A DNA stretch of 64,000 nt from an uncultured Candidatus Binatia bacterium (lineage in GTDB: Bacteria > Desulfobacterota > Binatia > Bin18). The notes beneath the pieces were generated by a model. It was not told where the DNA came from. It ran no database searches and saw only the letters and a list, made by a program, of their open reading frames with translations. Location of the stretch: contig OZ241744.1 of assembly GCA_965200965.1 (NCBI GenBank), positions 1,440,001-1,504,000 on the forward strand. Reading direction: 5' to 3'. Of this stretch, positions 1 to 64,000 are shown piece by piece (position 1 is the first letter of the stretch; the number at the start of each line of letters is the position of its first letter). The translations under genes were made by a program, and so were the position numbers.

Positions 1-172
1 CCGGGCCCTCACCGCGCAGAATCATAACCCGCACCTCGGGGTCGTCGCCGACCGCGTGGAGCGTCTCGTACAGACCGTCACGCATCTCCACATTGTAGGC
101 GTTGAACACCTTGGGGCGGTTGAGTGACACAATGGCCAGACTGTTTTCTTTATGGTAGATGACCGCCGCCAT
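1..172 (-). CDS. Enoyl-CoA hydratase/isomerase family protein, N-terminal part (runs off window)
   Basis: Manual translation MAAVIYHKENSLAIVSLNRPKVFNAYNVEMRDGL...DDPEVRVMILRGEG; crotonase N-terminal LNRP..NA motif. Confidence 0.85.
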   Translation of the reverse strand, partial: MAAVIYHKENSLAIVSLNRPKVFNAYNVEMRDGLYETLHAVGDDPEVRVMILRGEGP

Positions 173-269
173 GCTTTGTCACTAGCGGGTCAGGGGTGCT
201 GGGTAAAGGGTGCTGGGTAAAAAGACGGGGGAGCGACTGAGGGTGCTGTCGCTGTAGAGGGACGGCCGA

Positions 270-1211
270 TCAACGCGCTCCTTCGCTCTGATCAAGGTCC
301 AAGTACCGCTGTTCGAACTGCGAGAGTACTCCCCTTTCTCCCATCAGTGGCTTCCAGGCCCTTACCACATCGGCCAGGGTAAACGCTGAGAATGTTGCAT
401 CGTTGCGCAAGAGCTCGCGGTATCCCCTGATTACGCGGCTGCAATCATGATCTTCAGGGTGATATACGACCGCCAAGCGACCTTCTTTGTACTTTGATTT
501 GGGATGTCGCAGCAAAGACCACGCGAGCAGATGGTCGCGCCAGAGTTGGTTGTGCTTCTTTTCATCAATATCATTGCTGGCATTTTCTCCCCCCCAAGGG
601 GAGTTCGGCATCTTCCACCACCTTCGATACTCCGGCTTGTCCTTCCTGTAGTATTTCTGCGAGAATGGCTCGGTCAGCTTGGTCTCGATCCCGACAAACC
701 CCGCCTGCGCGTCAGCCGTTTCGTACCCAATGAACGCATCGAACGCCGTGCGGTCGTCCAGATACTCAGCACGGGGTTGTGGAGCCCACTCAAAGCACAC
801 GCCTGTCACTCGCACGATGTGAGCTCCCCACAGTGCGCGCGCCAGCCTGGTGGCCAACGGCAGGTCGAGTGCGAGTTCACCGAACAGGTTGAAACACATT
901 GGCTGACTCGACAGCATGTTTCTCTGGAGCCGAAATGGCTCCACCGTCCCAGAGCTTTCGGCAAGCCGTTGCTTAACTAACCCAAAGATGTTGTGTGTCA
1001 GGAAGTTAAGTCCAGCATCTGCCGACTCCTTGGTCAACATGTTCCCATAATAAGCAGTATCCGAAGGTCGGGGACCGGTTCCGTACGGCACCTTGAGCAC
1101 CTCATCCCTGTACCAACTCTGATGCAGCCTCATCCGCTTTGTGAAGGGCTTATCGCCCGTATATTGCGGGCCGAGGCCACGCCTTCCGCCGTTCGGCCTT
1201 TCATCAGCCAT
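270..1211 (-). CDS. PD-(D/E)XK-fold putative restriction endonuclease (PGN_0703-like)
   Basis: 313-aa ORF with NMLSSQPMCFNLF, DRTAFDAFI...GIETKLTEPF (D...ExK) and NQLWRDHLLA motifs. Confidence 0.7.
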   Translation of the reverse strand: MADERPNGGRRGLGPQYTGDKPFTKRMRLHQSWYRDEVLKVPYGTGPRPSDTAYYGNMLTKESADAGLNFLTHNIFGLVKQRLAESSGTVEPFRLQRNMLSSQPMCFNLFGELALDLPLATRLARALWGAHIVRVTGVCFEWAPQPRAEYLDDRTAFDAFIGYETADAQAGFVGIETKLTEPFSQKYYRKDKPEYRRWWKMPNSPWGGENASNDIDEKKHNQLWRDHLLAWSLLRHPKSKYKEGRLAVVYHPEDHDCSRVIRGYRELLRNDATFSAFTLADVVRAWKPLMGERGVLSQFEQRYLDLDQSEGAR

Positions 1212-1251
1212 ATGGTTTCCCCTTACCTAATGCCGGGACAGGCAATCGTGT

Positions 1252-2820
1252 CTAGGCGGCCCCTCTGTTCCAGGTTCTGTGCCACACGATTTTGCCGCCG
1301 ACGATCGTGGTGGTTGCCGACAGCGAACCGATGGCCTGGGCTGGGACCGCACTCATATCATCGTCAAGGAGCACCAGGTCCGCCAGCATTCCCGGCGCGA
1401 TCTTGCCCTTCGTGTCTTCTTCAAAGCCTACCCAGGCGGCCGCGCTGGTGAAAAGCCCCAGCGCCTGGGCCAGGCTCACCCGCTCCACCGCATTCACCGC
1501 CCGGCCGGTCTGAGACTGTCTGGTGCGGGCCGCGGCGATGCTGGCCAGCGGGGCCAGTGGTCCAACCGGACAGTCTGAGCTGCCCGCCACCGGGATACGG
1601 CGGTTGAGCAGGCTTCTCGTCCGGTACAGCCAGGGGTGGATTTCGGGCGCAACCTCAGCCGTGTATTTGTCTCCGTACCAGTACACAAATCCGGGCTGGG
1701 TGACGACCGCGCAGCCGCTTCTTTTCAGTTGATCCAGAAACGGCGGTGGACACAGCGCGCAGTGTTCGATCCGGTGGCGGTGGTCTGGGCGCGGCAGCCC
1801 TTGCTGGGCGTGTTCCAGCGCATCAAGAGCCAGGCCGATGGTGGCTTCTTCGACGGCGTGGAAGGCCAGCTGGAAGCCGTGTTGATGGGCACGCCAGACC
1901 ATGCGCCTGAGTTCCTGCGGCTGTGGATAGAGCATGCCCCGGCTCTCGTGCAACATGATTTTGATACTGCCCAAGCGGACCTGCTCGTCCCCGCTAAAAG
2001 GTCCGAGCCGGGCTTCGAGGAGCTGGTCCAGGGCTGCACTACCGAGCATGACAGTGGCCCGCGAAGTCAGTAGCCCGTCTGCCCTCAACTGCTGAAAGAC
2101 CGCCAGATCGTCAAGGGTATTGCCGGCGCTGGCGTCGTGGAATGAGGTCACGCCCAGGCGCAGCAAGTCTTGTCCGGCCCGTTGCAGGCCAGCCCGAAAT
2201 TCGGCCGCGGGCAGGCCAGGAATAACGGTCCGCAAAAAGGGCTCAAGTTCGTACACTACACCTGTTGGCCGGCCGCTGGGGTCGCGTTCGGCGTGGCCGC
2301 CGTCACGGTTGGCAAAGGACGGGCCGATGCCGGCGCGTTGCAGGCCGGCGGTGTTGAGCACCGCGGCATGGCCGGAGCGGTGGCGGACCACAACCGGCCT
2401 GTCACGACACACTGCGTCAAGGTCATCTCGGGTCGGATGGCGTTTTTCGCTCAGCAGGAAGTCCTCGTAGCCATAGCCGCGCAGCCATTCTCCGGGCTGG
2501 AGCCGGGGCAGACTACGCGCCAGGGTGTGGCGTAGCTCGGCCATTGATCCGGCACCGCTGAGATCCGCGCCACACAGTCGGCTGGCCCAAGAAAAGAGGT
2601 GGAGATGCGGATCAATGAAGCCGGGCAGAACGGTGTGACCGTGGCAGTCCAGCAGATGGGTGTGGCACGCAATATACGGCCGGAGGTCGGCCGTTCTGCC
2701 AACCGCCACGATCCGCTCGCCGGCTATGGCCACGGCTTCGGCGGTCGGGCGGTTCGGGTCCTGGGTGAGAACCCTGCCGCTATGCACCACAAGGTCGGCC
2801 GGGCAGACGGGCAGCGACAT
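1252..2820 (-). CDS. Amidohydrolase 3 (YtcJ-like) metal-dependent hydrolase
   Basis: PGFIDPHLH, HRIEHC, GSSDCPV, GKIAPGMLADLVLLD motifs; start placed at ATG 2820 because a terminator occupies 2834-2860. Confidence 0.88.
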   Translation of the reverse strand: MSLPVCPADLVVHSGRVLTQDPNRPTAEAVAIAGERIVAVGRTADLRPYIACHTHLLDCHGHTVLPGFIDPHLHLFSWASRLCGADLSGAGSMAELRHTLARSLPRLQPGEWLRGYGYEDFLLSEKRHPTRDDLDAVCRDRPVVVRHRSGHAAVLNTAGLQRAGIGPSFANRDGGHAERDPSGRPTGVVYELEPFLRTVIPGLPAAEFRAGLQRAGQDLLRLGVTSFHDASAGNTLDDLAVFQQLRADGLLTSRATVMLGSAALDQLLEARLGPFSGDEQVRLGSIKIMLHESRGMLYPQPQELRRMVWRAHQHGFQLAFHAVEEATIGLALDALEHAQQGLPRPDHRHRIEHCALCPPPFLDQLKRSGCAVVTQPGFVYWYGDKYTAEVAPEIHPWLYRTRSLLNRRIPVAGSSDCPVGPLAPLASIAAARTRQSQTGRAVNAVERVSLAQALGLFTSAAAWVGFEEDTKGKIAPGMLADLVLLDDDMSAVPAQAIGSLSATTTIVGGKIVWHRTWNRGAA

Positions 2821-2833
2821 GGCGTTTGACAGC

Positions 2834-2860
2834 AAAAAGGTCGATGCGTGGCATCGACCT
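2834..2860 (-). terminator. Intrinsic terminator after the desulforedoxin-like gene
   Basis: Perfect 10-bp stem AGGTCGATGC / GCATCGACCT with 3-nt loop, followed by a T-run on the minus strand. Confidence 0.7.
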
Positions 2861-2888
2861 GTGAGCCGAAATGAAGCGCCGGGTGCGC

Positions 2889-3029
2889 TTAGTCGGACGA
2901 CGGCAGGGGTTTTGCCTCTTTGAGCGGCATATCTGCATCACAGCAGTTCAGCGTGCCGTCGCCGGGTTTGTTGCACAGAACCTCAGTCCCACAGGTTCCA
3001 CACATATAGCGTTTTCCCAACTGAGCCAT
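2889..3029 (-). CDS. Desulforedoxin-like small metal-binding protein (46 aa; absent from ORF track)
   Basis: MAQLGKRYMCGTCGTEVLCNKPGDGTLNCCDADMPLKEAKPLPSSD; CxxC...CC pattern; AGGAGGG RBS upstream; own terminator. Confidence 0.8.
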   Translation of the reverse strand: MAQLGKRYMCGTCGTEVLCNKPGDGTLNCCDADMPLKEAKPLPSSD

Positions 3030-3059
3030 GCTACCCTCCTTGCATATGTGATCGTCCCC

Positions 3060-4130
3060 TCACTCCCAGGGGAATGGAAGGACAGTCACCTCTGCTATCA
3101 TGGGTGTTCCGTTGGTGTCAATCCGCAGCTGGGTGCCCGGCTCGAGATGCTCACGGCGGACATAGCCGAGGGCGATGGGACGACCCAAACAGGGAGAGAT
3201 GACGGCGCTGGTGATCCAGCCGACCTCCCTGGTATCGTGGAACAGCTTGTCCCCGCTCTGGGGCGGAACCGCCCCCCGCACCAGCAGGCCGCTGAGTTTG
3301 CGATTCACCCGTCCACGCGCCGAGGCGCGTTCGACCACCTCCTGGCCCAGATAGCAGCCCTTGTTGAAGCTGATCGTGTGCTCAAGGCCGACTTCCAGCA
3401 CGATGCGGTCTTCGTCCATGTCAAGGCCGTACCACGGAATCCCGGCCTCAATTCGCAGTATATTGAGCGCGTGTAAACCGACCGGGCACGCCCCGAGCGG
3501 CTGGCCGGCCCTGACGAGGGCCTGCCACACCGCCTCGGCCCGCGGCCGGGGAAGCAGGAGTTCGTAGCCGTTCAGGCCGGTCTCGGGCACACGAACGATG
3601 CGGACGGGCGTTTCGGCCAGCCGGACTTCCGTGTGCTGGCCGGCGTCGGTCAGGCTGAGTGAGACGCCGGCCGCGGTGAGCAGACCTGGGGCCAGCGGTC
3701 CCAGGACGGCAAGCGTGGCTTGGCCCAGAGCCTCCAACTCCACGTCATCGGCGATGATGAAGCGCTCGAGCGCGGCGACCGTCTTGTCTTTGATCCGGGC
3801 GTCAAGGTCGAGCAGGAAGCGGTCTTTGAGCGCATACACCCGCAGGTCGGCCACAATCCGGCCGTGCTCTGTCAACAGGGTTGCCGGACAGCCCTGGCCG
3901 GGCTGCAAGGAGCCGACATCGTTCGACACCATGCCTTGCAAAAACGAGACGCGGTCTTCTCCGCTCATAGCGAGCTGGACCCGGAAGGACAGGTCGATAA
4001 TCCCGGCCGTGTGGTGGACAGCCCGGTATTCTTGCTCAACATTGGTAAAGCGCTCGGGCAGGCGAATGCCCCGGTCGTCAATCAAGGCGGCTCCGTGGGC
4101 AGTGTGCCAAGCCGTCAGCGGGGACTGCAT
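3060..4130 (-). CDS. YgfZ/GcvT-family folate-binding aminomethyltransferase-like protein
   Basis: KGCYLGQE signature, RIEAG motif, GcvT-like N- and C-termini. Confidence 0.88.
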   Translation of the reverse strand: MQSPLTAWHTAHGAALIDDRGIRLPERFTNVEQEYRAVHHTAGIIDLSFRVQLAMSGEDRVSFLQGMVSNDVGSLQPGQGCPATLLTEHGRIVADLRVYALKDRFLLDLDARIKDKTVAALERFIIADDVELEALGQATLAVLGPLAPGLLTAAGVSLSLTDAGQHTEVRLAETPVRIVRVPETGLNGYELLLPRPRAEAVWQALVRAGQPLGACPVGLHALNILRIEAGIPWYGLDMDEDRIVLEVGLEHTISFNKGCYLGQEVVERASARGRVNRKLSGLLVRGAVPPQSGDKLFHDTREVGWITSAVISPCLGRPIALGYVRREHLEPGTQLRIDTNGTPMIAEVTVLPFPWE

Positions 4131-4141
4131 GTGACACCTCC

Positions 4142-5230
4142 TCAGGCCGGAGCGGCGTTCAGGCGGCGCAACTCCCGCACCGCCCGAATGCGTTCCTGGG
4201 CCAGGGTGACGGCCAACCGATGGGCGGGGATGCGGCGTTGCTTGGCCTCGGTAAACAAGGTTTTGAGCGTGGTATAGATGGTTTCGGTTTTAGCCTGGGC
4301 CCGCTCACGCCGGTAGCCGCCGGGGCCGAGTTCGTCGGCAACGTTGATGAGGCCGCCGGCGTTGATGGCGAAATCGGGTGCGTACAGAATGCCCCGGTCG
4401 AACAGGGCGTCGCCGTCCTCGTCGCTCAGCAGTTGGTTGTTGGCCCCGCCGCCAATGATCCGGCAGCGCAGGTGGGGAATGGTCTGGCTGTGAAACAGGC
4501 CGCCGGTGGCGCACGGGGCCAGGATGTCGCACTCCTGGCTGTAGATGTCCTGGGGGCTGACCACCCGGGCCTGGAAGTCGGCCTCGGCCTGCTGGACGCG
4601 GCTGGCGTCCACATCGGCCACAATGAGCCGCGCTCCGGCTTGGTGCAGGTGGCGGGCCAGGGGATAGCCGACCTTGCCCAGACCGGGCAGGGCCACGGTC
4701 TTGCTCCCGAAGTCGTCCGTGCCGTCCAGCTCTTCGAGACACGCCCGCTGGCCGCAGAAGATGCCCCAGGCCGTCATCTCTGAGGGGTCGCCGCCACCGC
4801 CACAGACCTCTTCCCGGCCAACGCCAAAGCGGCTCTCTTTGCGCACCCGTTCAATATCCGCGGTTGAGGTGCCCATGTCTTCGGTCGGGATGTAGTGGCC
4901 GGCCAGCGATTCAATCGCCCGGCCCAGGGCGCGGAACAGCATCTCTCGCTGCGGCTCGGTGACGGGACGCTCGGCAATCACTACCGCCTTGCCGCCGCCG
5001 TAGTCCAACCCGGCCAGCGCGGCCTTGTAGGTCATGGCTTGGGCCAGCCGCAGGGCGTCGGTAACGGCCTCGGCCTCAGTCGCATAGGCCCGCCGGCGCA
5101 TCCCGCCCAGGGCCGGCCCCAGGGTCGTGTCGTGGATGGCGACGATCGCTTTCAGCCCGACCGAGCGGTCGGCGCAAAAGACCACCTGTTCGTAGTCTTC
5201 GGCGTGCATGGTGTCAAACAGCGCAGTCAT
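4142..5230 (-). CDS. Glu/Leu/Phe/Val dehydrogenase (leucine dehydrogenase-like)
   Basis: IAIHDTTLGPALGG-like, MTYKAALAGL..GGGKAV, GLGKVG, GGANNQL, YAPDFAINAGG motifs. Confidence 0.92.
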   Translation of the reverse strand: MTALFDTMHAEDYEQVVFCADRSVGLKAIVAIHDTTLGPALGGMRRRAYATEAEAVTDALRLAQAMTYKAALAGLDYGGGKAVVIAERPVTEPQREMLFRALGRAIESLAGHYIPTEDMGTSTADIERVRKESRFGVGREEVCGGGGDPSEMTAWGIFCGQRACLEELDGTDDFGSKTVALPGLGKVGYPLARHLHQAGARLIVADVDASRVQQAEADFQARVVSPQDIYSQECDILAPCATGGLFHSQTIPHLRCRIIGGGANNQLLSDEDGDALFDRGILYAPDFAINAGGLINVADELGPGGYRRERAQAKTETIYTTLKTLFTEAKQRRIPAHRLAVTLAQERIRAVRELRRLNAAPA

Positions 5231-5246
5231 GGCCGTTTTCCCCGGT

Positions 5247-5552
5247 TCAGACCTCAACCAGAATGTCGTCGCCGTCAAGTTTGACCGCGTAGGTGTCTTG
5301 TTTCACGTCCGGGTCGTCAAGGTTCTCGCCGGTCGTCACATTGTATTCCCAGCCGTGCCAGGGGCAGATCACGGTCGTGCCGTCAAGGTCGCCCTCGTCC
5401 AGCGGGCCGCCCTGGTGGGGGCAGATATTGTCAATGGCGTAATACTTGCCCTCAACCTGGAAGATGGCGATCTGCTTGTCTTCGACCTCAACGCACTTCC
5501 CCCCGCCGTCCGGGATGTCACTCTTGTGGGCGACTTTGATGAAATCTCCCAT
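5247..5552 (-). CDS. Rieske [2Fe-2S] ferredoxin
   Basis: CPHQGGPL...CPWHGWEY Rieske ligands; GGAGG RBS. Confidence 0.92.
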   Translation of the reverse strand: MGDFIKVAHKSDIPDGGGKCVEVEDKQIAIFQVEGKYYAIDNICPHQGGPLDEGDLDGTTVICPWHGWEYNVTTGENLDDPDVKQDTYAVKLDGDDILVEV

Positions 5553-5639
5553 GCCTTGTCCTCCTCCCATGCAAAAAAGCCCCTCTGTCAGCGCGGGCAG
5601 AGACAGAGAGGCCGGAGAATCTCAGGGGGCAGACGGCTC

Positions 5640-6146
5640 CTAGCCGCCGTAGAAGACCTTGTCACCCAGGTCGGCCATAATCAGCGTGGCGGCGTCGGCC
5701 CGGCCCTCGGGCTGTCGCTGGACAACCGCGTCAACCACCTTGCCGATAAAGACCGAGTGGTCGCCATTCTCAACCGTCTGCTCCAACGAGCACTCGACAT
5801 AGGCCGGGACGCTCTCCAGCACGGGCGAGCCGGTACTGCCGGCTTTGTAGGCTTCGCCGTTAATCGTATTGCCGTCCTTCTCAACCGGTTTGAAAAAGGC
5901 AAAAGCCGGGCCTTGTTGTCCCTTGCCCAGGATGTTCAGGGCAAAACAGCCGGCTTTTTTCACCATCTCGTGTGCGCTTGAGTCGCCCTTTACGCCGACC
6001 ACCACCAGCGGCGGGTCAAAGGCGGTTTGCGTCACCCAGTTGACGGTTGCCGCGGCAATCTCGCCGTCTTTTTCAGCGGTCAGGACATACAGGCCATACG
6101 GAATCATGCGTAAGGCGGTCTTTTTGGCGTCTGCATCCATGCTCAT
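5640..6146 (-). CDS. Flavin reductase family protein
   Basis: IPYGLYVLT, FDPPLVVV, GDHSVFIGKVV motifs; true start MSMDADAKK, upstream part of the ORF-track call is not homologous. Confidence 0.88.
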   Translation of the reverse strand: MSMDADAKKTALRMIPYGLYVLTAEKDGEIAAATVNWVTQTAFDPPLVVVGVKGDSSAHEMVKKAGCFALNILGKGQQGPAFAFFKPVEKDGNTINGEAYKAGSTGSPVLESVPAYVECSLEQTVENGDHSVFIGKVVDAVVQRQPEGRADAATLIMADLGDKVFYGG

Positions 6147-7151
6147 TCTCCCTCGTGCAGTGTATTGTCGGGCCTTGTATCCGGCCTGTCCGTGGCGCGC
6201 AAGCCCTCGGCCTGTTGCGTCCGTGGGAGCTGAAAGATTTCGAGGCGTCCCGCGCAGCCGGCGCTGTCCTCCCATTTCGCTTCGCAGGTATCTGTTCCGA
6301 GGCTGCCGGTAAAGATTCCCCATTGGTTGTCGTCGTTGTCGTCTATGAGCCATTGCCCGACATACAGCCCGTTGTGAGCACAGACCTCGCCAGAAACCCT
6401 GAAACTTCCAAATGGAGGGGTGCGAGTAGAGCCGCGTATCCTCCCATCCTCTATTTCCACGCGCATAACCCCTCTGGCCGCTGTACACATCACGTCATCA
6501 GGGGGCCGGTTGCTGGGAGGAGGATAGAAGCGAATATACCAGTATCCATCAAAGTCTCCTCTCTGCGCTCTTGGGCATGGCAGCGGCGGTGGCCGGAGAA
6601 CCGGCTGTCGTGCCACGGTATCGGGCACCCCCGGTTCCGCTAAAGCCTGGTGACAGGCACCAGCCTCTAATATCATCACTTGCGACGGTCTCCAGATGTT
6701 GAGTGCTGGTATTCCACTCAAACCATGTGATCTCGCCGGGGGAGGGGAAATCCGGTATCTGGGCCCGGGCCGCTCTTCCACTATCCTGTGTCAGAAACTC
6801 CTCTCCGGTAGTCGCTACCGTAAATGTGCTTCTGTCGAACTCCACGCCGTTATCGTAGGCGACTGCGGTGTGCCACCCATCGCCGAGGATGGCCCAGTTC
6901 CAGTAGGTGACAAAGCCGTTGTACCCGTCATCACGACATACCGGGATGGTATCTGCACGGGGCAACCCGTACTGAGTGGGCAGCGGTTCTCCTCCGTCAA
7001 GTCTGACCGTAACTGTGCCGGCCCTGCACTTCCAGCCGGAGATGACCCCGATGCCCGACAGTTTGTCACCGTTGCCGGGAATCTCAAGATTCGCTGCGTA
7101 AGCCAGCGACGGGGCCAGGGCAAGCAGCCCGAGCCACAGCAGAAAAGACAT
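6143..7151 (-). pseudogene. Secreted hypothetical protein split by a frameshift near 6600-6690
   Basis: Signal peptide plus LEIPG..SGIGVISGWKC domain in frame 6549..7187; a protein-like C-terminal region continues in frame 6143..6781. Confidence 0.55.
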
Positions 7152-7329
7152 TCTACCCTCCCCAAAAAACCCTGAGATTATTGTCACCGCCGTATTGTAT
7201 TTTGTCCGTACAGGGGGCGCAAGTCCTGACGCGCCGAGCCAGGACGCAGGTCAGGACGCGCGTTGACTTTGTGGCCGCTGCCGGGCTGGGGTCGGGCCTG
7301 TCGCCGGTGTCGCCCCGGCTGGAGCAGGC

Positions 7330-7698
7330 TTATTCATCCGTGTAGTAGATGCGGGGTACGCGCCAGCGTTCCAGCAAACCGGGCGTGTCCTTGGCCGCGG
7401 TTTTGAGGTGGGCGGCGTGGTGGTCCATATCGGCGTAGAGCCGGGCTACGTCTATACGGTGGTGGCTGGGACGATAGTTCTCAAGACGCATGAGCCCCTG
7501 GGTCAAAAGATTGACCGTGCCCTGTGAGGCTCCACGGTGGAAGCGCAGGTGGAGGCCGGTGGCAAAACGGATCAGGGCTTCATAGAAGGCGTGGTCTTCT
7601 GGCGCGATTTCAGACCACGCCTCTTCCAGAACCTGATGACAATTGAAATACTCGCGCCGGTTGAACAGGCGCACAGCCTCTTGCAGTTTCGGGTGCAT
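7330..7698 (-). CDS. DUF309 domain protein
   Basis: LFNRREYFNCHQVLEEAW motif. Confidence 0.85.
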   Translation of the reverse strand: MHPKLQEAVRLFNRREYFNCHQVLEEAWSEIAPEDHAFYEALIRFATGLHLRFHRGASQGTVNLLTQGLMRLENYRPSHHRIDVARLYADMDHHAAHLKTAAKDTPGLLERWRVPRIYYTDE

Positions 7699-7760
7699 GG
7701 CAGCAACCTAAAACGGGACACCTGAAACGTAAAGACGGCTGACGAGAAAGGAAGAAGCCC

Positions 7761-9206
7761 ATGCCTATTCGGACGGTTGAGCAGTATAAAGACAGCCTCA
7801 AAGACGACCGCGTGGTGTATCTGCGTGGCCAGCGGCTGACCAATGTGACCGAACATCCGCTGATTCACAAGGCGATTGAGCACGAGGCCACCGACTATCG
7901 CTTGATGCACGACCCGGAGTTCCGCGAGCTGGCCGTTGTGCGCCATCCGGCCAGTGGTGAGGAGATGAGTCGGTATTTTCTGCCGCCCAGCAGTGCCCAA
8001 GCACTGCTCAAGCGCAGCGAGCTGATTGAAACGGCCTGCCGCGAGGGCGGCACGCTGGTGGTGCTGGCCAAGGTGGTCGGCAGTGATGCCCTGTTTGGCC
8101 TGACACGGACCTGTCACAAGGTTGATGCGGCCCTGGGCACGAGCTACGCCGGGAACGTCAAAGCCTTTTATGAGACCTGCTGGCGCACTGACCTGAGCTT
8201 TGCCCTGGCCCAGACCGACGTGAAAGGCGACCGCTCACTCCGCCCCTCTGAGCAGGAAGACCCCGACCTGTACCTGCACATTGTTGAGGAGAGGCCCGAC
8301 GGCATTGTTGTGCGCGGGGCAAAAACCCATACCTCCAACACGACCCACGCCAACGAAATGATCGTGCTGCCGACCCGGGCAATGGGCGAGGCGGATCAGG
8401 ACTACGCGGTGTCCTTTGCCATTCCGCTCAACGCGCCGGGCCTCAAGCTGCTGATGAGCGGCTATGGCTCCTACACCGAGCGCAACGCGTTTGACCACCC
8501 GGTCAGCTCGGGCCTGAAGATGACCGAAACCCTGACGGTCTTTGATAACGTGTTTGTGCCCAAGGAGCGGATCTTTCTGAAGGGTGAATGGGAGTTTGCC
8601 GGTCCGCTGGCCCTGTCGTTCGTGGAGTACCACCGGCTGACCGCGATTTCCTACAAGCTGCCGTTTCTGGACCTGTTGGCCGGTGCCGGCCGGCTGATGG
8701 CCGAGTACAACGGGGTCGAAAAGGCGGCCCATATCAAAGACAAGCTGTTCTGGCTGGCCAGCTATGCCGAAACGATCCGCTCGCTGACCCATATGGCGTG
8801 CATGAAAGCCGTGCCAGGCGACGCCGATATGGTCATGCCTGACCCGGCCACGGTGAATATCGCCAAGCACCATTTTGCGGCCAATTTCCACCAGGCCCTG
8901 TCGCATGTCCAGGACATTGCCGGCGGTCTTCTGGTCACGGCCCCGGCCGTCGAAGACCTGCACAGCGAAGAGACCGGACCGCTGCTCGAGAAATACCTCA
9001 AGGGCAAAAAGGGGACCTCGGGCCGGGAGCGTTTGCAACTGATTAACCTGATTCAAGACATCACCGCGTCCGACTTTGGCGGCTATCAGGCCGTCCTGGC
9101 ACTGCATGCCGAAGGCTCGATGGAGGCCGAGAAGATGCAATTGTACCGCGAGTACGACTGGTCCAAAGTCAGCGATCTCGCCCGCCGTATGGCGCGCCTG
9201 CACTAG
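7761..9206 (+). CDS. 4-hydroxyphenylacetate 3-hydroxylase / 4-hydroxybutyryl-CoA dehydratase family flavoprotein
   Basis: AQTDVKGDRSLRPSEQEDPDLY, GIVVRGAKTH, VFDNVFVPKERIF; no CxxxC Fe-S motif of AbfD visible. Confidence 0.88.
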   Translation: MPIRTVEQYKDSLKDDRVVYLRGQRLTNVTEHPLIHKAIEHEATDYRLMHDPEFRELAVVRHPASGEEMSRYFLPPSSAQALLKRSELIETACREGGTLVVLAKVVGSDALFGLTRTCHKVDAALGTSYAGNVKAFYETCWRTDLSFALAQTDVKGDRSLRPSEQEDPDLYLHIVEERPDGIVVRGAKTHTSNTTHANEMIVLPTRAMGEADQDYAVSFAIPLNAPGLKLLMSGYGSYTERNAFDHPVSSGLKMTETLTVFDNVFVPKERIFLKGEWEFAGPLALSFVEYHRLTAISYKLPFLDLLAGAGRLMAEYNGVEKAAHIKDKLFWLASYAETIRSLTHMACMKAVPGDADMVMPDPATVNIAKHHFAANFHQALSHVQDIAGGLLVTAPAVEDLHSEETGPLLEKYLKGKKGTSGRERLQLINLIQDITASDFGGYQAVLALHAEGSMEAEKMQLYREYDWSKVSDLARRMARLH

Positions 9207-9267
9207 AGCGCAGTCGAGGAATCCAGTCTGAGCACCCCACCAGGCTGTCGCAGTTTCCCAGGAAGCT

Positions 9268-10566
9268 ATGCGTGCCTCTGGCTCTCAGCGTGACAGAAGC
9301 GGTCTCGATCTCTTGCGGGCAGCCTTGCGTGACGATTTGGATTTTCACGGCGCAAAAGGCAGCCATGCCACGCACAGTTGGCATCCTTTTCCCGCCAGGT
9401 TTCCGCCCCAACTGCCACAGTTTTTTATTGAACATCTTTCGGATCGCAAGGATACTGTTTTTGATCCAATGTTCGGCTCAGGTACGACACTGGTGGAGGC
9501 GGCACGCCTGGGACGGCGGGCGGTTGGGTGTGACATTGACCCTTTGGCACGGATGATGACAGCGGCAAAGCTGGTACCCCTTGAAGCAGCCAAAACCTTA
9601 GAGGCCGGCTATGCGGTCATCCACGCAGCCCGACGTACCTTGGGGTACGGCCGTGATCAGTTGGAGCGGGAATTATCCCAACGCTTTGATGAGAAAACCC
9701 GAGCGTTTGTCAATTACTGGTTTTTGCCCCAACACCAGCTGGAACTTCTCGCCCTTCTGAAGGAGATTGCGTTGGTGCGGCAGGGAGGGATGCAACAATT
9801 CTTCAAGGTGGTCTTTTCATCAACCATCATTGCCAAGTCCGGGGGCGTTTCGCTGGCGCGCGATCTGGCGCATACACGTCCGCACAGGGTTGCCGAGAAA
9901 AAGCCGAACTCGGCGTTCGTCGAATTTGCCAAGCGACTAAAAGCGAGTCTGGCCTCTGTCGCCGGCGATTCGGCCATTGGGCAAAGCGCCGACATTCGAG
10001 CGGCTCGCGCCGATAAAACCGGCTTGCCGCCGGCAAGCGTTGATCTGATTGTAACCTCGCCGCCGTATGCGAACAACGCGATTGATTACATGCGGGCGCA
10101 CAAATTCTCGCTGGTCTGGTTTGGCTGGACAATCGACACCCTGGCCAGGATTCGGGCCCAATATCTGGGCCATGAGGCCGTCGCCGGCGTGCGATTCGAC
10201 CCCCTGCCCCGGCAGTGCGAAGGAACACTTGCTACCCTGGCAGAGCGTGATGCCAAAAAAGCCGCGGTCTTACGCCGCTATTTTGGTGAGATGTCCGCTG
10301 TGATCAGCGAAATGTGGCGGGTCTTGAAAAAAGGCAAACCAGCGGTGATTGTTGTTGGGAGCTCGAATCTGCGTGGTATAGATGTCGAGACGCAAAAGGG
10401 GCTTGCCGCCATCGGCCAGAGTGTCGGCTTTGCTGTAGCGGGAATCGGCACTCGCCGGCTGGACCGCGATAGGCGCATGATGCCGGCGCGCTGGGGCAGG
10501 GATCGACATTCGCAGATTGAGGAACGGATGCACGAAGAATATGTGATCGGATTGATAAAACAATGA
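9268..10566 (+). CDS. Orphan N4/N6 DNA methyltransferase (SAM-binding motif before catalytic motif)
   Basis: HPFPARFPPQL, FDPMFGSGTT (motif I), DLIVTSPPY (motif IV, SPPY typical of m4C enzymes). Confidence 0.88.
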   Translation: MRASGSQRDRSGLDLLRAALRDDLDFHGAKGSHATHSWHPFPARFPPQLPQFFIEHLSDRKDTVFDPMFGSGTTLVEAARLGRRAVGCDIDPLARMMTAAKLVPLEAAKTLEAGYAVIHAARRTLGYGRDQLERELSQRFDEKTRAFVNYWFLPQHQLELLALLKEIALVRQGGMQQFFKVVFSSTIIAKSGGVSLARDLAHTRPHRVAEKKPNSAFVEFAKRLKASLASVAGDSAIGQSADIRAARADKTGLPPASVDLIVTSPPYANNAIDYMRAHKFSLVWFGWTIDTLARIRAQYLGHEAVAGVRFDPLPRQCEGTLATLAERDAKKAAVLRRYFGEMSAVISEMWRVLKKGKPAVIVVGSSNLRGIDVETQKGLAAIGQSVGFAVAGIGTRRLDRDRRMMPARWGRDRHSQIEERMHEEYVIGLIKQ

Positions 10567-10638
10567 AACAGAGCGAGATCGAGAAACTGCGATCCACTTG
10601 AAGGCCGCTAAGAACCATGTCCACAAGGAGGAAGAGCT

Positions 10639-12228
10639 ATGAGTCGATATACTGGAACAGCCGGCCCCCACGCCGCAGAGGGCTGGCAGGTATCGCGTTT
10701 GACCCCAGCGAGTGAGCTGTTTGGTGCCAACGGCATGCGGTTTGGCCCGGACGGCAGGATTTATGTTGTCCAAGCCTTTGGCAGTCAGATCAGCGCACTT
10801 GAGCCAACCACCGGGGCCAGGGAAACCATCTCGCCGGTCGGTGGAGAAATTGTCGCCCCGGACGATATCGCCTTTGACTCGCACGGCACAATGTATGTGA
10901 CCGAGGTGATGAACGCCCGGGTCAGTGCGCGGACGCCAAACGGTGAAGTCAAGGTCATTGCCGATAATGTGCCGGCGGCCAACGGCATCGTGGCCTACCA
11001 GGACCGGTTGTTCATGGACGAGTGTCGGCCGGGTGGACGCCTGTGGGAGCTGTACCCGGACGGCCGTTCACCCCGGCTGATGGCCGACAATCTGCCCTTG
11101 CCCAACGCGCTGATGGTCGGGCCGGACGGGAACATCTATTTTCCCCAGATCGCCGCCGGCGAAATCTGGCGATGCTCGCTCGAAGGTGGCACGCCCGAGA
11201 AGTTTGTCGATGGCCTGGCCGTGCCGACCGCGGTCAAGTTTGACAAGAACGGCCTGCTGACCACCACCCAGGCCGGCAGCGGCGAGATCACCAGGATCGA
11301 CATCCAGAGTGGTACCAAAACCCAGGTCGCCAAGGTCCGGCCGGGAATCGATAACTTTGTGATTGATGACGACAACCGGCTGTTCATTTCTCACTTTGTG
11401 GACGGCGGGGTGGCCGAGCTCATGAGCGACGGCACAGAGCGGGTGTTGAGCAACGCCGGTATGCTCGGCCCATTTGGTTTGTCGGTCGGCAACGGAACCC
11501 TGTTCGCCGCCGACGGCATGAGCCTGATTATGTTGACGGCCGACGGCCAGCAGAGCCGCCCGGCCCAGTTTCCCCAGGAGGGCTTCCCGGGGTTTCTGCG
11601 CGGCTTAGCGGTTGGTCCGTCTCATAATGTGTATGCCAACATCTCGGCCGGCAGTGTGGTGTCGTATGACCTTGACGCCCACGAGACCAGCGTTATTGCC
11701 GAGGGCCTGGACGAACTCTACGGCCTGGCGGTCAGCCCTGACGGGTCGCTGGTTGTGGCCGAGGGCGGGTCTGGTCGGGTGCTGGTCGTGACGACGAGTG
11801 GAGAGGTTTCGACCGCGGCGAGTGGCCTGGGCCGTCCGATGGGTGTTGCAGTGGCCAGTGACGGGAGCTGTTATGTGAGTGACGGCGACCGGGGTCAGGT
11901 CGTGCGTATTAGCGGCGGAACCTCGACCGTTCTTGACGGGCTCCAAAAGCCGCACGGGGTGACGCTGGCGGGAGACCTGTTGTTTGTCGTTGATGCCGGC
12001 AGCAAAGAACTCATTGCCTTCTCGCTGTCAAGCAGACAGCGCCAGACCGTGGCCAGCAATCTGCCGGTCGGCGCTCCGCCGGGTGTCACACCCAAGCTGC
12101 TGGCGGGCATTGCCGGGCTGGTTCCGGGACCGCTCACGCCGTTCTCCGATCTGGCCGCCGGCAACGACGGAACCGTCTATATTGCCGCGGACGGCGACGG
12201 CAGCGTGCTGGCTGTCAAACGCGCCTGA
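10639..12228 (+). CDS. SMP-30/gluconolactonase-NHL-type double beta-propeller protein
   Basis: Repeated GANGMRFGPDG / PDDIAFDSHG / GLAVSPDG blades; AAGGAGG RBS. Confidence 0.8.
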   Translation: MSRYTGTAGPHAAEGWQVSRLTPASELFGANGMRFGPDGRIYVVQAFGSQISALEPTTGARETISPVGGEIVAPDDIAFDSHGTMYVTEVMNARVSARTPNGEVKVIADNVPAANGIVAYQDRLFMDECRPGGRLWELYPDGRSPRLMADNLPLPNALMVGPDGNIYFPQIAAGEIWRCSLEGGTPEKFVDGLAVPTAVKFDKNGLLTTTQAGSGEITRIDIQSGTKTQVAKVRPGIDNFVIDDDNRLFISHFVDGGVAELMSDGTERVLSNAGMLGPFGLSVGNGTLFAADGMSLIMLTADGQQSRPAQFPQEGFPGFLRGLAVGPSHNVYANISAGSVVSYDLDAHETSVIAEGLDELYGLAVSPDGSLVVAEGGSGRVLVVTTSGEVSTAASGLGRPMGVAVASDGSCYVSDGDRGQVVRISGGTSTVLDGLQKPHGVTLAGDLLFVVDAGSKELIAFSLSSRQRQTVASNLPVGAPPGVTPKLLAGIAGLVPGPLTPFSDLAAGNDGTVYIAADGDGSVLAVKRA

Positions 12229-12349
12229 GCGTCGTGGCGTAGCTGTCCCGTTTTCAGGGTCCTGGGCTGCGCTCATGACCCGCGCCGGCCTGAACGGGCC
12301 GGCGAGGATTGAAACAACCAAACCAAACCAAACGAGGATATATCCCCCC

Positions 12350-13033
12350 ATGTCAGACTCCGCTCTTGCTCCTCCCGCTCCGTCGGCGACCGTCGTTGTG
12401 CTGCGTGACTCCCCCGCCGGTCTGGAAACCCTGCTGTTGCGCCGGAACTCCCGGCTGGCCTTCCACGGTGGAGCCTGGGTTTTTCCCGGCGGCCATATTG
12501 ACCCGGTGGATCATGTGGGCGGGGCTGAAGACGTCATGTTGGCCGCGGCCCGCAATGCGGCTGTGCGTGAGGCCCGGGAAGAGGCCAAGCTGGCGATTGA
12601 GGCCGACAAGCTGGTCTTCTTTGCCCACTGGACAACCCCGGTCATCCGGCCCAAACGCTTCTCTACCTGGTTCTTTGTCGCTCCGGCAGGACAGGGGGCA
12701 GTAGCGGTTGACGGAAACGAGATCCACGCCCATAGCTGGATGCGACCGCAAAAAGCCCTGGCCGCCCAGCAGGCCGGAGAGATTGAGTTGCCGCCCCCGA
12801 CCTTTGTCTCGATTACCAGACTGTCCGTTTTCCACACGGTCAACCAGGCCCTGAGCTGCTTCGCCGAGCGTGAGCCAGAGATATTTTTCCCCCGCCTCCA
12901 GACAGTAGCGGGTGGGGCGTGCTGCCTGTACCAGGGCGACGCCGGCTATGAGACCGGGGACCTTGACGCCCCCGGTGCTCGGCACCGGCTGTGGATGCTG
13001 AAGAGCGGCTGGTGCTACGAGCGGAAGCCTTAG
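12350..13033 (+). CDS. NUDIX hydrolase
   Basis: FPGG...AAVREAREEA Nudix box, HWTTP..PKRFSTWFF; start moved to ATG 12350. Confidence 0.88.
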   Translation: MSDSALAPPAPSATVVVLRDSPAGLETLLLRRNSRLAFHGGAWVFPGGHIDPVDHVGGAEDVMLAAARNAAVREAREEAKLAIEADKLVFFAHWTTPVIRPKRFSTWFFVAPAGQGAVAVDGNEIHAHSWMRPQKALAAQQAGEIELPPPTFVSITRLSVFHTVNQALSCFAEREPEIFFPRLQTVAGGACCLYQGDAGYETGDLDAPGARHRLWMLKSGWCYERKP

Positions 13034-13067
13034 ACCTCCAGGACAATTTTACCGAAGTTGTGGTTGT
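13033..13067. repeat. 35-bp direct repeat, copy 1 (duplicate of qor 3' end; att-like)
   Basis: GACCTCCAGGACAATTTTACCGAAGTTGTGGTTGT, 33/35 identical to 16026-16060; minus strand reads NHNFGKIVLEV*. Confidence 0.85.
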
Positions 13068-13099
13068 TCTTCTGGGCAGGTACAGAGCAGGCGAGAGAA

Positions 13100-14950
13100 T
13101 TACGATTTGCTGTTTTTCTCTCCCTCTGTTGCTGGAGTCATGAATCGTGGGGTTCGTGCAGTATCGCCGCTCACTAACACGCGGATTTCGTCAAGGTCTT
13201 CCTCGAACGCCTTTGCCGTGACCCGGCGATAGCGCCAACAGCTGAATTCCGGCCCACGACGCGCACTTATGGCTTCCCTCGCGTGACGTTCGAAATTAAA
13301 CGCCATTGCTCTATCGCCCGAAGCCCAACAGGCAATTGACATACACTGAAGATAATTCGGCTGCTCTTTGGTTTTCGGATTTTCCTGGTCGAGCTTAACA
13401 ACTCGTTCAAACAGCTGTGGCCTGACCTCTCCCGTCGCTCCCCATATCGCCATCCCGTAGTTGAAAGCGTCCCCGATCTCCATCTCCTCAACGTCGCGTC
13501 CCCTGTGGCGGAGAAGGTTCGCCGCCTCGTCGCACTTTCCAATACTGATATAAGCTGACACCAATTCCGATCTCGCCGATATGCGTTTGTTCTCAGGCTG
13601 ATTGTCATCGTCAACAAGCGATTGCAAGAGAGACACCGCGATCTTTCTTTCTTCCTCTGACTCGTCAAGGGTGTACGCAAGCCAGAGTTGGTCTTCAAAG
13701 TCCAGGGATGCAACTGCCGCGGACTCAGCAACGCCTTTGAGACTGTCAGGGCTCACCTTCCGTATCGCTGCCCTGACGAGAGGAGGGGGTAATCGGTCGG
13801 AGCGTAGAGCTTGCCATGCATCTTCGTTCGCACCGTCCATATCCCCACTCCCAGCACGAACCCGAGCCCGGTGCAGATATCCATCGGGCTCAGTGTATCC
13901 AGCTTCGAGCGCACGATCGAATAACGACACGGCCTGTTCCAAGTGTTGTTGATCTTCTTGGAACCTACCAAGGGTGAACAGGACTTCCCCATCGCTCGAA
14001 TGCATCTCCTCAATATCCTGGAGCGTCTCGTCCATCCTCTGCTGTGACTCGTACCTTACTCCCCGACTGCGCAGCTGCCTTCCCGCTCGCTGAATGTAGG
14101 CTAGTGCTCCCTCCCGGTCTGCTAAATTGCCTCTGACAATCTCTTGAACGAGCTTGCGATATTCCTGCGCGAGCCGACTTTTCGGACGGTCCTTGGTGAA
14201 CACCACTTGGTTCAGCAGGGCCAGGCTGTTATATCGGTGTACGATCGCAGGTTCGTGGTCAAAGTCTAACTGCCGCTGGAATGCGCTGATCTTGCTCTCC
14301 AGAATCCTGTCTTCGTCGTCCAGATCGGGTACGTTGGACATCACAAAGTGCAGAGCAATCTCCTTGTTGCGTGGCGTGCGGGCTTCCGACCGAATATCCT
14401 GGACAATTCTGGTCAAACCCCGCAGATTCTGCTCGTTTGGAAAGAACAGGAGTAACACGGCGTCGGGGAGTTGGCGGGTACAGATGCCGGCGGTATCCGT
14501 GTGGCCGGTGCGCGAGTCGATCAGCACATAGTCCGGCTTGATGGTCTCTTCCCACTGCTCCTTCAGGTCCTCAAACAGAAGATAGCCGTCGTGTTTTTCG
14601 TACAGGGTGGCCCAGTCAATCTGATTGAATTTGGTGGCGTAAAATTCTCGCTGTGCGCCGGAGGGCATGATCCACAAGCCACCGCGATCGCCAATGCCGG
14701 ACGATTTGTAAATGAACCGGTCAACCTCCGGGGCTTGACCGGAATCCAGATATTCGCCAACAAAGTCGATGATTCCCGGAACGAAGTTCTCGGAACCCAG
14801 AATGTCGAAGGTGTCGAGTCCCGGGGCCTCCAAATCGAAATCAACGGCAAGGACACGCCGGCCTGTGTTGGCGAGTTCGACAGCGATATTCACGAGTGCC
14901 ATTGTGCGCCCGACACCGCCTTTGAACGAGTAGAATGTCGTAATGAACAT
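13100..14950 (-). CDS. KGGVGR-variant ParA/MinD-like ATPase with C-terminal TPR-like helical region
   Basis: MFITTFYSFKGGVGRTMAL, VDFDLEAPGL, YVLIDSRTG; helical-repeat C-terminus. Confidence 0.85.
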   Translation of the reverse strand: MFITTFYSFKGGVGRTMALVNIAVELANTGRRVLAVDFDLEAPGLDTFDILGSENFVPGIIDFVGEYLDSGQAPEVDRFIYKSSGIGDRGGLWIMPSGAQREFYATKFNQIDWATLYEKHDGYLLFEDLKEQWEETIKPDYVLIDSRTGHTDTAGICTRQLPDAVLLLFFPNEQNLRGLTRIVQDIRSEARTPRNKEIALHFVMSNVPDLDDEDRILESKISAFQRQLDFDHEPAIVHRYNSLALLNQVVFTKDRPKSRLAQEYRKLVQEIVRGNLADREGALAYIQRAGRQLRSRGVRYESQQRMDETLQDIEEMHSSDGEVLFTLGRFQEDQQHLEQAVSLFDRALEAGYTEPDGYLHRARVRAGSGDMDGANEDAWQALRSDRLPPPLVRAAIRKVSPDSLKGVAESAAVASLDFEDQLWLAYTLDESEEERKIAVSLLQSLVDDDNQPENKRISARSELVSAYISIGKCDEAANLLRHRGRDVEEMEIGDAFNYGMAIWGATGEVRPQLFERVVKLDQENPKTKEQPNYLQCMSIACWASGDRAMAFNFERHAREAISARRGPEFSCWRYRRVTAKAFEEDLDEIRVLVSGDTARTPRFMTPATEGEKNSKS

Positions 14951-14955
14951 CTCGG

Positions 14956-15519
14956 TCAGGCTGCCAGTCGCAACTGAAAGCTGTCTTGCTCTCGCCGAAC
15001 GGCGTCGGAATCCTTCAGACATCGAAAGCGCCTGCCGTCCACAGGCGATGCTGTTACTGAAGACCACCCAGCAGATGCAAAACTCTTGAGCCTTTGCATG
15101 GTCGCGGGGCTTGCCAGAAGCCGCAGGTAGCGGTCGTTCGCCAGGGTCTGAATCATGGTCCCGTTTTCCCAACGGTTCAGCGTTGCTTCGCCAAGCCCGG
15201 TCACCTCGGCGAAGGCTGCGCGTGTCATCCCATGACTGTCTCTGATCCGTCGTATTTCCGCGGGGGTAAGAACACCAAAATGGTGACAGACCGCGTCGTG
15301 CTTCAGCCGCTCAGCTTCGTCGTCAAGAAATGTGACTGCACAGGAGCCACAGCGCCGCACCGGCAGATCTATGGTCAGATCGACAGCGGATTCTCCAGAA
15401 CCGTAGCTGAATGTGTGTCGATGTGTGAATGTTGTTACTGCATTGTCGCCACACTGTGGGCATGTGTAGCCGCTTTCTGCCACAGCAGGTATCCGGGTTG
15501 TCAAGGGTCGAGATTCCAT
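14956..15519 (-). CDS. MqsA-family antitoxin (Zn finger + XRE HTH)
   Basis: CPQC...CGSC zinc finger; LTPAEIRRIR..GMTRAAFAEVTGLGEATLNRWENG HTH. Confidence 0.85.
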   Translation of the reverse strand: MESRPLTTRIPAVAESGYTCPQCGDNAVTTFTHRHTFSYGSGESAVDLTIDLPVRRCGSCAVTFLDDEAERLKHDAVCHHFGVLTPAEIRRIRDSHGMTRAAFAEVTGLGEATLNRWENGTMIQTLANDRYLRLLASPATMQRLKSFASAGWSSVTASPVDGRRFRCLKDSDAVRREQDSFQLRLAA

Positions 15520-15530
15520 ATGTCACATCC

Positions 15531-15884
15531 CTATTCCGGCTCGGAGTAGTGAAAGCTGCGCCCCCATATCTTTCCAGACCCGAGTTCGAGTTTGACATAG
15601 AGGGTAGGAGCATCCGGCTCCAGGTCGATCTTCATGACGTAACCTGTGGCTCCCGGCGGCTTGCGAAGGGTCACTGTGTCTATATTGTGCTTGCTTTCGA
15701 GCTTGGAGGCGATCAGGTCCCAGGCCGCCGCGTCCGTGAAGTGGGTATCGAGCATTCCGGACGGGTTGCGAACACTGCCAGGACGCCAATCGGTCGGGCG
15801 ATCGAGGTCGAACCCGGTCACACGGGAACGGGGTCGCCTTGCCAGGATCGCCAGTTGGTGACGTACCGAATCGTCTATACCCAT
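15531..15884 (-). CDS. Putative MqsR-like toxin
   Basis: 117 aa directly upstream of the mqsA-like gene; C-terminal LYVKLEL...RSFH resembles MqsR-type RNases. Confidence 0.65.
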   Translation of the reverse strand: MGIDDSVRHQLAILARRPRSRVTGFDLDRPTDWRPGSVRNPSGMLDTHFTDAAAWDLIASKLESKHNIDTVTLRKPPGATGYVMKIDLEPDAPTLYVKLELGSGKIWGRSFHYSEPE

Positions 15885-15929
15885 GTGAGCGACCGATCTT
15901 TATACGCCCGTAAGTATGCATCACTCACA

Positions 15930-15957
15930 ATCATATGATAGAAATTTTTAAAGTCAA
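15930..15957 (-). promoter_or_regulatory. sigma70-like promoter of the TA operon with overlapping palindrome
   Basis: TTGACT-N16-TATGAT in an AT-rich patch; palindrome ATCATATGAT (15930-15939) overlaps the -10 box. Confidence 0.55.
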
Positions 15958-16019
15958 GAGCCTCTTTCAATCGTATGATAGGAAAAATTGTGATTGACTC
16001 GCCAGAGCGACGGGACGGT

Positions 16020-17000
16020 TTACGCGACCTCCAGGACAATTTTGCCGAAGTTGCGGTTGTCTTCCATGTATTGATGGGCCGCGGCGGCCTGGGCGAGCGG
16101 AAAAACGGTATCAATGATCGGTCGGATGTTTCCCGCGGTCAGCAGCGGCAGCCAAGTCTGCCTGAAGCGCCGGGTAATCTCGATTTTCTCCGCAAGCGGG
16201 CGGCTGCGCAGCACCGAGCCGAAGACCTGGAGGCGTTTGCTCAGAATCAGACCGAGGTTGGTTTCGACTTTCACCCCGCCCATCAGCCCGACTAGCACCA
16301 GCCGCCCGCCGGTCTTCAGGCTGCGCAGATTCCTGTCCCAGTAGGCCGCGCCGATGAAGTCCTCAATGAGGTCTACGCCCCGCCCCCGTGTCTGTTCGCG
16401 CACCCAGTCGGCAAAGTCCTGCTCGTGGTAGTTGCAGCCGGCCTCGGCCCCGAGTTCGAGACAGCGCCGAATTTTCTCCCCAGACCCGGCGGTAATCAGA
16501 ACCCGGGCACCGGTTTCACGCGCCATCTGGATGCCGGCCGTCCCCACCCCACTCGCCCCGGCGTGGATCAGAATGGTTTCACCGGCTTTGAGGCCGCCAA
16601 GGGTGAAGATCGTTTCCTGGGCGGTGAAATAGACCTCGGGCACTGCCGCGGCCTGACCGAAGCTCCAGCCGTCCGGGATGGGCATGGCCATCCGCGCATC
16701 AATAATGGCCTGCTCCGCATAGCCGCCGCTGCCGACCAGACCAAAGACGCGGTCGCCCAGTCTAAAGCCGTGGACCGCGGAGCCGGCCGCCTCCACCTCA
16801 CCGGCTAGTTCCAGACCCAGGATGTCCGATTCGCCGGCCGGCGGTGGATAGGCACCGCGGCGTTGCATGGTGTCGGCGCGGTTGAGGGCAGAGGCGCAGA
16901 CCCGCACGAGGAGTTGATCCGGCCCCGGGATCGGGTCGGCCACGTCGGCCAACTCCAAGACCTCTGGGCCGCCGGGTTTGGCAAAAGTAATGGCTTTCAT
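16020..17000 (-). CDS. NAD(P)H-quinone oxidoreductase (PIG3-type, zinc-independent MDR)
   Basis: NRAD..QRRGAYPPPAGESDILGLE, HAGASGVG, NRNFGKIVL. Confidence 0.92.
   Translation of the reverse strand: MKAITFAKPGGPEVLELADVADPIPGPDQLLVRVCASALNRADTMQRRGAYPPPAGESDILGLELAGEVEAAGSAVHGFRLGDRVFGLVGSGGYAEQAIIDARMAMPIPDGWSFGQAAAVPEVYFTAQETIFTLGGLKAGETILIHAGASGVGTAGIQMARETGARVLITAGSGEKIRRCLELGAEAGCNYHEQDFADWVREQTRGRGVDLIEDFIGAAYWDRNLRSLKTGGRLVLVGLMGGVKVETNLGLILSKRLQVFGSVLRSRPLAEKIEITRRFRQTWLPLLTAGNIRPIIDTVFPLAQAAAAHQYMEDNRNFGKIVLEVA
16026..16060. repeat. 35-bp direct repeat, copy 2 (within qor 3' end)
   Basis: GACCTCCAGGACAATTTTGCCGAAGTTGCGGTTGT. Confidence 0.85.
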
Positions 17001-17009
17001 GGCTGGGCC

Positions 17010-17801
17010 TTATTTTCCTTGGAAGCGTGGCTTGCGTTTCTCCACAAAGGCCGTCACTCCCTCGGCAAAGTCGGGTGACTGGGCCGAGATGGTGATGGAC
17101 CGTGCTTCGCTGTGGAGTTGTTCTTGGAAAGAGCTGCCAAAACTCTGGTTTAGGAGCAGCTTGGTGCGGCCAAAGGCCGCGGTCGGTCCTTGGGCCAACT
17201 CATCGGCCAGGCTTGTGGCTTCTTCCAGGACGTTTTCGGGCGGGACGACGGCGGTGGCCAAGCCGAGCTCGAGCGCTTCCTGGGCCGACACCGGGGTGTT
17301 GCGCATAAACAGTGCTGTGGCCCTGCCCATGCCGACAAAACGGGGCAGGAAGAAGGTTGAACTGGAGTCCGGGCTAGCCCCAATGCCGAGAAAAGCGGTC
17401 ACCAGACTGGCCTTGGCCGACACAATCCGAAAATCGCAGGCCAGGGCCAAGCCAAGCCCCCCGCCGGCCGCCACGCCGTTGAGGGCGGCAATCACCGGCT
17501 TTTGCATTTCACGCACGAGACCGATCGCTGTATGCAGGATCGGCATCATCTTTTCAAAGCTGGGTCCGATCGTCCGGGTTTGCAATTCACCGACAAAAAA
17601 CTTGATATCCCCCCCACCGCTAAAGGCCCGGCCCTGGCCGGTCAGAATAACCGCCCGGACATCCGTATCATCGGCACAGACCTGGAGGGACTGGCGCAGG
17701 CCAAGCGACAGCTCGGTATTCATCACATTCAACTGCTCGGGGCGGTTGAGGGTAAGAGTAGCCACCCGGCCCTGGCGATCCAACAGTACGGCGTCTCCCA
17801 T
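17010..17801 (-). CDS. Enoyl-CoA hydratase/isomerase (PaaG-like)
   Basis: LNRPEQLN, AFSGGGDI, NGVAAGGG, EKRKPRFQGK. Confidence 0.9.
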   Translation of the reverse strand: MGDAVLLDRQGRVATLTLNRPEQLNVMNTELSLGLRQSLQVCADDTDVRAVILTGQGRAFSGGGDIKFFVGELQTRTIGPSFEKMMPILHTAIGLVREMQKPVIAALNGVAAGGGLGLALACDFRIVSAKASLVTAFLGIGASPDSSSTFFLPRFVGMGRATALFMRNTPVSAQEALELGLATAVVPPENVLEEATSLADELAQGPTAAFGRTKLLLNQSFGSSFQEQLHSEARSITISAQSPDFAEGVTAFVEKRKPRFQGK

Positions 17802-17929
17802 CGTCTTCTCCTTTTGCACGCCAGTGTTCCTGCCGTGTGCCGGCTTGACGGGGCGGACAGGATCACCGAGCATAGTCTGGCTCTGCTCCATATAAAATTC
17901 CTGGCCTGAGCGAAAGAGAGGAGACGTGT

Positions 17930-18379
17930 ATGCCGGTCAAACAGACCACACCGCCCCAAGCCCACCAGACCCTGAGCGCGGATCCGTCGGTCGTCTATCT
18001 CGACGTGCGAACCGAGGCCGAATTTACCACCGGACATCCGCCCGGTGCGCTGAATATCCCGGTCATCTTTTTTGACCCGGCGACCCGCCAGCCGAGGCCG
18101 AATCCGGGCTTTCAGACGGTTGTTGAGGCCGCTATCGCCAAAGGGACGGCGGTAATTGTCGGCTGTCAGGCCGGGGTGCGCTCACAGCGCGCCGCGGAAC
18201 TCATGCAGCAGGCCGGCTACAGCGATGTGACCAATATGCAGGGCGGATTTGGCGGCGGCCAGACGCCGGCCGGGGAAGTGGTAGCGGGCTGGCGCGATGC
18301 CGGCCTGCCGGTCAGCACCGACAACGGCGACGGGATCAGCTACGCCTCTTTGGCCGCCAAAGCGGGGGGTGGGGGATAG
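17930..18379 (+). CDS. Single-domain rhodanese (Cys active site)
   Basis: LDVRTEAEF..GHPPGALNIP, GCQAGVRS, GWRDAGLP. Confidence 0.9.
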   Translation: MPVKQTTPPQAHQTLSADPSVVYLDVRTEAEFTTGHPPGALNIPVIFFDPATRQPRPNPGFQTVVEAAIAKGTAVIVGCQAGVRSQRAAELMQQAGYSDVTNMQGGFGGGQTPAGEVVAGWRDAGLPVSTDNGDGISYASLAAKAGGGG

Positions 18380-18456
18380 CCTCTGAAAATCCAGTCAACC
18401 CGGCTTTGATTGACCGGGCCGGGGACGCTGCCGGACGACGATCACGCCGCCCGCTG

Positions 18457-18573
18457 AGGTCTGAACCCGGATTCATCTGATTAGGAGATTCGCGTGATTC
18501 CCCGCCCTGGCCTCCCCCCTGCTGACTCCTCCCCTGCCCATCAGCGGAATCACACCGCTCACAGTTCAGACCT
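18457..18573. repeat. 117-bp element with nested inverted repeats
   Basis: AGGTCTGAAC (18457-18466) / GTTCAGACCT (18564-18573); inner GTGATTCC / GGAATCAC enclosing C-runs. Confidence 0.5.
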
Positions 18574-19435
18574 TCCCCCCTGCCCAATCACCCCCTGCGC
18601 CCGCAGGCGTGCTTTCAACGCCGCCTGCGGGCCCTGCCCCTTGGCACTGTTGCACGCCCCGCACAAGCAGTTGCAGGTTATCGAGATGGTCTGTGCCGCC
18701 CTTGGCCCGCGGCACGAGGTGGTCAATGGTGAAGTTGCGAAACGGAAACACTACCCCACACCCGCAGAAGGGGTCCAGCACGATGTCGCCGGGATTGCTG
18801 CTGGCGGTGATGGTGCGCTCTAACACCGCGAGGGGCTTCTGCGTGGGGAAGCCGAGGCGTTCCTTGGCCTGCCCATTGAGTGCCGAAATGTCCCACCCAT
18901 CAGAGAACGGGGAGCCGACAGGGGCAGTGACATCGCAGCTGTCGCGGTCAGCCCATTCTCCAGAAGCGAGCTTGTGCCTGACCCGAGGGTTCTCCCGGTC
19001 ATAGAGGCGCACAATACGGCGTCCTTGCGAGGTCCCTGTATTATATCCGGCCCTCCTCAATTCTCGTTGACGTTTCGTCGGTGGACCGTGGAACTTGTGA
19101 AACGTTGACGCAGGACTTTTGGCGTACAAGAGGAGCACATCATGGTTTCGTTGAAAGGCCGTGATCGTGTTCGCCCATGTATGATAATACCACACAATTT
19201 CATGCCGAAAGGGGACCCGCCCGAAGACCGCGTCAAGCAGCATCTTCAGGGAGGCCCCCGCGGGCGGGTCACAGTGAAGACAGGTGAGGCCCGGCCGGCC
19301 CCGGCACATCTCCAGCAGCCACCCCGCCCTCATAATCAGGTAGCTCTTCGTGCCCGGCGAGTGGCTGAGGCCGGCGGCATCAATGACCACATACAGGGCC
19401 GGCTCTTGCTCGGCAATCGCGCCGTACCAGGCTCC
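18566..19435 (-). pseudogene. Degraded DNA methyltransferase-HNH nuclease fusion
   Basis: EIVWYY, ERLGFPTQKPLAVLER...VLDPFCGCG joined directly to FTIDHLVPRAKGGTDHLDNLQLL (HNH); N-terminal catalytic motif missing. Confidence 0.75.
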
Positions 19436-19721
19436 CCATCATCTGAGCACGGGCCAACCCCATGCCAACATCCGCAGGATCAGGTGCCCCCCATGACCTC
19501 CAGTGCTCTTCGGCATTTTTGCACCGGGGGTTTGGATATTGTCGCCTCAGCCGTGCTGGCTGGGCGAGACGAAGTTCCGGGCAGGGTGCTGAAACCGCGC
19601 TCATTTTTGGGAGCGAATTATGAAGTTGGAGTCGCACCCAAGTCGCTTTGGGCGTACTAAGTTCCTGTTTTTGTTGAGGTCGGATTAAGGGGGGGGGGGG
19701 AAGGGTCCGAGCCAAAAGAGG

Positions 19722-20477
19722 CTATGGTCTGTCATCCGTGCCTCCCGGTGGGTATCCTAATGCCCGCAAGTAGGCCCGGACCGCACCGCGTAGTCCCATG
19801 TCCAGGGCGTCGCAGATTAAGGCATGCCCAATCGACACTTCGAGCAGGTCTGGCATATGCTGGGCAAAATAGGGCAGGTTATCCAGATTCAGGTCGTGTC
19901 CGGCGTTCAGCCCTAGCCCAACCGCCCGGGCCATCAGAGCGGCCTGATGATAGGGGGCAAAGACGCGCTCTCGCTCTGGGCCGTTGAACAGGCGGGCGTA
20001 GCGTTCGGTGTATAACTCAATCCGCTCCGCACCGAGGGCTTTTGCCCGGTGGACCTGGTCGGGGTCGGGATCAAGAAACAGGCTGGTCCGAATACCAGCC
20101 TCGCCCAGCCGTTTCAGGATATCGCCCAGCCTGTGCGTATCGTCGTGTAGATTCCAGCCCTGATCCGAGGTCAAGACATCGGGACCGTCCGGCACCAGGG
20201 TACACTGGGTCGGCTGTACCTTTTCTACCAAGTGCAGCAGCTCGGGCGACGGGTAGCCTTCGATGTTGAATTCCACCGCTTGTCCGGTCAGCATATCCCG
20301 CAAGTCGTACACATCCTGATAGCGGATATGGCGGCTGTCTGGACGTGGATGAACGGTGAGGCCGTGACAACCGGCCTTGATACATGTCTGGGCGGCGTGG
20401 ACAACGTTCGGCCGGTCGCCTCCCCGGGCGTTGCGCAGGGTGGCGATTTTATTGACGTTGACGCTGAGCTTGACCAC
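19722..20477 (-). CDS. pdxJ: Pyridoxine 5'-phosphate synthase
   Basis: LSVNVNKIATLRNARG, TVHPRPDSRHIR, LNAGHDL, EVSIGHALI. Confidence 0.95.
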   Translation of the reverse strand: MVKLSVNVNKIATLRNARGGDRPNVVHAAQTCIKAGCHGLTVHPRPDSRHIRYQDVYDLRDMLTGQAVEFNIEGYPSPELLHLVEKVQPTQCTLVPDGPDVLTSDQGWNLHDDTHRLGDILKRLGEAGIRTSLFLDPDPDQVHRAKALGAERIELYTERYARLFNGPERERVFAPYHQAALMARAVGLGLNAGHDLNLDNLPYFAQHMPDLLEVSIGHALICDALDMGLRGAVRAYLRALGYPPGGTDDRP

Positions 20478-20572
20478 GGTACGAACTTCTTGCCCCGGCG
20501 GCTTGCAGGAAGACCGGGGGTTTGGTGTATTATGTCTCTCTGCTCCCACTATGCAAAGGGGAGGGAAGCGGT

Positions 20573-21766
20573 ATGGACTCGTATCTCCACGAACTCACCC
20601 GGCGGCTGGTTGCCTGGAATACGGTCAGTAGCAACACCAACGCGCCAGTCATGGAGTATCTTGGTGAACAGCTGGAAGGGCACGGTTTTCGGGTGTTGCT
20701 GCAACGGACCGAGGTGGCCGGTACGCAAAAAGTCAACCTGGTCGCGTGTGCCGGGCCACCCGAACCGGACGGGCTGATTATTTCCGGCCATGTTGACACG
20801 GTTCCGTTTGAGGACCAGCCGGGCTGGACCCGCGACCCGCTGCGGCTCGCGATTGAAGACGACCGGGTCTACGGCCGGGGAACCTCGGACATGAAAGCGT
20901 TTATTGCCCAGTGTGTGGACGCCGCGGCCCGGCTTGAGTTGAACGCCCTCACCCGCCCGCTGGTGTTTGTGTTCACCGCGGATGAAGAGGTCGGTATGCT
21001 CGGTGCCGAGCGGCTGCTGCCGGATTTGCCGGACGCCCTGCGTAACCTTCCCCAACCGCGCCTGGCCTGGATCGGCGAGCCGACCTCGGATCAGGTCTTT
21101 CATACCCATAAGGGCGTTGGCCTGGTGACGATCACGGTCCACGGCATCGGCGGCCACAGCAGCGTCCCGGAAAAGGGAGCAAACGCCATTGCGGTGGCCG
21201 GCAGGATCATTGAGACGCTCGGCCACTACCAAGCCGAACTGCGGGGCCAGCCCTCGGCCGAGTTTGCCAGCCTGTTTCCCGAAGCGCCGTACACCAGCCT
21301 GAATTTTGGCGTAATTCGAGGCGGCAGCGCGGGGAATATGATTGCCGAAGAATGTACCCTGCTGCTCAGCTACCGCCCGCTGCCGCGGACCGATCCAGCC
21401 GCAATCCATGCGGAGATTGTCCGCCGCGTTCGGGCGGTCGAGCCCCGCGATTACGGCTCTGAGCTGCGGCCGACTATCGAGGTCGGTGAGCCGTTTATTG
21501 CCCCGCCCCTCTTCTCGCCGCGCCACACCCCGCTTGAGCGGGTGTTGTTTGCCGAGTTCGACACCACTATAAGCGGCGGCGCGCCGTTTGGGACCGACGG
21601 CTGCCAGTTAGCCCGGGCCGGGATTGATTCCCTGATCTGTGGGCCCGGTGAGCTTGACCAGGCCCATCAACCGGATGAAAGCATCCGGCGTGAAGCCTTC
21701 GAACGTGGCTCGAAGCATATTCTGTCGGTTATTCATAAGATGTGTATGGCCCAACAGCCGGCCTGA
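20573..21766 (+). CDS. argE: Acetylornithine deacetylase (M20A)
   Basis: SGHVDTVP, GRGTSDMKAF, DEEVG, IGEPT, AHQPDE. Confidence 0.8.
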   Translation: MDSYLHELTRRLVAWNTVSSNTNAPVMEYLGEQLEGHGFRVLLQRTEVAGTQKVNLVACAGPPEPDGLIISGHVDTVPFEDQPGWTRDPLRLAIEDDRVYGRGTSDMKAFIAQCVDAAARLELNALTRPLVFVFTADEEVGMLGAERLLPDLPDALRNLPQPRLAWIGEPTSDQVFHTHKGVGLVTITVHGIGGHSSVPEKGANAIAVAGRIIETLGHYQAELRGQPSAEFASLFPEAPYTSLNFGVIRGGSAGNMIAEECTLLLSYRPLPRTDPAAIHAEIVRRVRAVEPRDYGSELRPTIEVGEPFIAPPLFSPRHTPLERVLFAEFDTTISGGAPFGTDGCQLARAGIDSLICGPGELDQAHQPDESIRREAFERGSKHILSVIHKMCMAQQPA

Positions 21767-21780
21767 GCCGGGAGGGTGCT

Positions 21781-22386
21781 ATGACCGACTTGTCCTACAC
21801 GGAACCGATCCGCCTCCGGCTACGGCCCATTCTCGATGTGAACGAAGACGAGTTTTTCGCCTGGTGTCAGCTCAACCGGGACCTGCGCTTTGAGCGCACC
21901 GCGGAAGGAGATGTCGTCATCATGTCACCAGCCGGCGGAGAGACAGGCAACCGGAATGCGCGGCTCAACGCCTTTCTTACAGTATGGGCTCTGAACAACG
22001 GCAACGGCGAGCCTTTTGACTCCTCTACCGGCTTCGTCCTGCCCAATGGGGCGACGCGCTCGCCAGATGCCGCCTGGGTGAGACGCTCTCGCCTGGCAAC
22101 GCTCTCGCCTGAGCAGAAAAAGAAGTTTCTGCCGCTGTGTCCAGATTTTCTTATTGAACTCCGTTCGCCGTCTGACAGCCTGGAGGCGATTCAAGAGAAA
22201 ATGCAGGAGTATCTGGCCAATGGTGCCCGCTTGGGATGGTTGATTGACCCGCTTGACCGTCGCGTGTTTGTGTATCGCCCCGAGGCTGGCGTGAAGTGCC
22301 TGGACAATCCGGCTACCATATCGGGCGATCCAGAACTCCCGGGGTTCAGGCTTGATCTCAGCCGCATCTGGAAGGTTAATTTCTGA
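21781..22386 (+). CDS. Uma2-family endonuclease
   Basis: FDSSTGFVLPNGATRSPDAAWV, PLCPDFLIELRSPSD, EYLANGARLGWLID. Confidence 0.92.
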   Translation: MTDLSYTEPIRLRLRPILDVNEDEFFAWCQLNRDLRFERTAEGDVVIMSPAGGETGNRNARLNAFLTVWALNNGNGEPFDSSTGFVLPNGATRSPDAAWVRRSRLATLSPEQKKKFLPLCPDFLIELRSPSDSLEAIQEKMQEYLANGARLGWLIDPLDRRVFVYRPEAGVKCLDNPATISGDPELPGFRLDLSRIWKVNF

Positions 22387-22407
22387 GGAGAGGAAGAGGA
22401 GGACCAT

Positions 22408-23295
22408 ATGAAGTTTGCACTGATGGGGGTTGGCAGCGGCTCAACCGTCCGCCCTGATGTTCTCGCCCAGGTGGCCCACAAAGGCGAAGAGTTGGGCTTT
22501 GAGTCGGCCTGGATTCCGGAACACTTGGCCGTGCCGGTCGAGATGAAAGCCCGCTATCCCGGCTCGGCCGACGGCAGGTTTCCCGGCGGGTCTGGCGTAG
22601 CCCTGCACGACCCGTTTGTGGCCCTGTCGTTTGTGGCCGCCCAGACCAGGACGATCAAGCTCGGCACCGGCGTTTTTGTCCTGCCGCTGCGCAATACGCT
22701 CAGCGTGGCCAAGGCGGTCGCCAGCCTTGACGTGCTGTCGCAGGGACGGGTTATTTTTGGCATTGGCGTCGGCTGGTGCGAAGAGGAGTTTGAGGCCGTG
22801 GGCCTGCCGTTCAAGAACCGGGCTGGCCGGACCCGGGAAGCGGTCAGGGTGATGCGAGCACTGTGGACTGAGGAAACGCCGCAGTTTGACGGCACGCACC
22901 ACCGTTTTCAGCCGGTCGGCTTCAACCCCAAACCAGTCCAGAAACCGCATCCGCCGCTGATTTTCGGCGGCGAGAGCCGGGCCGCGCTCAGGCGCACGGC
23001 CGAGCTGGCCGACGGCTGGTGTGGTATGCGCTATACCCCGGCCAGCGTCAAGCCCTACCTGGCCACCCTGAAAGCGTTGACCGAACAGGCCGGGCGCGAC
23101 TTTTCCGGGCTGGAGATTACGGTGGGGCTTGACCCGAGCGTCAAGCCGACGCTCGACACGGTCAGGCAGTTTGAAGATGCTGGCGTCCACCGGCTGTTTG
23201 TCTTTTCTCCGGGCTGGACACGCCGGTCGCGTTTTGACACCGAACTGTATCCACAGATGGAACGCTTCGCCAATGAGGTTATGGTCAAACTGTGA
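22408..23295 (+). CDS. LLM-class (probably F420-dependent) oxidoreductase
   Basis: GFESAWIPEHL, IKLGTGVFVLP, PKPVQKPHPPL. Confidence 0.88.
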   Translation: MKFALMGVGSGSTVRPDVLAQVAHKGEELGFESAWIPEHLAVPVEMKARYPGSADGRFPGGSGVALHDPFVALSFVAAQTRTIKLGTGVFVLPLRNTLSVAKAVASLDVLSQGRVIFGIGVGWCEEEFEAVGLPFKNRAGRTREAVRVMRALWTEETPQFDGTHHRFQPVGFNPKPVQKPHPPLIFGGESRAALRRTAELADGWCGMRYTPASVKPYLATLKALTEQAGRDFSGLEITVGLDPSVKPTLDTVRQFEDAGVHRLFVFSPGWTRRSRFDTELYPQMERFANEVMVKL

Positions 23296-23367
23296 ACAGG
23301 ACAGGCACTCTGCACGCCCGGGTGAATACGCAAACGGTCCTCACCTTCCTTGAGTCAGGAGCACCCC

Positions 23368-24342
23368 ATGAACACATCCCCTATTCCCCGTCGCCGTTTC
23401 CTGAAAAACGCCGGCGCGCTGGCCGCGGCGGCCACCTTGGCCGGCCGCTGGTCTTTGCCCAAGGCTCACGCCGCTTCGCCTGGCCCGCTCACCTTCGGTA
23501 TTCAGACCCCGCCCCAGAATGTGACCTACAGCGAGCTACAACAGACTTGGCTGGAGGCCGATGAGCTTGGCTACGATAGCGCGTTTGGTTTTGATCATTT
23601 TTTCCCCATCATCACCGATCCGAACGGCCCGTGTCTGGAGGGCTGGACCCTGCTGGCGGCCCTGGCCGCCCAGACCAAGCGGCTCAAGGTCGGCCTGCTG
23701 GTGACCGGCAATACCTACCGCAACCCGGCCGTGCTGGCCAAGATGGCGGCGACCGTGGATCACGTCAGCAACGGCCGGCTGATCCTCGGTCTGGGCGCGG
23801 GCTGGTTTGAGCTGGAACACCGGGCCTTTGATATCCCATACTATACGGCCGGCCAGCGCGCCCGGCGTCTGGTCGAAGCGGTCGAACTGATCAAGCTGCT
23901 GTTCACCCAGGACAGGACAAGCTACACGGGCAAATACTACACGATCACCGACGCGCCGTTTGAACCGAAGCCGGTCCAGAAGCCCTATCCCCCGATTCTG
24001 ATTGGCGGCATGGGGCCAAGGGTCATCCAGCCGCTGGCCGCCCGTCACGCCGATATCTGGCATTTCTTTGTGCGTGACGGTGGGGTGGAAGCGGTGCAGA
24101 AAACCTGCGCTCATTTTGACGCCGTATGTCAAAAAGTCGGCCGCAATCCCGCCGAGGTGCAGAAGTCCGTCTCGCTGCGCTTTCCGCTCCTCAACCGACC
24201 GTCAGCCGAGATTATTCAGCAGGTCAAGGCCTTGCGCCACGCCGGGGTCCAGTACTTCATTCTCTCACTGTTTGAGAACCTGGACCGGCGGCTGATGCGA
24301 CGCTTTGCCACCGAGGTCCTGCCCGAGTTTCGGCAGACCTGA
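23368..24342 (+). CDS. LLM-class F420-dependent oxidoreductase with Tat signal peptide
   Basis: N-terminal PRRRFLKNAGALAAAA...AHA; DHFFP, LEGWTLLAALA, GNTYRNPAVLAKMAATVD. Confidence 0.85.
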   Translation: MNTSPIPRRRFLKNAGALAAAATLAGRWSLPKAHAASPGPLTFGIQTPPQNVTYSELQQTWLEADELGYDSAFGFDHFFPIITDPNGPCLEGWTLLAALAAQTKRLKVGLLVTGNTYRNPAVLAKMAATVDHVSNGRLILGLGAGWFELEHRAFDIPYYTAGQRARRLVEAVELIKLLFTQDRTSYTGKYYTITDAPFEPKPVQKPYPPILIGGMGPRVIQPLAARHADIWHFFVRDGGVEAVQKTCAHFDAVCQKVGRNPAEVQKSVSLRFPLLNRPSAEIIQQVKALRHAGVQYFILSLFENLDRRLMRRFATEVLPEFRQT

Positions 24343-24359
24343 ACAGACGGGAGCGGACA

Positions 24360-25577
24360 ATGCAGCACAAGGTTCCCGCGGTGTTCATGCGGGGCGGCAC
24401 GAGCCGAGCGGTCTGTTTTCGGGAAGACGCCTTGGCGGGCTATGACCGGCCGACGCGCGATCGGATTATCCTGGCCGCCCTGGGCAGCCCCGATAGATAC
24501 GGCCGCCAGGTCGATGGGCTGGGTGGCGGTATTTCCTCTCTCAGCAAGGTGGCGATCATCGGCAAAAGCGCGCAACGTGACACCGATGTCACCTTCACCT
24601 TTGGTCAGGTTGATGTGCGGACACCGACGATTGACTGGCGGAGCACCTGCGGGAATATCTCGGCCGCGGTCGGTCCGTTTGCCATTGATGAGGGCTTGGT
24701 GCCGGCGCTTGAGCCGTTCACCGAGGTCCGGGTCCTGGCGACCAACACCGGCAAGCAGTACATCGCCCGGGTGCCGGTGCATCACGGCCACGCCGGGGTG
24801 GAGGGGGAGTACACGGTTGCCGGCGTCCCGGCTCCCGGGGCGTGTATCCGGCTTGAATACCTCGACCCTGGGGGTTCTCTGGGGGGCGGGGTATTGCCGA
24901 CCGGGGTGCCCCGCCAGGAACTGAGCCTGGCCGGCGGTCAGCGCGTCACCGTTTCGGTGCTGGACGCTGCCATGCCGACCGTTTTTGTCCGGGCCGAAGA
25001 TCTGGCGGTTGATGCTCGACGCCTGGCGGCCGAGCTTGACAGCGAGCGCAGTTTGCAGACCAGCCTCGAAGAGATACGCTGCCGGGTAGCCATGCTGCTG
25101 GGCTTGGCCAACAGCCCCGAAGCCGCCTACCACACCAGCCCGGCCTCGCCAAAGATCGCCCTTATTGCCCCGCCGGCCTCCTATATCAGCAGCGGCGGCG
25201 AGGAGGTCAGAGCCGAACAGATTGATGTGCTTGGCCGGGCGATCTCTATGGGCAACACCCACCGCACCTTCCCGGCCACGGTGTCGATGTGTACCGCGGT
25301 GGCCGCGGTAGTGGTGGATACGGTTGTCTGGCAGGTGGCCCGAGCGGCCTCGCCTGAAGGACTCCGCATCGGTCATCCGGCCGGCATCATGGAGGTCGGA
25401 GCCAGGGTACACCGCTGCGGGTCAGAATGGCGGGCTGAGAGCGTCTTCACCCGGCACACCGCCCGGCGGATCATGGCAGGGCATATTCTTGTCCCCCAAC
25501 ATTACCTGCATGGAACCGCCTGGTTCGCCAACGATCAAAAAAGAGAGCAGGGCCTTTACGGTGTAGAGGTCAAATAG
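24360..25577 (+). CDS. PrpF-family isomerase
   Basis: FMRGGTSRA, GLGGGISSLSKVAII, CGNISAAVGPFAIDEGLV, IGHPAG. Confidence 0.9.
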   Translation: MQHKVPAVFMRGGTSRAVCFREDALAGYDRPTRDRIILAALGSPDRYGRQVDGLGGGISSLSKVAIIGKSAQRDTDVTFTFGQVDVRTPTIDWRSTCGNISAAVGPFAIDEGLVPALEPFTEVRVLATNTGKQYIARVPVHHGHAGVEGEYTVAGVPAPGACIRLEYLDPGGSLGGGVLPTGVPRQELSLAGGQRVTVSVLDAAMPTVFVRAEDLAVDARRLAAELDSERSLQTSLEEIRCRVAMLLGLANSPEAAYHTSPASPKIALIAPPASYISSGGEEVRAEQIDVLGRAISMGNTHRTFPATVSMCTAVAAVVVDTVVWQVARAASPEGLRIGHPAGIMEVGARVHRCGSEWRAESVFTRHTARRIMAGHILVPQHYLHGTAWFANDQKREQGLYGVEVK

Positions 25578-25658
25578 AAACCGGGATATTTTTCTCGGAA
25601 TCCGCCTGGAGTCGCTTGACAGAGGTGAATCGCTATCTGCTGGTAGCGTCCTCCGGCT

Positions 25659-26629
25659 TTAATCAGCCGCCCACCGATCCTCGAACTGCCGATCCTCCAT
25701 TTTCAGGGAGACACGCAGATTTTCGTTTAATTCCCTATGCATTGCGGGGAGCATATTGAAGTACTGCCCAACGGCTTGACGAATGCCGGCGAGACAAGTT
25801 TTTGTCTTAATCCAGTTCTGTGGGCTGAAGACCCGGTTTGTAGGTTGTGCCTCATTGGCAGCGGCTTCCAACGCACCGTTGAGACATGTACCCGCAGAGT
25901 CCACAATTTGGCCGACAAGGTTCGCCTCTGATGCTTTCTGAAAGGTGCGCGTTGGATTTGGGACTCTTTGTCCAACGTTACTTACCTGGCAAAAGAAGAG
26001 AGACACGGCATAGAGATGATGATAGGGAGCATAGGCGCGCATCGCCAATAGCGACTCGTTCAGGCTGAGGGGATTGTCCTTCTCCCACCGTATCTTGATT
26101 TCTTGCATCCATTGATGAAGAGAGTGAACATTCTCCGGTGAATACTCACGATTGCGTTTGAAGAGTTGTTCAAAGTGCTTGTCGAAAATCTTGTTCTCGC
26201 TATACGAGACATTAGGGCGTTGCGAATGCCACGCCATCAGGTCTTTCCCCATGTCAAGCAAATCTATAACGATCGATTGGTCTCTGTCAGCAGGAGCCTT
26301 TTCACCTCGTTTTGTGATAAAGTAGCCGCTCGGATATTGCTGCTCATATGATCGTTTGATTGCGAGTACGCGCCGGTCATTACTCCGCAGATCCCTGGGC
26401 TTTACAGCACTCTGTGAAGAGGACTTCGCGGAGAGGGGCTGCATCCACCGTTCCCTTGTTGATGAACTTGCCTTGCAGTACGAACACTGTTGAAGTGCCA
26501 TCATCGACAACGATAGCATCAATCTGCTTGTCGTCGGGGCCGTCCGTCACATCTTCCCTCGTCTCGATCATATCTCGAATGATGCTGATAGTAATCTGCT
26601 TCGATTTCCCTCTTGATTTTTTCGTACAT
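25659..26629 (-). pseudogene. AIPR-family protein remnant with internal deletions and frameshifts
   Basis: RBS + MYEKIKREIEADYYQ, then TDGPDDKQIDAIVVD...QGKF (AIPR N-terminus), then KPRDLRSND...YFITKRGE (AIPR C-terminus) in different frames; lower GC than flanks. Confidence 0.7.
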
Positions 26630-26691
26630 GAGTCAACCTCTCCAATGCGCGGCTGGGCTATTGTCAAGGCCTCTTTGTCAGGCGTGTCTCC

Positions 26692-27495
26692 TCAGTGGCC
26701 GTGCGTGGCGACAAAGCCCTCCAACTCGCGGTTGAAGTCCAGCGGGCTTTCCATCTCGTAGCAGTGGCCGACATCTTTGATAACCCGCAGCTCGGCCCCG
26801 GGGATGTGGTCGGCCAGAAACCGGTTGGCCTCAACCGGGGTAGCCCGGTCTTCTTCGCCGGCCAGGATCAGGGTTGGCTGGGTAATGTCTTTCAGGCGGT
26901 CGGTGATGTCCCACCGCCAGACCCCGTTGGGGTCCTCCAGACAGCCAAAAACCACCCGGCGGGGCAGTCCGGCCTCGTTGAGAAAGTTATTCCTGATCAT
27001 CGCACAGACTTCGGGCCGCTCCCGGCGTGTCCTGGCCGAGAAGCACCGCTCCACAATGGCGTCGGCCGCGGCCTGGTAGTTGTCGCGGAGGCTGGCGATG
27101 AACTCATCCGCGTCGGCATAGCGGCTCAGATTAGTGGTGCTGCTGACGATCACATTGCCGGCGACCAAGCGGGGATAATCGAGGCTCATTTGCATGGCCC
27201 GCATCCCGCCCATCGAATTGCCGACCAGAATCGCCCGGTCAACGCCGAGGGCGGCCAGGGCCGCGGCGTCGTCGGCCGCCATGTCCTGAATGGAGTAGCC
27301 GCTGAGCGGCTTGGACGACAGCCCGTGGCCCCGCGCCTCAATCACAATACAGTGGTAGCGATGGGCCAGAACCGGAGCCTGGAAGGCCCACAGCCAGGCG
27401 TTGGCCGAGAAGCCGTGCAGAAAGACCAGGGGAAATCCCGTGCCATAGTGGTTATAATGAATCCTGACACCCTTCTCGCGTTCGACATACGGCAT
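26692..27495 (-). CDS. Alpha/beta hydrolase
   Basis: FLHGF, ARGHGLS, GNSMGG, GEEDRATP, GH catalytic pattern. Confidence 0.9.
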   Translation of the reverse strand: MPYVEREKGVRIHYNHYGTGFPLVFLHGFSANAWLWAFQAPVLAHRYHCIVIEARGHGLSSKPLSGYSIQDMAADDAAALAALGVDRAILVGNSMGGMRAMQMSLDYPRLVAGNVIVSSTTNLSRYADADEFIASLRDNYQAAADAIVERCFSARTRRERPEVCAMIRNNFLNEAGLPRRVVFGCLEDPNGVWRWDITDRLKDITQPTLILAGEEDRATPVEANRFLADHIPGAELRVIKDVGHCYEMESPLDFNRELEGFVATHGH

Positions 27496-27509
27496 ACGCT
27501 TGTCCCTCC

Positions 27510-27980
27510 CTACTGGCCGACAAAGGGTTTCCTGGCCCAGCCGTCTTCATACGGAGTGAAGAACTCGGCCTTGACCTTCAGGCTCCTGAACCGCCATCCC
27601 TCGCCGGTGCGCACATACTCCTCGGCATACTTGGCGGCCAGCCACATGGCCTGATTGCGCCCGCCCAGCGTACACGGCTGGAACAGATACCACTGGCCGG
27701 TTGCGGTGTCGCCATCCACCTCAATCAGCGGGTTCATCACCTGGTGCAGGGCAAAAGGAAAAATGTCCGCCGCGGCTTGAAAGAAGTTGCGAATCGCTTC
27801 GCGGCCCTGGTGGACGCCGAAATTGCCGCCGTCCCAGACCGCGTCTTCGGTAAAGAGGGCCGCAATCGCGTCCGCGTCGTAGTGGTCATCACACGCCGCG
27901 CAGTACTTGGCCTTGAGCTTTTTGATCGCTTCAATATCTTCGACCGTGCGCAGCCGACGTTCGAGCTGTGCCATCTCCAT
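27510..27980 (-). CDS. SnoaL/NTF2-like protein (LinA/BaiE-like)
   Basis: EDIEAIKKLKAKYC, LFTEDAVWDG, HQVMNPLIEVDGDTATGQWY. Confidence 0.85.
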   Translation of the reverse strand: MEMAQLERRLRTVEDIEAIKKLKAKYCAACDDHYDADAIAALFTEDAVWDGGNFGVHQGREAIRNFFQAAADIFPFALHQVMNPLIEVDGDTATGQWYLFQPCTLGGRNQAMWLAAKYAEEYVRTGEGWRFRSLKVKAEFFTPYEDGWARKPFVGQ

Positions 27981-28124
27981 ACCCTGTCCTCCCCTTATCC
28001 TCCTTACCTACACCAGCCGCCCCCAAATGAAAACCTGTTCAGCCGCTCGTCCAAACGGGCGCTGGCCCCCGGCCCGGCCTTGGGTTACAATCCGGCCCAT
28101 CTGCACCAGGCCAAAGGAGGGCGT

Positions 28125-28259
28125 ATGGCGTGGCCGGTCCGCTACAAGTTGGTCGGGCTGCTGACCGCCGGCAGCATGATTAACTACCTTGACCGGGTCA
28201 ATATCATTGGCGTTGCCTTGCCCGAGGCCGAGCCGGCCGGTGTCCGGACAGGAGTCTGA
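28125..28259 (+). pseudogene. Truncated MFS transporter (first TM helix only)
   Basis: AAAGGAGG RBS; MAWPVRYKLVGLLTAGSMINYLDRVNI (ACS-family NYLDR motif) then stops after 44 aa. Confidence 0.65.
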
Positions 28260-28261
28260 AC

Positions 28262-29470
28262 ATGCCGCACGGAATCAACAAAAAAGCCCTGGCCCTGCTG
28301 GGGCTGGGCCACCTGATGGTTGACCTGAACACCGGTGCCCTGCCGGCCCTGCTGCCGTTTCTCAAAAACTCGTTTGCCCTGTCGTACACCATGACCAGCG
28401 CCCTCATTCTGGTCGCCAATGTGTCCTCGTCTCTGGTCCAGCCAGTCTTTGGCTATCTCTCGGACCGCAGCGCCAAAGCCTGGCTGCTGCCCTGTGGAGT
28501 CATCGCCGCCACCTGCGGCATGGCCAGCGTGGGCTTGGCCGGCAGCTATCCGACCCTGCTGGCCCTGGTCTTGATCAGCGGTATCGGGATTGCGAGCTAT
28601 CATCCAGAAGCCTACAAAACCGCCTATCTTTCCACCGGGGCAAAAAAGGCGACCGGCATATCGCTGTTTTCGGTTGGCGGCAATATCGGTCTAGGCTTAG
28701 GCCCGCTGGCTGTGGCCCTGTGTCTCGCCGGCTGGGGACCCCACGGCCTGCTGCTGCTGTGGATACCGGGGCTGATCGTCGGCGGCGTGTTCATCCGCTG
28801 TCTACCGTGGCTGTCGCAGGTTCGGCTGCCGTCGCCCGAGGCGCAGAGCGAGGCACCGGCTATTCCACATGCGGCTATGGTGGTGGTGTTAGGCGTGGTC
28901 ATGCTTGGGGCATGCGTCCACGCCGGGCTTTTCACCTATGTGCCGCTGTATTTTGACGCGCGGGGAGAGGGCACGCTCGTGGTTGGCTCGATTGTGTCGC
29001 TGTTTTTGATTGCCGGCGCGGTCGGGACGCTGATCGCCGGCCCGCTGTCCGACCGCATCGGCCATAAACGCTTCCTGGTGCTGAGCTTTGGCGCGCTGTG
29101 CCCCTTGCTGCCGGTGTTCCTCCACACCGATGGGGTCCTCAGCCTGATCGTCCTGGCCCTGGTCGGTATGCTGTTGTCGCCGATGTTCGCCCTCACCCTG
29201 GTCATTGCCCAGAACCTGATGCAGGGCCGGCTGGGCACAACCGCCGGGCTGCTGACCGGGGTCGGGTTTGGCGTTGGCGGGCTGGGCGTCACCGGCCTCG
29301 GCCTGATTGCCGATACCTGGGGGGTGGCGGCGGCGATGCAGACGCTGTGCGTCCTGCCCGTGCTGCCGTGGCTGTGCATCTGCTTGCTGCCGGCCGACGG
29401 GAAGACCGAGCCGGGCCCAGACCAAGTGCCGAATACGCCGGCTGCGGTCGCCCAGCCGAGCGAAAACTGA
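28262..29470 (+). CDS. MFS transporter (Fsr/fosmidomycin-resistance-like)
   Basis: QPVFGYLSDR, GIASYHPEA, FSVGGNIG, GPLSDRIG; about 12 hydrophobic segments. Confidence 0.88.
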   Translation: MPHGINKKALALLGLGHLMVDLNTGALPALLPFLKNSFALSYTMTSALILVANVSSSLVQPVFGYLSDRSAKAWLLPCGVIAATCGMASVGLAGSYPTLLALVLISGIGIASYHPEAYKTAYLSTGAKKATGISLFSVGGNIGLGLGPLAVALCLAGWGPHGLLLLWIPGLIVGGVFIRCLPWLSQVRLPSPEAQSEAPAIPHAAMVVVLGVVMLGACVHAGLFTYVPLYFDARGEGTLVVGSIVSLFLIAGAVGTLIAGPLSDRIGHKRFLVLSFGALCPLLPVFLHTDGVLSLIVLALVGMLLSPMFALTLVIAQNLMQGRLGTTAGLLTGVGFGVGGLGVTGLGLIADTWGVAAAMQTLCVLPVLPWLCICLLPADGKTEPGPDQVPNTPAAVAQPSEN

Positions 29471-29557
29471 GAAGTTGTGTTCAGACCGTGGCTGTGCTAG
29501 GACTGAGGCACCGAGGGTGTAACTGAGAGCAGAATTTTCTGGACCTGAGAGGGAGTA

Positions 29558-29845
29558 ATGCCGCCAAGACGAAGCCGAAGCCGGAGAAGACCCCACAAAC
29601 GATCCACCACCCCAAGACCCGAACGGACTGGCGACCCCGATGCCATTGAGATGACCGGTACGGTTGTCGAAGTCCTGCCCAACGCGTTTTTTCGGGTCAA
29701 GCTCGAAAACGACCATGTTGTCCTGGCCCATGTGGCCGGCAAGATGCGCAAGTTTTTCATTAAGATTATTCAGGGCGATACCGTCACTGTCCAGCTCTCT
29801 CCGTATGATCTGGGTCGGGGGCGCATTACCTTCCGCCGCCGCTAA
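29558..29845 (+). CDS. infA: Translation initiation factor IF-1 with Arg-rich N-terminal extension
   Basis: [33 protein letters not shown]...[21 protein letters not shown]; GAGGGAG RBS before ATG 29558. Confidence 0.92.
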
Positions 29846-29847
29846 GC

Positions 29848-29934
29848 CTGTCTTCCGCCTCGCGCGGCTCAGCCGGCCGTTGGGGTTCTGAGGGGTATCG
29901 CGCCTGACTGTCTTCCGCCTCGCGCGGCTCAGCC
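29848..29934. repeat. Two identical 27-bp direct repeats separated by 33 bp
   Basis: CTGTCTTCCGCCTCGCGCGGCTCAGCC at 29848-29874 and 29908-29934. Confidence 0.85.
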
Positions 29935-30918
29935 CTCTCCGCCGCCGACCACCGACTCTGGTGCCTGCCCGGCGGCAACCCGCTGGATATTGGCAAAGCC
30001 AAAGCTGATCCGCCGTGCCCAGGTGTCGAGCGTAACGCCGGCGATGTGCGGGGTGAGAACGACATTGTCCAGGCTGAGCAGCGGACTGTCGGTCGGCATG
30101 GGCTCGGCGGAAAACACGTCCAACCCGGCTCCGGCAATCTGTTTGGCGCGCAGGGCTTCAATCAGCGCGGGCTCGTCAACCACCGGACCGCGCGAGGTAT
30201 TGACCAGGATGGCCGAGGTTTTCATCAAACTGAGCGCACGGGCGTTGATGATTCCCTGTGTGCGCTCGGTCAGCGGGGTGTGGACCGACACGACATCGGC
30301 CTGACCCAGCAACTCGTCGAGGGGCAGGCTGACGGCGCTCAGCTCGCGCTCAAGCTCGGCCGGTGCCCGGACCGTATCGTAGTAGCGAATCGTGGCCTCA
30401 AAGCCGTTCGCCAAGCGGGCCAAGTAGCGACCGATTCGGCCAAAACCAACAATCCCCAGGGTCTTGGCCCGGAACTCGCGCATCCCCAGGGTTTCCTGGA
30501 GACCCAGCCAGCGCCCCTGGTGGAGGCTGTCGTGGTGCAGGAGCAGTTTTTTATACACGGCCAAAATCAGCAGCAGGGCGTGTTCGGCTACCGTTGGGGC
30601 GTTGGCTCCGCCGTTGTTGGCGACTGGAATCCCGACCTGTTGAAAGGCGGCCAGGTCGAGCCATTCATAGCCCGCGCTCAGGACCTGGAAGAGTTTGAGG
30701 CGGCTGGCCACGGCAATCTCTCGCTGGGACGGGTTGCCCGGATAGCCGAGCAGGAAGTCGGCCTGGGCGATTTTTTCGCGCCGCCGCTCGGCTGGCGCGT
30801 CCTGTTCGAGCAATTCAAGACGGAAACCCGACGGTGTCTGGGCGGCAGCCATGTCAAGGATCTGTTGCGGCACGGAGCGCCGGGAGTAGAGAAAGACAAT
30901 CGTGTGGGGTTCACTCAT
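29929..30918 (-). CDS. D-isomer-specific 2-hydroxyacid dehydrogenase
   Basis: VAEHA, GIVGFGRIG, LVNTSRGPVVDE, GLDVF..EP, LTPHIAG. Confidence 0.92.
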   Translation of the reverse strand: MSEPHTIVFLYSRRSVPQQILDMAAAQTPSGFRLELLEQDAPAERRREKIAQADFLLGYPGNPSQREIAVASRLKLFQVLSAGYEWLDLAAFQQVGIPVANNGGANAPTVAEHALLLILAVYKKLLLHHDSLHQGRWLGLQETLGMREFRAKTLGIVGFGRIGRYLARLANGFEATIRYYDTVRAPAELERELSAVSLPLDELLGQADVVSVHTPLTERTQGIINARALSLMKTSAILVNTSRGPVVDEPALIEALRAKQIAGAGLDVFSAEPMPTDSPLLSLDNVVLTPHIAGVTLDTWARRISFGFANIQRVAAGQAPESVVGGGEG

Positions 30919-30941
30919 CGCAGCTTCCCTCCTGTGGAGCC

Positions 30942-32222
30942 CTAGCCGAAGTGGGCCAGGATACGACATAAGATCTGGAAGCCTTGGCGCATATGGGTGA
31001 GTTCGGCAAATTCGTTCGGCGCGTGATAGGTGTCCAGACGGCCAAAGCCGGTAATCTGAATATCAAAACCGTGTGTTTGCAGCATCCGCACATAGGGCAG
31101 ACCGCCCGTCACTGAAAACGGACGGGAGTCGGGCCGCACCGCAGTCACTGCCTCAGCCAGGGCCTGGTAGCCGACCGAGCTGCGGTCGCACGCAATGCCG
31201 CCGACCGGCGCGCCAATGCTCTCCAGTTTGACCGTCCCGACCTCGCTTGGTCCCAGCCGGTAGCGGCTCGGCCCGAGCGTGGGCAGCTTCAGGATATCGA
31301 GCGTGGTGATAAACGCCGTGGCTCCGTCGCGGACCTCGTGGGGGGAATACCACGGCGTGAGACGGATATCGCCCTCCACCACCGCGGTGGCCGGAATCTT
31401 GGTCAGGCTGTCGTTGTGAACCGTGACCCGGGTCGGCTTGAGCGAGGAGGGGGCCCGAAAGCCGTACTCCCGCTCTTTGGGATGGGGCGGATAGTGCTCA
31501 TAAAACCAGCGCTGCAAGGCCCGGGTTACCTCAAAGGCCAGCTCGGCGGCGTTAATCCCGTCCTGCGGAAAACCGGAGTGGGAGACCTTGCCCTCCACCA
31601 CCAGCCGCCACGGTGCCATGCCGCCGGTCGCCAGGGTCGGCCCGAAGTCGGCGCTATCGAGCCAGTACACCGGCCCGTTTTTGAGGTGCGTGAGCCTGCC
31701 GTCCTGCACCAGCTTGCCGATGCCGATACCGCTGACCCGCGAGAGTTCTTCGTTAGCGATAATGACGCCGACAACAGTCCGGTCGAGACGGACTTCCGAC
31801 TCGGCCAGTTGGCGAAACAGATCGGTCAGGACCGCCACATGTCCCAGACAGTCGGTGACCCCCCGGCCGTATAAGCGGTCGCCCTCAATGTGGAGCTGAA
31901 ACGGCGGACGTTGCCACTCGGCCGGGTCGGCCGGCACGACATCAAGATGCGCCCCGACAAAGGCGACCGTGCGGGTGCTGCGGCCCGGGTAGGTAATGAT
32001 GAGGTTGCCACGCCCCTCGGCATAGCTGACGCGCTCAACGCGGAGTTTCCCGGCCCGGACCAGCGGACTCAGCTCGGTGACAACGATATCGCCGGCCACA
32101 TCTTCCTGGGGCGGCGGTACCTCTTTGCTGAGCGAGTTTTGCAGCTTGTCACCGACCGCTACCATGCCGCCCAGCACACGCAGAAAGCGGGCGGTGTTGA
32201 GCGTCCAGGTGGTGAGCTCCAT
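30942..32222 (-). CDS. M20-family metallopeptidase / acetylornithine deacetylase-like
   Basis: GAHLDVVPA, GRGVTDCLGH, IANEE, SHSGFP, YHAPNE; start codon uncertain. Confidence 0.82.
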   Translation of the reverse strand: MELTTWTLNTARFLRVLGGMVAVGDKLQNSLSKEVPPPQEDVAGDIVVTELSPLVRAGKLRVERVSYAEGRGNLIITYPGRSTRTVAFVGAHLDVVPADPAEWQRPPFQLHIEGDRLYGRGVTDCLGHVAVLTDLFRQLAESEVRLDRTVVGVIIANEELSRVSGIGIGKLVQDGRLTHLKNGPVYWLDSADFGPTLATGGMAPWRLVVEGKVSHSGFPQDGINAAELAFEVTRALQRWFYEHYPPHPKEREYGFRAPSSLKPTRVTVHNDSLTKIPATAVVEGDIRLTPWYSPHEVRDGATAFITTLDILKLPTLGPSRYRLGPSEVGTVKLESIGAPVGGIACDRSSVGYQALAEAVTAVRPDSRPFSVTGGLPYVRMLQTHGFDIQITGFGRLDTYHAPNEFAELTHMRQGFQILCRILAHFG

Positions 32223-32253
32223 ACCCGGCTTGCTCGCCAACGGCCCAGGGCGC

Positions 32254-32662
32254 TTAGATGCCTTCGGCGTCAAAGACTTCCTTGGCAACCTGAAAGGCGT
32301 TGACCGCGGCCGGCACGCCGGCGTAGAAAGCCATCTGCATCAGGATCTCGATGATCTCTTCCTTGCTCAGGCCGATGTTGAGGCCGTTGGCGATATGGGC
32401 TTTGAGCTGTGGCAGGCGTTGCATGGAGGTCAGGGCCGCGATTACGGCCACACTGCGCAGCTTGAGTTCAAGGCCCGGTCGCCCCCCAGACCTTGCCAAA
32501 CACGACCTCGTTCAGCAGGTCCTCCAAATCGGGCGACAGTTCTGCCAGCGCGGTGGTCGACCCGCCGTAGCGTTTCCCGCTCAGCTTCTTACGGATCGCA
32601 AGGCCCTTTCGATAGGCCGCAGTTTTCGGGGTGGCTCTTTTCCTGGCCGGTGCTTTTGCCAT
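32254..32662 (-). pseudogene. Carboxymuconolactone decarboxylase family gene, +1 frameshift in a G6 run (32482-32487)
   Basis: ...VVFGKVWG|RPGLELKLRS...AFYAGVPAA is restored by removing one G. Confidence 0.75.
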
Positions 32663-32833
32663 ACTTCCTCCCTGTTGGTGATGTTCGGTCGCTCGCAGAC
32701 TATAACCTAGGCCGGGCGGGGGGCACAAGCGAGGCTGGACCGGCGGCTTGACAGGCCGGACAGCGGCATGTTCAAAACGAGTGTGGTGTCGCTACGATCG
32801 GTGAGATGCAACAGACAGTGAAGGAGGGACGCT

Positions 32834-33901
32834 GTGAAATTTGGCCTTTTTTACCAACTCCCGTGCGCGGACGACCAGTCCGCCGTCGTCCGCTACCGAG
32901 AGACGATTGAACAGGTCCAGTACGGCGACGAGCTTGGCTTCGGCTGCGCTTGGCTGGCTGAGCTGCATTTTTATAAACCCTTCTCGATCTTGTCCTCGCC
33001 CCTGATTGTGGCCACCGCCATTGCCCAGAAAACCCGCACTATTCGGCTCGGCATCGCTGTCAGCCTGCTGCCGCTGTGGCACCCCTTACGGAGTGCCGAG
33101 GACGGCGCAACCGTAGACATTCTGAGCGACGGACGGCTGGAGTTTGGCGTTGGCCGAGGCGCAATCCCGCTCCACTTTGCCGGCTTTGGCGCTTCCCGCG
33201 AGGAGAGCCGCCAGCGGTTTGAAGAGTCGCTGGAGATCATCAAAAAAGCCTGGACGACCGAGTCTTTCTCGTATGACGGGCAGTTCTACCACATCCCCGA
33301 GACGAGTGTCGTTCCCAAGCCCCTCCAAAAGCCTCACCCGCCGCTGCGGATCGCCGCCAACAGCCCGGAGACCGCGGTGTTTGCCGGCCAGCAGCACTAT
33401 CCGATCTTTGTCGCCTCGGTCACCAACCCGCTGCCCCGTATGTATGATCAGGTTGACCGCTACCGGGAAGCCTGGGCGGCTGGTCCACGCGCAAACGGTG
33501 AGGCCGGGCCGGATGTCTCGACTATGTTCTTCATGCGACCGGGCGACAGTCTGGCCGAGGTCCAAGACGCGATTGAGCCCAGCCTGAACAATTATTTCCA
33601 GAGCGTGTCGGGCATGGTCCGGGCGGCCGTGGACGCCGAGAGCGGCTCAGACAGCTACCGCTATCTGCAGGAAGTCCAGAAAAATGTGGACAGCCTGAGC
33701 TTTGAGACGATGACCGGGAACATGGCAGTTTTTGGCTCGCCGGCCGCGTGTATTGAGCGCATCAGGGCACTCCATGAGCGGCTCAACATGCGGGAGCTGA
33801 TCTGCTGGTTTAATCCTGGCGGCAAGGTCCCGCATACACAAGTCATGGCCGCGATGGCCCGCTTTGCCACGGAGGTCGCGCCGGCGGTCCAAGACCTGTA
33901 A
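32834..33901 (+). CDS. LLM-class flavin-dependent oxidoreductase
   Basis: WLAELHF, IRLGIAVSLLP, GRLEFGVGRG, PKPLQKPHPP. Confidence 0.9.
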   Translation: MKFGLFYQLPCADDQSAVVRYRETIEQVQYGDELGFGCAWLAELHFYKPFSILSSPLIVATAIAQKTRTIRLGIAVSLLPLWHPLRSAEDGATVDILSDGRLEFGVGRGAIPLHFAGFGASREESRQRFEESLEIIKKAWTTESFSYDGQFYHIPETSVVPKPLQKPHPPLRIAANSPETAVFAGQQHYPIFVASVTNPLPRMYDQVDRYREAWAAGPRANGEAGPDVSTMFFMRPGDSLAEVQDAIEPSLNNYFQSVSGMVRAAVDAESGSDSYRYLQEVQKNVDSLSFETMTGNMAVFGSPAACIERIRALHERLNMRELICWFNPGGKVPHTQVMAAMARFATEVAPAVQDL

Positions 33902-33997
33902 GCATTCGTCTTTCGCTTGACAAGCCGAGGCGAGAGGCTGATAAGAGAGGCTGGTGTCAGAGCACAGACAGGCCAGACCAGTTCAGAGGAGGGCAGT

Positions 33998-35269
33998 ATG
34001 GGACGGACTTTTTTTCGCGGGGCAAATCTGATTGACGGGCTCCACAGACCCAAAGCCAACGCCACCGTGGTGGTTGAGGGCAAGCGCATTAGTGCGGTGG
34101 GGGTGGGCGGGCGGGTGCCCAAACCGACCGCTCAAGACACGGTATATGATCTGAATGGCAAATCGCTGATGCCGGGCATGGTCCAGAGCCACTACCATGT
34201 GGCTTACGCCAATATCAGCGATCTGAACGACATTGATATGAAATACCACCCGACCCATCTGGCGCTGATTGCGGCCAAAAACGCCGAGTTGCTGCTGCGC
34301 AGCGGTTTCACCGGCGCGGTCGGGGCCGGGACACTGCACAATATCGACGTCTCGCTCAAGAAGGCGATCAATGCGGGGCTGATTCCCGGCCCGCGTTTCA
34401 TGGCCGGCGGCCGCGATGTGGTCACGACCGGTGACTCGGTTGATAGCCATCCGTCATTCTGGAACCTCAAGATGGAAGGGCTGGCCCATATCTGTGACGG
34501 CCCGGCCGAGTTCCGCAAGGCCGTCCGCAGCGAGATCAAACAGGGCGTGGACATCATCAAGCTGTACCCGACCGGCGGGCACGGCTTGCCCTGGCCGATC
34601 GAGACCATGACCATGAGTCAGGACGAGATTGAGGCGGCATCCAACGCCACCCACGAACGGGGCAAAAAGATCCGCGGCCATATCTGCTCCACCAAAGGCA
34701 TCAAGGCCGCCATCAAGGCCAAGGTCGATCTGATTGACCACGGCGACCGTTTAGACCAAGAATGCATTGACCTGATGGTCGAGAACGGGACGTTCCTGAC
34801 GCCCAGCCTGTACTTCCCGTGGATGGTGGTTGAGGAGCACAAACGCAGCGGCAAGGTCATGTGGGACGAGATTGAGGGCATGAGCCGTGGGGTTGACAAC
34901 TTTGCCAAGATGCTGCCCAAGGCCAATACAGCCGGCGTCAAGCTCTTGGTTGGGGATGATTTCGGTATCTCGATCATGCCCCACGGCGACTATGCCAAAG
35001 AACTCGAAGCCTATGTCGAAGGCGCGGGCATCAGTCCGCTGGATGTCATTCGCTGGGCGACGGTCAACGGCGCGGACCTGATGGGCATGAAGGACGAGCT
35101 GGGATCAATTGAGGCCGGTAAGCTGGCCGACCTGCTGGTGGTCAACGGCAATCCGGCCAGAGACATCACCGTCCTCCAGGATCGCAACAAGCTGGAGGTC
35201 ATCATGAAGGGCGGCGAGATGTTTACATGCCAACTCAGCCCGGGCAAGGTTCAACTCAAAGCCGCCTAA
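33998..35269 (+). CDS. Amidohydrolase family (Xaa-Pro dipeptidase-like)
   Basis: PGMVQSHYH, GVDIIKLY.TGG, IDHG, GSIEAGKLADLLVVNGNP. Confidence 0.85.
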   Translation: MGRTFFRGANLIDGLHRPKANATVVVEGKRISAVGVGGRVPKPTAQDTVYDLNGKSLMPGMVQSHYHVAYANISDLNDIDMKYHPTHLALIAAKNAELLLRSGFTGAVGAGTLHNIDVSLKKAINAGLIPGPRFMAGGRDVVTTGDSVDSHPSFWNLKMEGLAHICDGPAEFRKAVRSEIKQGVDIIKLYPTGGHGLPWPIETMTMSQDEIEAASNATHERGKKIRGHICSTKGIKAAIKAKVDLIDHGDRLDQECIDLMVENGTFLTPSLYFPWMVVEEHKRSGKVMWDEIEGMSRGVDNFAKMLPKANTAGVKLLVGDDFGISIMPHGDYAKELEAYVEGAGISPLDVIRWATVNGADLMGMKDELGSIEAGKLADLLVVNGNPARDITVLQDRNKLEVIMKGGEMFTCQLSPGKVQLKAA

Positions 35270-35364
35270 GCGGCAGGCTGCGGGGGCGGGTCGGCCCTGC
35301 TCCCGGCCTGTCTTGCCCACCCCTTATCCGCCCCCGATTTTTCCTTGTCCAGGAGACGCACCCC

Positions 35365-36495
35365 ATGAGCCGGATTATTGATGCCGACAGTCATTTCATG
35401 GAGCCGCTTGACCTGTGGGAGCGTTACATCGAACCGCAGTACCGGCCACGGTGTTTACGCTTTCGCCAGGAGGCCGACGGTCGCTACATCATGCTGGTCA
35501 ATGAAGACAAACAGGTTCGCGGGGTTGGCGAGTTCAGCATGGAACAGATGCTCGGGGTGGGCGTGGGCTACGGCCAAAAGGAGGAAGGCTCGGGCCTGGG
35601 CCACTTTGATTTTTCCGCGGCCTTCAACAACAGCCTCGAAGACATGGGTACCCGTGTCGCCTTCCTTGACCGGGAGGGCATGGCCTGTCAGTTCATCTAT
35701 CCCACCCTGGGTCTGCTGTGGGAGGGCCAAGTCACCGACCCCGAACTGGCCGCGGCCCACTGCCGGGCCTACAACACCTGGGCCCTGGAGGTGTGCGCTC
35801 CCCATCGGAAGCGGCTCTTTCCGGTCGGCCACATCTCCCTGCGTCATCCACCGGCGGCCGTCCAGGAACTTGAGCGTCTGGCCCGGGCCGGGGTGCGAGC
35901 GGTGTTTGTCGGCGCACTCCCGGTTGAGGGCAAGAGCTTTGGCTGTCCTGATTTTGATCCGATTTGGGCCAGCGCCGAAGGACTGGACCTGGCTGTTGGC
36001 CTTCATCTGGTTGTGCATCGCAACTATGTCGGCCACGACTGGTACGAAGACCGTCGGCCAGGCTTCATGTACCTCAGCATGAACACCATCCAGGACCCGC
36101 GTATCGCGCTGACCACGATGGTCTACGACGGGGTATTTGAGCGCTTCCCGCGGCTGCGGGTAGCCACGATTGAGGCGGCCAGCGGCTGGGTTGTTGAGTG
36201 GGTTGACCGGCTCGATTATCGCTACAGCTATATGGGCCATACCTGCCAGATGAAGCGGCCGGCCAGCGAGTATTTTGAGCGGAATATCTGGATTGGGGCA
36301 GACCCGGAAGAACGCCTGCTGCCCTATATGATTGAGTTGCTCGGCGACCACAAGTTTTTCATTGGCTCGGATTACCCGCACGCCGAGGGCTTTGTCGAGC
36401 CGGTTGCCAAAGCCCGCACGGCGCTCCAGACCTTATCACCGGCCTCGGTGGATAAAATCCTGGGCGAGAATGCGGTGCAGTTTTTTGGGGTCTGA
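35365..36495 (+). CDS. Amidohydrolase 2 family protein
   Basis: IDADSHFME, GVFERFPRLR, GSDYPHAE. Confidence 0.9.
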   Translation: MSRIIDADSHFMEPLDLWERYIEPQYRPRCLRFRQEADGRYIMLVNEDKQVRGVGEFSMEQMLGVGVGYGQKEEGSGLGHFDFSAAFNNSLEDMGTRVAFLDREGMACQFIYPTLGLLWEGQVTDPELAAAHCRAYNTWALEVCAPHRKRLFPVGHISLRHPPAAVQELERLARAGVRAVFVGALPVEGKSFGCPDFDPIWASAEGLDLAVGLHLVVHRNYVGHDWYEDRRPGFMYLSMNTIQDPRIALTTMVYDGVFERFPRLRVATIEAASGWVVEWVDRLDYRYSYMGHTCQMKRPASEYFERNIWIGADPEERLLPYMIELLGDHKFFIGSDYPHAEGFVEPVAKARTALQTLSPASVDKILGENAVQFFGV

Positions 36496-36505
36496 AAAGC
36501 CGCGT

Positions 36506-37237
36506 TTATGCTTTTGCGGCCGTGAAGCCAGTGACCGGTGGCTTGGCCATAAAGGCGTCCCAGAACGGGTCATCCCGCTGGGAAGGGTGTAGATAGGGGC
36601 CGACCCACTGAAAATCGGCAAAGCCGGCTTGGTGAAAGGCGGCCCGGTAGGTCTCCGGTGTCAGAAAGAAGTTCCTGAAGGCAAACTGCCGCCCGTCTTC
36701 GTTGGTAAACCGGTACTCAATCGCGTCCCCCTCTGCGGGAGGATGGGCGCAGCTTCTCTCAAAGCCGTACTGTGCCCAGGAGTCGGTTTCAGCCGGCGGC
36801 AGCCGCACGTTATCGTTGAAGCCGACAAAGCGCCCTCCGGGCCGTAAGACCCTGGAAGCGGCCTCGCAGAAGCGCAGGAGTTCGCCTCCGGTCTTGGCAT
36901 AATTCAGCAGATACATGGCCACCACGACCTCAACCGCCTCGAGTTCCAGGTCTGCCACATCCTGATGCAGATAGGCACAGCCGAGCGGGCGAACCCGTTC
37001 TTCTTCCTCTGCCAGCCGGATCATTTCACCAGAAATATCCACCCCGGTGACGTGCGCGGCCCCGGCTTGCCTGATTTTGCGGGTGTAAAACCCTTCGCCG
37101 CAGGCCAAGTCCACCACTTGCCTGCCCCGAATGTCTCCCAGGGTTTCAAACAGAGTATATTCTTCTATGTATTTGCGCCACGGCAGGCGTTTGGAGTCTC
37201 GGTAGGCGGTGGCAATGAAGTCGTACTCGTGACTCAT
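36506..37237 (-). CDS. Class I SAM-dependent methyltransferase
   Basis: VVDLACGEG, GVDIS, LRPGGRFV. Confidence 0.88.
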   Translation of the reverse strand: MSHEYDFIATAYRDSKRLPWRKYIEEYTLFETLGDIRGRQVVDLACGEGFYTRKIRQAGAAHVTGVDISGEMIRLAEEEERVRPLGCAYLHQDVADLELEAVEVVVAMYLLNYAKTGGELLRFCEAASRVLRPGGRFVGFNDNVRLPPAETDSWAQYGFERSCAHPPAEGDAIEYRFTNEDGRQFAFRNFFLTPETYRAAFHQAGFADFQWVGPYLHPSQRDDPFWDAFMAKPPVTGFTAAKA

Positions 37238-37308
37238 GGGCGGACACTCCGGTGCTGATTCAAGAATCTTGGGCTGCGGCACTTCACCAGCCATTCCCTC
37301 CGCGTCAC

Positions 37309-37779
37309 TCAGCTCTCCTCTTCCAGCAGCTCGTCCAACTGGACCAGGATGCCGTCCGGGTCGCACAGGAAGGCGCTGTGAAACGTGCCGTCCGCGGTCT
37401 TGGCCTTACTGGGCGGGACGACAAACTCGGCCCCTTTGGCTTTCAACTCCTCATACACGCCCGGCAGGTCTTCAACCCAGAAAGCAAAATGGTGGACGCC
37501 GATCTGGTCAAGCTTGATCGGCTCGCCACTGACCGGCCTATCAGAGTGTTCCGACAGGACCAGAAACGCCTCGTCTTTGCCGCGTTTCCAGTACAGGGTG
37601 GCCACCCGGCGCTGGTCGTGGGGGTCTTTATACAGGGCCGGCAGCACCGTGCCCCGGGTGGGCTGGATTTCGTCTCGGACGACCTCAAAACCCAGCAGGT
37701 CCCGGTAGAAGGCCAGGGACTTGTCCATATCCCGGACGCCGACCGCAATGTGTGAGACGCCTCTGGTTTTCATGCGCAT
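37309..37779 (-). CDS. VOC/glyoxalase family protein
   Basis: HIAVGVRDMDKSLAFYRDLLGF, HHFAFWVED, DPDGILVQL. Confidence 0.9.
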   Translation of the reverse strand: MRMKTRGVSHIAVGVRDMDKSLAFYRDLLGFEVVRDEIQPTRGTVLPALYKDPHDQRRVATLYWKRGKDEAFLVLSEHSDRPVSGEPIKLDQIGVHHFAFWVEDLPGVYEELKAKGAEFVVPPSKAKTADGTFHSAFLCDPDGILVQLDELLEEES

Positions 37780-37982
37780 TCCCTCCTGTTCCCTTGTCTG
37801 CCAGCTGAGGGTGAAAGTCAAGTGCGACAGGGCGCTGCCGGGACTTTACAAGCCGGCCGTGGGCTGGGACAGTGGTGGAAAGCTCAGGAGACATGTGGCG
37901 AGGACCGGACGCCAGGCCGAGGGAATCAGCTGGGGAGCTCATCCGGGGCGTGTTGAGCGATTGACAGGAGATTGTGTCAGCC

Positions 37983-38615
37983 ATGTACGCGCGTGTTATT
38001 CCGCTGCACTTCAAGCCGGACTCTATAGACGACTTTTTGACCGTATATCAGAAGAGCGCCGTTCCCGAGCTGCTCAAGCGCCGGGGGTTTGGCGGCGCTT
38101 TGGCCTTGACCGATGGGGCCTCACAGCGCGGTCTGCTGGTCTCGCTGTGGGAGGGGCCGGACGAACTGCGGCGCTCGCAGCCGCCCAGCCAGCGCATCCT
38201 GTCGGCCATGCTGCTGCCCTTTCTGGCCCGGCCGCCGACGCCCGTCCACTATGAGGTGTGTGTCGAGGCCGGCCGGCATATCGGCGGACGGGTGGCCCGC
38301 ACGCTGAGCCTGCCGATAGCCGGCACCCGGCTTGACGAGGCGCTGGCAGTGTATACCGAAACGCTGCTGCCCGAACTGAAGCGACAGGCCGGAAGCGGCC
38401 TTGGCCTGAGCCTGTGGACCTCGGCCGAGGCGATGCGGGCGGCTGACGAGCCGGGCGCGTTTTTTCCGCGCGCAGCCCAAGCCTTGGCCGCGTTTTTTCA
38501 GGTCCCGCCGGAGCGGGGCTATTATACGGTCAGCAGTCAGCTCCAGGTTGCCGGGCCTGGACAAAGGCTTTCTTCTCCCAGCCCTGCTCATACGGCGTCC
38601 AAAAGCTGGGGGTGA
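37983..38615 (+). CDS. Tandem ABM/dimeric alpha-beta barrel-like protein (second domain appears internally shortened)
   Basis: MYARV...PELLKRRGFGGALAL...VSLWE repeated as ...PELKRQAG-SGLGLSLWT. Confidence 0.6.
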   Translation: MYARVIPLHFKPDSIDDFLTVYQKSAVPELLKRRGFGGALALTDGASQRGLLVSLWEGPDELRRSQPPSQRILSAMLLPFLARPPTPVHYEVCVEAGRHIGGRVARTLSLPIAGTRLDEALAVYTETLLPELKRQAGSGLGLSLWTSAEAMRAADEPGAFFPRAAQALAAFFQVPPERGYYTVSSQLQVAGPGQRLSSPSPAHTASKSWG

Positions 38616-39024
38616 CGCTGAGACGCTGAAACTTCCACTCGCCGTTCACCCGCACATAGGCTTCGGTGTAGGTCGCCGCCCCCCAGACGGCCTGCGTATG
38701 CTTGGCATAGGTGCAGGCCTGGAACAGATACCATTTGCCGGTAGCCGTATCGCCGTGGACCTCAATCCGCGGATTCATGACATAGTGGAGGGCAAAGGGG
38801 AGCTGGTGTGGGGCACCGGAGAAAAACTTGCGGATGGCCGCCTGTCCTGCGCAGGTGCCAAATACCTCTCCTCCGTCCCACACCCCGTCTTCGACAAACA
38901 GACCGGCGATGCCGTCCGGGTCATAGCCGTCATCACAAAAAGCGCAGTAGCGGGCTTTGAGACGTTTGATCGCTTCGGTATCTTCGAGGACCTGGAGTCG
39001 TCGGGATAGTGTTTCGAGATTCAT
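38530..39024 (-). CDS. SnoaL/NTF2-like protein, paralog of 27510..27980
   Basis: EDTEAIKRLKARYC, FALHYVMNPRIEVHGDTATGKWYLFQ; true start MNLETL. Confidence 0.85.
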   Translation of the reverse strand: MNLETLSRRLQVLEDTEAIKRLKARYCAFCDDGYDPDGIAGLFVEDGVWDGGEVFGTCAGQAAIRKFFSGAPHQLPFALHYVMNPRIEVHGDTATGKWYLFQACTYAKHTQAVWGAATYTEAYVRVNGEWKFQRLSVTPSFWTPYEQGWEKKAFVQARQPGADC

Positions 39025-39132
39025 GCTGGCCCAATTAGTCCAGGGCTGGCCGATTGTCAAGCTGGCGACGCCCGTCTCGACTCGTTCCTTGCCGCGGCTT
39101 GTGCTACGGTCCGGCCGAGGGAAGGAGGAACA

Positions 39133-40128
39133 ATGACACATAACATTTCGGTTGGCATTGATTGGCAGGGCAGGATTGATTACCCCGCGATTATTGAACG
39201 GGTGAAAATTGCCGACGCGGCCGGGGTCCACTCGGTCTGGATTCCCGAGGCCTGGGGGCGGGACGCCTTTACGATTCTCTCGGTCCTGGCCTACGAGACC
39301 AAACACATTCAGCTCGGCACCGGGATTGTGAACATCTACTCCCGCACCCCGGCCGCGCTGGCTCAGCATTTTGCAACCCTGGACGAGTTGTCCGGCGGGC
39401 GGATGATTATTGGTCTGGGGACGAGCGGGGCGCAGGTGATTGAGCACTTTCATGGCGTGCCCTTTGAGCCACCGCGCACCCGGCTCAAGGAGTACATCGA
39501 GATCATCAACACCCTGATGAAGGGCGAGAAGCTGAACTACCAGGGCAAACTGTTCAATTTGCAGCGCGGCTTTACCCTGCGTTTTCCGCCGGTGCGCAAC
39601 CAGATTCCCATCTATCTGGCGACCCTGAACGCCAAAAGCCTCAAGCTGACCGCCGAGCTGGCGGACGGCTGGTTGCCGATCTGGTTGCCGATGAAGCAGC
39701 TCAAGGCGGAAATCGGCACCGTGCGCAGCATGAGCGTCGCTGCCGGTCGGCCGGTCAACGCCGTCTCGGTCCGCGCGCCGAGCGCGGTGGCCGTCACCCC
39801 GCACGCAGACAAGGCGCGGGCCGCTCACGCCGGCACAGCGGCCTTCTACATTGGCCGGATGGGGGTCTATTATGCCGCCCAACTGACCCGGCTGGGCTAT
39901 GGCGAGACGGTCGAGAAGGTCAAAAGTGCCTGGCAGAACGGCTCACGCGCCGCGGCCGAGGCGGTCGGCGACGAGCTCGTCAATGACACCTTGTGTGCCG
40001 GCCCGGTTGAAGCCTGCCTTGAGCGGATGCAGGCCCAGGAAGAGTGCGGGGTTGATATCCACACCGTCAGCGTTGAGGCCGCGGACAACGCGGAATACGA
40101 GCGCATCCTGACCCGGCTGGTCGGCTAG
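39133..40128 (+). CDS. LLM-class F420-dependent oxidoreductase
   Basis: VWIPEAWGRDA, LGTGIVNIYSRTPA, GLGTSGAQVIE. Confidence 0.9.
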   Translation: MTHNISVGIDWQGRIDYPAIIERVKIADAAGVHSVWIPEAWGRDAFTILSVLAYETKHIQLGTGIVNIYSRTPAALAQHFATLDELSGGRMIIGLGTSGAQVIEHFHGVPFEPPRTRLKEYIEIINTLMKGEKLNYQGKLFNLQRGFTLRFPPVRNQIPIYLATLNAKSLKLTAELADGWLPIWLPMKQLKAEIGTVRSMSVAAGRPVNAVSVRAPSAVAVTPHADKARAAHAGTAAFYIGRMGVYYAAQLTRLGYGETVEKVKSAWQNGSRAAAEAVGDELVNDTLCAGPVEACLERMQAQEECGVDIHTVSVEAADNAEYERILTRLVG

Positions 40129-40216
40129 GTCCTGTCCTTTCGCAGCAGCCGGCCGAGTTGTCCCGAGAAGTTCGGCTGGTTGCGGCCATTCACTACGGGT
40201 AACGCGGGAGAAAAGC

Positions 40217-41518
40217 ATGGACATGCTATGGCGATTGCCTATGGCAATTGTGGAAGACTCAATCGCGTTCTCTTTCGCGTTGGTCATTGGCTTGGTTTTG
40301 ATTCTGGCCTTGTTGGCCCGATTTGTGGGACGCTTCCAGCGTTTCGGGGGGCTAGAGCGTTCCGGCCCTACCTTACTGGCCACCTTGGGCGTCCTTGGCA
40401 CTTTTGTCGGGGTTGCGATCGGGCTCCTTGATTTTGACGTGAGGAACATTGATGCAAGCGTCCCTCAGTTATTGGCTGGGCTCAAGATCGCATTCCTGAG
40501 CAGTATTATCGGCTTGGCTGCATCAATCATTCTAAAAGCCGTGCAAGCGACCACGCCGGGGGCCGATACGGAAGAAGCAGAGGTCACGCCGGAGGCTATC
40601 CATGCCACCCTGATCGCTATTCAAAAAGGAATCGACACAGCGGCAGCCCAAGAACGCGATTCGCTTGAACATTTACGCAAGTCAATTTCTGCCGATAGCG
40701 ACAGCAGCCTTCTTACCCAGGTCCAAAAATTGAGAACGGATTTCCAAGACGGCCAGACAGAGTTGATAACAGAGTTTCGTCAATTCGCGGAGACTATGGC
40801 CAAGAATAATTCACAGGCTCTCATTGAAGCTCTTGAACAGGTCATTCGCGACTTCAACACACAACTGAATGAACAGTTCGGCGACAATTTCAAGCAGCTT
40901 AACGAAGCGGTGGGGAAGCTCCTGGCTTGGCAAGACAATTATCGGGAGCACGTCGAGGCTTTGGAAAGTCGGCTTGAGAAAGCGGTTCAAGCAACCGAGG
41001 CTTCAGAACAAGCACTCGGCGAGATTGCAGGCCACACGAGGCAGATTCCTGAGACCCTGCAAAGCCTGCGGGACATTCTGAAGGGGCTGGACGAACATCT
41101 GACAACCGTTGCGGAACTGAAGGACAAGGCTATAGCGGCTTTCCCCGTGATTGACGACAAACTCAAAGAACTGACAGACCGGCTCGGAGAATCGGTTGAG
41201 CGGTCTGACAATGCCCTCCAGCGTCAGCAGGAGGCTCACAACGCGCTTCACCGGGGCTTCGACACGCTCCTGGAGCACTCTCAGCAGTCCCACCAGCAAT
41301 TCGAGGACGCCCTCAAGGATGCTCTGTCAAGGGCGGCTTCCGGGATCGAAGCTCAGCTTGGCAGACTGAACCAGGAAATGGAGCGGACGCTGCACGAGAG
41401 TATCCAGAGCATGGGACAAAAGCTGGCGTCGCTGTCTGAAAAATTCGTCGAAGACTACGGTCCCCTGACCGAAAAGCTCCATAAGGTGGTTCAGATGGCG
41501 CAGAGACCAGGCGCATGA
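40217..41518 (+). CDS. zorA: Zorya protein ZorA (MotA/ExbB-like TM domain + long helical tail)
   Basis: GVLGTFVGVAIGL..FD..NIDASVPQLLAGLKIAF, IRDFNTQLNEQFGDNFKQLN; coupled to zorB by ATGA overlap. Confidence 0.85.
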   Translation: MDMLWRLPMAIVEDSIAFSFALVIGLVLILALLARFVGRFQRFGGLERSGPTLLATLGVLGTFVGVAIGLLDFDVRNIDASVPQLLAGLKIAFLSSIIGLAASIILKAVQATTPGADTEEAEVTPEAIHATLIAIQKGIDTAAAQERDSLEHLRKSISADSDSSLLTQVQKLRTDFQDGQTELITEFRQFAETMAKNNSQALIEALEQVIRDFNTQLNEQFGDNFKQLNEAVGKLLAWQDNYREHVEALESRLEKAVQATEASEQALGEIAGHTRQIPETLQSLRDILKGLDEHLTTVAELKDKAIAAFPVIDDKLKELTDRLGESVERSDNALQRQQEAHNALHRGFDTLLEHSQQSHQQFEDALKDALSRAASGIEAQLGRLNQEMERTLHESIQSMGQKLASLSEKFVEDYGPLTEKLHKVVQMAQRPGA

Positions 41519-42225
41519 TGACGGTGGAAAAGCTGTTTGGTCGCCGTGCATCGTCTGACGACGAGCACTGGATGTCTGTTGCCGACCTGATGGCCGGCCT
41601 GATGGTCATTTTTCTGTTTATTGCTATCACCTATATCCGGCCTATTGTCGAAATCCAGTCCAAGATTCGGAACATTGTCGTCGCCTGGAAAGACTCGGAG
41701 GTGGAAATCTACGAGGCGTTGAATGAGGAGTTCAAGAACGAGCTGCCGAGATGGTACGCAGAACTGGACCGGAATACCTTGTCTATACGTTTTAAGGCTC
41801 CTGAGATTTTGTTTGACTCGGCAACCGCGGCACTGAAACCCGATTTCAAATTCATCCTGGCCGAATTTTTCCCTCGCTATCTCAACGTACTGTCTCAGTT
41901 CAAGGGCGCGATTGCGGAAGTTCGCCTTGAGGGCCACACATCGTCCGAGTGGGAGGGGGCCACAACCAGGGACGAAGCGTATTTCAGGAATATGGAACTT
42001 TCGCAAGCCAGGACCAGAACGGTTTTGGAATACTGTCTCGGGCTGCCGTTGGTTGAGCCGTACAAGGACTGGGCGCGCGGGCTGATTACCGCCAACGGCC
42101 TTTCTTCCAGCCGTCTGATTTTCCGGGATTCCACAGAGGATAAGCCCAGCTCGCGACGCGTTGAATTCAGGGTCCGCACCAATACCAAGGAACAGATTGT
42201 CAGAGTTCTGGAGACAATAGAATGA
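41515..42225 (+). CDS. zorB: Zorya protein ZorB (MotB/OmpA-like)
   Basis: WMSVADLMAGLM TM helix with Asp; EGHTSSEW, NMELSQAR, SRRVEFR. Confidence 0.88.
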   Translation: MMTVEKLFGRRASSDDEHWMSVADLMAGLMVIFLFIAITYIRPIVEIQSKIRNIVVAWKDSEVEIYEALNEEFKNELPRWYAELDRNTLSIRFKAPEILFDSATAALKPDFKFILAEFFPRYLNVLSQFKGAIAEVRLEGHTSSEWEGATTRDEAYFRNMELSQARTRTVLEYCLGLPLVEPYKDWARGLITANGLSSSRLIFRDSTEDKPSSRRVEFRVRTNTKEQIVRVLETIE

Positions 42226-43121
42226 TAGACTTTCCAGAACTTCAAGCGTTGGTGAACCGCATGGGCGCGAGTCTTTCGTCTTGGCGGCTCCCACCCTATG
42301 AAACAACGCGGCAAAGAAAAGAAAGGGAGGAAAGGGAGAAACTGAGGCGAGAGCTTCGGCGCGGCATAGAGGTAAAGAATCTTGACGAAGTTAAACCGTA
42401 CGACGATCTGCTTACACATAAGGGCGAACAGATCGTCATCTACATCAAAGATACCAGGCAGGATAAATATACACTTTTGGGCGATCCAAAAAACGCCAGG
42501 AGGTTTCATGTCGCCGAATGTGAAACCATAAGGGATATGCGCACAGGAGGGCGCTTTAATCGGTATGTCATGACGGACAGACAGGACGGAAAATTTCTTG
42601 TGGAAGCCAGGGCTTCAAATGGGGCGGTAGTGCCATTTGAAGCCCCTCTATACGTCTGCAAGAACTGCCTTGGACAATTGAACTGGAAAGGATATGCGTC
42701 TTCGAGAAGCGACAAATTATGGAAAGAATTCTCGCTTCAGGACTTTTTTGCGGAATTTACGACCTTCTTTTCTGTAAGACCCCTGCATACGGCCCTGACA
42801 GCACTCCCGGCAGGTTATGCCAAAAATTGGCCCCGCCTGTCAACCAAGCTCAGGCATCAACGGGGTTGGCGTTGCGATGAGTGTGTCGTGAACCTTTCCG
42901 CCCATCGCCGTCTGCTTCACTGTCACCACAAGAACGGCGTTACCCGGGATAATAGACCGGAGAATATCGCCGTTCTCTGTCTCCTGTGCCACTCGAAACA
43001 GCCGTATCACGGACATGTTTCAACCGGTGCGGCAGAGCGTCAGATCATTGAATCGCTACGCAATGAACAGCGCTCTCAACCCCAAAACCGACAACCAACT
43101 AGGGGATATGAAAAGTGGTGA
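42222..43121 (+). CDS. zorE: Zorya type II effector ZorE (HNH nuclease)
   Basis: RFHVAEC, VCKNCL, CDEC...HCHHKNG...DN...LCLLCH; third gene after zorAB. Confidence 0.85.
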   Translation: MIDFPELQALVNRMGASLSSWRLPPYETTRQRKEREEREKLRRELRRGIEVKNLDEVKPYDDLLTHKGEQIVIYIKDTRQDKYTLLGDPKNARRFHVAECETIRDMRTGGRFNRYVMTDRQDGKFLVEARASNGAVVPFEAPLYVCKNCLGQLNWKGYASSRSDKLWKEFSLQDFFAEFTTFFSVRPLHTALTALPAGYAKNWPRLSTKLRHQRGWRCDECVVNLSAHRRLLHCHHKNGVTRDNRPENIAVLCLLCHSKQPYHGHVSTGAAERQIIESLRNEQRSQPQNRQPTRGYEKW

Positions 43122-44112
43122 CATATTCGTTCTCAAAACCCTTGAGTTCCAGGCGGCGGTCCAGGGGCTGAAACCGCGCGGCCAGAGCCGGGGTTTCGTG
43201 GCTGAGGCGGTCTAGGGCAGCTTCGGTGGCGATGATCCCGCCGGGCGGGATGTGCTTGAGCAGCCGTGAAGCCAGATTGATGCTCGGGCCGATCAGGGTG
43301 ACCGAGCGACGCATGGCCACGCCGACCACGCCAATGATGATGTCGCCGAGGTTGAGACTGATGCGGGCCTGGAGGGCCATGTGCTCGGGCCGAGTGTCTG
43401 ACAGGGCTTTGCGGACGTCCAGGGCGGCCTGCACGGCTTCCGTCACCGATTCAAAATACAGCAGCGCACCGTCGCCCTCATAGTCTTTGACATCACCGCA
43501 GTTTTCCAGGGCGATTTCGGTCACAAGGGCCATAAAACCTTGGACTAAATCCAGGGCGCGTTCCGGAGGCTGGTTGACCAGCGTGGAGGTGGAGTTGGCA
43601 ATGTCAACAAAGACAACGGTGAGTTCCTTTCTGATTGGCGTGTTGCCCTGCGACAGATGGCTCCGCGCCAAACCGGGCAAAAACGTATGGGCATGGCTCG
43701 GCGTCTGGACCGCGGACGACGGCTCTGAAACGCCGTGAGGGGCGGGGGTCTGCTCCTGATTCAGGGCGACGGTCGGATACCCGGCCTCTCGCCAAGCGCT
43801 CAGGCCGCCGGCCAGAACCGCAACCGACTGAAAGCCTTCGGCTTGTAACCACAGCGCCGCCCGGGCGCTGCTCGCATCCCCGGGTCAGGTTCAATACAGC
43901 GCAATCAGGGCCTCCCGGGGCAAGCTGTGCGCCCGTTGGACGATCCCGGCTATGGGCAGCCAGCGCGCGTTCGGCAATTGGACGGGCAGGAACAGGCGGG
44001 CATCGGTGGTCCGCACGTCAATCGGAATAACCGCCTCGCCGCCGGCCATACGGGCGTGCAACGCCTGGGGGTTGATCCGCCGGACATCTTGGGCGCTGGT
44101 GTGTGTTGGCAT
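43099..44112 (-). CDS. Rhodanese-class III nucleotide cyclase fusion, candidate selenoprotein with two in-frame UGA (UxU)
   Basis: GGGAGGA RBS; ...LIALY-TGA-T-TGA-PGDASSARAALWLQAEGFQSVAVLAGGLSAWREAGYP continues in frame without other stops into VFVDIANST...GDG...INLASRL...LKGF. Confidence 0.8.
43851..43871 (-). promoter_or_regulatory. Candidate bacterial SECIS hairpin
   Basis: GCAGCGCC-CGGGC-GGCGCTGT 8-bp stem (one G-U); loop starts 21 nt after the second UGA and 27 nt after the first; G at loop position 2. Confidence 0.55.
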
Positions 44113-44171
44113 TGCGCATTCCTCCCTGTCAGCCCAGTCTGTTGTTTTGCCGGGGCGGTGACAAGCCCGGT

Positions 44172-45155
44172 TTACTGAGCAAATGCGTCAACCAGGGTCC
44201 GCAGTTCGTCCGGGGTGAGACGGCTGCTTGGCAGAGCGGCAACCACGGCCAGGCTCAGCCCGGCCTGGGTGAAAGCCCTAAGCTGGGTGTGACACTCCTC
44301 GGCCGTGCCAAAGATGTACAGGTCTTCGACCATCGTGTCGGGGATGGCGGCTTGGGCTTGGGCCCGGTCGCCGGCCTTCCAACAGGCATGAACTTGGTCC
44401 ACAATCTCGCCATAGCCAAAGCGCCGGAACCCCTGAATATAGGTGTTGGCCTGACAGTAGCCGGCCAGGATACGCCGCATCTGCTCAAGCGTCCGCTCCC
44501 GGTCGTCGGTCACCATGGTATGGATGTAACAGCCGACATCAATATCTTCCAAGCGCCGGCCGGCGCGCCTGGCCCCCGTGGCGATCTCGGCCAGCGAGTA
44601 CGGGACCTGCCGGGCCGGCAGCCAGGCGAGTTGCACGCCGTCAGCAATCTCGCCGGCCAGTTGCAGCATCTTGGGGTTCACCGCGGCCAGATAAATGGGC
44701 AGCTGGTGTGGGGCCGGGACGCTGAGTTGAAACCCGTGGGGCCGATAAAATCGTCCCTCATGGCTGACCCGCTCGCCGGCCAGCAGCCGGCGCAGCAGGG
44801 CGACGTACTCGCGCGTGCGGGTCAGCGGAAAGTCCCAGGCCAGGCCGTGGAAGGTGTTGATGTTGCGGGTGCTGACCCCCAGGCCGAGCCGGGCCCGGCC
44901 CGGCGCAATCAGGTTGAGGGTGGCGGCCTGCATCGCGGTCAGGGTCGGTGGGCGCAGGTAGAGGGAGACAATGCCGGTGCCAACATGAATGCGCTGGCTG
45001 CGGGCCAGCAGCGCACCGACCATTGTGCAGGTTTCGGTGCCCCAGGCTTCGCCGACCCACACACTGTCAAAATTGGCCGATTCGGCCCGCTGGACAATCT
45101 CTGTGCAGAGGTCCATCGCCATACCCAGCGGCGGCAGTCCAAGTCCGATGCGCAT
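44172..45155 (-). CDS. LLM-class oxidoreductase
   Basis: VWVGEAWG, HVGTGIV, IYLAAVNPKMLQLAGEIADG. Confidence 0.88.
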   Translation of the reverse strand: MRIGLGLPPLGMAMDLCTEIVQRAESANFDSVWVGEAWGTETCTMVGALLARSQRIHVGTGIVSLYLRPPTLTAMQAATLNLIAPGRARLGLGVSTRNINTFHGLAWDFPLTRTREYVALLRRLLAGERVSHEGRFYRPHGFQLSVPAPHQLPIYLAAVNPKMLQLAGEIADGVQLAWLPARQVPYSLAEIATGARRAGRRLEDIDVGCYIHTMVTDDRERTLEQMRRILAGYCQANTYIQGFRRFGYGEIVDQVHACWKAGDRAQAQAAIPDTMVEDLYIFGTAEECHTQLRAFTQAGLSLAVVAALPSSRLTPDELRTLVDAFAQ

Positions 45156-45168
45156 TGTGTCTGTCCTT

Positions 45169-47118
45169 TCAGCCGGCTTCGCCGTCCAACTCCTCGGCCA
45201 GCTCGGTCCAGCTTGCATAGTGTTGTTCCAGTTCCGCCTTGAGCGTTTCGTACTCGGCCGCGGTCTGCCTAGCCCGCTGAGACGTGCTGTATACGCTGCC
45301 GTCCGCCATCAGCGTCTCAATCTCTCGCCGCCGTTCCTCCAGTCCGGCGATACGCCGTTCGGCTTCTGCCAGGCGACGCTCCCGCTTGGAGCGTTCGGCC
45401 CGGTCGGCCTTCTGCCGCGCATACCGCGCCTTGCCCCGCTTTGCCTGCCGGATAGCGCTCACGAGCTCCTGTGCGCCGCTCTGGTCAGTCTTTGTCCCGT
45501 GCCCTTCCCCGTCCACATCGCGTTCTTTCCGCGCCAGAAACGCGGCAAACGACCCTGGGTACATGACCAGCCGACCGTCCTGCATTTCTATCACCTTGGT
45601 CACCAGACCGTCCAGAAAGTCACGGTCGTGTGAGACCACCACGAAGGTGCCGGTGAACTGCTGGAGAGCCTGTTTCAGCACGTCCTTGGTCCGCAGGTCC
45701 AGATGGTTGGTGGGTTCGTCCAGGATCAGAAAGTTTGAGGCCTGGAGCAGCATTTTGGCCAGGGCCAGCCGGCTTTTTTCGCCTCCACTCAGCACTGCCA
45801 CCCGTTTGTCAACCGCCTCGCCAGAAAACAAAAACGTCCCCAGCAAGGTTCGCAGTTGGGGGACGATGTCGAACGCCGCCCCGCTCGCAATCTCTTGATA
45901 CACCGTCCGCTCGGTGTTGAGCTTATCGGCCTGCTGCTGGGCGTAGAAATCGAGTGCCACCTGATGCCCCAGTGCGCGCTGTCCGTGGCTCGGCGCTTCT
46001 ACCCCGGCCAGCAGACGGCTCAGGGTGGATTTGCCGGCCCCGTTCGGGCCGAGGAGCGCAATCCGGTCGCCGCGCTCAATAGTCAGATCAAGCCTGGTGA
46101 AGACCTGGACCTGCTCGTAGTGTTTAGCCACCCCTTTCAGCTCCAGCACGACCCGGCCGCTGCGGGGGGCGCGTGGGAAGTGAAAGCGGACGCCGCTCGG
46201 AACGGTGTGAGGGGCCGGCAGACGCTCCATTTTCTCTAACTGTTTGATACGACTCTGGACCTGAGCGGCTTTGCGCGCGTTATAGCGGAAGGTATTGATA
46301 AAACGAGTGATGCGTTCGATCTCGGCCTGCTGTTCCTCGTAGGCTTTGCGGTCGGCTTCCAGCGTCTGGGCGAACTGGCGCTCAAAGGCCGAGTAATTGC
46401 CCACATAGTCGCTCAGGCCGTGGCGGTGGATGGTGGCGATGCGGGTGACGGTCCGGTCAAGAAACCTCCGGTCGTGGGAGACGATGATGACACTGCCGGC
46501 ATAGGCGCGCAGATAGCCTTCGAGCCACAGCACGGAGGCGAGGTCGAGATGGTTGGTCGGCTCGTCCAAAAGCAGAATATCCGGGCCTTGGAGCAGCAGC
46601 TTGGCCAGCGCGATACGCATCTGCCAGCCGCCGCTGAAGACTTCGGTTGCCCAGCCAAACTGTTCCTGGCGAAAACCCAGACCGTTTAGCACCTTGGCCA
46701 CCTCGGCATCGGCCCGAAAGCCGTCCAGTTCCTCAAAGCGGTGCTGGAGCTGGCCGTAGCGGGCCAACTCGTCGGTTGTCTGGGTGTGGTGCCCGGTCTC
46801 AAGGACAGCATGCAGGCGGGCCAACTCGCGCCGAATAGCGCTCAGCTCGGGCAGGCCGGACCGGGCTTCCTCAAACAGACTGTGCCCGACAATCGGCACG
46901 CCTTCCTGGGGCAGATAGCCGAGGCTGGTCTCCCGGCCGCGCCGGATGTGTCCGCGGTCCGGTTCGATCTGACCCATAATCAGTCGAAAGAGGGTTGTTT
47001 TGCCCGCGCCGTTGGGGCCGACAAGACCGACCCGGTCACCCCGGCGCAGTTGCCAGTTGAGCCGACGGAAGAGTGCCTGCCGGCCAAATGCCAGAGAGAG
47101 GTCGGTAATCTGCAGCAT
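45169..47118 (-). CDS. ABC-F family ATP-binding protein
   Basis: Two GPNGAGK Walker A motifs, FSGGWQMR / LSGGEKSR, LDEPTNHLD twice, no TM segments. Confidence 0.93.
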   Translation of the reverse strand: MLQITDLSLAFGRQALFRRLNWQLRRGDRVGLVGPNGAGKTTLFRLIMGQIEPDRGHIRRGRETSLGYLPQEGVPIVGHSLFEEARSGLPELSAIRRELARLHAVLETGHHTQTTDELARYGQLQHRFEELDGFRADAEVAKVLNGLGFRQEQFGWATEVFSGGWQMRIALAKLLLQGPDILLLDEPTNHLDLASVLWLEGYLRAYAGSVIIVSHDRRFLDRTVTRIATIHRHGLSDYVGNYSAFERQFAQTLEADRKAYEEQQAEIERITRFINTFRYNARKAAQVQSRIKQLEKMERLPAPHTVPSGVRFHFPRAPRSGRVVLELKGVAKHYEQVQVFTRLDLTIERGDRIALLGPNGAGKSTLSRLLAGVEAPSHGQRALGHQVALDFYAQQQADKLNTERTVYQEIASGAAFDIVPQLRTLLGTFLFSGEAVDKRVAVLSGGEKSRLALAKMLLQASNFLILDEPTNHLDLRTKDVLKQALQQFTGTFVVVSHDRDFLDGLVTKVIEMQDGRLVMYPGSFAAFLARKERDVDGEGHGTKTDQSGAQELVSAIRQAKRGKARYARQKADRAERSKRERRLAEAERRIAGLEERRREIETLMADGSVYSTSQRARQTAAEYETLKAELEQHYASWTELAEELDGEAG

Positions 47119-47180
47119 CGCGCCCCACGCCTGCCCGGAGCAGTGTAGCGGAGGGACAACGCCCAGGCCAGCCGGCGAGC

Positions 47181-49754
<2,574 letters not shown>

Positions 49755-49769
49755 GGTGGTCATCATCAT

Positions 49770-50172
49770 TCACCTTGGGCGGCGTAAACCTTCGGTCCGA
49801 CACCGCTCATGGACCTCGGTCCGAGTCGTTTGCATCCTGGCGGGCCTACCCGCGGCGTGGACGTTGAACATAGCTGCCCCCAGGCGGGCGGCTGCGATCC
49901 CGGGGTTTGCTGCCGTGCGGGGAATATCGTGGAACTTGAGATGCTGGGCAACCCGGGGATTATTCGCGTTCCAGCACGCTCGACGCCACCGTGCTGTGGG
50001 CAAAGCCCCCCGCTCAGCAATTTCTTCCGGTGACGCGCCGGCTTTTTCGACCCGTTTGGTGTGTACATCAATGCAGTACGGACACTGGGTCACATGGGCG
50101 GTTGCCCCGGCGAGCAACTCTTTTGTTTTGACACTCAGCGCGCCGTCTTCACACCACCTTGGTAGCGAACAT
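49770..50172 (-). pseudogene. Chimeric remnant: AhpD/CMD fragment joined to a PyrF fragment
   Basis: EDGALSVKTKELL...QCPYCIDVH...SPEEIAE then LKFHDIP...MFNVHAAG. Confidence 0.65.
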
Positions 50173-50275
50173 GGCTGTCCCTCCTGTGTGGGTCTGAGGG
50201 TATCTGAGCAAAGTCAAAAGTCAAAGGGCAAAGGTGCAGACAGGGCCGGGCCGCACATGCCGTGGTGGCGGACGC

Positions 50276-50809
50276 TCAACTCCACGGCTGGCGTATCTCG
50301 CAGCCGCTGAGGGACTTCTGGATCTGATTGATGCCACCCTTGCTGACCAGGGTACTGCGCAGATTCAGGACGCGGAGACCGCTCAAGCCCTGCAGGAGGG
50401 GCAGACCGGCGTCGCTGATGCGGGTGTCGTAGAGCCATAACACGCGCAGTCCGGTCAGATGCTTAATGTGTTCAAGCCCGGCGTTTGCCACACGAGTGCC
50501 GGAGAGCTGGAGGTATTGGAGCCCGTTGGACGATACGGCGGCCAGAGGAGATAAATCGGTGGATGCCTGGGGGGTAACGTTGAGACGCAGTTCCTTTCCG
50601 GCCGAGATCTCAATCGGCCCCTGGGCCCGCCCGGACTTCTCCCAAAAGGAGTACAGCTCGGGCTCAAAGCCCTTACGGACGAACAGTTCCCCCATCGAAC
50701 GATCGGGCGGAAAGACAACGGTCCGGGCCGGCAGCGGTGCGCTGCGCTCTGACTCATCACGCATGAACGGCAGCAGCGGGTCATCGAGACGTTTGAGTTT
50801 TCTCTTCAT
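50276..50809 (-). CDS. Small leucine-rich repeat protein
   Basis: LQYLQLSGTRV.NAGL, LRVLWLYDTRISDAGL, LRVLNLRSTLVS. Confidence 0.8.
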   Translation of the reverse strand: MKRKLKRLDDPLLPFMRDESERSAPLPARTVVFPPDRSMGELFVRKGFEPELYSFWEKSGRAQGPIEISAGKELRLNVTPQASTDLSPLAAVSSNGLQYLQLSGTRVANAGLEHIKHLTGLRVLWLYDTRISDAGLPLLQGLSGLRVLNLRSTLVSKGGINQIQKSLSGCEIRQPWS

Positions 50810-50878
50810 CAGTGTTGTCAAAGGGACGGGACGGCACACCGACTTTTCACGCGCCGGCGACACCGGCCCTGTACGCGC

Positions 50879-52507
50879 TTAAATCGCCCGATAGGCGGCA
50901 AACGACTGCGTTGACGAGCGGGCTTTTGGATCAACAACGATGTTGACCACGGCCGGTTTGCCCGAGGCGGCCGCCCGCTCTAGGGCGGGCCGGATATCCT
51001 GGGGTTTTTCGACAAACTCGCCGTGCGCGCCAAACACCTTGGCCATCTCATCATAGCGGCTGAATCCCAGGTCACGCCCGGCGTTCATCACCCCTTGACC
51101 GGCCCAGCCGCCATTGTTGCTGATCACAATCAGGGCCGGGATGTCGTGCCGCACCATCGTGTCGATCTCCATCCCGTTCATGCCAAACGAACCGTCGCCG
51201 CTGAGCACGATGACCTGGGTGCCCGGCTTGGCCACCTTGGCCCCTAGACCAAAGGCGGCGGCCACCCCCATACAGCCGTTTGGACCGGCGTTGACCCGGT
51301 GGCCGGGCGTGTGGGTAGGCACCGACTGGCGGGCAAAATTCAAAATCTCGTGCCCGTCAACGACCACAATAGCGTCCCGGTCCATGAACTCTCTGACCTC
51401 TTTACACAGCCGCAGGGGATGCATGGGCAAGGCGTCCGAGTTCATGATCTCCTCGGATTTTGCCTGCGACCGCTGGTCATAGCCGCGCAGCGCCTGAGTC
51501 CAGTCGGCCGGCACCTGGATATTGTCAGCCCCAGCGTTGATAAGCTGACGCAAGACCGTTTTGGCATCACCCACAATGCCGAGGTCGACCGGGCGGTTGC
51601 GGCCGATCTCTTCGTCGGCAATATCAATCTGGATGAATTTGACAGCTTCGGCAAAACGCGGCGGCCGGCCGAACCCGATAATAAAGTTAAAGCGCGTACC
51701 AACTACGAGCACGACATCGGCTTCCTTCCAGGCGCGGTTCCGGGCACCGGGAAAACTCAGGGCGTGATCTTCTTCAATCACTCCCCGACCTTGGGGGGTG
51801 GTGAAAAACGGAATGCCGCTGGCCTCGACAAACTCTCTGAGTTCGGCCATGGCTTCCGACCAGAACACCCCGGTCCCGGTCAGGACCAGCGGCCGCTGGG
51901 CGTCTTTGAGCAGGCGAATAGCCTGGCTGACCTGATCCGGGTCAGCCGCAATACGGGGAATCTCATGCGGCCGCTTGATAAACGGGGCTTCCTGATCGTC
52001 AACCTCGCGGTACAGCACGTCGCCCGGCAGGTCGAGATATACCGGCCCCGGCTGGCCGCTCGTCGCCACCCGAAAAGCCTTGTTGACCAGCTCGGGAATA
52101 CGCCGGGCGTCTTTCACTCGCTCGGCCCACTTGGTGATCGGCTTAAACATGCCGACCTGATCCATCTCCTGGAAGGCCCCCATCCCGTCCTGTAAAATCG
52201 CGCTCGCTCCACCGAGGGCAACGACCGGAACGGCGTCCAGGTAGGCATTCCCGACCCCGGTAATCAGGTTGGTCACGCCTGGCCCCGAGGCGGCAAAACA
52301 CACGCCCGGCTTGCCGGTCACCCGGCTGTAGGCGTGAGCGGCCATTGCCGCCGCCTGCTCATGGCGCACATCCACCGATCGAAAGCCGATCTCGATGCAT
52401 TTGGTCGCCACGTCAACCATCGGCCCGCCGGTCAGATAGAAAACCGTCTCAACCCCTTCGTCTTTCAGTGATCGGACCACAAGAGAATTGCCGTCAACCT
52501 TGGCCAT
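50879..52507 (-). CDS. ThDP-dependent enzyme (2-hydroxyacyl-CoA lyase / oxalyl-CoA decarboxylase / ALS-like)
   Basis: RHEQAAAMAA, SGPGVTN, GPVYLDLPGD, GDGSFG...NN. Confidence 0.9.
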   Translation of the reverse strand: MAKVDGNSLVVRSLKDEGVETVFYLTGGPMVDVATKCIEIGFRSVDVRHEQAAAMAAHAYSRVTGKPGVCFAASGPGVTNLITGVGNAYLDAVPVVALGGASAILQDGMGAFQEMDQVGMFKPITKWAERVKDARRIPELVNKAFRVATSGQPGPVYLDLPGDVLYREVDDQEAPFIKRPHEIPRIAADPDQVSQAIRLLKDAQRPLVLTGTGVFWSEAMAELREFVEASGIPFFTTPQGRGVIEEDHALSFPGARNRAWKEADVVLVVGTRFNFIIGFGRPPRFAEAVKFIQIDIADEEIGRNRPVDLGIVGDAKTVLRQLINAGADNIQVPADWTQALRGYDQRSQAKSEEIMNSDALPMHPLRLCKEVREFMDRDAIVVVDGHEILNFARQSVPTHTPGHRVNAGPNGCMGVAAAFGLGAKVAKPGTQVIVLSGDGSFGMNGMEIDTMVRHDIPALIVISNNGGWAGQGVMNAGRDLGFSRYDEMAKVFGAHGEFVEKPQDIRPALERAAASGKPAVVNIVVDPKARSSTQSFAAYRAI

Positions 52508-52586
52508 ATCGTTTCCCTCCTCTCGGTTCGGTCGGACGCATATTTGTCACACTTGCCTCCAAAATACCAGCCGTAGCTTCAGGCTT

Positions 52587-53726
52587 TCACAGATTCAACT
52601 CTTGGGCCACCACTTCGCGATGCACCGGCGCACTGCCAAAAGCCGCCTCAGAGGCCAGCCCGCGGCGATAAAACAGGTGCATATCGTGCTCCCAGGTAAA
52701 ACCGATGCCGCCGTGTACCTGAATGGCCTCGCTCGTCACGGTTTTGCACATGTCACTGCAATACGCCTTGGCCATAGGGACCGCCTGGCGGGCTTCGGGC
52801 ACATTCTCATCAACCGTCCAAGCCGCGTAGTAGGTCAGCGAACGGGCGTTCTCGACCTGGACCATCATATCCACACATTTATGCTTGACGGCCTGGAAAC
52901 TGCCGATCGGCTTGCCAAACTGCACCCGCTCTTTGGCGTAGGCTACCGCCATATCGAGCGCCTGCTGACCGGTACCGACCATCTCGGCACACAAACCGGC
53001 CAGCGCTTGATCGAGCGTGCGCTGAACAATCGGCCAGCCCGCGCCCACCTTCCCCAAGACCTGGTCGCCAGACACAGCCACATCCTGGAACGCCACATGG
53101 CACTGACGGCGGGTCATATCAACCGTCTTGAGCTGGGTAATCGTCACTCCGGGGGCTTTGGCGTCAACCACAAACACACTGATGCCGTCCGCGGTCGCAC
53201 TGCCCTGTCCGGTCCGGGCTACCACAACAAGCTGATCTGCCACATGGGCGTCGGGCACAAAGAGTTTCTCTCCCGATAACAAAAAATCCCCACCTTTGGG
53301 CGTTGCCGCCAAGGACACCCCACCCGCGTCATAGCGACCGCTCTTTTCGGCCAGGGCCAGGCTCAGGGTGCTCTCACCGGCCGCCACCCCGGGCAGCATG
53401 GCACGCTTCTGCGCGTCCGAGCCTCCGGCAATAATGGCCGGCGTTCCCAACAGCGCGGTGGCAAAGAACGGCCCAGGCAAGAGCGCACGCCCCATCTCCT
53501 CCAGGATCACCACCATATCCAGAAAGCTGCCCCCCACCCCGCCGTGAGCCTCGGCAATCAGAATAGCCGGCCAGCCCTGCTCGGCCACCTTTTTCCACAT
53601 CTCGGTGGCGTGGGCACTGTCGTCCTCCATCATCTTACGGACAAAACTTGTCGGACACTCGTTATCGAGAAACCGGCGGGTTACGTCGCGCAGCATCTCC
53701 TGTTCTTCACTGAAACCGAAATTCAT
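52587..53726 (-). CDS. Acyl-CoA dehydrogenase family (beta-subunit-like)
   Basis: MNFGFSEEQ, RVQFGKPIGSFQAVKH, QVHGGIGFTWEHD; AGGAGG RBS. Confidence 0.92.
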   Translation of the reverse strand: MNFGFSEEQEMLRDVTRRFLDNECPTSFVRKMMEDDSAHATEMWKKVAEQGWPAILIAEAHGGVGGSFLDMVVILEEMGRALLPGPFFATALLGTPAIIAGGSDAQKRAMLPGVAAGESTLSLALAEKSGRYDAGGVSLAATPKGGDFLLSGEKLFVPDAHVADQLVVVARTGQGSATADGISVFVVDAKAPGVTITQLKTVDMTRRQCHVAFQDVAVSGDQVLGKVGAGWPIVQRTLDQALAGLCAEMVGTGQQALDMAVAYAKERVQFGKPIGSFQAVKHKCVDMMVQVENARSLTYYAAWTVDENVPEARQAVPMAKAYCSDMCKTVTSEAIQVHGGIGFTWEHDMHLFYRRGLASEAAFGSAPVHREVVAQELNL

Positions 53727-53914
53727 AGCTCCTCCTGATGCGGAAAAACGGCCCCCGCCGGCCAAGCTCACACCCCAAGCCGCCCCAGCAGTCCCGGGTG
53801 GCGGCTCACTCGCTGTCGGATATGTCCGTACTGTCAGCCGGCACGAGGGTGATGGTGGGGATGTGGGACGGCGCGACAATCGCCGAACTGGAGATTCGGA
53901 ATGTCTGCGAGAGC

Positions 53915-55834
53915 CTATCCGCCGCTGCCCCCGCTCACACTCGACGCCTGGCCGCTCGCCACGTTGTTCTGGCCCCCGCTCACACTGGCGGAAATGCCGC
54001 TGGCCTCATTACTCTGGCCCCCGCTCACACTCGACGCCTGGCCGCTCGCCACATTGTTGTAGCCCCCGCTCACGCTGGCGGCAGGGGCTCGGGCTACGTT
54101 GTTCTGGCCCCCGCTCACGCTGGCGGAAGCGGATTGGGCCACGTTACGGTAGCCCCCGCTCACGCTGGCGGAAGCGGATTGGGCCACGTTACGGTAGCCC
54201 CCGCTCACGCTGGCGGCGGTACCGTGGACCCTGTTGGAGGTACCCCCGCTGATGCTGGCGGCAGTGCTGGTGGCCATATTGGACTGCCCCCCGCTCACGC
54301 TCGCATACGGGCCGCTGGCCACGTTCCCCACACCCCCGCTCACGCTCGACGCGTCGTCACTCGCCTCGTTGTTCTGGCCCCCGCTCACACTCCCATAGTC
54401 CCCGCTCGCCTCGTTGTCCCGGCCCCCACTCACGCTCGCGTACGCCCCGCTGATGATGTTCCCGACCCCCACCACCAAGCCACTATGACTCGAATACTCG
54501 TGCTCAGGGCCAATCACCACATTGTGCGAACCGCTGCGATCATTGCGGCCCGCAGTCCGCGGGGATCTGACCCCGACGGTGTTGAGATCTTCGTTGTAGC
54601 CCACGATCAGGTTGCCTAACCCGTTGGTCGTATTGGTGCTGCTAGCCCCGTTGCGGAAGTGGACATTGCAGCCCTCGAAGACTACATCAGCCTTCGTCTG
54701 GCCCCGGACGGCTTCGGTGGTGAGACAGGCAGGCAGACGGTTGCTGAAATCGTTGGCCGCTGCCACGGTCACGCCGCTGCCGCCGCCGATGGTGGAGAAG
54801 TTGCCCGTGGCCTGGTTGTTGGAACCCCCGCTCACACTCGCCGCACTGCTGGTCGCCGTGTTGCCGGAACCCCCGCTCACGCTGGTCGCCCAGCCGCCGG
54901 CCGTGTTGGCATGGCCCCCGCTCACACTGGAGTCATAATGCCGGGTCGTGTTGCTGTGGCCCCCGCTCACGCTGGAGTTCTCGCCGATGGCCGTGTTGCT
55001 CTGCCCCCCGCTCACGCTAGTGTGATAACCGATGGAGCGGTTGCGGTAGCCCCCGCTCACGCTCGCCGCAGGACCACTGGCTGTGTTCTGAGTACCCCCG
55101 CTCACGCTGGAGTCAAAGCTGCTGGCCGTGTTCTGATAGCCCCCGCTCACGCTGGAGTTCCCGCCGATGGCCCTGTTCTGATGACCCCCGCTCACGCTGG
55201 TGTGATAACCGATGGAGCGGTTGCGGTAGCCCCCGCTCACGCTCGCCGCAGGACCACTGGCCGTGTTGCCGGAACCCCCGCTCACGCTAGAGCTAGAGCT
55301 GCTGGCCGTGTTGTGGGAACCCCCGCTCACGCTCGCCGTCCAGCCGCGGGCTCGGTTGGACCAGCCCCCGCTCACACTCGCCGCATAGCCGGAGATAGCG
55401 TTATCATGCCCCGCCACCAGCCCGCCAGAACTGGGGTACTGATGCTGACTCCCAATCACCAGGTTGTGCGAGCCGCCCCGCTTGCTGCTATCTTCCTCGG
55501 GCCACGCCTCGTTGTAGCCGATAATCAGGTTGCCCAGCCCCAGGGGTTCGGAGACCCAGCCATCGTTCACGGTCCGTCCTTTATGGGTCACCCCCGACCC
55601 GCTGCGGATGTGGACATTGGCCCCGGTGAAGATTATGTGCGGACCGCTCAGGCCATGGTAGGTGCTGGTGGCCGCATCCTCAATCACCTGAATGTAGCGG
55701 GTCAGCTTGGCCACCGTGGTCTGTAAGGCCGACACTTGGGCCGCTAACTCCGCCAAGCTGGGCGCTTGGCCCCAACAGGGACTGGCTGCAAGCAGGACAC
55801 TACACACCGATGAGCACAGGAGGGAATAACGCAT
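53915..55834 (-). CDS. Secreted SVSGG-repeat protein, paralog G1 (639 aa)
   Basis: AAGGAG RBS, signal peptide MRYSLL, coiled coil, two GLGNLIxGYNE...GSHNxVIG modules each followed by 15-aa SVSGGxxNxAxxxxx repeats. Confidence 0.85.
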   Translation of the reverse strand: MRYSLLCSSVCSVLLAASPCWGQAPSLAELAAQVSALQTTVAKLTRYIQVIEDAATSTYHGLSGPHIIFTGANVHIRSGSGVTHKGRTVNDGWVSEPLGLGNLIIGYNEAWPEEDSSKRGGSHNLVIGSQHQYPSSGGLVAGHDNAISGYAASVSGGWSNRARGWTASVSGGSHNTASSSSSSVSGGSGNTASGPAASVSGGYRNRSIGYHTSVSGGHQNRAIGGNSSVSGGYQNTASSFDSSVSGGTQNTASGPAASVSGGYRNRSIGYHTSVSGGQSNTAIGENSSVSGGHSNTTRHYDSSVSGGHANTAGGWATSVSGGSGNTATSSAASVSGGSNNQATGNFSTIGGGSGVTVAAANDFSNRLPACLTTEAVRGQTKADVVFEGCNVHFRNGASSTNTTNGLGNLIVGYNEDLNTVGVRSPRTAGRNDRSGSHNVVIGPEHEYSSHSGLVVGVGNIISGAYASVSGGRDNEASGDYGSVSGGQNNEASDDASSVSGGVGNVASGPYASVSGGQSNMATSTAASISGGTSNRVHGTAASVSGGYRNVAQSASASVSGGYRNVAQSASASVSGGQNNVARAPAASVSGGYNNVASGQASSVSGGQSNEASGISASVSGGQNNVASGQASSVSGGSGG

Positions 55835-55966
55835 CACACGCTCCTTGCGGCCCCACAGGGGCGGAGAGAGAAGATGACACACTCAATACCTGCCTTCCCG
55901 CTGAGCCGTCAAGGCAGGGCCGCCGGACCTGCTGCGGAACAGAGCCGGCCCGCCGGCCGTGCAACG

Positions 55967-56116
55967 CCCCTGCCGCGTGCGCCCGGAGCGGGGGCATATA
56001 TGGGATGAAGTCCGTCACCGGTTGCTGCCCCTGCCGCGTGCGCCCGGAGCGGAGGGCTGGCCAGGAGACCTACCTCATCGGCCTCAAACCCCTGCCGCGT
56101 GCGCCCGGAGCGGGGT
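55967..56116. CRISPR. CRISPR-like mini-array A: 3 repeats, 2 spacers
   Basis: Repeat CCCCTGCCGCGTGCGCCCGGAGCGGRGK at 55967, 56028, 56089 (period 61); two unrelated 33-bp spacers; no cas genes in window. Confidence 0.6.
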
Positions 56117-56237
56117 AAACCCAGGGCACAGCCGGCTCGCCGCGCAGGGACTGACCGGCTCTGAACCGGTTGCCTGGGAGGACTCGCCGGGCAAGTCAGA
56201 ACGGGGGCGGGGCACGCCCCCGCAGCCCCCGGCAGGA

Positions 56238-57950
56238 CTAGAGGTCGGCGTTGACCGTCTGGTTCTTGCCCCCGCTGATGCTGCTCCGCCTTCCGCTCGC
56301 CCGGTTGTTCAACCCCCCGCTCACGCTCGCCGCTGCCCCGCTCGCCCGGTTCTGCACACTCACACTCGCCAGCGGATCAGGGCCAGCCGTGTTGCTCTGC
56401 CCCCCGAGCACGCTCGCATACGAGCCGCTGGCCACATTCGCCACGCCCCCGCTCACGCTCGACGCGTCGCCACTCGCCTCGTTGTTCTGGCCTCCGCTCA
56501 CACTCCCATAGTCCCCGCTCGCCTCGTTGTCCCGGCCCCCACTCACGCTCGCGTACTCCCCGCTGATGATGTTCCCGATGCCCACCACCAAGCCACTATG
56601 ACTCGAATACTCGTGCTCAGGGCCAATCACCACATTGTGCGAACCGCTGCGATCATTGCGGCCCAAGGTCCGCTGGGCAACGATCCCGGCGGTGGTGTCC
56701 ACATCTTCGTTGTAGCCCACGATCAGGTTGCCTAACCCGTTGGTCGTATTGGTGCTGCTAGCCCCGTTGTGGAGGTGGACATTGCAGCCCGTGAAGACTA
56801 CATCAGCCTTCGCCTGGCCGTCCACGTCTTTGGTGGTGAGACAGGCAGGCAGGCGGTTGCTGAAGTCGTTGGCCCCTATCACGGTCACGCTGCTGCCCCC
56901 GCCGACGGTGGAGAAGTTGCCCGTGGCCTGGTTGTTGGAACCCCCGCTCACGCTCGACGCAGTGCTCGTCGCCGTGTTGCTCTGCCCCCCGCTCACGCTC
57001 GCGTGCCGACCGCCGGCCGTGTTGTAGGCACCCCCGCTCACGCTCGCGTGCCGACCGCCGGCCGTGTTGTAGGAACCCCCGCTCACGCTCGTATGAGGAG
57101 CCGTGGCCTGGTTCCCATAGCCCCCGCTCACGCTCGCCGTCCACTCGCTGGCCCTGTTGCTGTGGCCCCCGCTCACACTGGAGGTCACGCCGCTGGCCCG
57201 GTTCCCATCGCCCCCACTCACACTGGAGTTCGGGCCGCTGGCCGTGTTGTACAAGCCCCCGCTCACGCTCGCCTGAGGGCCGATGGCCCTGTTGCTGTGG
57301 CCCCCGCTCACGCTGGTGTGATAACCGATGGAGCGGTTCCCATAGCCCCCGCTCACGCTCGCCGCAGGACCACTGGCCGTGTTGCCGGAACCCCCGCTCA
57401 CACTAGAGCTAGAACTGCTGGCCGTGTTACGGGAACCCCCGCTCACGCTCGCCGCCCAGCCGCGGGCTCGGTTGGACCAGCCCCCGCTCACACTCGCCGC
57501 ATGGGCGGAGATAGCGTTATCATGCCCCGCCACCAGCCCGCCAGAACTGGGGTACTGATGCTGACTCCCAATCACCAGGTTGTGCGAGCCGCCCCGCTTG
57601 CTGCTATCTTCCTCGGGCCACGCCTCGTTGTAGCCGATAATCAGGTTGCCCAGCCCCAGGGGTTCGGAGACCCAGCCATCGTTCACGGTCCGTCCTTTAT
57701 GGGTCACCCCCGACCCGCTGCGGATGTGGACATTGGCCCCGGTGAAGATTATGTGCGGACCGCTCAGGCCATGGTAGGTGCTGGTGGCCGCATCCTCAAT
57801 CACCTGAATGTAGCGGGTCAGCTTGGCCACCGTGGTCTGTAAGGCCGACACTTGGGCCGCTAACTCCGCCAAGCTGGGCGCTTGGCCCCAACAGGGACTG
57901 GCTGCAAGCAGGACACTACACACCGATGAGCACAGGAGGGAATAACGCAT
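56238..57950 (-). CDS. Secreted SVSGG-repeat protein, paralog G2 (570 aa)
   Basis: Same N-terminus as G1, different repeat content, ends SISGGKNQTVNADL. Confidence 0.85.
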   Translation of the reverse strand: MRYSLLCSSVCSVLLAASPCWGQAPSLAELAAQVSALQTTVAKLTRYIQVIEDAATSTYHGLSGPHIIFTGANVHIRSGSGVTHKGRTVNDGWVSEPLGLGNLIIGYNEAWPEEDSSKRGGSHNLVIGSQHQYPSSGGLVAGHDNAISAHAASVSGGWSNRARGWAASVSGGSRNTASSSSSSVSGGSGNTASGPAASVSGGYGNRSIGYHTSVSGGHSNRAIGPQASVSGGLYNTASGPNSSVSGGDGNRASGVTSSVSGGHSNRASEWTASVSGGYGNQATAPHTSVSGGSYNTAGGRHASVSGGAYNTAGGRHASVSGGQSNTATSTASSVSGGSNNQATGNFSTVGGGSSVTVIGANDFSNRLPACLTTKDVDGQAKADVVFTGCNVHLHNGASSTNTTNGLGNLIVGYNEDVDTTAGIVAQRTLGRNDRSGSHNVVIGPEHEYSSHSGLVVGIGNIISGEYASVSGGRDNEASGDYGSVSGGQNNEASGDASSVSGGVANVASGSYASVLGGQSNTAGPDPLASVSVQNRASGAAASVSGGLNNRASGRRSSISGGKNQTVNADL

Positions 57951-58082
57951 CACACGCTCCTTGCGGCCCCACAGGGGCGGAGAGAGAAGATGACACACTC
58001 AATACCTGCCTTCCCGCTGAGCCGTCAAGGCAGGGCCGCCGGACCTGCTGCGGAACAGAGCCGGCCCGCCGGCCGTGCAACG

Positions 58083-58292
58083 CCCCTGCCGCGTGCGCCC
58101 GGAGCGGGGGCATATATGGGATGAAGTCCGTCACCGGTTGCTGCCCCTGCCGCGTGCGCCCGGAGCGGGGGGGCTTTGAGGGAGATGTAAAATGCCAGCA
58201 GGACCCCTGCCGCGTGCGCCCGGAGCGGAGGGCTGGCCAGGAGACCTACCTCATCGGCCTCAAACCCCTGCCGCGTGCGCCCGGAGCGGGGT
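58083..58292. CRISPR. CRISPR-like mini-array B: 4 repeats, 3 spacers
   Basis: Repeats at 58083, 58144, 58204, 58265; first and last spacers identical to array A, extra 32-bp middle spacer GGCTTTGAGGGAGATGTAAAATGCCAGCAGGA. Confidence 0.62.
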
Positions 58293-58420
58293 AAACCCAG
58301 GGCACAGCCGGCTCGCCGCGCAGGGACTGACCGGCTCTGAACCGGTTGCCTGGGAGGGCTGCGCCGGGCAAGTCAGAACGGGGCGGGACACGCCCCCCAG
58401 CCCCCCAGCCCCCGGCAGGA

Positions 58421-59962
58421 CTAGAGGTCGGCGTTAGCCGTCTGGTTCTTGCCCCCGCTGATGCTGCTCCGCTTCCCGCTCGCCCAGTTGTGGTACCCCC
58501 CGCTCACGCTCGCCGCTTCCCCGGTCGCCCGGTTCAGCCGGCCCCCGCTCACACTCGACGCCGAGGCAGGGCCAGCCGTGTTGTTGTTCCCCCCGCTCAC
58601 GCTCGCATACGAGCCGCTGGCCACATTCGCCAAGCCCCCGCTCACGCTCGCCGCGTCGCCACTCGCCTCGTTGTTCTGGCCTCCGCTCACACTCCCATAG
58701 TCCCCGCTCGCCTCGTTGTCCCGGCCCCCACTCACGCTCGCGTACTCCCCGCTGATGATGTTCCCGATGCCCACCACCAAGCCACTATGACTCGAATACT
58801 CGTGCTCAGGGCCAATCACCACATTGTGCGAACCGCTGCGATCATTGCGGCCCGCAGTCCGCGGGGATCTGACCCCGACGGTGTTGAGATCTTCGTTGTA
58901 GCCCACGATCAGGTTGCCTAACCCGTTGGTCGTATTGGTGCTGCTAGCCCCGTTGCGGAAGTGGACATTGCAGCCCTCGAAGACTACATCAGCCTTCACC
59001 TGATTCCTCACGGCTGGCGGTTTGGTCCTCAGGCAGGCCGGCCAGAGGTAGCGGAAGTCGGCCACGCCGGTCGCGGTCAGGCCGTCGCCCCCGCTCACGC
59101 TGGAGAGCCGGCCGGAGGCCTGGTTGCGATGACCGCCGAGGACGCTGGCCCAATGCTCGCTCGCCGCGTTCGCCCGGCCCCCGCTCACGCTCGACACCCG
59201 CCCGCTGGCCATGTTCAGACGGCCCCCGCTCACGCTGGAGTAGTAACCAATGGCTCGGTTGTCCAAGCCCCCGCTCACGCTCGCATAATCGGCCGTGGCC
59301 CAGTTCCCATAGCCCCCGCTCACGCTCGCCGTATAGCCGCTGGCCGTGTTCTGATAGCCCCCGCTCACGCTCGACGCGCTGCTCGTCGCCGTGTTGCCCC
59401 GGCCCCCGCTCACGCTCGCATGAGCACCGCTGGCCGTGTTGTCGAGGCCCCCGCTCACGCTGGAGTCCTTACCCTGGGCCACGTTCCCACCACCGCCGCT
59501 CACGCTGGCCGCATAGCCGGAGATGACGTTGTTATGCCCCGCCACCAGCCCGCCGGAGTTGGGGTATTGATGATACCTCCCGATCACCAAGTTGTGCGAG
59601 CCGCCCCGCTGGGCCGTATCCGCAGTCGGCCAAGTGTTCGCCTCGTTGTAGCCGATAATCAGGTTGCCCAGCCCCAGGGGTTCGGAGACCCAGCCATCGT
59701 TCACGGTCCGCCCTTTGTGGGTCACCCCCGACCCGCTGCGGATGTGGACATTGGCCCCAGTGAAGATTATGTGCGGACCGCTCAGGCCATGGTAGGTGCT
59801 GGTGGCCGCATCCTCAATCACCTGAATGTAGCGGGTCAGCTTGGCCACAGTGGCCTCTAAGCTTTGGACCCGGCTCTCCAGGGTAGGCGCTGTCTGGCTC
59901 CAGCCCGGACTGGTGGTCAGCAGGATGGAGAACAGGGAAGAGAACAACACGAAACAACGCAT
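58421..59962 (-). CDS. Secreted SVSGG-repeat protein, paralog G3 (513 aa)
   Basis: AAAGGAG RBS, signal peptide MRCFVLF, same two-module architecture. Confidence 0.85.
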   Translation of the reverse strand: MRCFVLFSSLFSILLTTSPGWSQTAPTLESRVQSLEATVAKLTRYIQVIEDAATSTYHGLSGPHIIFTGANVHIRSGSGVTHKGRTVNDGWVSEPLGLGNLIIGYNEANTWPTADTAQRGGSHNLVIGRYHQYPNSGGLVAGHNNVISGYAASVSGGGGNVAQGKDSSVSGGLDNTASGAHASVSGGRGNTATSSASSVSGGYQNTASGYTASVSGGYGNWATADYASVSGGLDNRAIGYYSSVSGGRLNMASGRVSSVSGGRANAASEHWASVLGGHRNQASGRLSSVSGGDGLTATGVADFRYLWPACLRTKPPAVRNQVKADVVFEGCNVHFRNGASSTNTTNGLGNLIVGYNEDLNTVGVRSPRTAGRNDRSGSHNVVIGPEHEYSSHSGLVVGIGNIISGEYASVSGGRDNEASGDYGSVSGGQNNEASGDAASVSGGLANVASGSYASVSGGNNNTAGPASASSVSGGRLNRATGEAASVSGGYHNWASGKRSSISGGKNQTANADL

Positions 59963-60123
59963 AAGGCGCTCCTTTCGGCCCTACAGGGGGCGGTCAGAGT
60001 TAAGATAGAGCGCATTCATACGCTTCTTCCGCCCAAGCGGTCAAGGCGGGGCCGGGGCCGGGCGTGCCTGCCACGGAAGAGAGCGGACCCGCCCGCCTTG
60101 CACCTCAGGTTTGCCCTCTGTAT

Positions 60124-60662
60124 ATGAGGACAGGCCAGCGTCGGGACTCCAGCACCATGCAATCAACACCCACATCACGCTCAGCCTTCCGCTTCCTGGT
60201 CCTCCTGAGCGCCACGCTCGGGGTGTTGACCGCGGTGCAGACTCAGGACGGGCCAGGCGTGTAGAATGGAGGAAAGGCCGCCTGGTGGGATTTTTCCCTC
60301 CTTGATCTGGGGCTGATCGGCTGGGGCAACGCGCCCCAACAGCCGGTCGCTTTCAGCCACGCTCTGCACGCCGAGGCCGGCCTTGACTGCCTGTACTGCC
60401 ATAGCGCAGCCCGCCTCTCGCCCCAGGCCGGGATTCCGCCCCTCGCAACGTGTATCGGCTGCCACAGAAGAGCCACCGCCCAGCCCGAACTGCTCAAGGT
60501 GCAGGACTACTGGCAACGCCAGCAGCCCATCCCCTGGGTGCGGGTGCATAGGCTACCCCGCTTTACCCGCTTCAGCCACAAACGGCATATTCGGGCCGGC
60601 CTTGAGTGCTTGAGTTGTCACGGCCCAGTGGACCGGATGGAGCGGGTGGAGCAGGGCTCGTC
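60124..60662 (+). pseudogene. Duplicated, truncated copy of the multiheme cytochrome c gene
   Basis: Near-identical to 63112-63650; TGG>TAG at 60262-60264; breaks off after the third CxxCH. Confidence 0.88.
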
Positions 60663-60815
60663 AATCACCTGAATGGAGCGGGTCAGGGTAGCGACTGTGG
60701 TCTGTAAGGCCGACACTTGGGCCGCTAACTCCGCCAAGCTGGGCGCTTGGCCCCAACAGGGACTGGCTGCAAGCAGGACACTACACACCGATGAGCACAG
60801 GAGGGAATAACGCAT
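60661..60815 (-). pseudogene. 5' fragment of an SVSGG-repeat protein gene (G4)
   Basis: MRYSLL...SIQVI nearly identical to the G1/G2 starts, cut at the junction with the cytochrome copy. Confidence 0.85.
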
Positions 60816-60947
60816 CACACGCTCCTTGCGGCCCCACAGGGGCGGAGAGAGAAGATGACACACTCAATACCTGCCTTCCCGCTGAGCCGTCAAGGCAGGG
60901 CCGCCGGACCTGCTGCGGAACAGAGCCGGCCCGCCGGCCGTGCAACG

Positions 60948-60975
60948 CCCCTGCCGCGTGCGCCCGGAGCGGGGT
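60948..60975. repeat. Solo copy of the mini-array repeat (array C, no spacer)
   Basis: CCCCTGCCGCGTGCGCCCGGAGCGGGGT in flanks nearly identical to array A, exactly 122 bp (2 x 61) shorter. Confidence 0.85.
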
Positions 60976-61096
60976 GATCCCGGGGCACAGCCGGCTCGCC
61001 GCGCAGGGACTGACCGGCTCTGAACCGGTTGCCTGGGAGGACTCGCCGGGCAAGTCAGAACGGGGGCGGGGCACGCCCCCGCAGCCCCCGGCAGGA

Positions 61097-62944
61097 CTAG
61101 AGGTCGGCGTTGACCGTCTGGTTCTTGCCCCCGCTGATGCTGCTCCGCCTTCCGCTCGCCCGGTTGTTCAACCCCCCGCTCACGCTCGCCGCTGCCCCGC
61201 TCGCCCGGTTCTGCACACTCACACTCGCCAGCGGATCAGGGCCAGCCGTGTTGCTCTGCCCCCCGAGCACGCTCGCATACGAGCCGCTGGCCACATTCGC
61301 CACGCCCCCGCTCACGCTCGACGCGTCGCCACTCGCCTCGTTGTTCTGGCCTCCGCTCACACTCCCATAGTCCCCGCTCGCCTCGTTGTCCCGGCCCCCA
61401 CTCACGCTCGCGTACTCCCCGCTGATGATGTTCCCGACCCCCACCACCAAGCCACTATGACTCGAATACTCGTGCTCAGGGCCAATCACCACATTGTGCG
61501 AACCGCTGCGATCATTGCGGCCCAAGGTCCGCTGGGTAGCGATCCCGGCGGTGGTGTCCACATCTTCGTTGTAGCCCACGATCAGGTTGCCTAACCCGTT
61601 GGTCGTATTGGTGCTGCTAGCCCCGTTGTGGAGGTGGACATTGCAGCCCGTGAAGACTACATCAGCCTTCGCCTGGCCGTCCACGTCTTTGGTGGTGAGA
61701 CAGGCAGGCAGGCGGTTGCTGAAATCGTTGGCCGCTGCCACGGTCACGCCGCTGCCGCCGCCGATGGTGGAGAAGTTGCCCGTGACTCGGTTGTTGGAGC
61801 CCCCGCTCACGCTCGCCGCAGTGCTCGTCGCCGTGTTGCTCTGCCCCCCGCTCACGCTGGTCGCCCAGCCGCCGGCCGTGTTGGCATGGCCCCCGCTCAC
61901 GCTGGAGTCATAAGCCCGGGTCGTGTTGCCAGTGCCGCCGCTCACACTGGAGGTCCCGCCGATGGCCCTGTTCTGACTGCCCCCGCTCACGCTGGAGTTA
62001 ATGCCGATGGCCCTGTTCCTATAACCACCGCTCACGCTCGCCCCCAAGTCGCTGGCCCTGTTCTGACTGCCCCCGCTCACGCTCGCCACATAGCCGATGG
62101 CCCTGTTCCCCTGGCCCCCGCTCACGCTCGCCGCAGTGCCCGTCGCCGTGTTGCTCTGCCCCCCGCTCACGCTGGTCGCCCAGCCGCCGGCCGTGTTGGC
62201 ATGGCCCCCGCTCACGCTGGAGTCATAAGCCCGGGTCGTGTTGCCAGTGCCGCCGCTCACACTGGAGGTCCCGCCGATGGCCCTGTTCTGACTGCCCCCA
62301 CTCACGCTGGAGTTAATGCCGATGGCCCTGTTCCTATAACCCCCGCTCACGCTCGCCCCCAAGTCGCTGGCCCTGTTCTGACTGCCCCCGCTCACGCTCG
62401 CCGCAGTGCTCGTCGCCGTGTTGCTCTGCCCCCCGCTCACGCTGGTCGCCCAGCCGCCGGCCGTGTTGGCATGGCCCCCGCTCACGCTCGCCGAAACGCC
62501 GGAGATGACGTTATCCGCCCCCACCACCAGCCCGCCAGAACCGGGGTACTGATGCTGACTCCCAATCACCAGGTTGTGCGAGCCGCCCCGCTGGGCCGTA
62601 TCCGCAGTCGGCGAATCGTTCGCCTCGTTGTAGCCGATAATCAGGTTGCCCAGCCCCAGGGGTTCGGAGCCCCAGTTATCGTTCACGGTCCGCCCTCTAT
62701 GGGTCACCCCCGACCCGCTGCGGATGTGGACATTGGCCCCAGTGAAGATTATGTGCGGACCGCTCAGGCCATGGTAGGTGCTGGTGGCCGCATCCTCAAT
62801 CACCTGGATGTAGCGGGTCAGCTTGGCCACCGTGGCCTCTAGGCTTTGGACCCGGCTCTCCAGGGTAGGCGCTGTCTGGCTCCAGCCTGGGCTGGCGGTC
62901 AGCAGGATGGAGAACAGGGAAGAGAACAACACGAAACAACGCAT
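61097..62944 (-). CDS. Secreted SVSGG-repeat protein, paralog G5 (615 aa)
   Basis: MRCFVLF N-terminus, 16 repeats in module 1 including a block duplication, G2-type C-terminal module. Confidence 0.85.
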   Translation of the reverse strand: MRCFVLFSSLFSILLTASPGWSQTAPTLESRVQSLEATVAKLTRYIQVIEDAATSTYHGLSGPHIIFTGANVHIRSGSGVTHRGRTVNDNWGSEPLGLGNLIIGYNEANDSPTADTAQRGGSHNLVIGSQHQYPGSGGLVVGADNVISGVSASVSGGHANTAGGWATSVSGGQSNTATSTAASVSGGSQNRASDLGASVSGGYRNRAIGINSSVSGGSQNRAIGGTSSVSGGTGNTTRAYDSSVSGGHANTAGGWATSVSGGQSNTATGTAASVSGGQGNRAIGYVASVSGGSQNRASDLGASVSGGYRNRAIGINSSVSGGSQNRAIGGTSSVSGGTGNTTRAYDSSVSGGHANTAGGWATSVSGGQSNTATSTAASVSGGSNNRVTGNFSTIGGGSGVTVAAANDFSNRLPACLTTKDVDGQAKADVVFTGCNVHLHNGASSTNTTNGLGNLIVGYNEDVDTTAGIATQRTLGRNDRSGSHNVVIGPEHEYSSHSGLVVGVGNIISGEYASVSGGRDNEASGDYGSVSGGQNNEASGDASSVSGGVANVASGSYASVLGGQSNTAGPDPLASVSVQNRASGAAASVSGGLNNRASGRRSSISGGKNQTVNADL

Positions 62945-63111
62945 AAAGCGCTCCTTTCGGCCCTACAGGGGGCGGTTAGAGTTAAGATAGAGCGCATTCA
63001 TACGCTTCTTCCGCCCAAGCGGTCAAGGCGGGGCCGGGGCCGGCGTACCTGCCACGGAAGACGGAAGAGAGCAGGTACGCCCGCCTTGCGCCTCAGGGTT
63101 GCCCTCTGTAT

Positions 63112-63726
63112 ATGAGGACAGGCCAGCGTCGGGACTCCAGCACCATGCAGTCAACACCCACATCACGCTCAGCCTTCCGCTTCCTGGTCCTCCTCAGCGC
63201 TACGCTCGGGGTGTTGACCGTGGTGCAGACTCAGGACGGGCCAGGCGTGTGGAATGGGGGAAAGGCCGCCTGGTGGGATTTTTCCCTCCTTGATCTGGGG
63301 CTGACCGGCTGGGGCAACGCGCCCCAACAGCCGGTCGCTTTCAGCCATGCCTTGCACGCCGAGGCTGGCCTTGACTGCCTGTACTGCCATAGCGCAGCCC
63401 GCCTCTCGCCCCAGGCCGGGATTCCGCCCCTCGCAACGTGTATCGGCTGCCACAGAAGAGCCACCGCCCAGCCCGAGTTGCTCAAGGTGCAGGACTACTG
63501 GCAACGCCAGCAGCCCATCCCCTGGGTGCGGGTGCATAGGCTGCCCCGCTTTACCCGCTTCAGCCACAAACGGCATATTCGGGCCGGCCTTGAGTGCTTG
63601 AGTTGTCACGGCCCAGTGGACCGGATGGAGCGGGTGGAGCAGGTCTCGTCGCTGAAAATGGGCTGGTGTGTGAGCTGCCACGAGGCCCAGCGGGCGGACA
63701 AAGACTGTCTGGTATGCCATTATTGA
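63112..63726 (+). CDS. Membrane-anchored pentaheme cytochrome c (ActA/QrcA-like)
   Basis: Five CxxCH (CLYCH, CIGCH, CLSCH, CVSCH, CLVCH), PQQPVAFSH, IPWVRVH, LKMGWC; alternative start 63145. Confidence 0.9.
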   Translation: MRTGQRRDSSTMQSTPTSRSAFRFLVLLSATLGVLTVVQTQDGPGVWNGGKAAWWDFSLLDLGLTGWGNAPQQPVAFSHALHAEAGLDCLYCHSAARLSPQAGIPPLATCIGCHRRATAQPELLKVQDYWQRQQPIPWVRVHRLPRFTRFSHKRHIRAGLECLSCHGPVDRMERVEQVSSLKMGWCVSCHEAQRADKDCLVCHY

Positions 63727-63747
63727 GCCACACCACAGGGTACGCGC

Positions 63748-64000
63748 ATGGGAATTGATCGCCGAAATTTTCTCAAACTGCTTGGCCTCGGCTCAACCGC
63801 GCCACTGGTCGGCTGTGCCGCGGAGCCGGTCGAGAAAATCATTCCCTATGTGATTCAGCCCGAGAACATCGTGCCCGGCATTGCCAACTCCTACGCGACC
63901 ACCTGCCGGGAATGTCCGGCCGGCTGCGGCATGGTGGTCCGCACCCGTGAGGGCCGGGCGGTCAAAGCCGAGGGCAACCCATCCCACCCGATCAACGCCG
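63748..64000 (+). CDS. Tat-exported molybdopterin oxidoreductase-like subunit (ActB/QrcB-like), partial
   Basis: MGIDRRNFLK...EKIIPYVIQPE..VPG...YATTCRECPAGCG...EGRAVKAEGNPSHP. Confidence 0.88.
   Translation, partial: MGIDRRNFLKLLGLGSTAPLVGCAAEPVEKIIPYVIQPENIVPGIANSYATTCRECPAGCGMVVRTREGRAVKAEGNPSHPINA

What the first reader, a model, noticed from the sequence alone, without database searches (positions are those of the whole stretch)
53915..62944. Tandem, combinatorially shuffled family of secreted 15-aa SVSGG-repeat proteins
Seen: four full genes and one fragment share signal peptide + coiled coil + two (GLGNLIxGYNE domain + repeat tract) modules. They form a full 2x2 mosaic of N-terminus (MRYS in G1/G2, MRCF in G3/G5) and second module (FEGC..DLNTVG in G1/G3, FTGC..DVDTTAG in G2/G5). 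Module-1 repeat counts are about 13, 13, 10 and 16. Identical units recur in different order (HANTAGGWAT once in G1 and three times in G5; block duplications with 315- and 270-bp offsets in G5). The DNA anchor CCCCCGCTCACGCT recurs every 45 bp with almost fixed codon choice. Inference: beta-roll/solenoid adhesin- or fibre-like surface proteins diversified by recombination at the anchor, a possible host-interaction or phage-evasion variation system. No autotransporter anchor or S74 chaperone domain is visible.
Basis: partly seen in the sequence, partly recalled or inferred. Interest (0 to 1): 0.72.

Follow-up and report, generated by a model that had tools for sequence, protein, structure and literature searches.

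The report
Shuffled fibre genes, newborn CRISPR array
A sponge-dwelling bacterium carries four shuffled copies of a gene for a likely sticky surface fibre, and between them sits a tiny CRISPR-like array filled mostly with the cell's own DNA, likely built by the CRISPR memory enzyme writing in the wrong place again and again.

Summary
Observation confirmed. Four genes and a fragment encode a signal peptide, a helix and two modules of 15-residue repeats matching the UspA1 adhesin head (PDB 3pr7, E 4e-39), with no membrane anchor. The 2x2 mosaic is real (0 of 100,000 permutations). A sister species has six different copies at the same locus, so the cluster is not an assembly accident. The family is widespread (4,180 hits). 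Ordinary recombination and slippage explain the shuffling. Visible junctions are not at the DNA anchor, and no programmed system was found.

It differs between populations (empty, A-C, A-B-C, A-E-C, E-C, plus D). Four of five spacers match the own chromosome exactly, one in tilS, against 7 of 465 in the ordinary arrays. Thirteen single repeat-spacer-repeat scars lie elsewhere in the genome; 9 of 11 tested are empty in the sister species. Best reading: a natural neo-CRISPR array made by off-target type I-E Cas1-Cas2, probably inert. This scan has noted both kinds before on other DNA.

The parts
53915..55834 (-). G1, 639 aa: signal peptide, helix, domain + 13 units, domain + 11 units and a cut-short twelfth; lacks the usual C-terminal tail
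56238..57950 (-). G2, 570 aa; N-terminus identical to G1, second module nearly identical to G5
58421..59962 (-). G3, 513 aa; N-terminus of the G5 type, second domain of the G1 type, linker of the type of the paralog at C1 990 kb
60658..60815 (-). G4 fragment: first ~52 codons of the G1/G2 type, fused to the partial cytochrome c copy at a 5-base microhomology
61097..62944 (-). G5, 615 aa; module-1 tract with 315- and 270-base block duplications
59991..60662 (+). 95% copy of 62973-63650 (region upstream of G5 and most of the cytochrome c gene): remnant of a tandem duplication
55966..56115 (+). Mini-array 1: three 28-base repeats, spacers A (55995-56026) and C (56056-56087); both match the own chromosome exactly
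58082..58291 (+). Mini-array 2: four repeats, spacers A, B (58172-58202, no match found), C; other populations hold E in place of B, or nothing
60947..60974 (+). Single copy of the repeat, no spacer (empty state of the site)
29846..29934 (.). Separate repeat-spacer-repeat scar (period 60) at the 3' end of a dehydrogenase-like ORF; empty in sister species G007
63112..63726 (+). Neighbour: multiheme cytochrome c gene; flanks the cluster in G007 too

Best explanation
The four genes are mosaics of one another that likely encode exported, likely trimeric beta-roll fibres like the UspA1 adhesin head but without its membrane anchor, and the repeat array upstream of two of them is likely an inert neo-CRISPR array built by repeated off-target spacer insertion by the cell's type I-E Cas1-Cas2. 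Fibres: a signal peptide takes them through the inner membrane (inferred from the sequence by eye); a type II secretion system is on hand for the outer membrane (gene shown, use inferred). Each 15-residue unit is one layer; positions 1-5, 8, 10, 15 are fixed and positions 6, 7, 13, 14 vary freely (shown), so the variable residues would face outwards (inferred). Tandem duplication, unequal crossing-over and gene conversion change layer number and order (mosaic shown, mechanism inferred). The likely use is sticking to sponge tissue or neighbours (untested). Array: an ordinary intergenic 28-mer with a faint likeness to the I-E repeat was duplicated each time a 33-base piece was inserted. It lacks the hairpin and 3' handle of the true repeat, so it would give no working guide RNA, and pieces of self DNA are not purged as they are in the real array. 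It was copied along with the fibre genes, and spacers are gained and lost between populations (shown).
For: Fibres: profile hit to 3pr7 E 4.3e-39; Pfam UspA1_rep over cut-off in 2 of 4 genes; best Foldseek hits UspA1 and BpaC; PMC9543794 (passages) describes 15-residue layers with a second glycine as peculiar to UspA1; no YadA anchor in 8 of 8 genus genomes, control rang; GspD over cut-off; position entropy; 0 of 59 units shared with the 90 of the G007 cluster. Array: period 61 as in 220 of 223 own I-E spacers; full I-E operon; 4 of 5 spacers match self exactly against 7 of 465, Fisher p 8e-7; flanks AAG, GAG, AAT, AAC/ACT; 3 of the 4 self-matching I-E spacers belong to the 6 of 223 with the rare PAM-side base, as expected if good-PAM self spacers are purged there; spacer E matches tilS; states differ among 8 runs; 13 further scars, 5 with a self match, 9 of 11 tested empty in G007; G007 lacks both the array and an I-E cas1.
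Against: Trimer, export and binding are untested. The non-repeat domain stayed low in confidence (pLDDT 38-55). The adhesin-head matches have rmsd 7-8 A while other beta-helices match at 2.4-3.7 A, so the monomer model does not settle the hand of the roll. The likeness to the I-E repeat is weak: 13 of 28 bases, reached by 2.1% of genome 28-mers. No leader-like or IHF-like motif on the left flank, so five insertions at one site need a reason I cannot give. Spacer A begins with G where its target has T; B and D are one base short; B has no target. The PAM of this I-E system could not be read from foreign targets. The intergenic DNA around the array does not align with G007, so no ancestral empty site is seen outside this species. 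Only five spacers are known.
Confidence: 0.7

Rival explanations
1. The mini-array is a working regulatory array: its guides are loaded by a resident effector and silence own genes without cutting, or its length tunes the fibre promoters.
For: Perfect self matches with PAM-like flanks; placed 132 bases upstream of two start codons; spacer C is present in the array in 7 of 8 runs.
Against: Targets are unrelated (an ORF in a methylase operon, a vWA protein, a periplasmic binding protein, tilS) and change between populations; run X10 has no spacer at all; no csf2 or csy3 in the genome (the csf2 control did not pass its cut-off); Cas3 with its HD domain is intact, so loading on Cascade should kill; no promoter consensus at the array.
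Confidence: 0.1
2. The array is the stranded remnant of a mobile element's CRISPR system (type IV-like or variant I-E) that targeted the host chromosome.
For: The repeat differs from all five resident arrays; a 14-base imperfect inverted repeat brackets it.
Against: No copy in 60 relatives at up to 3 mismatches, none exact in the genome, viral or metagenome collections, none in plasmids; the flanks occur nowhere else, and 68 bases of the right flank are an 81% copy of the neighbouring oxidoreductase gene; the genome-wide scars show the off-target process is active here.
Confidence: 0.1
3. The fibre cluster is a programmed variation system in which a dedicated enzyme recombines units at the 14-base anchor to evade phage or host.
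For: Near-fixed anchor codons, while distant homologs use mixed codons; complete unit turnover between sister species; P0002 has a new module-1 tract.
Against: The placed junction and the conversion patch lie outside the anchor; P0001 keeps the order of G3; the neighbours scanned are metabolic genes; fixed codons follow from recent amplification of one unit.
Confidence: 0.08
4. The tandem copies and differing arrays are strain alleles strung together by the assembler.
For: No laid contig spans the cluster; the genome has frameshifts in other genes; contamination estimate 5.74%.
Against: G007 has six full copies and two fragments at the same locus; copies differ far more than alleles (78/126 nt in the N-terminus); both N-terminal types appear in the same runs.
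Confidence: 0.05

Closest known systems
Head of the trimeric autotransporter adhesin UspA1 of Moraxella catarrhalis (PDB 3pr7, 3ntn; Pfam PF18792)
   Same: 15-residue layers with a glycine pair and Asn ladder; signal peptide; a helix that could form a coiled coil.
   Different: No C-terminal barrel anchor here or in the genus; helix is N-terminal; two roll modules each capped by an unnamed GLGNLIxGYNE domain; four to six tandem copies.
Neo-CRISPR loci from off-target spacer integration by E. coli type I-E Cas1-Cas2 (Nivala, Shipman and Church 2018; paper not held, known here only from citing passages in 10.1101/148544, PMC7054753, PMC11788318, PMC6698737)
   Same: Repeat-sized duplication of a non-CRISPR site around a spacer-sized insert; 61-base step; AAG-type flank.
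   Different: Natural, not under overexpression; at least five different spacers at one site, varying between wild populations; copied by gene duplication; scars of two size classes in one genome, 7 of 13 keeping the reading frame.
Orphan and virus-borne mini-CRISPR arrays (review PMC8616872, passages)
   Same: Short array far from cas genes.
   Different: Those repeats match the host's own repeat and mostly target viruses; this repeat does not, and its spacers match the chromosome.

Membership tests
Trimeric autotransporter adhesin (type Vc) | Beta-roll head repeats | tested here: met
   3pr7 E 4.3e-39; PF18792 in 4 of 4 genes, over cut-off in 2; confident solenoid in both models
Trimeric autotransporter adhesin (type Vc) | C-terminal beta-barrel membrane anchor | tested here: not met
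   No such Pfam hit in the four proteins; PF03895 in 0 of 8 genus genomes, control positive
Trimeric autotransporter adhesin (type Vc) | Obligate trimer with coiled-coil stalk | not testable with these tools
Trimeric autotransporter adhesin (type Vc) | Sec signal peptide | tested here: inconclusive
   Hydrophobic N-terminus seen by eye and as a helix; no signal-peptide predictor run
S74-chaperoned tail-fibre-like proteins | C-terminal S74 domain | tested here: not met
   No hit at E up to 1; 4 of 120 listed homologs carry PF13884 (the family name is recalled)
Canonical type I-E CRISPR array | 61-base step (28 + 33) with PAM-side base | tested here: met
   Periods 61, 61, 61, 60, 61; first base fits the target flank for C, E and D, not for A
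Canonical type I-E CRISPR array | Cognate repeat with internal hairpin and 3' handle | tested here: not met
   13 of 28 identical; predicted pairing joins the two ends instead; no Rfam match
Canonical type I-E CRISPR array | AT-rich leader and nearby cas genes | tested here: not met
   GC-rich flanks without the motif; I-E operon lies 1.3 Mb away
Neo-CRISPR array (off-target Cas1-Cas2 integration) | Single-copy empty site beside filled forms with repeat-sized duplication | tested here: met
   Run X10 bridges a single repeat; single copy at 60947; 9 of 11 other scars empty in G007. Empty forms of the mini-array could also be deletions.
Neo-CRISPR array (off-target Cas1-Cas2 integration) | A matching Cas1-Cas2 in the same genome | tested here: met
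   cas1e over cut-off and a cas2-sized ORF beside a 224-repeat array
Neo-CRISPR array (off-target Cas1-Cas2 integration) | Target site resembles the cognate repeat | tested here: inconclusive
   CCGC at positions 8-11 in the best register of 3 of 5 short-class sites; whole-site likeness only in the top 2.1%
Neo-CRISPR array (off-target Cas1-Cas2 integration) | Integration shown directly with the enzyme | not testable with these tools
   Needs an in vitro or heterologous assay
Type IV or type I-F orphan array | Cognate backbone gene (csf2, csy3) and PAM | tested here: not met
   0 matches for each; a CC flank on the other strand holds for 2 of 4 targets only
Programmed variation system (shufflon, retroelement, cassette conversion) | Dedicated recombinase or reverse transcriptase and fixed crossover site | tested here: inconclusive
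   Only three neighbours were scanned; junctions seen lie outside the anchor; no genome-wide search run

The most novel reading that the evidence does not exclude
CRISPR adaptation has been turned into a mutator. A leaderless hotspot upstream of the fibre genes keeps taking up self DNA in wild sponge populations, its changing length or its repeats tune expression or recombination of the fibre cassettes, and in-frame misinsertions elsewhere add 20-26 residues to proteins such as DprA. This would be the birth of a CRISPR array caught in the act, with a use outside immunity.
Probability: 0.12. Interest if true: 0.85.

Novelty: new variant of a known kind. Interest (0 to 1): 0.58.

Why it matters
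How new CRISPR arrays arise is open: the laboratory answer (off-target integration) had, in the passages I could read, only circumstantial support in nature. Here one site has taken at least five spacers, varies between wild populations, and can be compared in the same genome with a real array under selection. That makes the rate of self-acquisition without counter-selection, and the features of a leaderless hotspot, directly testable. The spacers also serve as time-ordered markers for the duplications of the fibre genes. The fibres belong to a very large unstudied family, expanded to 7 and 10 long copies in two sponge-type Binatia; they are candidates for host attachment, but that part is ordinary paralog shuffling.

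Tried and rejected
No RNA holder listed: no evidence on expression either way. Rfam: no match in 53-64 kb. Repeat searches blank: 60 relatives, genome, viral and metagenome collections, plasmids (two chance hits at E 0.8). Spacer B: no match in the own genome, viral contigs or 7 genus genomes. PAM of the own I-E system from foreign targets: none found. Type I-F reading from a CC flank: fitted A and C, failed for D and E. Promoter and terminator scan at 57900-58460: nothing. The X3 joint that skips all spacers may be the single-repeat copy at 60947, so I do not count it. Scar candidates set aside: 60 of the 78 rows, judged by eye as coding tandem repeats, among them C1 2360019 (ambiguous) and an isolated period-87 pair at 1788535 (untested); C1 3449077 (tandem duplication in the RNA polymerase gene). 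The 37-base scars could not be assigned to one resident array by sequence (10-17 matches). No known fold was found for residues before ~92 of the single-module model, which is barely tested. Atlas: nearest clusters unnamed. NCBIfam has no family for G3. Literature searches found no paper on this family or on a natural multi-spacer neo-array; the library lacks most subscription papers, including Nivala 2018 and its supplements, which may list natural cases.
Full report
Setting. The window is C1:1440001-1504000 of a single 3.62-Mb contig. The best relative of the protein domain in named genomes (85% identity) is titled uncultured Candidatus Binatia bacterium. Of the 10 runs with about half or more of the words, 4 are labelled sponge metagenome and the rest carry coded names.

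The observation. All particulars check out: four genes and a fragment, unit counts 13, 13, 10, 16, the shared units and the 315- and 270-base duplications. The mosaic is formal: 60 sites join G1 with G2, then 17 join G1 with G3, then 2 join G1 with G5, with two switches; 0 of 100,000 permutations match that (non-repeat parts and the start of module 2 only). The linker gives a third pattern (G1-G5 80/81, G3 with the 990-kb paralog 40/42). Three more paralogs lie at C1 552, 990 and 1428 kb, the first with a frameshift after its signal peptide.

What the proteins are. A profile of 24 homologs hits three PDB sequences: UspA1 3pr7 (E 4.3e-39), 3ntn and a grass ice-binding roll. Models give a helix at 25-54 and confident solenoids over the repeats, with the GLGNLIxGYNE domain at low confidence. 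Fold searches rank adhesin heads first, but at rmsd 7-8 A, so the hand is unsettled. PMC9543794 (passages) says the 15-residue layer with a second glycine marks UspA1 and that such adhesins are obligate trimers. There is no barrel anchor. A GspD secretin passes its cut-off. The family is large: 4,180 of 7,992 scored candidates at E 1e-20; of the 120 listed, 67 have the domain motif once, 32 two or three times, 21 not; 5 carry PF01391 and 4 PF13884 (recalled as collagen and S74, both trimer-linked). Distant members in many phyla mostly have one domain and few units. Among 60 relatives, 7 match; within the genus only G007, with 10 long genes.

How they vary. G007 has six genes and two fragments beside the same cytochrome c gene and shares 0 of 59 units. 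P0001, a G3 allele, keeps the unit order but has a domain patch like the 990-kb paralog; P0002 has the ends of G1 with a new module-1 tract. The G4 fragment is fused to a partial cytochrome c copy at five shared bases. Gene order against G007 can be explained by two inversions, one with both ends in these paralogs (my inference from flank matches). All this is what tandem duplication, unequal exchange and conversion give. Nothing ties it to the anchor.

A 28-base repeat occurs 8 times in the genome, all here: three, four and one copies upstream of G1, G2 and the G4 fragment. Spacer A matches C1 2273758-2273789 and C matches 2818269-2818300 exactly; B has no match. Contigs of 8 runs from 4 studies show other states: A-C (X1, X8), A-B-C (X11, which may be the source sample), A-E-C (X7; E also in X3, X4), E-C without A (X9), a single repeat (X10) and a further spacer D (X3) (adjacency rests on short contig pieces). 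D and E match this chromosome exactly, in a periplasmic binding protein gene and in tilS. So 4 of 5 are self, against 7 of 465 distinct spacers in the five ordinary arrays (p 8e-7; for the window's own three spacers 2 of 3, p 0.001).

Which enzyme. Only the I-E array has this step: 28 + 33 in 220 of 223. Its operon is complete. Read from its leader, its PAM-side base is C, T or G, and A in only 6 of 223; 3 of its 4 self-matching spacers are among those 6, which suggests purging there. The mini-array targets have AAG, GAG, AAT and AAC or ACT on the expected side. E. coli uses AAG and a 61-base step (PMC7054753, PMC11788318; passages); that GAG also licenses attack is recalled. The mini repeat matches the I-E repeat at 13 of 28 places in register, which is weak, and lacks its hairpin and handle. 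PMC7054753 notes that self spacers reach 2 to 99% when interference is off. G007 has no I-E cas1 over cut-off (97% complete) and no such unit in the 7 loci checked.

Genome-wide test. If off-target insertion is at work, other scars should exist. A scan of periods 45-130 gave 78 rows: 5 from the mini-arrays, 13 isolated units, 60 set aside as coding repeats. Four units have period 60-61 and nine have 68-78, the steps of the resident arrays. Five of the 13 inserts match self; one has AAG at its far end, i.e. went in flipped. Of 11 tested in G007, 9 are empty with one copy of the repeat and 2 lack a spanning ortholog. Seven of 13 keep the frame, including one in a DprA gene; three of the four short ones are 60, not 61. 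One lies in this window at 29846.

Mechanism, shown and inferred. Shown: mosaic genes, roll-type repeats, missing anchor, array states, self matches, empty orthologs. Inferred: export route, trimer, adhesion, the I-E enzyme as author, the lack of guide RNA, growth from the left end (C kept in 7 of 8 runs, A missing in X9).

Prior art. Off-target integration making neo-CRISPR loci is known from Nivala 2018, which I could not read; 10.1101/148544 (passages) says it is unclear how common this is in nature; PMC6698737 (passages) reports it in vitro. PMC8616872 (passages) covers orphan arrays. PMC11394691 and PMC6636882 (passages) added only the reference or nothing. No supplements were read. Earlier notes of this scan describe similar fibre clusters and similar scars in other genomes; I saw them after my own tests, and they are not evidence.

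Verdict. The fibre cluster is real and ordinary in mechanism, a lineage expansion of an unstudied family. The more telling feature is the small, still changing, self-filled array. New variant of a known kind; interest 0.58.

Noticed in passing
window 29846-29934: Repeat-spacer-repeat scar (29-base duplication, period 60) at a gene end; empty in G007; insert has no self match.
   Followed up: yes
G000:C1 244733, 445086, 589271, 1118449, 1247290, 1833927, 1842262, 2173979, 2540592, 2790043, 3359968, 3494940: Twelve more isolated scars of two size classes; several are in-frame insertions, one inside the conserved part of DprA (L115).
   Followed up: partly
L016 10320-13975 (C1 680319-683974): Cas12c gene in two overlapping frames (both halves over cut-off) beside a cas1 also in two pieces; no array found there by the simple scan. 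May be decay or read errors.
   Followed up: partly
G000:C1 1689 kb, 2072 kb, 2215 kb, 2820 kb, 3366 kb: Five CRISPR arrays (128, 23, 21, 224, 87 repeats) and six cas1 loci in a 3.6-Mb genome.
   Followed up: partly
G000:C1 2834835-2834872: A 38-base stretch 92% like the I-E array sits at the cas6-cas1 junction.
   Followed up: no
G000:C1 1428-1494 kb against G007:C4 283-347 kb: A 60-kb block is inverted between the two species with fibre paralogs at its ends; G1 lacks the usual tail and the 1428-kb copy has one long tract of 30 units.
   Followed up: partly
window 56131-56196: Right flank of the array is an 81% copy of 68 bases of the oxidoreductase gene just beyond the window (C1 1504238).
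   Followed up: partly
G000:C1 1055000-1058800: Long array of 102-105-base repeats, not examined for coding frame.
   Followed up: no
L048 4781-8989; L051-L053: G007 has a second two-gene cluster, one gene frameshifted in module 2; G020 has three short one-domain copies, two identical.
   Followed up: no
L013 (C1 2266-2274 kb): Spacer A target lies in a 333-aa ORF without any family hit, in an operon with a DNA methylase and a restriction-type subunit.
   Followed up: partly
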